Below, one piece after another: positions 1-64,000 of a stretch of DNA of 64,000 nucleotides; position 1 is the first letter of the stretch, and each line of letters starts with the position of its first letter. The translations under genes and the position numbers were made by a program. The stretch lies in the NCBI RefSeq assembly GCF_058153355.1, contig NZ_CM177019.1. The stretch is one strand, 5' to 3'. Below the pieces are notes generated by a model. That model did not search any database, was not told the DNA's origin, and saw only the letters and a list, made by a program, of their open reading frames with translations.

Positions 1-13100: not shown

Positions 13101-14171
13101 TTACACCGTCACAACCGGGACCCGTAACGCCAGCGCGCACATCAACTCATAACCCACGGTTCCGGCAGCGGCGGCAACATCATCAATTTTGATCTCCTTG
13201 CCCCACAGCTCAACCGGTGTACCAATACCCGCCTGCGGGCAAGGCGTTAAATCGACCGCCAGCATATCCATCGAGACTGTCCCCACCGTCATGGTACGCA
13301 CGCCGTCGACTAAAACAGGTGTACCGGTAGGCGCGTGGCGCGGATAACCGTCGGCGTATCCTGCGGCAACAATGCCGATTCGTTGCTCATCGCGCGCAGT
13401 ATAGCGACCGCCATAGCCCACACGCTCACCCGCTTTTAGCGTCTGGACTCCAATAATCTCACTGCTTAGCGTCATTACCGGACGTAATCCGGTATTGGCG
13501 ATATCGCGCCACTGACCCGACGGCGAAGCACCATACAAAATAATGCCAGGCCGAACCCAGTCAAAATGCGCTTCCGGATGCCACAGAGTCGCCGCCGAAT
13601 TGGACAATGAACGCCGACATTCCAGCCCTTCCGCCGCCTGCTCAATACGCGCCATTGCGCCGGCAATCCCCTCAGGATGCTCCGCCTCGGCAAAATGCGA
13701 CATCAGAGTCATTTCGCCAACATTCGCCATCGCCCGCAGCTGCTGCCAGACGGTAAGCACACGATCGGGCTGGAAGCCCAACCGATTCATCCCACTGTTC
13801 ACTTTAAGATAAATATCCAACGGCGCTTTTAGCCGCGCATTTTGCAGTGCTTTGAGCTGCCAGTTGCTGTGGACGCAGGTGGTCAGGCGGTACTGGTCAT
13901 AAATCTCCAGATCCTGTGCATGGAAAAAACCCTCCAGCATCAGGATCGGTCCTTTCCAGCCGCGCTCACGTAACGTTATTGCCTCTTCCAGATTAAGTAA
14001 TGCAAAGCCATCGGTGGCCCCTAGCGCGCTCCAGATACGCTCAATACCGTGCCCGTAAGCATTCGCTTTTACCACCGACCAGACACGCGCGTGCGGCGCG
14101 GCCTGCCGGACAATGGAAAGATTCTGTTTTAATGCCTGCAGATCGAGGCTGGCCTGTATCGGACGGGTCAT
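13101..14171 (-). CDS. dadX: Catabolic alanine racemase
   Basis: 356-aa product with PLP-binding N-terminal motif [10 protein letters not shown]. Confidence 0.92.
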
Positions 14172-14180
14172 CTCGTTTCC

Positions 14181-15524
<1,344 letters not shown>

Positions 15525-15808
15525 TTACATCTTGATAACTCAGTTGAAAATATTATTCAACATACAGCTTTTTTATGGTGAGCTGGCTCACATCTCCCTG
15601 ACTCTGCAGCAATATGGCATCTTTAGTATCTCCTGCTGAACACCCTTTTTAACCAGCATAAAATTCCGCTCAGAAGCGAATTACTGGCACTCTGATAATA
15701 AGAAATCGCAAAGAAAAAAATTCTTCGGCGACGCGGTTTTTAACAGGTGTTCTATGCTTGAAATGAGGTGTTCCACACAGAGAGCACCGACAACAATGAG
15801 GTGCGCGT

Positions 15809-17341
15809 ATGGCGACGATCGATTCTATGAATAAGGACACCACACGTTTGAGCGATGGACCCGACTGGACGTTTGACCTGCTGGATGTTTATCTGGCAGA
15901 GATAGACCGGGTAGCGAAACTCTATCGGCTGGATACCTACCCGCACCAGATTGAAGTGATCACCTCAGAACAGATGATGGATGCCTACTCCAGCGTCGGC
16001 ATGCCAATTAACTATCCACACTGGTCATTCGGTAAAAAGTTTATCGAGACTGAACGGCTGTATAAGCACGGTCAGCAAGGACTGGCCTATGAAATCGTCA
16101 TTAACTCTAACCCGTGTATCGCTTACCTGATGGAAGAGAACACTATCACCATGCAGGCACTTGTGATGGCCCACGCCTGCTATGGGCATAACTCTTTCTT
16201 CAAAAACAATTACTTATTCCGTAGCTGGACCGACGCCAGTTCGATTGTCGATTATCTGATTTTTGCCCGTAAATATATTACCGAGTGCGAAGAACGTTAT
16301 GGCGTAGATGAAGTAGAGCGGCTTCTTGACTCCTGTCATGCGCTGATGAACTACGGTGTGGATCGGTACAAACGCCCGCAAAAAATCTCGCTGCAAGAAG
16401 AAAAAGCCCGGCAGAAAAGTCGCGAAGAGTATCTGCAAAGTCAGGTCAATATGCTCTGGCGTACCCTGCCGAAGCGCGAGGAAGAGAAAACGGTTGCTGA
16501 AGCGCGCCGCTATCCGCCCGAGCCACAAGAAAACCTGCTCTATTTTATGGAGAAAAATGCACCCCTGCTGGAATCATGGCAGCGTGAAATTCTGCGTATT
16601 GTGCGTAAGGTGAGCCAGTATTTTTATCCGCAAAAACAGACTCAGGTAATGAACGAAGGCTGGGCGACCTTCTGGCACTACACCATCCTTAACCATCTGT
16701 ATGATGAAGGGAAAGTGACGGAACGTTTTATGCTGGAGTTTTTGCACAGCCACACCAATGTGGTTTTCCAGCCGCCCTATAACAGCCCGTGGTACAGCGG
16801 AATAAACCCGTATGCGCTTGGTTTCGCCATGTTCCAGGATATTAAACGGATTTGTCAGTCGCCAACGGAAGAAGACAAATACTGGTTCCCGGATATCGCC
16901 GGTTCTGACTGGCTGGACACATTACATTTTGCGATGCGTGATTTCAAAGATGAGAGCTTTATCAGTCAGTTCCTGTCACCGAAAGTGATGCGTGATTTCC
17001 GCTTCTTCACCGTGCTGGACGACGATCGGCATAATTATCTGGAGATTTCCGCTATTCATAATGAAGAAGGTTATCGGGAGATCCGTAACCGGTTATCGTC
17101 GCAATATAATTTAAGTAATCTGGAGCCGAATATTCAGATCTGGAACGTGGATTTGCGCGGCGACCGTTCGCTGACGCTGCGTTACATTCCACATAATCGC
17201 GCACCGCTGGATCGGGGGCGCAAAGAAGTGCTGAAGCATGTGCATCGCCTGTGGGGATTTGATGTGATGCTGGAACAGCAAAACGAAGACGGCAGCGTCG
17301 AGTTGCTGGAACGTTGCCCGCCGAGAATGGGAAATCTGTAA
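15809..17341 (+). CDS. ycgB: SpoVR-family protein YcgB
   Basis: 510-aa ORF, conserved position between dadA and fadR. Confidence 0.88.
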   Translation: MATIDSMNKDTTRLSDGPDWTFDLLDVYLAEIDRVAKLYRLDTYPHQIEVITSEQMMDAYSSVGMPINYPHWSFGKKFIETERLYKHGQQGLAYEIVINSNPCIAYLMEENTITMQALVMAHACYGHNSFFKNNYLFRSWTDASSIVDYLIFARKYITECEERYGVDEVERLLDSCHALMNYGVDRYKRPQKISLQEEKARQKSREEYLQSQVNMLWRTLPKREEEKTVAEARRYPPEPQENLLYFMEKNAPLLESWQREILRIVRKVSQYFYPQKQTQVMNEGWATFWHYTILNHLYDEGKVTERFMLEFLHSHTNVVFQPPYNSPWYSGINPYALGFAMFQDIKRICQSPTEEDKYWFPDIAGSDWLDTLHFAMRDFKDESFISQFLSPKVMRDFRFFTVLDDDRHNYLEISAIHNEEGYREIRNRLSSQYNLSNLEPNIQIWNVDLRGDRSLTLRYIPHNRAPLDRGRKEVLKHVHRLWGFDVMLEQQNEDGSVELLERCPPRMGNL

Positions 17342-17350
17342 AAACAACAA

Positions 17351-17380
17351 AAAACCCCTCGTTTGAGGGGTTTGCTTTTT
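17351..17380. terminator. Bidirectional intrinsic terminator between ycgB and fadR
   Basis: Hairpin cccctcgtttgagggg flanked by A-run upstream and T-run downstream. Confidence 0.6.
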
Positions 17381-17392
17381 AAACGGAAGGGA

Positions 17393-18112
17393 TTATCGCC
17401 CCTGAATGGCTAAATCACCCGGCAGATTTTTCTGCATCCGGTGCCAAATCTCGCCGCTCTCATGCCCATAGCGACGCACTGTTTCGTATACCTGATCGTG
17501 TGCGCCTTCACTGCACAACGCCGACAGTTTGTGGTAGAAGCCCAGCGCCAGACTGCGCGCTTCCGGATTGGCGAAATAGTGACGACCAATGCGCGTATAC
17601 AGCCCTTTCATCCCGTTAAGGATCAGACCGTAAATCGGGTTGCCGGAAGCAAACGCCAGACCGCGGAATATGTTGTAATCCAGCTCGGCAAAGGCATCGG
17701 CGTGATCGGCCACTTCATTAGCGGTAGCCAGCACTTCCTGCGCTTTATCGGGATGTTGACGAAACGCGGTGCGAATAAAAATCGTTGAAATATTGGTACG
17801 CACCGACAGCAAATTATCAATAAGCTGCGGCACACTTTCGTGATCCAGTCGCGCCAGTGTTTCAAGGATATTTAAACCGGAGGTTTCCCAGAAATTATTC
17901 ACCTTCGTCGGCTTGCCATGTTGAATGGTCAACCAGCCATCTCGTGCCAGGCGCTGTAACACTTCACGTAACGTAGTACGCGTTACGCCAATTAATTCTG
18001 AAAGTTCACGTTCTGCGGGCAAAATAGTCCCGGGAGGGAAGCGGTTATTCCAGATACTTTCAATAATGTACTCTTCCGCGAAACCCGCCGGGCTTTGCGC
18101 CTTAATGACCAT
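17393..18112 (-). CDS. fadR: Fatty acid metabolism regulator FadR (GntR family)
   Basis: 239-aa product [21 protein letters not shown]...; track ORF carries an 8-codon upstream extension. Confidence 0.93.
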
Positions 18113-18333
18113 AGTGAGATTTCCATAACACAGCAAAACAAAGTTGGACTCATCATACCAGAGGGCTAACTACGCTGATAGCAGACAAAAAGAAGAAAAA
18201 AGGGATCAAGGCTTCATTTTCCGCATCTCTTTACCCTTGACTATCAAGACTTGCCTCACTCCTGCCTGACCGTTAAGCTTTGCGTTTAAACATAAAAACA
18301 TCATTGATTATTTGTAAGGTAAGGGAAACCATC

Positions 18334-19875
18334 ATGGAGATCTCCTGGGGCCGCGCGCTATGGCGCAATTTTTTGGGCCAGTCCCCCGACTGGTACAAAC
18401 TCGCCCTCATCATTTTCTTAATCGTAAATCCGTTAATTTTCCTCATCAGCCCTTTCGTCGCTGGCTGGTTGCTGGTAGCGGAATTTATTTTCACTCTGGC
18501 GATGGCCCTGAAATGCTACCCGCTACTTCCCGGTGGCCTGTTGGCTATCGAAGCGGTATTCATCGGCATGACCAGCGCGGAACACGTCCGTGAAGAGGTG
18601 GCGGCAAATCTTGAAGTCTTGCTGTTACTGATGTTTATGGTGGCGGGTATCTATTTTATGAAACAGCTGTTGCTGTTCATATTTACCCGTTTGCTGTTAA
18701 GCATTCGCTCCAAAATGCTGCTGTCGCTCTCTTTTTGCGTGGCAGCGGCGTTCCTCTCCGCGTTCCTCGATGCCTTAACCGTCGTGGCGGTGGTGATCAG
18801 CGTTGCCGTCGGTTTTTATGGTATTTATCACCGCGTAGCCTCTTCCCGTACTGAAGATACCGACCTGCAAGACGATAGTCATATCGACAAGCATTACAAA
18901 GTGGTTCTGGAACAGTTCCGTGGCTTTCTGCGCAGCCTGATGATGCATGCAGGTGTCGGCACCGCATTAGGCGGCGTGATGACCATGGTGGGCGAACCAC
19001 AGAACTTGATCATCGCTAAAGCGGCTGGCTGGCATTTTGGCGATTTCTTCCTGCGCATGTCGCCGGTGACCGTCCCGGTTCTGATTTGTGGCCTGTTAAC
19101 CTGCCTGCTGGTGGAGAAGCTACGTTGGTTTGGCTACGGCGAAACGCTGCCGGAGAAAGTCCGCGAAGTGCTGCAACAGTTTGACGATCAAAGTCGCCAC
19201 CAGCGTACCCGTCAGGATAAAATTCGTCTGATTGTCCAGGCGATTATCGGCGTCTGGCTGGTCACCGCGCTGGCGTTGCATTTGGCGGAGGTTGGCCTGA
19301 TTGGTTTGTCGGTCATTATTCTGGCGACATCATTGACTGGTGTCACTGATGAACATGCTATCGGTAAAGCCTTCACCGAATCTCTGCCATTCACCGCACT
19401 GTTGACGGTGTTTTTCTCGGTAGTCGCGGTGATTATCGACCAACAACTGTTTTCGCCGATTATTCAGTTTGTGTTGCAGGCATCGGAACATGCTCAGCTG
19501 TCGCTGTTCTATATTTTCAACGGTCTGCTGTCATCCATTTCGGATAACGTCTTCGTGGGGACGATTTATATCAACGAAGCGAAAGCGGCAATGGAAAGTG
19601 GCGCTATCACGTTGAAGCAATACGAGCTGCTGGCGGTCGCCATTAATACCGGTACCAATCTGCCCTCCGTCGCTACGCCGAACGGTCAGGCTGCGTTCCT
19701 GTTCCTGCTGACCTCTGCACTCGCGCCATTGATTCGCCTCTCTTATGGGCGCATGGTGTGGATGGCCCTGCCTTACACCCTCGTCCTGACACTCGTCGGC
19801 TTGCTCTGCGTCGAGTTTACGCTTGCCCCTGTAACCGAATGGTTTATGCAAATGGGCTGGATAGCAACGCTTTGA
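18334..19875 (+). CDS. nhaB: Na+/H+ antiporter NhaB
   Basis: 513-aa product starting [23 protein letters not shown]...; track ORF starts 18 codons upstream. Confidence 0.92.
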
Positions 19876-19885
19876 TAACAACTTA

Positions 19886-19915
19886 CCGGGCATATAAATG
19901 CCCGGTTTGCCTTTT
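19886..19915 (+). terminator. Intrinsic terminator downstream of nhaB
   Basis: Hairpin ccgggcatataaatgcccgg followed by T-rich tract. Confidence 0.55.
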
Positions 19916-20020
19916 CGCCCGATAATTGTCCAATTGCGTCCTATTTTTGCTGCCTCCTGGTGGCGCAGCGAATGAATTGGTTTAAACTGCGCACTCTATG
20001 CATATTGCAGGGAAATGATT

Positions 20021-20551
20021 ATGTTGCGATTTTTGAATCAATGTTCACAAGGTCGGGGCGCGTGGCTGTTGATGGCGTTTACCGCTCTGGCACTGGAACT
20101 GACGGCGCTGTGGTTCCAGCATGTGATGTTACTGAAACCTTGCGTGCTCTGTATTTATGAACGCTGCGCATTATTCGGCATTCTGGGTGCTGCGCTGATT
20201 GGCGCGATCGCCCCGAAAACTCCGCTGCGTTATGTAGCGATGATTATCTGGTTGTATAGTGCGTTCCGCGGTGTGCAGTTAACTTACGAGCACACCATGC
20301 TTCAGCTCTATCCTTCGCCGTTTGCGACCTGTGATTTTATGGTTCGTTTCCCTGACTGGCTGCCGCTGGATAAATGGGTACCGCAAGTGTTTGTCGCCTC
20401 TGGCGATTGTGCCGAGCGTCAGTGGGAATTTTTAGGTCTGGAAATGCCGCAGTGGCTGCTCGGTATTTTTATCGCTTACCTCATTGTCGCGGTGCTGGTG
20501 GTGATTTCCCAGCCGTTTAAAGCGAAAAAACGTGACCTGTTCGGTCGCTAA
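20021..20551 (+). CDS. dsbB: Disulfide bond formation protein B
   Basis: 176-aa product [20 protein letters not shown]... with the CVLC redox motif. Confidence 0.93.
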
Positions 20552-20595
20552 TCCATTTGGCGCTCCTGCGGGAGCGCTTTTTGCTGCCGCTATGT

Positions 20596-21864
20596 TCATT
20601 TGACCCGCAGTAAATCCGTACTTCGTGTTGTATAACGTGGTGAAAGCATGGCACGCTTCATCTGCCATTGTTGCTGGATCCCCTGCCCGGCAAAATAGAG
20701 TGTTCCTCTGCCCTCTTTGGCATTCAGCGTATCCATCACCGTCATCAATTGCTCACTCCCGGGACGCGGTGCATTGTCATCGAATAAATTGAGCTGCGCG
20801 ACTCCCTGACTGAAAAAATCGCCCAGCATCACGCCTGCTTTTTGGTAGCGATGGCCCGCTTGCCAGATGGCATCCAGAGATCGCGTAGCGGCGTTAATAA
20901 TATCCCTGCTGTCCTGAGTGGGCGTCAGCAGTTTTACCGACGCACTATTGCCGTAATAAGGTTCATTGAGCGCGAATGGCGACGTTTTTATAAATGTGGA
21001 GATAAACCGACAATATTGATGCTCGCTGCGAAGTTTTTCCGCCGCCCGGGCAGCGTAACTACAAATGGCCTGCCGCATCGACGTATAATCCGTGATGCGT
21101 TCACCAAACGAGCGGGAACAGATAATTTCCTGCTTCGTCGGTGCAAACTCTTCCAGCTGCAAACAGGGTTCGCCGCGCAGTTCACGCACCGTTCTTTCGA
21201 GCACTACATTAAAATGTTTACGGATAAACCGGATATCTGTATCCGCCAAATCGAGAACGGTTTTGATCCCCATCGCGTCCAGTTTTTTGCTGATCCGCCG
21301 TCCAATCCCCCAGACTTCATCCACGGGGAGAGCAGACATTAATTTACGCTGGCGTTCCAGATTTGATAAATCCACCACCCCACCCGTCTGCCGCTGCCAT
21401 TTTTTTGCCGCATGATTGGCAAGCTTAGCCAGCGTTTTGGTCTGGGCGATCCCCACACCAACAGTAAGATGGGTACGTTGTAGCACCGTTGCGCGAATTT
21501 CTCTGCCAAAATCAGTCAGATCGCGACAATTAAGCACACCGGTCAGATCGCAGAATGCCTCATCAATACTGTAAATCTCGACGCGGGGCGATAGCTCTTC
21601 CAGCGTCGACATCACCCGATTGCTCATATCGGCGTAAAGCTCATAGTTACTGCTAAAGCAAACCACGCCACAGCGGCGAAACAGATCTTTTTGTTTGAAC
21701 CAGGGATCGCCCATTTTAACGCCCAGCGCCTTTGCCTCAGCGTTTCGGGCGATAACGCAACCGTCATTATTCGATAGCACAACCACCGGTTTACCCCATA
21801 AATCAGGGCGAAACACCGTCTCACAGCTGGCATAAAAAGCGTTTACATCACAGAGGGCAAACAT
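20596..21864 (-). CDS. umuC: DNA polymerase V catalytic subunit UmuC (Y-family)
   Basis: 422-aa product [15 protein letters not shown]...; start overlaps the umuD stop. Confidence 0.93.
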   Translation of the reverse strand: MFALCDVNAFYASCETVFRPDLWGKPVVVLSNNDGCVIARNAEAKALGVKMGDPWFKQKDLFRRCGVVCFSSNYELYADMSNRVMSTLEELSPRVEIYSIDEAFCDLTGVLNCRDLTDFGREIRATVLQRTHLTVGVGIAQTKTLAKLANHAAKKWQRQTGGVVDLSNLERQRKLMSALPVDEVWGIGRRISKKLDAMGIKTVLDLADTDIRFIRKHFNVVLERTVRELRGEPCLQLEEFAPTKQEIICSRSFGERITDYTSMRQAICSYAARAAEKLRSEHQYCRFISTFIKTSPFALNEPYYGNSASVKLLTPTQDSRDIINAATRSLDAIWQAGHRYQKAGVMLGDFFSQGVAQLNLFDDNAPRPGSEQLMTVMDTLNAKEGRGTLYFAGQGIQQQWQMKRAMLSPRYTTRSTDLLRVK

Positions 21865-22283
21865 CAGCGCATCGCCTTAACGACGTGGATCACCACACCA
21901 AAGACATCCAGCGTATCTTCGCTACTGATGGTAATGGGTGAATATGCACTGTTCATGGGAATAAGCTGCACAGTCGGGCGTAGTTGCAATTTTTTCACCG
22001 TAAACTCGCCGTCAACAGCAGCGATGACAATATCACCATGGCTGGCGGTAATAGCGCTATCGACAATCAGTAAATCACCGTCACTAATCCCACCGTCAAT
22101 CATAGAATCACCACTTGCTTTGACGAAGTAAGTCGCGCTGGGGTGCTGGATCAACAGTTGATTCAGATCGATGCGCTGTTCAACGTAATCTGCGGCCGGT
22201 GAAGGAAAGCCACACTGAACAAGATCGCTAAATAGCGGAAAAGTCACAATTTCGCGGAGATCCGCAGGCTTGATAAACAACAT
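21864..22283 (-). CDS. umuD: DNA polymerase V subunit UmuD (LexA-like S24 peptidase)
   Basis: 139-aa product [18 protein letters not shown].... Confidence 0.93.
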
Positions 22284-22302
22284 AATAATCTGCCTGAAGT
22301 TA

Positions 22303-22322
22303 TACTGTTTTTATATACAGTA
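22303..22322. promoter_or_regulatory. LexA operator (SOS box) upstream of umuDC
   Basis: Palindrome TACTGTttttatatACAGTA matching the CTGT-N8-ACAG LexA consensus, about 20 bp upstream of the umuD start. Confidence 0.8.
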
Positions 22323-22655
22323 GTCTATTCTTGCCAGCAGATCAATACTGATTCAGGCTATCAATATTTGTCGCAGCATAGGCTGCTGATTTTTCGTTCT
22401 CTTATCCTGTGCTCGCGCGGCCTTCTGGCGCCAGCATTCATCCAGCAGAAAGGAAAAATATCGCCCGGTTTAAAAATAGAATGGAAGCATTCGCCATAAT
22501 GACATTAAACATTGTTTGATATTTATCATATTAATATAAATAAAGACATTGACGCATCTCGCCCGGCTAACTATGAATTAGATGAAGTAAAATGCATTAA
22601 TAGTTGTAAAACAGGAGTTTCATTACAATTTATATATTTAAAGAGGCGAATGATT

Positions 22656-23567
22656 ATGACTGAAATCGTTGCAGATAAAACGGTAGAGGTAGTTAAAAAC
22701 GCAATCGAAACCGCAGATGGAGCATTAGACCTTTATAATAAATATCTCGATCAGGTCATCCCCTGGCAGACCTTCGATGAAACCATAAAAGAGCTAAGTC
22801 GCTTTAAACAGGAATATTCACAGGCAGCCTCCGTTTTAGTTGGCGATATTAAAACCTTACTTATGGATAGCCAGGATAAGTATTTTGAAGCAACCCAAAC
22901 GGTGTATGAATGGTGTGGTGTTGCGACGCAATTGCTCGCAGCATATATTTTGCTATTTGATGAGTACAATGAGAAGAAAGCATCCGCCCAGAAAGACATT
23001 CTCATTAAGGTGCTGGATGACGGCATCAAGAAACTGAATGAAGCACAAAAATCTCTGCTGGTAAGCTCACAAAGTTTCAACACCGCTTCCGGAAAACTGC
23101 TGGCGTTAGATAGCCAGTTAACCAATGATTTTTCAGAAAAAAGCAGCTATTTCCAGTCACAGGTAGATAAAATCAGGAAGGAAGCGTATGCCGGTGCCGC
23201 AGCCGGTGTCGTCGCCGGTCCATTTGGATTAATCATTTCCTATTCTATTGCTGCGGGCGTAGTTGAAGGGAAACTGATTCCAGAATTGAAGAACAAGTTA
23301 AAATCTGTGCAGAGTTTCTTTACCACCCTGTCTAACACGGTTAAACAAGCGAATAAAGATATCGATGCTGCCAAATTGAAATTAACCACCGAAATAGCCG
23401 CCATCGGGGAGATAAAAACGGAAACTGAAACAACCAGATTCTACGTTGATTATGATGATTTAATGCTTTCTTTGCTAAAAGAAGCGGCAAAAAAAATGAT
23501 TAACACCTGTAATGAGTATCAGAAAAGACACGGTAAGAAGACACTCTTTGAGGTACCTGAAGTCTGA
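22656..23567 (+). CDS. hlyE: Pore-forming hemolysin E / cytolysin A
   Basis: 303-aa product MTEIVADKTVEVVKNAIETADGALDLYNKYLDQ...; track ORF has a 48-codon upstream extension. Confidence 0.92.
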   Translation: MTEIVADKTVEVVKNAIETADGALDLYNKYLDQVIPWQTFDETIKELSRFKQEYSQAASVLVGDIKTLLMDSQDKYFEATQTVYEWCGVATQLLAAYILLFDEYNEKKASAQKDILIKVLDDGIKKLNEAQKSLLVSSQSFNTASGKLLALDSQLTNDFSEKSSYFQSQVDKIRKEAYAGAAAGVVAGPFGLIISYSIAAGVVEGKLIPELKNKLKSVQSFFTTLSNTVKQANKDIDAAKLKLTTEIAAIGEIKTETETTRFYVDYDDLMLSLLKEAAKKMINTCNEYQKRHGKKTLFEVPEV

Positions 23568-23773
23568 TAAGCGATTATTCTCTCCATGTACTCAAGGTAT
23601 AAAGTTTATCACATTTAAAAATACAGACGTTTTTTAAAGATTGAGAGTTACCTGTTAATAATAAGGTATCGGGTAACTCTCATTATGACAGAGCGCTTTC
23701 AAAAACAGGGCTACGAAATGGCGAGCATCCAGACGTATATTAAGAAAGCCCCCATCAACATCTATTAAATTTA

Positions 23774-24235
23774 TCACTGCGCCCAGTCAGGTTTATTTAA
23801 GATATGATCCTGCCAGTCAATCACTTCTGATTCTTTCACTGCGATATGACGCACAGAGATACGTTCGCCATGCATTGCCGCTTTCGAACCAGTAAGCAGC
23901 GGATGCCACGCAGGTAAATCTTTACCTTCCGCCAGCAAGCGATAAGCGCAGGTTATTGGCAACCATTCGAATGTTGGCAGATTTTCACGGGTTAGTTTAA
24001 TGCAGTCGGGTTCAAACTCGAAACGACGCTCGTAGTTCCGACATTGACAGGTTTTAATATTGAGCTGGCGACAGGCGACGTTAGTGAAGTAGATTTCGTC
24101 GGTGTCTTCGTCCATTAGTTTATGCAGACAACACTGACCGCAACCATCACACAACGACTCCCATTCCGCATCGCTCATTTCGTCCAGGGTTTTACTTTGC
24201 CAGAAAGGTACATCGCTCATCAGGTGTTCCGCCAT
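23774..24235 (-). CDS. ycgN: UPF0260-family Cys-rich protein YcgN
   Basis: 153-aa product [20 protein letters not shown]... with CxxC clusters. Confidence 0.88.
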
Positions 24236-24311
24236 TACGTTAAAACGCACCTTATAACCAGTCTGGCACAGCGATGCAAGTTTTGCCGCCGCTTTCAGGC
24301 GGCAAAAAGTA

Positions 24312-24971
24312 TTACAAAACGCGAGTTGTCAAAGAATGTCCATCGAAAGTAACCGTCAGCTCATCACCGCTTTGCAAGGGGCCGACGCCATCAGGCGTGC
24401 CTGTCAGCACAACGTCACCGGCCTTGAGGGTAAAAAACTTGCTCATATAAGCGATCAGCGGAACGATTTTATGGATCATGTCCGCAGTCGTACCTTGCTG
24501 GCGTTGTTCGCCGTTGACGCTCAGGCCCAGCACTGTATTTTGCGGATCGCCGGTGAATTCCGCCGCTGGAATAAACCCGGAAAGCGGACAAGAGTTATCA
24601 AACGCTTTGGCCTTTTCCCACGGCTGCCCGGCTTTCTTCATTTTTCCCTGAACATCACGCAATGTCAGATCGAGCGCCACGCCGTAACCGGCAATTGCTT
24701 TGCGGACATGCTCTTCCGTAGCCTGACGTAGCGTCGCGCCAATCAACACCGCCAGTTCGACTTCATGATGAACTGAACCGAAATCGGAAGGGATCGCCAA
24801 TGGCTGCCGCAGATCGCACAGTGCCGTCTCTGGTTTAATAAACAGCACTGGCTCTTCGGGCACTGCACTGCCCATCTCTTTAATATGTTTGGCATAGTTA
24901 CTGCCAACACAGACTACTTTACTCACCGGATAATCCAGCAGCGCACCTTGCCAGTTGTGATGTTGATACAT
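24312..24971 (-). CDS. ycgM: Fumarylacetoacetate hydrolase-family protein YcgM
   Basis: 219-aa product [26 protein letters not shown].... Confidence 0.88.
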
Positions 24972-25041
24972 AATGTTCCCCTCACTTATCGTGGATATGA
25001 AAACCCGCGCCGACAAAGATAATGCCACCGCCGGATATCGG

Positions 25042-25368
25042 TTATTTGTTAGTGTCGTCTGTTTTCTGCCCCATTACGGAAAGATGTTGCTTCAGCAAAT
25101 CTTCGGGGGGTGGCGGTAACTGCAGATAGTAACCTTGCTCGGTTAATGCCAGTTTAACCTTCTCAATATCGGCATTGACCAATTTCTTCCGCCCATCCAG
25201 CGGCAGAATCATCGCTAACTGAGGCTGACCAAAACCTTTCATCAGTTCCTCAGGAACACGCGAAAAATCGTCTTTTTTTTCGACATATAAATAGGTCTGG
25301 TCACGCTTGCTGCTTCGATAAATCACACAAAACATACATTTACTCTTTAAAATGCCAGGTTTTGGCAT
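25042..25368 (-). CDS. ycgL: YcgL-domain protein
   Basis: 108-aa product [29 protein letters not shown].... Confidence 0.88.
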
Positions 25369-25574
25369 AAGCTAACATCAATGAAACCCGCGCCACAAGC
25401 CAGCCAGCTGTAGATTTCTGCGGTTTGTTCAATCCATGCGCCCTTTATAAGTAATCCCCGGCAAGAATACCGCACCAGGATTTTACCGAATACAGGAAAG
25501 CCACTGGAATTCCTCCGTAAGGAATTGTTATATTATAACAGTTCATCGTACTCATTCTGAACAGGAGACTACCT

Positions 25575-25976
25575 ATGAAAATCAAGGGCATCAGTAAGGG
25601 TGTATTGCTGCTTGCACTGCTAACCTCTACGAGCTTTGCTGCAGGTAAGAATGTCAATGTTGAGTTCAGAAAAGGTCATAGCAGCGCTCAGTACTCCGGC
25701 GAAATAAAGGGATATGATTACGATACATATACCTTCTATGCCAAAAAAAGCCAGAAAGTGCATGTGAGTATCTCTAATGAAGGCGCTGATACTTACCTCT
25801 TCGGACCAGGGATCGATGATTCTGTTGATTTATCCAGATATTCCCCAGAACTCGATAGTCACGGACAATACGCACTCCCAGCTTCTGGCAAATATGAGCT
25901 GCGTGTGCTGCAAACTCGAAATGACGCCCGTAAAAACAAAACTAAAAAATATAACGTTGATATTCAAATTAAGTAA
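25575..25976 (+). CDS. pliG: Periplasmic inhibitor of g-type lysozyme (PliG/YcgK)
   Basis: 133-aa secreted protein with N-terminal signal peptide. Confidence 0.85.
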   Translation: MKIKGISKGVLLLALLTSTSFAAGKNVNVEFRKGHSSAQYSGEIKGYDYDTYTFYAKKSQKVHVSISNEGADTYLFGPGIDDSVDLSRYSPELDSHGQYALPASGKYELRVLQTRNDARKNKTKKYNVDIQIK

Positions 25977-26119
25977 ATGTCAATCGACGGGGACTCTCCC
26001 CGTCATAAACGTTATCGCCCCCACGCCTCTCTGTCGCTCAAGAGGTTAATGACGAATATAAAGAAGGCTATGCGACGACGAGCTGAAAATGCTGAATAGA
26101 ACATAATGTAAACAAGACA

Positions 26120-26458
26120 TCACTCACGACACATAAATAACATCTTTGTGGTGGTTTGATTGATTTTCCCACTCCGCTGACCATCCATACCAAAATAACG
26201 ATCATCACGACATAATTTTTCTTTAACATCGCAAAATACACCGTTAGAGAATGTAAATTGGCTGGGATCGTAGCCTTCTACTGATTGCAAGTTATCCGCA
26301 GCTTTTTCACCGAGATATTTCCTTGTTAACTCAGGGGAAATGCCATCTAAGTCAACACAAATATACGGGTCGCAAACAACGCCACACGCCGGCGATTGAA
26401 GTCCGCCGGCGTCATTTCCAGACGCCATTGATGAGAACATCATCCCCACACCTGACAA
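26120..26458 (-). CDS. ycgJ: Small conserved protein YcgJ
   Basis: 112-aa ORF, conserved position between pliG and minC. Confidence 0.8.
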   Translation of the reverse strand: MSGVGMMFSSMASGNDAGGLQSPACGVVCDPYICVDLDGISPELTRKYLGEKAADNLQSVEGYDPSQFTFSNGVFCDVKEKLCRDDRYFGMDGQRSGKINQTTTKMLFMCRE

Positions 26459-26992
26459 TCCGATATAAAAAATAGCACATCCTGAGAAACCAACCGTACA
26501 ACACTTATGCTCATTTCATCATCAACTCATAATCAAAACCGCTGACCTGGACGAGTTACGATGACCTGACAGAAGCATCAGACATCTTCTGCGGATTCTA
26601 TGATAGAGCAATTGTTCAGCTGATATTAAGATAAAGGTGGCCGTCTTTTAATGGCGTTGAAAGAAATGTAAAGTTAAGAAAGCTTAGCGATGGTGAAAAA
26701 ATATGCTTGCCTCAACACTGGATATTTAAACAGTTCTCATGAGATTGTCACGATTAGGGTGCGGAAAAAGGAAGCGTAAATAAGAACAATCAAAAGTACG
26801 ACGGCAATAGGTTGATTGACAAGGGTATTTTTTAAGCTATGAATCAGCGCCATTTATCACAGAATAGACTTTTACTCTGAATAAATGGGAGGGTGACTTG
26901 CCTCAATATAATCCAGACTATAACATGCCTTATAGTCTTCGTAACATCATCGCGCGCTGGCGATGATTAATAGCTAATTGAGTAAGGCCAGG

Positions 26993-37755: not shown

Positions 37756-37875
37756 GTCAGCCTCGTAAAAATATCAATCCAATAGAATTATGCTGTGTAT
37801 AGTCTAAGCGACAGACAAAAATAAGATGAATGAGTTTTCTATAAACTTATGCTAGTTATACTAAACAATAAAAAG

Positions 37876-38142
37876 TCACATATCATCAGCTGTGTATCGC
37901 AACACGATTTCCAGTGTTTTTCTAATCACATCAGCTTTGAGAATATCATTCGTTGTTTCCAGGGAGTGTATCAGACTTAAGATAATATTTTTATTATTAA
38001 CATTATCCCCTGAAAGCATTAAATTGGTCACCGCCTGCCCTAATACAGCAGACTCTTCTTCTAACAAATTCCCCGAACTGCGAAAGTAACTTGATAACGC
38101 CTTATCAGTTATTGCGTTATGAATAGTAGTATCTTCAAGCAT
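37876..38142 (-). CDS. ariR: Biofilm/acid-resistance connector AriR (YmgB)
   Basis: 88-aa product ...[34 protein letters not shown]. Confidence 0.88.
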
Positions 38143-38170
38143 GGTAACCTCTCATCTTACTTATGAAATT

Positions 38171-38443
38171 TTAATGTATTCTGTTTATTTTCTTACCATT
38201 GAATATACTTTTATTGTCAGCTATTGCTGCTCTTCTGTTAGGCCCTCCTGTATCACTATTGCTAAAATCACGAATTATGCTATCAATTAAATCTCGTCGG
38301 AAGGCATTTTGTTCAACAGATTTCATTACGAGTAATTGCTTAATAAGAGTCTGCAACGAAAAATTTATCTTCATGCGTAATATCTGGAGCACCGCCTGGC
38401 CAGTAATTTCATGTTTTATACTTTCATTATCAGATGTCTTCAT
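38171..38443 (-). CDS. ymgA: Two-component connector YmgA
   Basis: 90-aa ORF at the conserved position between ycgZ and ariR. Confidence 0.85.
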   Translation of the reverse strand: MKTSDNESIKHEITGQAVLQILRMKINFSLQTLIKQLLVMKSVEQNAFRRDLIDSIIRDFSNSDTGGPNRRAAIADNKSIFNGKKINRIH

Positions 38444-38485
38444 AACGACTTCATAGTTAATCTGTCAAATAATCAGGCTGTCACA

Positions 38486-38722
38486 TTATTCAAAAAGCAA
38501 CCCAATTAGTGAATTGTAGTGTTTCTGTTCCTCTTCCCCTGTCGCTTGCTCCAGTCGACAAAGAAGTTTGGTACAAAGCGACTTTCGACTCAGATTACGT
38601 CCATCTTTCAAAATTTCAGTCACAATTTCCCCGAGGGTTTCCTGCTGAGTAGGCAAGTTAGCTTTTGCAAAGTAACGAGTAATTGCCCCCGCAGAATCTG
38701 AAATCACTGAATTTTGCTGCAT
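38486..38722 (-). CDS. ycgZ: Two-component connector YcgZ
   Basis: 78-aa ORF, first gene of the BluR-regulated cluster. Confidence 0.85.
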   Translation of the reverse strand: MQQNSVISDSAGAITRYFAKANLPTQQETLGEIVTEILKDGRNLSRKSLCTKLLCRLEQATGEEEQKHYNSLIGLLFE

Positions 38723-39035
38723 GCTACGCCTCTATTAAAAATGTTAAACGTTGTTAAGTGCAGTAACAATAGCAAACTTGTACGAAATATGTGTACAGAA
38801 TGATAAATTATTTTTTTGCAATTAGTGCTAACACCTATAAAACAATGAGATACGTAAAAATTATTTGCATCATTTTACTGACAACCTATACAAGATTCCA
38901 AACGAACTCATCTTCAAATTTTTCCATTTTTTATCAATGTAAATAAATAGTTATGTTTTAGCATTAAAAGAAAGACACCAGAAGATATGTCTGTTACCGT
39001 CATACTCTCGCCTCGCCCATTACCCTGGACTATTA

Positions 39036-40247
39036 ATGCTTACTACCCTTATTTATCGTAGCCATATACGTGACGACGAACCTGTCAAAAAAATCGAAGA
39101 AATGGTTTCGATAGCAAATCGCAGAAACATGCGGTCTGACGTAACAGGGATTTTACTGTTTAATGGTTCACATTTTTTTCAACTTCTTGAAGGTCCGGAA
39201 GAACAGGTTCAAATGATTTATCGGGCCATATGCCAGGATCCACGGCACTATAATATCGTTGAACTGCTGTGCGATTACGCACCTGCTCGCCGTTTTGGCA
39301 AAGCAGGAATGGAATTATTTGATTTGCGCCTCCACGAGCGCAATGACGTTTTACAGGCCGTACTCGACAAAGGCACCTCAAAATTTCAGCTAACTTATGA
39401 TGACAGAGCGCTGCAATTTTTTCGTACTTTTGTTCTTTCAACTGAAAAATCAACCTATTTCGAGATTCCTGCCGAAGACTCCTGGCGTTTTATCGCTGAC
39501 GGACTTGATAAAGAACTTGATTCCTGTACCCTTTCACCAAATATAAACGACCACTTTGCCTTTCATCCTATTGTCGATCCTTTATCGCGGCGGATAATCG
39601 CTTTTGAAGCAATTGTTAAAAATAGGGAAGACAGCCCATCAGCCAGAGTGGTTGGGCAAAGCAAAGACGGGGAAATCTACACAGCGGATCTCAAAAGTAA
39701 GGCACTTGCATTCGCGATGGCACACGCACTTGAGCTCGGTGATAAAATGATATCAATCAATCTATTACCTATGACCCTGGTTAACGAGCCTGACGCGGTC
39801 TCTTTTTTACTTGATGAAATAAAGGCCAATGGTTTGGTGCCTGAACAAATTATCGTGGAATTTACTGAAAGTGAGGTCATATCTCGGTTTGATGAATTTG
39901 CCGATGCTGTTAAATCACTTAAGGCTACCGGTATGAGTGTAGCAATTGACCATTTTGGCACAGGTTTTGCCGGTTTGTTACTCCTGTCACGCTTCCAGCC
40001 TGACAGAATTAAAATCAGTCAGGAATTGATTACCAATGTTCATAAAAGCGGGCCTCGGCAGGCAATTATTCAGGCGATCATAAAATGCTGTACATCACTT
40101 GAAATTCAAGTCTCTGCTATGGGTGTGGCAACACCAGAAGAGTGGATGTGGCTTGAATCTGCAGGAATTGAGATGTTTCAGGGAGATCTGTTTGCCAAAG
40201 CTAAATTGAATGGTATCCCTTCAGTTGCGTGGCCGGAGAAAAAATAA
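39036..40247 (+). CDS. bluF: Blue-light sensor BluF (YcgF), BLUF domain plus degenerate EAL domain
   Basis: 403-aa product; N-terminal BLUF-like region (YRSHIRDDEP...GILLFNGSHFFQLLEG) and C-terminal EAL-like domain. Confidence 0.9.
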   Translation: MLTTLIYRSHIRDDEPVKKIEEMVSIANRRNMRSDVTGILLFNGSHFFQLLEGPEEQVQMIYRAICQDPRHYNIVELLCDYAPARRFGKAGMELFDLRLHERNDVLQAVLDKGTSKFQLTYDDRALQFFRTFVLSTEKSTYFEIPAEDSWRFIADGLDKELDSCTLSPNINDHFAFHPIVDPLSRRIIAFEAIVKNREDSPSARVVGQSKDGEIYTADLKSKALAFAMAHALELGDKMISINLLPMTLVNEPDAVSFLLDEIKANGLVPEQIIVEFTESEVISRFDEFADAVKSLKATGMSVAIDHFGTGFAGLLLLSRFQPDRIKISQELITNVHKSGPRQAIIQAIIKCCTSLEIQVSAMGVATPEEWMWLESAGIEMFQGDLFAKAKLNGIPSVAWPEKK

Positions 40248-40451
40248 TTTTCAGCACATTATTTCACATGATTTCTGGAAATCATCGTGAAAATGAATAC
40301 GTTATGTTTTAATTTAATCCACATTAAAAATAATGTTTTATCCAATTTAGCTGAAATCTTATTTATACTTTGTACAATTTTAGCGTATATTGTACAAAGT
40401 ATTATTGGGTCGTGTACAGGCGACGGAGATTTATGAGCGCAAGGAGGAATT

Positions 40452-41183
40452 GTGGCTTATTACAGCATTGGTGATGTTGCTGAACGTTGCGGGATTAATC
40501 CTGTCACTCTCCGGGCCTGGCAACGCCGCTACGGTTTGTTAAAACCACAGCGCAGTGAAGGCGGACACCGACTCTTTGATGAAGAAGACATACAACGCAT
40601 CGAAGAGATCAAGCGTTGGATAAGTAATGGCGTCCCTGTAGGCAAAGTTAAAGCATTACTGGAAACCACCAGCCAGGATACGGAAGATGACTGGAGCCGC
40701 CTGCAAGAAGAGATGATGTCAATTCTTCGTATGGCTAATCCTGCCAAACTACGCGCGAGAATTATTTCACTGGGTCGAGAGTACCCGGTAGATCAATTGA
40801 TTAATCATGTTTACCTTCCTGTTCGTCAGCGTCTCGTGCTTGATCACAACACCTCCCGCATTATGAGCAGTATATTTGACGGCGCATTAATTGAATACGC
40901 AGCAGCCTCACTTTTCGAAATGCGCCGTAAGCCCGGTAAAGAAGCCATTCTAATGGCGTGGAATGTTGAAGAGAGAGCACGATTGTGGCTGGAAGCATGG
41001 CGTTTATCATTGTCAGGATGGCATATTTCTGTCCTTGCTGATCCCATTGAATCGCCGCGCCCGGAACTGTTCCCGACGCAAACATTGATTGTCTGGACAG
41101 GCATGGCACCAACGAGAAGGCAAAACGAACTTTTACAACACTGGGGTGAGCAAGGTTATAACGTCATCTTTCATGCCCCCTAA
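40452..41183 (+). CDS. bluR: MerR-family repressor BluR (YcgE)
   Basis: 243-aa product with N-terminal MerR HTH ([31 protein letters not shown]). Confidence 0.9.
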
Positions 41184-41403
41184 TTTCACCTTTATCCCGC
41201 CCCTTAGACAGAATCTTATAATCTAAACCCACAACAGCGTTTGTACCGGAGCTGATCCGTTGCAAAATGCTCACCGGGAGAATTCAGGTAACCCCCCTTT
41301 CACACTTTGTACATATCACAGCCAAAGGACAGACCAGCTTGAAGTGAGAAAACCGATCGTGCACACTACGCACTCTCACAACTAACAAAAGGTTATTATC
41401 CTG

Positions 41404-41808
41404 ATGGATCAGGTCGTTGTTTTTCAAAAGATGTTTGAAAAAGTGAGAAAAGAGCAAAACTTTTCCTGGTTTTATTCAGAGTTAAAACATCACCGTATTG
41501 TGCATTACATTTATTATCTGGCTACGGATAACATCAGAATTATTACTCACGATGAAACAGTTTTGTTATTAAGAGGAAACCGTAGCCTGTTAAAAGTCAG
41601 TACAACCAAAAACCCAGAAAAAATTAAAGAGGCGGCATTGCTTCATATTTCTGGGAACTCTACATTTTGGGAGTATTGTACAACACTGGCAAGTGCTGGC
41701 GTTTTCCGCTGGGTAACCGATGTTAATAACAATAAACGCGGCTACTACGCTATTGATAATACGCTGTTGTATGTTGAAGATGTGGAAAATAACAAGCCAT
41801 TAATCTAG
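41404..41808 (+). CDS. ycgX: DUF1398-family protein YcgX
   Basis: 134-aa ORF, AT-rich, at the conserved position beside bluR. Confidence 0.75.
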   Translation: MDQVVVFQKMFEKVRKEQNFSWFYSELKHHRIVHYIYYLATDNIRIITHDETVLLLRGNRSLLKVSTTKNPEKIKEAALLHISGNSTFWEYCTTLASAGVFRWVTDVNNNKRGYYAIDNTLLYVEDVENNKPLI

Positions 41809-41996
41809 CAAAGTTTTAACACATAAGAGATCTATCATAATTCAGTAAAATAACAAAAAAGAGGACTTTCTATGACTTATCAGAACTCCCTTTTTATTGT
41901 TATCCATAATTGTTCAGCCGACCAATTCTATAAATCTGACATTTGACACGCCTCCTTTGCCGTTCTGATACGTTACTTTTCTTGCCGTTATCAAAC

Positions 41997-42075
41997 CCAC
42001 AAATACAACGGGCGTGTTATATGCCCGTTCAATACTTAATAGGTATAGCGTTAACATATTCTTGATAGCATGTAC
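41997..42075. repeat. Diverged copy of the icd 3' end and terminator region (left att-like repeat)
   Basis: About 75 bp (acaaatacaacgggcgtgttatatgcccgtt...catattcttgat) aligns at roughly 80% identity, in direct orientation, with 48315..48386 (icd terminator hairpin and last codons). Confidence 0.7.
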
Positions 42076-42644
42076 TGCATACCTCCTGCCTTAGAATTAT
42101 CTCCGGCTAACTCCACCAAACATGGCTGTACACAGCCAGATAAGAACGCTTGCGCGCATCTGGATATCATACCGCTGCTGGAACTGTTTCTTAATCATCC
42201 TACCTTATTCGACCTATTCGTTACTGGCCATTATGAAGGACGCAAAGTAAGCGCTTTTTATGCGTTTTGGCCTAGTTATTATCACGTTACCTTAATATTA
42301 TCAGGAACGAGTTAACGCTGCTCATAACGGTCAAACCGATACTATAAAGCCCAATAATTGAAACCTTTTCATCATGTCAGGAAGATAGTCATCCTTATGA
42401 TCTTTATATAAAAAAGCCAACCATGGGGTTGGCAAAGTGGCACAAACCAGCATAAAAGCTATGCTTTGTTTACAAATCTTCTTTGAATTAAATATATATC
42501 GTCCTGACTAAACAGAACTAAAACGGAATGAATTATTTAATCATATTACTAAATTTCATTTTGTTTAGACTCTGTTGAGATCCCTTGTTTTAAATTTCAT
42601 TTAGATAAAATTCTTAATTAAATCCTTGGGAGTCAATTATCTCT

Positions 42645-42899
42645 ATGCAAAGTCAAGGAATGTACTTTGAAATGAACCTATACGCATATTTGAATAAATA
42701 TGATAGTCGGCTTTCAGAAGAAAAACTTGCAATTGATAAGGCAGTTAGAGATTTATATCTTTGCAACGAACACGTGGATAACAAGAGCATTATACTGAAA
42801 TTGCTCTCATTTTTATCATCTGCTGATGACATTGTTGAAAAAGATATTATCAGGAATGCTTTGGAAGTGGTGCTTCTTTTTACATTAGACGATATTTAA
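42645..42899 (+). CDS. AriR/YmgB-family paralog
   Basis: 84-aa product ...DNKSIILKLLSFLSSADDIVEKDIIRNALEVVLLFTLDDI parallels the AriR C-terminus [39 protein letters not shown]. Confidence 0.65.
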   Translation: MQSQGMYFEMNLYAYLNKYDSRLSEEKLAIDKAVRDLYLCNEHVDNKSIILKLLSFLSSADDIVEKDIIRNALEVVLLFTLDDI

Positions 42900-43147
42900 G
42901 TCATCTCAGGAGTTTTAATACACGAAGAGTGCCCGGATACTAGCGATTATATTCATATTTAATTATTAGTGCGGGGAAAGAGATTATGCATTGGCATATT
43001 TCTCTAACGTCCGCGATAGAAAAACAACTTTAAATATAAATAAAGAACAAACCACCTTTGCATTCAACCTCATCTGAGCTGACTATAGTACAAATTATAT
43101 TGATATTCTTTATCAACATCATTGGAACAGAAGAATAAGGCGAAGAA

Positions 43148-43471
43148 ATGAAGTGTATAGTAATTGATACTGTAATACAACCTTCGTGTGGTATATATTT
43201 TTCAGTCATATGGAGCGATATAAAAATGATCATTTGGTATCGTTCAAATATCTTTCTCCCACCTGGCAGCATATTTACAGTTATTAAGTCAGGTATTATA
43301 CTCGAGGATAAAGAATATCCGATCAGTATTTTTAACGTGGCGCTATTCAACAAAAATTTATGGAATTTAATCAAAAATAGTCAAGAGTGTCCTACAGAAT
43401 CAAACAAAATTACGAATAAATGCCTGCATAAGCATTGCATTATGCAAATATGTCCACATGGTCTCAAGTAA
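43148..43471 (+). CDS. iraM: Anti-adaptor protein IraM (RpoS stabiliser)
   Basis: 107-aa product [22 protein letters not shown]...[16 protein letters not shown]. Confidence 0.85.
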
Positions 43472-43522
43472 TGGGGGTTATTTAACCTTCCCTATATGCT
43501 ATAGATAAATCTACCAAAAACT

Positions 43523-43540
43523 GCCCCTTCGTAGAGGGGC
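43523..43540 (+). terminator. Terminator-like hairpin downstream of iraM
   Basis: Perfect hairpin gccccttc-gt-agaggggc followed by a T-rich stretch; the palindrome could act on either strand. Confidence 0.45.
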
Positions 43541-44067
43541 TCTATGATTTTGTTTTATTTGAAGGCATGGTGCTGAATGTACTCGTTGAATCCAGATTCA
43601 ACACCTGAAGCTACACTTAACCCATAATACTTGTTTCTGGTTCCTCTACCGAGTGGTCAAACAATGATATGTATGTGACGTCAGAGTTTATTTTTTTAGT
43701 GTTTAATGCTATTAATTTAACGTAGTTACCTATCTTTTTTCTACCTTCTGAACTAACCTTAGGTTTCAACGTATCCGGCAGGAGGGGCTATCCCCAATCT
43801 TAAATTTTGCTGCCCGATTTGCTCAAGCCAAAGTTTTAATTTTACAACCTATAAACCTGAGTTAAATCAACCTCATGGTGCTGTCTGTTCCCGCTGTGGA
43901 ACAAGACTCACTGCAACATCTTGCATTCCTAAACTTCGCAGAAGGCGATGGGCAAAAACTGTACTGTAATGTTATTTCGATGTCTCTTATGGTAAATAGG
44001 AGGCGTCGAGGCTAAGTGAGTAGCCTGCTTGCTTCTCAAGCCTGGATACTATCAGCATTCACGTCAG

Positions 44068-44107
44068 ATGAAATGATGATATTTCGCGTAAGAAAGAGGC
44101 ATTTTTT
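44068..44107. repeat. 40-bp repeat, copy 2 (between iraM and the trkG-like gene)
   Basis: gatgaaatgatgatatttcgcgtaagaaagaggcattttt; 38/40 identical to copy 1. Confidence 0.7.
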
Positions 44108-44205
44108 TATCAACTTCACATCGGAGATGGTAATAATCCTATGGGTCCAGTCCATATGAGGGGGTCAACATACTATAAAATTCACAATCATAAATTAACT
44201 ATATA

Positions 44206-45663
44206 TCAAGAACGCCAAAAAAATCCTGAAAATAGTATAATAACAGGGTAAATTTCAAGTCGACCAAGAATCATAGCAATACACATGAGATATTTTGCAA
44301 TATCATTAAGAACACCGAATGAGGATGCGGTAGCCCCAAAACCCAGCCCCATATTATTAATGCATGCAGCGACTGTCGCAAATGATGTAAGGAAATCATA
44401 TCCCATACCGTTTAGCACCAGTATAAAAAACACTGTAAAGAAAGTATAAAGAAAAAAGAAACTCCATACAGACCTCATTACGCGGTCTGTAACAATCTTC
44501 CCTCCTACATTTACACTAAGCAATGCTCTGGGATGAGAAAGCTGATTTATTTCGTGTTTACTTTGTTTAAAAAGTATAAGAAATCTAAGTGATTTAATTC
44601 CGCCGCACGTTGAGCCTATACATCCCCCAAAAAAACTTGACAGCAGCAAAAAAACTATCGTATGTGTGGGCCAGTTTGAATAATCCTGCGTAGCTAAACC
44701 ATTATCAGTGAGCATGGAGCTAGCAAGAAAAAACGAATGAACAACACTTCCAGTTAAGTCATACATACCTATATGCCAGACCTGGAAAGAGGTAACAATA
44801 ATAACACCTGAAGCTATTAACAAAAAGAAACGAAGTTCAACATCTGTGAGTAAGGGTTTTATTGTTTTCCTGCTTATAACAACATACCAAAGAGTGAAGT
44901 TGAAAGCCGATAACAGAGAAAAAGAGCCCGCCACCAGTTCAATCAAATAATTATTGAAATAGCCGATACTCTCACTATGAGTTGAAAAACCGCCAAGAGA
45001 AACTGTAGAAAGTCCATGACAAATAGCATCAAACAAAGGCATTCCTGCAAGTCGATAACAAACAATACAAGCAATGCCTAATAAAGAATAAGTTATCCAA
45101 AGTGTCCGCGACGTATCAGCCAAGCGTGGAGTCAGTTTGTCATCCTTAAATGGCCCTGGCATTTCTGACTGATAAAGTTTTGCACCACCAATACCCAATA
45201 ATGGCAACACAGCAACTGCCAGAACAATAACCCCTAAACCGCCGATAAAATTTAATTGTGACCGGTAGAACAAATATGCCCGAGATAATGAACTGACATC
45301 ATCAATTACTGTTGCTCCTGTTGTTGTTATTCCGGAAACCCCTTCAAACAGCGCGTCAGCAAACGTTAAATTAAGCTCTGAATCAATCCATAATGGAAAT
45401 GCGCTAATAATAGAAAATAAAATCCAAAACATTACAATTATAATAAACCCATCACGGGTGCGTAATTGAATGCCAGATTTTTTAGTGGTATACCACGCTC
45501 CGCCACCAATACAAAAAAATATAACAAAAGTAATAAAAAAAACGAACAAGCTTTTTTCTTTATAAAACAATGCTACAACCATTGGTGGTAACATTGAAAG
45601 ACTATAGAGCCAGACCAAGAACCCACACATATGAGTTACAACTCTTACATGAGATGTATTCAT
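44206..45663 (-). CDS. trkG: TrkH/TrkG-family K+ uptake membrane protein (TrkG-like, horizontally acquired copy)
   Basis: 485-aa product from Met 7 (MNTSHVRVVTHMCGFL...); strong similarity to TrkH core (GATVIDD...FYRSQLNFIGGLGVIVLAVAVLPLLGIGGAKLYQSEMPGPFKDDKLTPRLADTSRTLW); AT-rich codon usage. Confidence 0.85.
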   Translation of the reverse strand: MNTSHVRVVTHMCGFLVWLYSLSMLPPMVVALFYKEKSLFVFFITFVIFFCIGGGAWYTTKKSGIQLRTRDGFIIIVMFWILFSIISAFPLWIDSELNLTFADALFEGVSGITTTGATVIDDVSSLSRAYLFYRSQLNFIGGLGVIVLAVAVLPLLGIGGAKLYQSEMPGPFKDDKLTPRLADTSRTLWITYSLLGIACIVCYRLAGMPLFDAICHGLSTVSLGGFSTHSESIGYFNNYLIELVAGSFSLLSAFNFTLWYVVISRKTIKPLLTDVELRFFLLIASGVIIVTSFQVWHIGMYDLTGSVVHSFFLASSMLTDNGLATQDYSNWPTHTIVFLLLSSFFGGCIGSTCGGIKSLRFLILFKQSKHEINQLSHPRALLSVNVGGKIVTDRVMRSVWSFFFLYTFFTVFFILVLNGMGYDFLTSFATVAACINNMGLGFGATASSFGVLNDIAKYLMCIAMILGRLEIYPVIILFSGFFWRS

Positions 45664-46099
45664 ATCCAAATGTTCTTTCAATTATAACCACCTTACTGCA
45701 ATGTCATGATTATACTGTATAAATTTTAACTCTTCTTAGATCTTACTTCACTGGTCCTTATGAAACAATCAGCAAAATGAATCTTATTATAACACTGTTC
45801 GGTTATGTATTGTTGAGCCTTCCCGCTGGGCCTGCATCATTACAAGTCGCTCCCTATGGGGCTTTGTCGAATAAATAATTTTTCGGTAAGTATCCCCTGA
45901 GCAGGTTGTATCTTCAGGCAGTATGAACACTTTCTGGCATACCTACCTTCGTCATTATGTTCAGCGTATGCACCATGACCAAAGCCTCTGCAACCGGCCG
46001 ATCATAATCTAGCAACATCAGAGAACCTCAGAATAACTGTTTTACCCTGTACATTGCCGTTTCCGCTATTGAGCAACGATTGTAATCTTTTGTCCATTT

Positions 46100-46330
46100 T
46101 CACCGGGAATTACCCTCGGTCAATCGCTGATACGCGACTGCACAGTTACGGTCGGCATACTCACCGGACCAGTAACCCGCTCCTTTTTGGGGTGGGATGA
46201 GCGCGCTGATTTTCACACGGCGCAGCTGCTCGTAACAGAGCCGAGAGGCGTAAACTCCGTCTGCTGCTGTCCTGATTTTTTGATGGGTTTGCCGGATTAA
46301 TCCGGCTACACCTCTACATCCGTTACGCTG
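46100..46330 (-). pseudogene. Short transposase-like / mobile-element ORF remnant
   Basis: Minus-strand frame gives an uninterrupted ~74-codon stretch ...RLCYEQLRRVKISALIPPQKGAGYWSGEYADRNCAVAYQRLTEGNSR* with no start context or flanking gene; GC-rich relative to its AT-rich neighbours. Confidence 0.35.
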
Positions 46331-46545
46331 AATGCTGAGGTCGCCCTTGGGAAGAAGGCATTGCTGACTTATACCAATCCGAAATCACCTCCTCGTGCAA
46401 CCAGACAGGGAGGGGCCTCGGTTGATAAGAGCTCTGTTATTGATGTGCCAGTTGGTGATTCTAACTTTTGCTTTGTAACGGGACGAGCCGTGTTGGCAGA
46501 TGATGTGTGGTCTGATCCTTAAACTCAGTAAAAGTACGATTTATT

Positions 46546-46584
46546 CAAAAAAGCCCCTCCACTATGATTTCGATTTAAGGGGCT
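46546..46584 (-). terminator. Intrinsic terminator of the 458-aa gene
   Basis: On the minus strand: hairpin agcccc...ggggct followed by a run of six U, about 30 nt after the stop. Confidence 0.6.
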
Positions 46585-46615
46585 GATGATTATGTAACGC
46601 GAATTTACCGGATCC

Positions 46616-48001
<1,386 letters not shown>

Positions 48002-48313
48002 TCAGGGGGGTTGATATTCCGGATCATGCCGTGTTTGCCCACGGCTCCCCCTGGAGAGCTGCAGACCTGTTTATTTAACTCGCACAGCGCCGGGGCCTGT
48101 CAGCAAACAGGGAGCATAACCGTCGTGCCATTAAACGCCAGACGGGAGATCATTATTATTTTATTAATACAGATTCGTTGCATTCCGGTCTTTACCGCAG
48201 TTTAAAAGAAAAGAGAATAGGGACTTAGGCAGTAGAGCAGTCATTGGACAGACCACACTACCCCAAACTAGCAGGGGAGTTTTGATAAAATTTTGATAAC
48301 CGTTAGCATGCTA

Positions 48314-48346
48314 ACAAAAAACAACGGGCGTGTTATACGCCCGTTT
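48314..48346 (-). terminator. Intrinsic terminator of icd
   Basis: Minus-strand hairpin aacgggcgtataacacgcccgtt followed by a U-run, directly after the icd stop. Confidence 0.75.
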
Positions 48347-48368
48347 CAATATTTAACACATGTAGTGA

Positions 48369-49619
48369 TTACATATTCTTGATGATCGCGTCACCAAACT
48401 CTGAACATTTCAGCAGTTTAGCGCCTTCCATCAGACGTTCGAAGTCATAGGTTACAGTCTTCGCGTTGATTGCGCCTTCCATACCTTTAACAATCAGGTC
48501 TGCGGCTTCAGTCCAGCCCATATGGCGCAGCATCATCTCAGCGGAGAGGATGATAGAGCCTGGGTTAACTTTGTCCTGACCAGCATACTTCGGCGCAGTA
48601 CCGTGGGTGGCTTCAAACAGCGCGCATTCGTCACCGATGTTTGCGCCTGGGGCGATACCGATACCGCCAACCTGCGCTGCCAGAGCATCAGAAATGTAGT
48701 CACCGTTGAGGTTCATACAGGCGATAACGTCGTATTCAGCCGGACGCAGCAGGATCTGTTGCAGGAATGCGTCAGCAATCACGTCTTTAATGACGATCTC
48801 TTTGCCGGTGTTCGGGTTTTTGACTTTCAGCCACGGCCCGCCGTCGATCAGTTCACCGCCAAACTCTTCACGCGCCAGCTGGTAACCCCAGTCTTTAAAC
48901 GCGCCTTCGGTGAACTTCATGATGTTGCCTTTGTGCACCAGGGTCACAGAGTCACGGTCGTTAGCAATTGCGTATTCGATCGCGGCACGAACCAGACGTT
49001 TGGTGCCTTCTTCCGAACACGGCTTGATACCGATACCGCAATGTTCCGGGAAGCGAATTTTCTTCACGCCCATCTCTTCACGCAGGAATTTAATCACTTT
49101 CTCAGCGTCGGCAGAGTCAGCTTTCCATTCGATACCCGCATAAATATCTTCCGAGTTTTCACGGAAGATAACCATATCGGTCAGTTCAGGATGTTTAACC
49201 GGGCTTGGGGTGCCCTGATAGTAACGTACCGGACGCAGGCAGATGTAGAGATCCAGTTCCTGGCGCAGAGCTACGTTGAGAGAACGAATACCGCCGCCAA
49301 CCGGAGTGGTCAGAGGGCCTTTAATGGCAACGCGATACTCACGAATCAGATCAAGGGTTTCAGCAGGCAGCCAGACATCCTGACCATAAACCTGTGTGGA
49401 TTTTTCACCGGTGTAAATTTCCATCCAGGAGATTTTACGCTCGCCTTTATAGGCTTTCTCGACCGCAGCGTCGACCACTTTCAGCATGGCTGGGGTTACA
49501 TCTACACCGATTCCATCACCTTCAATGTAAGGGATAATCGGATTTTCAGGAACGTTGAGTTTGCCGTTTTGCAGGGTGATCTTCTTGCCTTGTGCCGGAA
49601 CAACTACTTTACTTTCCAT
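48369..49619 (-). CDS. icd: NADP-dependent isocitrate dehydrogenase
   Basis: 416-aa product [38 protein letters not shown]...; C-terminus ...[12 protein letters not shown]. Confidence 0.96.
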
Positions 49620-49790
49620 TCACCTCTCCTTCGAGCGCTACTGGTTTGCTCGTCTGCCACCACGTTGCATATGCGTTTGCGTCCTGCGATACGGATGCTT
49701 TAGAGCAATTTTTTGTTAATGATTTGTAATTGGCTTGTCAATACTACCCTATTGTTTGCCGTCATGAAAGATGCGCGTTATTAGGCTATA

Positions 49791-50444
49791 ATGCGGCAAT
49801 TCATAATCTCTGAAAATACCATGCAAAAAACTTCTTTTAGAAATCACCAGGTTAAGCGATTCAGCTCGCAACGTTCTACCAGGCGAAAACCTGAAAACCA
49901 GCCCACGCGTGTGATCCTGTTCAATAAACCCTACGATGTTCTTCCGCAGTTCACCGATGAAGCCGGACGCAAAACATTAAAAGAATTCATCCCGGTTCAG
50001 GGGGTGTATGCGGCAGGTCGTCTCGACCGCGACAGCGAAGGGTTACTGGTGCTGACCAATAACGGCGCTTTGCAGGCGCGTTTAACCCAGCCGGGTAAAC
50101 GTACCGGGAAAATCTATTATGTACAGGTAGAAGGTATTCCCACGGAAGACGCCCTTGAAGCGTTGCGCAATGGCGTAACCTTAAATGATGGCCCTACCCT
50201 GCCCGCAGGTGCGGAGATGGTTGAGGAGCCGGAATGGTTATGGCCCCGTAATCCGCCAATTCGTGAACGAAAAAGTATTCCCACCAGCTGGCTTAAGATC
50301 ACCTTATATGAAGGACGTAATCGCCAGGTGCGCCGCATGACCGCCCATGTTGGTTTTCCCACGCTGCGACTGATTCGCTATGCGATGGGTGATTACTCTT
50401 TGGATAATCTTGCCAATGGCGAATGGCGAGAAGCGACAGATTAA
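49791..50444 (+). CDS. rluE: 23S rRNA pseudouridine(2457) synthase RluE
   Basis: 217-aa product with RsuA-family pseudouridine synthase core ([17 protein letters not shown]). Confidence 0.9.
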
Positions 50445-50453
50445 GGACGCAAA

Positions 50454-52075
<1,622 letters not shown>

Positions 52076-64000: not shown

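Follow-up and report, generated by a model that had tools for sequence, protein, structure and literature searches.

A YmgB/AriR-family gene between ycgX and iraM in rare Escherichia coli genomes, and a putative PhoP-activated promoter upstream of it

A small gene of the YmgB/AriR family lies between ycgX and iraM in the 64,000-nucleotide stretch of DNA analyzed here (contig NZ_CM177019.1 of RefSeq assembly GCF_058153355.1; hereafter the window), as an open reading frame at 42645..42899 (+) with an ATG start, an 84-residue product and a match to Pfam PF10798. In E. coli, AriR/YmgB and IraM are both small connectors through which stress signals reach the Rcs, ppGpp and RpoS networks. On balance we favor the reading that this paralog specifies a four-helix AriR-like protein of a subfamily restricted to E. 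coli, that it is an old resident of its locus, and that it is the first gene of a PhoP-activated transcript shared with iraM. A broader proposal, which we put forward only tentatively, is that the ancestral iraM locus was a PhoP-activated operon of two connectors, relaying the PhoQ signal to RpoS as well as to Rcs and/or SpoT-ppGpp, and that a deletion of ∼441 bp in K-12 and most other strains reduced the first of these genes to a relic.

The window is a segment of an E. coli chromosome; over 41800-43500 it shares 99.4% identity with strain 2013C-4282. The gene order is pdeG, ymgC-ariR-ymgA-ycgZ (− strand), bluF, bluR, ycgX, the paralog, iraM, trkG, an IS5 fragment, an ORF of 458 codons, and icd. 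The canonical ycgZ-ymgA-ariR-ymgC operon occupies 37507..38722 (−), and its ariR gene (ymgB; 37876..38142 (−), located from the ORF list and the RefSeq annotation of the 99.4%-identical genome) served as the comparator throughout. Upstream of the paralog is ycgX (41404..41808 (+)), a DUF1398 gene with matches to Pfam PF07166 and PHROG 413. Downstream is a divergent type A allele of iraM (43148..43471 (+)), coding for the anti-adapter protein IraM; it scores 143.6 bits against NCBIfam NF007393 (cut-off 121 bits) and is 81% identical to K-12 iraM at the DNA level (dS 0.64), while its protein is 72–74% identical to the commonest E. coli IraM clusters. A first-pass annotation made from the window had described the paralog as lying in AT-rich DNA next to iraM, some 4.5 kb away from the canonical operon and separate from it. 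The coordinates bear out this description, and the GC content of 42500-42999 is 0.316.

Membership of the paralog in the YmgB/AriR family is secure. The 84-codon reading frame was recovered at exactly the coordinates first given for it, together with both of the peptide stretches quoted at that time, and the family resemblance proposed from the pattern of the C-terminal helix holds in pairwise as well as profile comparisons. By BLASTP the product aligns without gaps to the AriR encoded at 37876..38142 (−) of the window, with 29 identities over 73 residues (40%; 64% positives; E = 2e-17), and the Pfam YmgB profile PF10798 matches at 52.4 bits (gathering score 22.3 bits; E = 4.8e-14) along positions 2-59 of the 59-position profile; no second Pfam domain in the protein exceeds its threshold. 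Among PDB sequences searched with phmmer, YmgB (2OXL) is the sole significant match (E = 5.7e-11). Alignments to YmgA and YcgZ, which had been proposed along with that to AriR, were also run and gave no significant similarity. The ATG at 42645 is conserved in both alleles of the gene and in the K-12 relic described below, although the annotated start varies among RefSeq records, giving products of 75, 84 or 86 residues. An antisense ORF of 59 codons at 42653..42832 was taken to be spurious, the Pfam match and the purifying selection both belonging to the + frame.

The family itself is small: when 1.84 billion cluster representatives were searched exhaustively with HMMER, 43 clusters were recovered at E ≤0.001, and the 10 named clusters that we looked up are all from the Enterobacterales (Enterobacter, Cedecea, Kosakonia, Pantoea, Erwinia, Winslowiella). 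The paralog makes up its own 50%-identity cluster, with all other full-length relatives no more than 45% identical, and in a neighbor-joining tree it forms a separate deep branch outside Escherichia AriR, being no nearer to Escherichia AriR than it is to the Enterobacter or Cedecea proteins. A recent duplication of ariR, which we considered as an origin of the gene, is therefore ruled out, the identity to AriR being 35–40%.

Structure prediction agrees with the family assignment. An AlphaFold2 model of the single chain, generated from a 37-sequence family alignment, has a pLDDT of 86.7 and contains four helices, at residues 3-18, 24-39, 46-59 and 63-78. The top Foldseek match to this model is 2OXL_A, with an rmsd of 0.6 Å over 57 columns, a probability of 1.00 and a TM score of 0.90 normalised to the target; the next match has E = 1.5, and 2OXL is the only one of the 50 matches listed that has a low E-value. 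All four invariant and ten near-invariant columns of the family alignment are retained in the paralog (E26, N46, K47, I50, L53, L57, D67, R70, L73, E74, V76, T80, D82 and D83), and R70 aligns with R74 of AriR. Lee et al. 2007, the depositors of the YmgB structure 2OXL, reportedly compared YmgB with Hha. The Hha/YmoA helical modulators differ from the paralog in having no sequence similarity to it, and none of their structures is among the 50 PDB matches listed by Foldseek for the model.

The paralog is present in 29 of 5,426 complete E. coli genomes, in one copy each and always on the chromosome. There are two alleles: type A, which is that of the window, is found in 18 genomes with at least 98% nucleotide identity, and type B, found in 11 genomes, is ∼80% identical to type A in nucleotide sequence and 73% identical in protein sequence. 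Both alleles are represented among the four carriers examined in detail, and in all four the gene sits between ycgX and iraM; type A genomes have the trkG island between iraM and icd, whereas type B genomes are without it. A comparison of types A and B gives dN/dS values of 0.15–0.17 at dS 0.8–0.9, near those of iraM, and judged from these rates the paralog is under strong purifying selection across a long divergence. The gene is frameshifted in one carrier, and a frameshifted product is also present in databases; by annotation, from which the reading frames were taken, 28 of the 29 copies carry a single family-named product. Absence from more than 99% of complete genomes and the one frameshifted carrier show that the gene is dispensable. 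When 100,044 GTDB species-representative genomes were scanned for peptide patterns specific to the paralog, no orthologue was found in other species, although a divergent one would be missed by such patterns, and the close relatives named in word-indexed and exhaustive protein searches are only from Escherichia, nearly all of them E. coli.

Alignments show that most E. coli genomes carry one shared deletion of the paralog, with a segment of ∼441 bp (about 42680..43120 of the window) missing from the K-12-type haplotype. We compared six gene-lacking genomes picked across the range of similarity in a DNA search (K-12, IAI1, strain 165, GON1437, AHB6 and RS571), and the deletion junction is identical in all of them. 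A sensitive DNA search adds 3,896 further genomes that match the upstream part of the query alone, from 42508 to at most ∼42682, at ∼70–80% identity. In K-12-type genomes the upstream region is retained together with the initial ∼34 nt of the ORF (ATGCAAAATCAAGAAATAAACATCCTAATGAACC), which is to say 11 codons, after which the sequence resumes ∼30 nt before the iraM ATG. Since ycgX and iraM of K-12 are 97–99% identical to those of the type B carriers, K-12 has a type B haplotype from which ∼441 bp are missing; and because the divergent type A haplotype has the paralog at the same place, the gene must be older than the divergence of A from B, which makes the deletion the derived state.

We note that the relic in the gene-lacking genomes is itself a reading frame of 22 codons (in K-12, MQNQEINILMNHIKYRGIRHNK), the TGA stop of which overlaps the iraM ATG (ATGA). 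It lies at 2653..2721 of the K-12 MG1655 extract and at 2649..2717 of the IAI1 extract, and it is intact in all six genomes despite several amino-acid changes. The relic ORF is unannotated in the RefSeq records examined, and its peptide is absent from the protein collection and the papers that were searched; YmgK and YmgL, the small proteins detected in the iraM-ycgX interval of K-12, are distinct from the relic. It may couple iraM translation to the upstream reading frame.

Upstream of the paralog is a candidate promoter of the PhoP-activated type. A PhoP-box-like direct repeat, TGTTTA-GACTC-TGTTGA (TGTTTAGACTCTGTTGA; 42562..42578 (+)), is located 67 nt upstream of the ATG and has one mismatch to KGTTTA-N5-KGTTTA, a pattern that is matched five times in the window against 1.37 expected, such that a single match is only suggestive. 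Type B alleles bear the same repeat, and K-12-type genomes have TGTTTA-N5-(C/T)ATTGA at the homologous place. Twelve nucleotides downstream of the box is a −10-like hexamer read from the sequence, TAAATT (42591..42596 (+)), shared without change by type B, K-12 and IAI1, and this arrangement implies a putative transcription start near 42603-42605. As a positive control for the box search, the window contains the promoter of phoP, which lies with phoPQ ∼11 kb downstream of the paralog; at 54218..54252 it consists of a perfect PhoP box (GGTTTATTTAATGTTTA; 54218..54234), 12 nt (CCCCCATAACGA) and CATAAT. The spacing between box and −10 upstream of the paralog is thus the same as in the phoP promoter, with the box taking the place of a −35. 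A Shine-Dalgarno-like GGGAG (42628..42632 (+)) is positioned 12 nt before the ATG, a distance longer than optimal that makes it weak evidence.

Conservation between haplotypes A and B is highest in this same interval among non-coding stretches. Identity is 89–91% from the box to the −10, compared with 80–81% in the ORF, ∼50% in the leader and 60–63% in the spacer between the paralog and iraM, a pattern such as a functional promoter would be expected to leave. The block recurs in K-12-type genomes, albeit with a weaker second half-site, directly upstream of the relic and iraM.

The 248-nt spacer between the paralog and iraM (42900..43147 (+)) was examined by scanning, by comparison with Rfam and by predicted folding. 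Simple scans revealed no terminator-like or promoter-like site on the + strand of the spacer, its predicted fold contains no hairpin followed by a U-run, and no RNA element in the spacer or its flanks scores above the Rfam threshold, although the spacer could hide a promoter or a Rho-dependent terminator missed by simple scans. Past the putative promoter, the first terminator-like hairpin on the + strand is at 43523..43540 (GCCCCTTCGTAGAGGGGC, followed by a T-rich tail) and starts 52 nt after the iraM stop codon. We also observed a sub-threshold Rfam match to the STnc100 sRNA at 43511..43636 (−) (22.9 bits, with a gathering score of 47; E 0.024), which overlaps the iraM terminator region.

Transcription of iraM in E. 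coli is PhoQ/PhoP-dependent (PMC5740661; PMC10948607), with an induction of ∼20-fold that is lost when PhoQ is inactive (PMC5740661). From the conserved box and −10, the PhoP dependence of iraM and the terminator-free spacer, we infer a common transcript of the paralog and iraM that starts at a PhoP-activated promoter. Sequence homology and geometry are what lead us to equate this site with the known PhoP-dependent promoter of iraM.

In the scheme that we favor, the paralog would encode a small cytoplasmic four-helix YmgB/AriR protein of a distinct, E. coli-only subfamily, and the paralog followed by iraM would make up a two-gene transcript begun at a PhoP-activated promoter ∼40 nt upstream of the paralog ATG, with the homologous promoter region lying directly upstream of iraM in K-12. 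Conditions that activate PhoQ/PhoP, such as low Mg2+, mild acid or an osmotic upshift, would then cause the two small connectors to be made together. IraM blocks RssB and thereby stabilises RpoS; the AriR-like protein, by analogy with AriR and in keeping with the retention of R70, might bind a partner such as RcsC, at its cytoplasmic part, or SpoT, at its regulatory region. YmgB activates the Rcs phosphorelay without a need for RcsF or for the periplasmic domain of RcsC (PMC11709261), and in a role separate from that in Rcs it binds SpoT through R74 and raises ppGpp (Guiraud et al. 2023, PMC10704370). The paralog probably acts in a like manner, by binding a signalling protein as AriR does, although its partners may differ from those of AriR because the identity between the two is only 35–40%.

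The resemblance to K-12 AriR/YmgB (2OXL; PF10798) extends to the Pfam family, the helical fold, 40% identity over 73 residues and the C-terminal motif D-x-x-R-x-x-L-E-x-V-x-x-x-T-x-D-D, which is conserved in the paralog. The two nevertheless differ in the N-terminal helix (MQSQGMYFEMNLYAYLNKYD in the paralog) and in genetic setting, in that the paralog stands alone, outside the BluR-controlled ycgZ-ymgA-ariR-ymgC operon, and sits behind a PhoP-box-like promoter and ahead of iraM; it is also restricted to ∼0.5% of complete E. coli genomes. It thus lacks the context of an AriR orthologue, which belongs to the operon adjoining bluF/bluR and is de-repressed through BluR, and counterparts of YcgZ and YmgA, the reported partners of AriR, are absent from the paralog locus. 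The closer parallel in regulation may be to IraM and the PhoP-controlled connectors (SafA, and IraP in Salmonella), since the paralog is small, is placed upstream of iraM and is probably responsive to PhoQ/PhoP. It would suit the logic of small connectors that join one signalling system to another, although it has no sequence relation to IraM (Pfam PF11183), and both PhoP control and a target are attributed to it here by inference. The first-pass annotation raised the idea that the gene could rewire RpoS, Rcs or acid-resistance signalling; a more specific link offered by the sequence is its location between a PhoP-box-like promoter and iraM.

The first-pass annotation regarded the paralog as borne by a mobile element, and we have considered whether it is remnant cargo that arrived with a prophage or an island and is able to move between strains. 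We think this improbable. It is true that the DNA is AT-rich, that ycgX and iraM have PHROG families (PHROG 413 and PHROG 4407, respectively), that the trkG/IS5-fragment island is found just downstream in type A genomes, and that iraL, the iraM relative of CFT073, is next to a DUF1398 gene within a lambdoid prophage; homologues of ycgX in prophages are noted by Tschowri et al. 2012 (PMC3509220), who suggest a phage-associated acquisition of the region. However, no PHROGs family was found for the paralog, and tblastn searches yielded no copies of it in 50,697 phage records and none on plasmids. The 14 matches in the plasmid collection are to ariR itself, in non-mobilizable records, several of which are 4.8–4.9 Mb in length and therefore look like chromosomes filed as plasmids. 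Each carrier has a single copy at a fixed position, integrases, transposases and repeats are absent at the flanks of the paralog itself, and the gene of type B carriers is not accompanied by the trkG island. Carriage by a mobile element is thus not borne out, with the gene present both with and without the island, true plasmid and phage copies lacking, and the same ycgX-paralog-iraM position occupied in both haplotypes despite a dS of ∼0.8–0.9 between them. By these comparisons the paralog has long resided at the ycgX-iraM locus and shows no hallmarks of mobility, and it is rather the whole neighborhood for which a phage ancestry is plausible, because ycgX and iraM have phage relatives and iraL is prophage-borne. 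We are a little more skeptical still of the notion that the paralog is a decaying or non-functional ORF that is intact by chance in a few lineages. Its loss from the great majority of complete genomes (>99%), the frameshift in one carrier and a frameshifted product in databases would fit such a history, but dN/dS values of 0.15–0.17 over a dS of 0.8–0.9, the retention of all of the family-conserved residues, a confident YmgB-like model and the annotation of 28 of the 29 copies as a single family-named product all speak against it.

Somewhat doubtful, albeit the most credible of the alternatives, is that the paralog is functional and AriR-like with a regulation of its own, being transcribed apart from iraM and not under PhoP, and backing up AriR, or acting as a variant of it, in the control of Rcs, biofilm or acid resistance. 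A spacer of 248 nt leaves room for this, iraM has its own Shine-Dalgarno-like AAGG, and our promoter and terminator scans are crude; furthermore, strain PT62 has lost ycgZ-ymgABC yet keeps the paralog, which fits partial redundancy. Weighing in the other direction, the sole conserved non-coding block between the haplotypes is the PhoP-box/−10 just upstream of the gene, the interval from the paralog to iraM has no predicted terminator, and K-12-type genomes have the same block directly upstream of an iraM gene that is PhoQ/PhoP-dependent. We therefore prefer the shared PhoP-activated transcript described above.

The gene has been noticed by annotation pipelines. Its RefSeq (PGAP) product name is 'biofilm development regulator YmgB/AriR family protein' in all of the complete genomes that carry it, and the exact 84-residue sequence occurs on 328 public contigs with the UniRef label "connector protein AriR". 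Full-text literature searches found no published YmgB-family gene adjoining iraM, and a term search of Tschowri et al. 2012 (PMC3509220), an account of how the region evolved, returned no mention of a second YmgB-family gene. The paralog is thus already known as a database entry and appears to be unstudied, and what is new is where it lies, downstream of the probable PhoP promoter for iraM, together with the relic of it in the K-12 iraM leader. Such a position, between a likely PhoP-controlled promoter and iraM, suggests that the PhoQ/PhoP system formerly had a second output besides IraM, which the carriers retain. If this is correct, the leader of K-12 iraM is a fossil of a lost gene, which would explain the origin of that leader, and PhoP has an additional output in the rare carriers. 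In practical terms the impact is modest, the paralog being rare, dispensable and already annotated, and the regulatory model is a proposal.

Several other features of the region were observed. The interval from ycgX through the paralog to iraM (41404..43471) is a very divergent haplotype, with dS of 0.5–0.9 relative to K-12 or type B, whereas the adjacent bluR (40452..41183) shows ordinary E. coli divergence (dS ∼0.05), and there is therefore a recombination boundary between bluR and ycgX. At least three iraM-type lineages exist in E. coli, counting the prophage-borne iraL. A segment of ∼217 bp at window positions ∼42040..42300 is missing from K-12 and most other complete genomes and is single-copy in 16 type A genomes; it is unannotated, contains a mechanical ORF of 81 codons (42070..42315), and over 80 nt weakly resembles a transposase gene of the IS3 family in strain SMS-3-5. 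The island between iraM and icd (43600..48368) contains trkG (44206..45681 (−)), an IS5-family transposase fragment and the 458-codon ORF (46616..47992 (−)), which has only weak PHROG matches. In K-12, trkG is presumably located in the Rac prophage. In type B carriers and in IAI1, iraM directly adjoins icd, and K-12 has genes of prophage e14 (mcrA, pinE) at this place.

In PT62, the loss of the canonical operon is due to an IS1-associated deletion that removed ycgZ-ymgABC and the 5′ part of bluF (PT62 extract 1..3814), and the paralog is the only YmgB-family gene left at that locus. LP5-1 probably shares this deletion, its record length and gene coordinates being identical. Elsewhere in the window, 29162..33967 (−) is an uninterrupted ORF of 1,601 codons with the look of an autotransporter adhesin, the PT62 counterpart of which is annotated as a truncated ypjA/EhaD-like pseudogene.

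What the first reader, a model, noticed from the sequence alone, without database searches (positions are those of the whole stretch)
44068..44107. 40-bp direct repeat, copy 2, in the iraM to trkG-like intergenic region
Partner of the repeat at 33988-34027. Here the conserved minus-strand mini-ORF is truncated to 12 codons (MPLSYAKYHHFI), and the copy lies inside the putative icd-site element remnant. One copy is in core-like context and one in accessory context, which is what an element-borne mimic of a host regulatory site, or a recombination scar, would look like.
Basis: seen in the sequence. Interest (0 to 1): 0.4.

Follow-up and report, generated by a model that had tools for sequence, protein, structure and literature searches.

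The report
Orphan scrap of an adhesin-gene leader
The 40-base repeat is real, but copy 2 is an isolated, truncated scrap of the upstream leader of an E. coli adhesin (autotransporter) gene, stranded in a decayed prophage island next to trkG, and is most likely a recombination relic, not a regulatory site.

Summary
The repeat is confirmed. Window 33987-34026 and 44067-44106 match at 38 of 40 bases; shuffled sequence gave no such match.

Copy 1 is not a free-standing site. It lies inside a ~5 kb segment (29153-34219) that is 94% identical to the autotransporter gene ypjA/ehaD plus its ~450-bp leader. The same leader lies upstream of ypjA, and at ymgJ/ycgI in K-12; 5287 of 5426 complete E. coli genomes have it in at least one place. 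The motif is the first 12 codons, plus the A-run before the start codon, of a poorly conserved 39-codon ORF.

Copy 2 shares only 40-43 bp with that leader, and its flanks are unrelated. It sits in a low-GC, 4.8-kb island (43509-48317) between iraM and icd, found in only 18 of 5426 genomes. The island is a patchwork: an Rz tail, a Rac-like trkG cassette and a 105-bp lambdoid ren-downstream piece, in an order that does not follow the lambdoid map.

I found no promoter, terminator, RNA-family or RNA-structure signal, and no sign of extra conservation.

Verdict: an orphan fragment left by illegitimate recombination in a decaying prophage remnant. It is ordinary and of low interest.

The parts
44067..44109 (-). 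Copy 2. An orphan 40-43 bp patch of the ypjA-family leader, holding the A-run, the ATG and 12 codons (MPLSYAKYHHFI) before a stop.
33987..34026 (-). Copy 1. The same 40 bp in its native setting, inside the leader of the ypjA-like autotransporter gene.
33714..34022 (-). Leader ORF that starts at the motif's ATG. It is 39 codons at the ypjA locus (WP_001120794.1). In the window the stop is CGA, so it reads on for 102 codons. PGAP labels it 'hypothetical protein' or an 'ATPase' pseudogene.
29153..34219 (-). Paralogous segment holding the ypjA/ehaD-like autotransporter ORF (29162-33967) plus its leader. It is ~94% identical to the ypjA locus over most of the gene; identity falls to ~78% across the gene's 5' end and the leader.
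43509..48317 (.). Island between the iraM terminator and the icd terminator, found in only 18 of 5426 complete E. coli genomes. The iraM-to-trkG half is low in GC.
43913..44017 (.). A 105-bp fragment, 79% identical to the region just downstream of ren in lambdoid (including Stx) prophages.
44156..45854 (-). trkG cassette (trkG ORF 44206-45681), 89% identical to the Rac prophage trkG of K-12. The match includes 50 bp after the stop and the tail of Rz/Rz1 upstream.
42001..42066 (.). Duplicate of the icd terminator and 3' flank. Its partner is at 48317-48383, and together they bracket the ariR-like gene, iraM and the island.

Best explanation
Copy 2 is a non-functional orphan fragment of 40-43 bp. 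It comes from the 5' leader of a ypjA/ehaD-family autotransporter gene and covers the A-run, the ATG and the first 12 codons of the leader's small ORF.

It is embedded in the junk DNA of a decayed Rac-like lambdoid prophage remnant. That remnant carries the trkG moron and sits between iraM and icd in a rare E. coli lineage.

Shown:
- The source sequence is a ~450-bp leader present in nearly all E. coli.
- Copy 2 shares only the short patch with it.
- The surrounding interval is a patchwork of short phage-derived pieces whose order does not follow the phage map.
- The small ORF is cut off by a stop codon.

Inferred: the patch got there by illegitimate recombination. It is either what remains of a longer captured piece after deletions on both sides, or filler DNA at a junction, acquired while the prophage was being rearranged. 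It has since drifted (2-3 private substitutions, ~5-7% divergence). It does nothing today except provide very short homology, with perfect runs of only 17-18 bp, which is below the ~23-27 bp I recall as the minimum for efficient RecA recombination.
For: - Real repeat: 38/40 identity, with no match in 100 shuffles.
- Native setting of copy 1: it is part of a contiguous 5-kb paralogous block with ypjA and its leader.
- Distribution of the leader: it sits upstream of ypjA and at ymgJ/ycgI in K-12. It is present in 5287 of 5426 genomes, at 1-3 places per genome.
- Copy 2 is isolated: its flanks show no homology to the leader or to any fetched locus, even with 7-base seeds.
- No other isolated patch found: all 10 viral-contig hits and both hits in the species-representative genomes carry leader homology well beyond the patch (190-443 bp), not a 40-43 bp patch.
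- Rare island: copy 2 and the whole island occur in the same number of genomes, 18 of 5426.
- Patchwork neighbours: a ren-downstream piece, a trkG cassette with an Rz tail, and unmatched spacers, in an order that is not colinear with a lambdoid map. GC is 32-39%.
- ORF truncated to 12 codons.
- No promoter or terminator consensus on the motif, no Rfam family, and folding z-scores of +1.07 and +0.16.
- The leader ORF matches no Pfam family and only 7 Escherichia ORFs, with shifted frames.
Against: - A clean 40-bp patch with unrelated DNA on both sides needs either two independent deletions or a filler-type insertion. No intermediate form, such as a longer piece of leader next to trkG, was found.
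- No source copy carrying copy 2's two private substitutions turned up. An exact 25-mer scan of JGI metagenome contigs found none, and in the E. coli genome search the best leader match shown was 39 of 41.
- Among 7 island copies the motif has no variable site, against 1.1 expected. This neither supports nor excludes constraint.
- Function was not tested experimentally.
Confidence: 0.82

Rival explanations
1. Element-borne mimic or decoy. The start of the leader ORF would be the binding site of a protein or sRNA that controls the ypjA-family autotransporters. The copy downstream of trkG, possibly carried on a trkG read-through transcript, would titrate or recruit the same factor.
For: The motif is in the same orientation as trkG, ~100 nt downstream of its stop. 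No terminator-like site is predicted on that strand before 43540, so it could be co-transcribed. No variable site fell in the motif among 7 island copies.
Against: - No regulator or sRNA is known for this leader.
- No Rfam hit and no structure signal.
- Within the leader family the motif is no better conserved than its flanks.
- Zero variable sites against 1.1 expected is not significant.
- The patch occurs in only 18 of 5426 genomes and never on any other element.
Confidence: 0.04
2. Attachment-site-like or recombination-site repeat. The two 40-bp direct repeats would be attL/attR-type cores, or targets of a site-specific recombinase, flanking a 10-kb mobile or invertible segment.
For: The repeats are direct and 10,080 bp apart. 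At the ypjA locus a Pin-type recombinase pseudogene lies about 220 bp upstream of the same leader ORF.
Against: - The 10 kb between the copies holds ymgG to iraM, which K-12 carries in the same order without copy 2. There is no integrase in it.
- The island boundaries (43509 and 48317) do not coincide with the motif.
- Copy 1 is part of a 5-kb contiguous paralogy, not a discrete core.
- By eye, the motif has no dyad symmetry and no resemblance to Pin/Hin-type crossover sites.
Confidence: 0.03
3. Remnant of a formerly complete third autotransporter locus. This is a variant of the best explanation that differs only in origin. A prophage would have captured a ypjA-type gene with its leader, for instance by aberrant excision from the ssrA/ypjA neighbourhood, and nearly all of it was later deleted.
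For: ypjA lies directly next to ssrA, which I know from the literature as a favoured prophage integration site. Its leader abuts a phage-type invertase remnant. IMG/VR proviral predictions often include the ypjA leader.
Against: Nothing else of the leader, ypjA or pinH is detectable around copy 2, even with 7-base seeds. No intermediate genome was found.
Confidence: 0.1

Closest known systems
5' leader of E. coli ypjA/ehaD (AIDA-type autotransporter) and the K-12 ymgJ-ycgI region
   Same: Copy 2 is 93% identical over 43 bp to the leader upstream of ypjA, 93% over 41 bp to the 3' end of K-12 ymgJ, and 95% over 40 bp to copy 1. It begins with the same ATG and the same first 12 codons, with one amino-acid change (E to K).
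   Different: Only 40-43 of the ~450 leader bases are present. No autotransporter follows, and the ORF stops after 12 codons. The context is a prophage remnant, not the minE-side or ssrA-side autotransporter loci.
Rac cryptic prophage trkG moron of E. coli K-12
   Same: The neighbouring cassette (44156-45854) is 89% identical to Rac trkG, including the Rz/Rz1 tail upstream and 50 bp downstream.
   Different: In K-12 Rac no copy of the motif lies near trkG. Here the cassette sits at the iraM-icd junction, not in an intact Rac, and ynaK does not follow it.
e14-type occupancy of the icd 3' end
   Same: The island sits at the same chromosomal hotspot. icd 3'-flank sequences are duplicated around it, as with icdC in K-12.
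   Different: No e14 genes are present (no integrase, pinE or mcrA). The island abuts the icd terminator rather than replacing the icd 3' coding end. The 40-bp motif is unrelated to the icd duplication.

Membership tests
ypjA/ehaD-family autotransporter leader (functional copy) | Contiguous homology across the ~450-bp leader | tested here: not met
   Only 40-43 bp match and the flanks are unrelated. Copy 1 meets this feature.
ypjA/ehaD-family autotransporter leader (functional copy) | An AIDA-type autotransporter gene immediately downstream, on the same strand | tested here: not met
   On the minus strand, downstream of copy 2, lie a ren-flank fragment and the 3' end of iraM.
Small protein gene (39-aa leader ORF, or YmgJ) | An intact ORF kept in frame across strains, belonging to a protein family | tested here: not met
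   Copy 2 stops after 12 codons. Frames and stops vary among strains. There is no Pfam family, and only 7 Escherichia ORFs match.
Integrative-element attachment sites (attL/attR direct repeats) | The repeats bound a mobile segment that carries an integrase and is present or absent precisely at the repeats | tested here: not met
   The intervening 10 kb holds genes that K-12 has without copy 2. The island ends at 43509 and 48317, not at the motif.
IS or MITE terminal repeat | Many dispersed copies, with terminal inverted repeats and target-site duplications | tested here: not met
   There are at most 3 places per genome, and every hit I examined apart from copy 2 carried leader homology beyond the patch. 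No inverted partner was found.
Known regulatory RNA or structured RNA element | A match to a curated RNA family, or folding significantly more stable than shuffles | tested here: not met
   No Rfam match on either copy, even at E<=1. Folding z-scores are +1.07 and +0.16.
Regulator binding-site mimic | A trans-acting factor binds both copies | not testable with these tools
   This needs footprinting, ChIP or pull-down experiments. The literature searches found no factor for this site.
Regulator binding-site mimic | The motif is conserved above its flanks | tested here: inconclusive
   Zero variable sites in the motif against 1.1 expected among 7 island copies. Within the leader family the motif is no better conserved than its flanks.

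The most novel reading that the evidence does not exclude
The start of the small leader ORF of ypjA-family autotransporters is a real cis-regulatory element, recognised by an sRNA or protein or acting as a translational-coupling site. The stranded copy in the trkG 3' region then acts as a decoy that links expression of a prophage-borne K+ transporter to adhesin expression in this lineage.
Probability: 0.03. Interest if true: 0.5.

Novelty: new member of a known kind. Interest (0 to 1): 0.08.

Why it matters
It matters little. The result removes a candidate regulatory mimic and explains it as a sequence relic.

It has minor value for annotation. The motif marks the 5' end of a leader ORF that PGAP inconsistently names 'hypothetical protein', 'ATPase' pseudogene, or the end of ymgJ. 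Neither that ORF nor the C-terminus of YmgJ looks constrained.

It also documents a rare trkG island at the iraM-icd hotspot, in 18 of 5426 genomes, assembled from rearranged lambdoid scraps.

Tried and rejected
- **Copy near trkG in K-12 Rac:** I expected a second K-12 copy there and found none. In the genomes I examined, the second copy is upstream of ypjA.
- **'ATPase' label:** I asked whether the motif is the N-terminus of a real protein family. There is no Pfam hit, and only 7 Escherichia ORFs match among 5.8 billion proteins.
- **Species-representative genomes:** the motif scan gave only 2 hits, neither in a record titled Escherichia. Both carry leader-type flanks, so they are probably E. 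coli contamination.
- **Phage records:** no match for 43880-44200.
- **Plasmid records:** only leader-type hits, on large non-mobilizable records, some of chromosome size.
- **Origin of copy 2's flanks:** exact-match scans of viral contigs and metagenome contigs found nothing.
- **Copy-2-specific variant:** an exact-match scan of metagenome contigs found nothing.
- **Signals on the motif:** promoter and terminator scans, Rfam, and RNA folding were all negative.
- **Literature:** searches on ymgJ, ypjA/ehaD and trkG gave nothing on this sequence. The FlhDC SELEX site listed near ymgJ is a different sequence.
- **Variation among 7 island copies:** too few differences to test for constraint.

Full report
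**Observation**

The window reads GATGAAATGATGATATTCCGCATAAGAAAGAGGCATTTTT at 33987-34026. At 44067-44106 it reads GATGAAATGATGATATTTCGCGTAAGAAAGAGGCATTTTT. The repeat finder reports these as family D4: 38 of 40 identical, 10,080 bp apart. A degenerate 40-mer allowing 3 mismatches finds only these two sites in the window, and none in 100 dinucleotide-preserving shuffles. The minus strand of copy 2 translates as MPLSYAKYHHFI followed by a stop.

**Where the window comes from**

The window is E. coli chromosome. Its order is:
- the min region;
- a long autotransporter ORF (29162-33967, minus strand);
- ymgG, ymgD, ymgF, pdeG, ymgC, ariR, ymgA, ycgZ, bluF, bluR and ycgX;
- an ariR-like paralog (42645-42899; Pfam YmgB);
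- iraM (43148-43471);
- trkG (44206-45681, minus strand);
- a 458-codon ORF (46616-47992, minus strand);
- icd.

**What copy 1 is**

Copy 1 is not a discrete site. Window 29153-34219 is colinear with the ypjA/ehaD autotransporter locus of other E. coli. Identity is about 94% over most of the gene and falls to about 78% across its 5' end and the leader. A 350-column alignment of copy 1, the ypjA-upstream region and the K-12 ymgJ region shows high identity along the whole shared leader. The 40-mer is no better conserved than its flanks.

- In K-12 the motif lies at the 3' end of ymgJ, just upstream of the ycgI autotransporter remnant.
- At the ypjA locus, PGAP annotates a 39-codon ORF (WP_001120794.1). 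It starts at the motif's ATG and ends 64 nt before ypjA.
- In a close relative of the window, the same ORF is called an 'ATPase' pseudogene.

That label has no basis that I could find. The translated leader hits no Pfam family. Among 5.8 billion proteins it matches only 7 Escherichia ORFs. Several of these are frame-shifted relative to one another, and one is fused to the neighbouring invertase fragment. The A/T run before the ATG is 5, 6 or 7 nt long in the three leader types, which also shifts the YmgJ C-terminus. In the window the stop codon of the 39-codon ORF is CGA, so the ORF reads on for 102 codons. Calling this a 'conserved mini-ORF' is therefore too strong.

A 56-bp query around copy 1 is found in 5287 of 5426 complete E. 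coli genomes, at 1 to 3 places per genome. The extra place, in the genomes I examined, is the ypjA leader.

**What copy 2 is**

Only 40-43 bp match the leader: 44067-44106 against copy 1, and 44067-44109 against the ypjA type. The flanks do not align in MAFFT. With 7-base seeds and relaxed scoring they match nothing in the leader, the ypjA locus, or K-12 e14 and Rac.

Searches beyond the window found no other isolated patch:
- All ten IMG/VR hits to the motif, and both hits in the species-representative genomes, carry leader homology well beyond the patch (190-443 bp), not a 40-43 bp patch.
- Phage records have no match to 43880-44200.
- Plasmid records give only leader-type hits, on large non-mobilizable records, some of chromosome size.
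- Copy 2's two private substitutions were not found in an exact-match scan of metagenome contigs.
- Its flanks were not found in viral or metagenome contigs.

**Context of copy 2**

Comparison with K-12 shows that homology to the iraM region ends at 43508 and homology to the icd 3' flank resumes at about 48280-48318. So 43509-48317 is an island. Three separate searches, covering the iraM-trkG junction, the spacer and the distal half, each found near-full-length matches in 18 of 5426 complete genomes. GC is 32-39% from 41.5 to 46 kb, against about 50% in and beyond icd.

The island contains:
- a trkG cassette (44156-45854), 89% identical to the Rac trkG of K-12, including 50 bp after the stop and the tail of Rz/Rz1 upstream;
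- a 105-bp piece (43913-44017), 79% identical to the region just downstream of ren in lambdoid and Stx prophages.

On the minus strand the order is Rz tail, trkG, 48 bp of unknown origin, the motif, 49 bp of unknown origin, then the ren-downstream piece. In a lambdoid phage, ren lies upstream of Rz. The interval is therefore a rearranged patchwork of short scraps. K-12 Rac has no copy of the motif near trkG.

**Tests for function**

- The promoter and terminator consensus scans place nothing on the motif in either copy.
- Rfam gives no hit there, even at E<=1.
- RNA folding of the leader and of the copy-2 region is no more stable than shuffled sequence, with z-scores of +1.07 and +0.16.
- Among 7 copies of the island there are 21 variable columns in the 734-nt intergenic region and none in the 40-mer, where 1.1 would be expected. 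This is uninformative.
- The longest perfect runs shared by the two copies are 17 and 18 bp. That is below the ~23-27 bp I recall as the minimal efficient substrate for RecA/RecBCD recombination in E. coli (my own knowledge).
- The literature holds nothing on this sequence. The FlhDC SELEX site listed near ymgJ is a different sequence.

**Explanation**

The best-supported reading (confidence ~0.8) is that copy 2 is a non-functional orphan fragment of the ypjA-family leader. It was left by illegitimate recombination during the assembly and decay of a Rac-like prophage remnant at the iraM-icd hotspot.

The shown steps are the identity of the source sequence, the isolation of the patch, the patchwork context, the truncation of the ORF and the rarity of the island. 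The inferred step is how the patch arrived. It may be what remains of a longer captured piece, or filler DNA at a junction.

One fact makes capture plausible. At its native locus the ypjA leader lies about 220 bp from a phage-type Pin invertase remnant, and ypjA itself lies next to ssrA. However, no intermediate form was found.

The rival readings have no positive support:
- regulatory decoy, ~0.04;
- att-like or recombinase site, ~0.03. This one is contradicted: the 10 kb between the copies holds genes that K-12 carries without copy 2, and the island boundaries do not coincide with the motif.

**Comparison and novelty**

The closest known things are the ypjA/ehaD leader (the K-12 ymgJ-ycgI region), the Rac trkG moron, and e14-type occupancy of the icd 3' end. 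Copy 2 fails every defining feature of a functional leader copy, a small-protein gene, an att site, an IS or MITE end, or a known RNA element. It is a new instance of a well-known kind of thing: a short ectopic gene fragment in a decaying prophage island. Interest is low.

Noticed in passing
window 42001-42066 and 48317-48383: The icd terminator and 3' flank is duplicated (repeat families D5 and D6, 79-93% identity, ~6.3 kb apart). The duplicates bracket the ariR-like gene, iraM and the trkG island. K-12 shows the equivalent duplicate between ycgX and iraM. This suggests iraM itself arrived with an old element that integrated at icd.
   Followed up: partly
window 29162-33967 (minus strand): A 1601-codon autotransporter ORF next to the min genes, ~94% identical in DNA to ypjA/ehaD. 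K-12 keeps only the ycgI C-terminal remnant at this position. Genomes of this lineage therefore carry two near-identical ypjA-type genes with near-identical leaders.
   Followed up: partly
window 33714-34134 (minus strand); K-12 ymgJ (L002 28265-28450): The annotated small genes in the leader look unconstrained. The A/T run before the leader ORF's ATG is 5, 6 or 7 nt long in different loci, which shifts the YmgJ C-terminus. The stop of the 39-codon ORF is CGA in the window. PGAP names the ORF 'hypothetical protein' in some genomes and an 'ATPase' pseudogene in others.
   Followed up: partly
window 46616-47992 (minus strand): A 458-codon ORF in the island has no Pfam family. Its last ~130 residues give only weak hits to PHROG 11707 and 10109, both of unknown function. 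The N-terminal half looks internally duplicated by eye. It is found only in the same 18 genomes.
   Followed up: partly
window 45787-45930 (minus strand) and 43913-44017: Lambdoid scraps flank trkG: an Rz/Rz1 C-terminal tail upstream of trkG and a ren-downstream fragment beyond copy 2. Their order is not colinear with a lambdoid genome.
   Followed up: yes
window 48157-48355 (plus strand): A sub-threshold Rfam match to STnc150, an Hfq-binding sRNA (39.7 bits against a gathering score of 60, E=1.9e-5), lies just downstream of icd and overlaps the icd terminator.
   Followed up: no
window 43523-43540: A strong bidirectional terminator-like hairpin (GCCCCTTCGTAGAGGGGC) lies just after iraM. It is the first terminator-like site that a trkG read-through transcript would meet.
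   Followed up: no
L001 (NZ_CP043414.1) 16515-18863: In strain EC42405 the island also carries an IS100 (istA/istB) inserted into an IS5-family remnant between trkG and the 458-codon ORF. The window appears to lack the IS100: strain WL297, whose copy of 45855-48320 matches the window end to end at 99.8%, is annotated there with only the IS5-family remnant.
   Followed up: no
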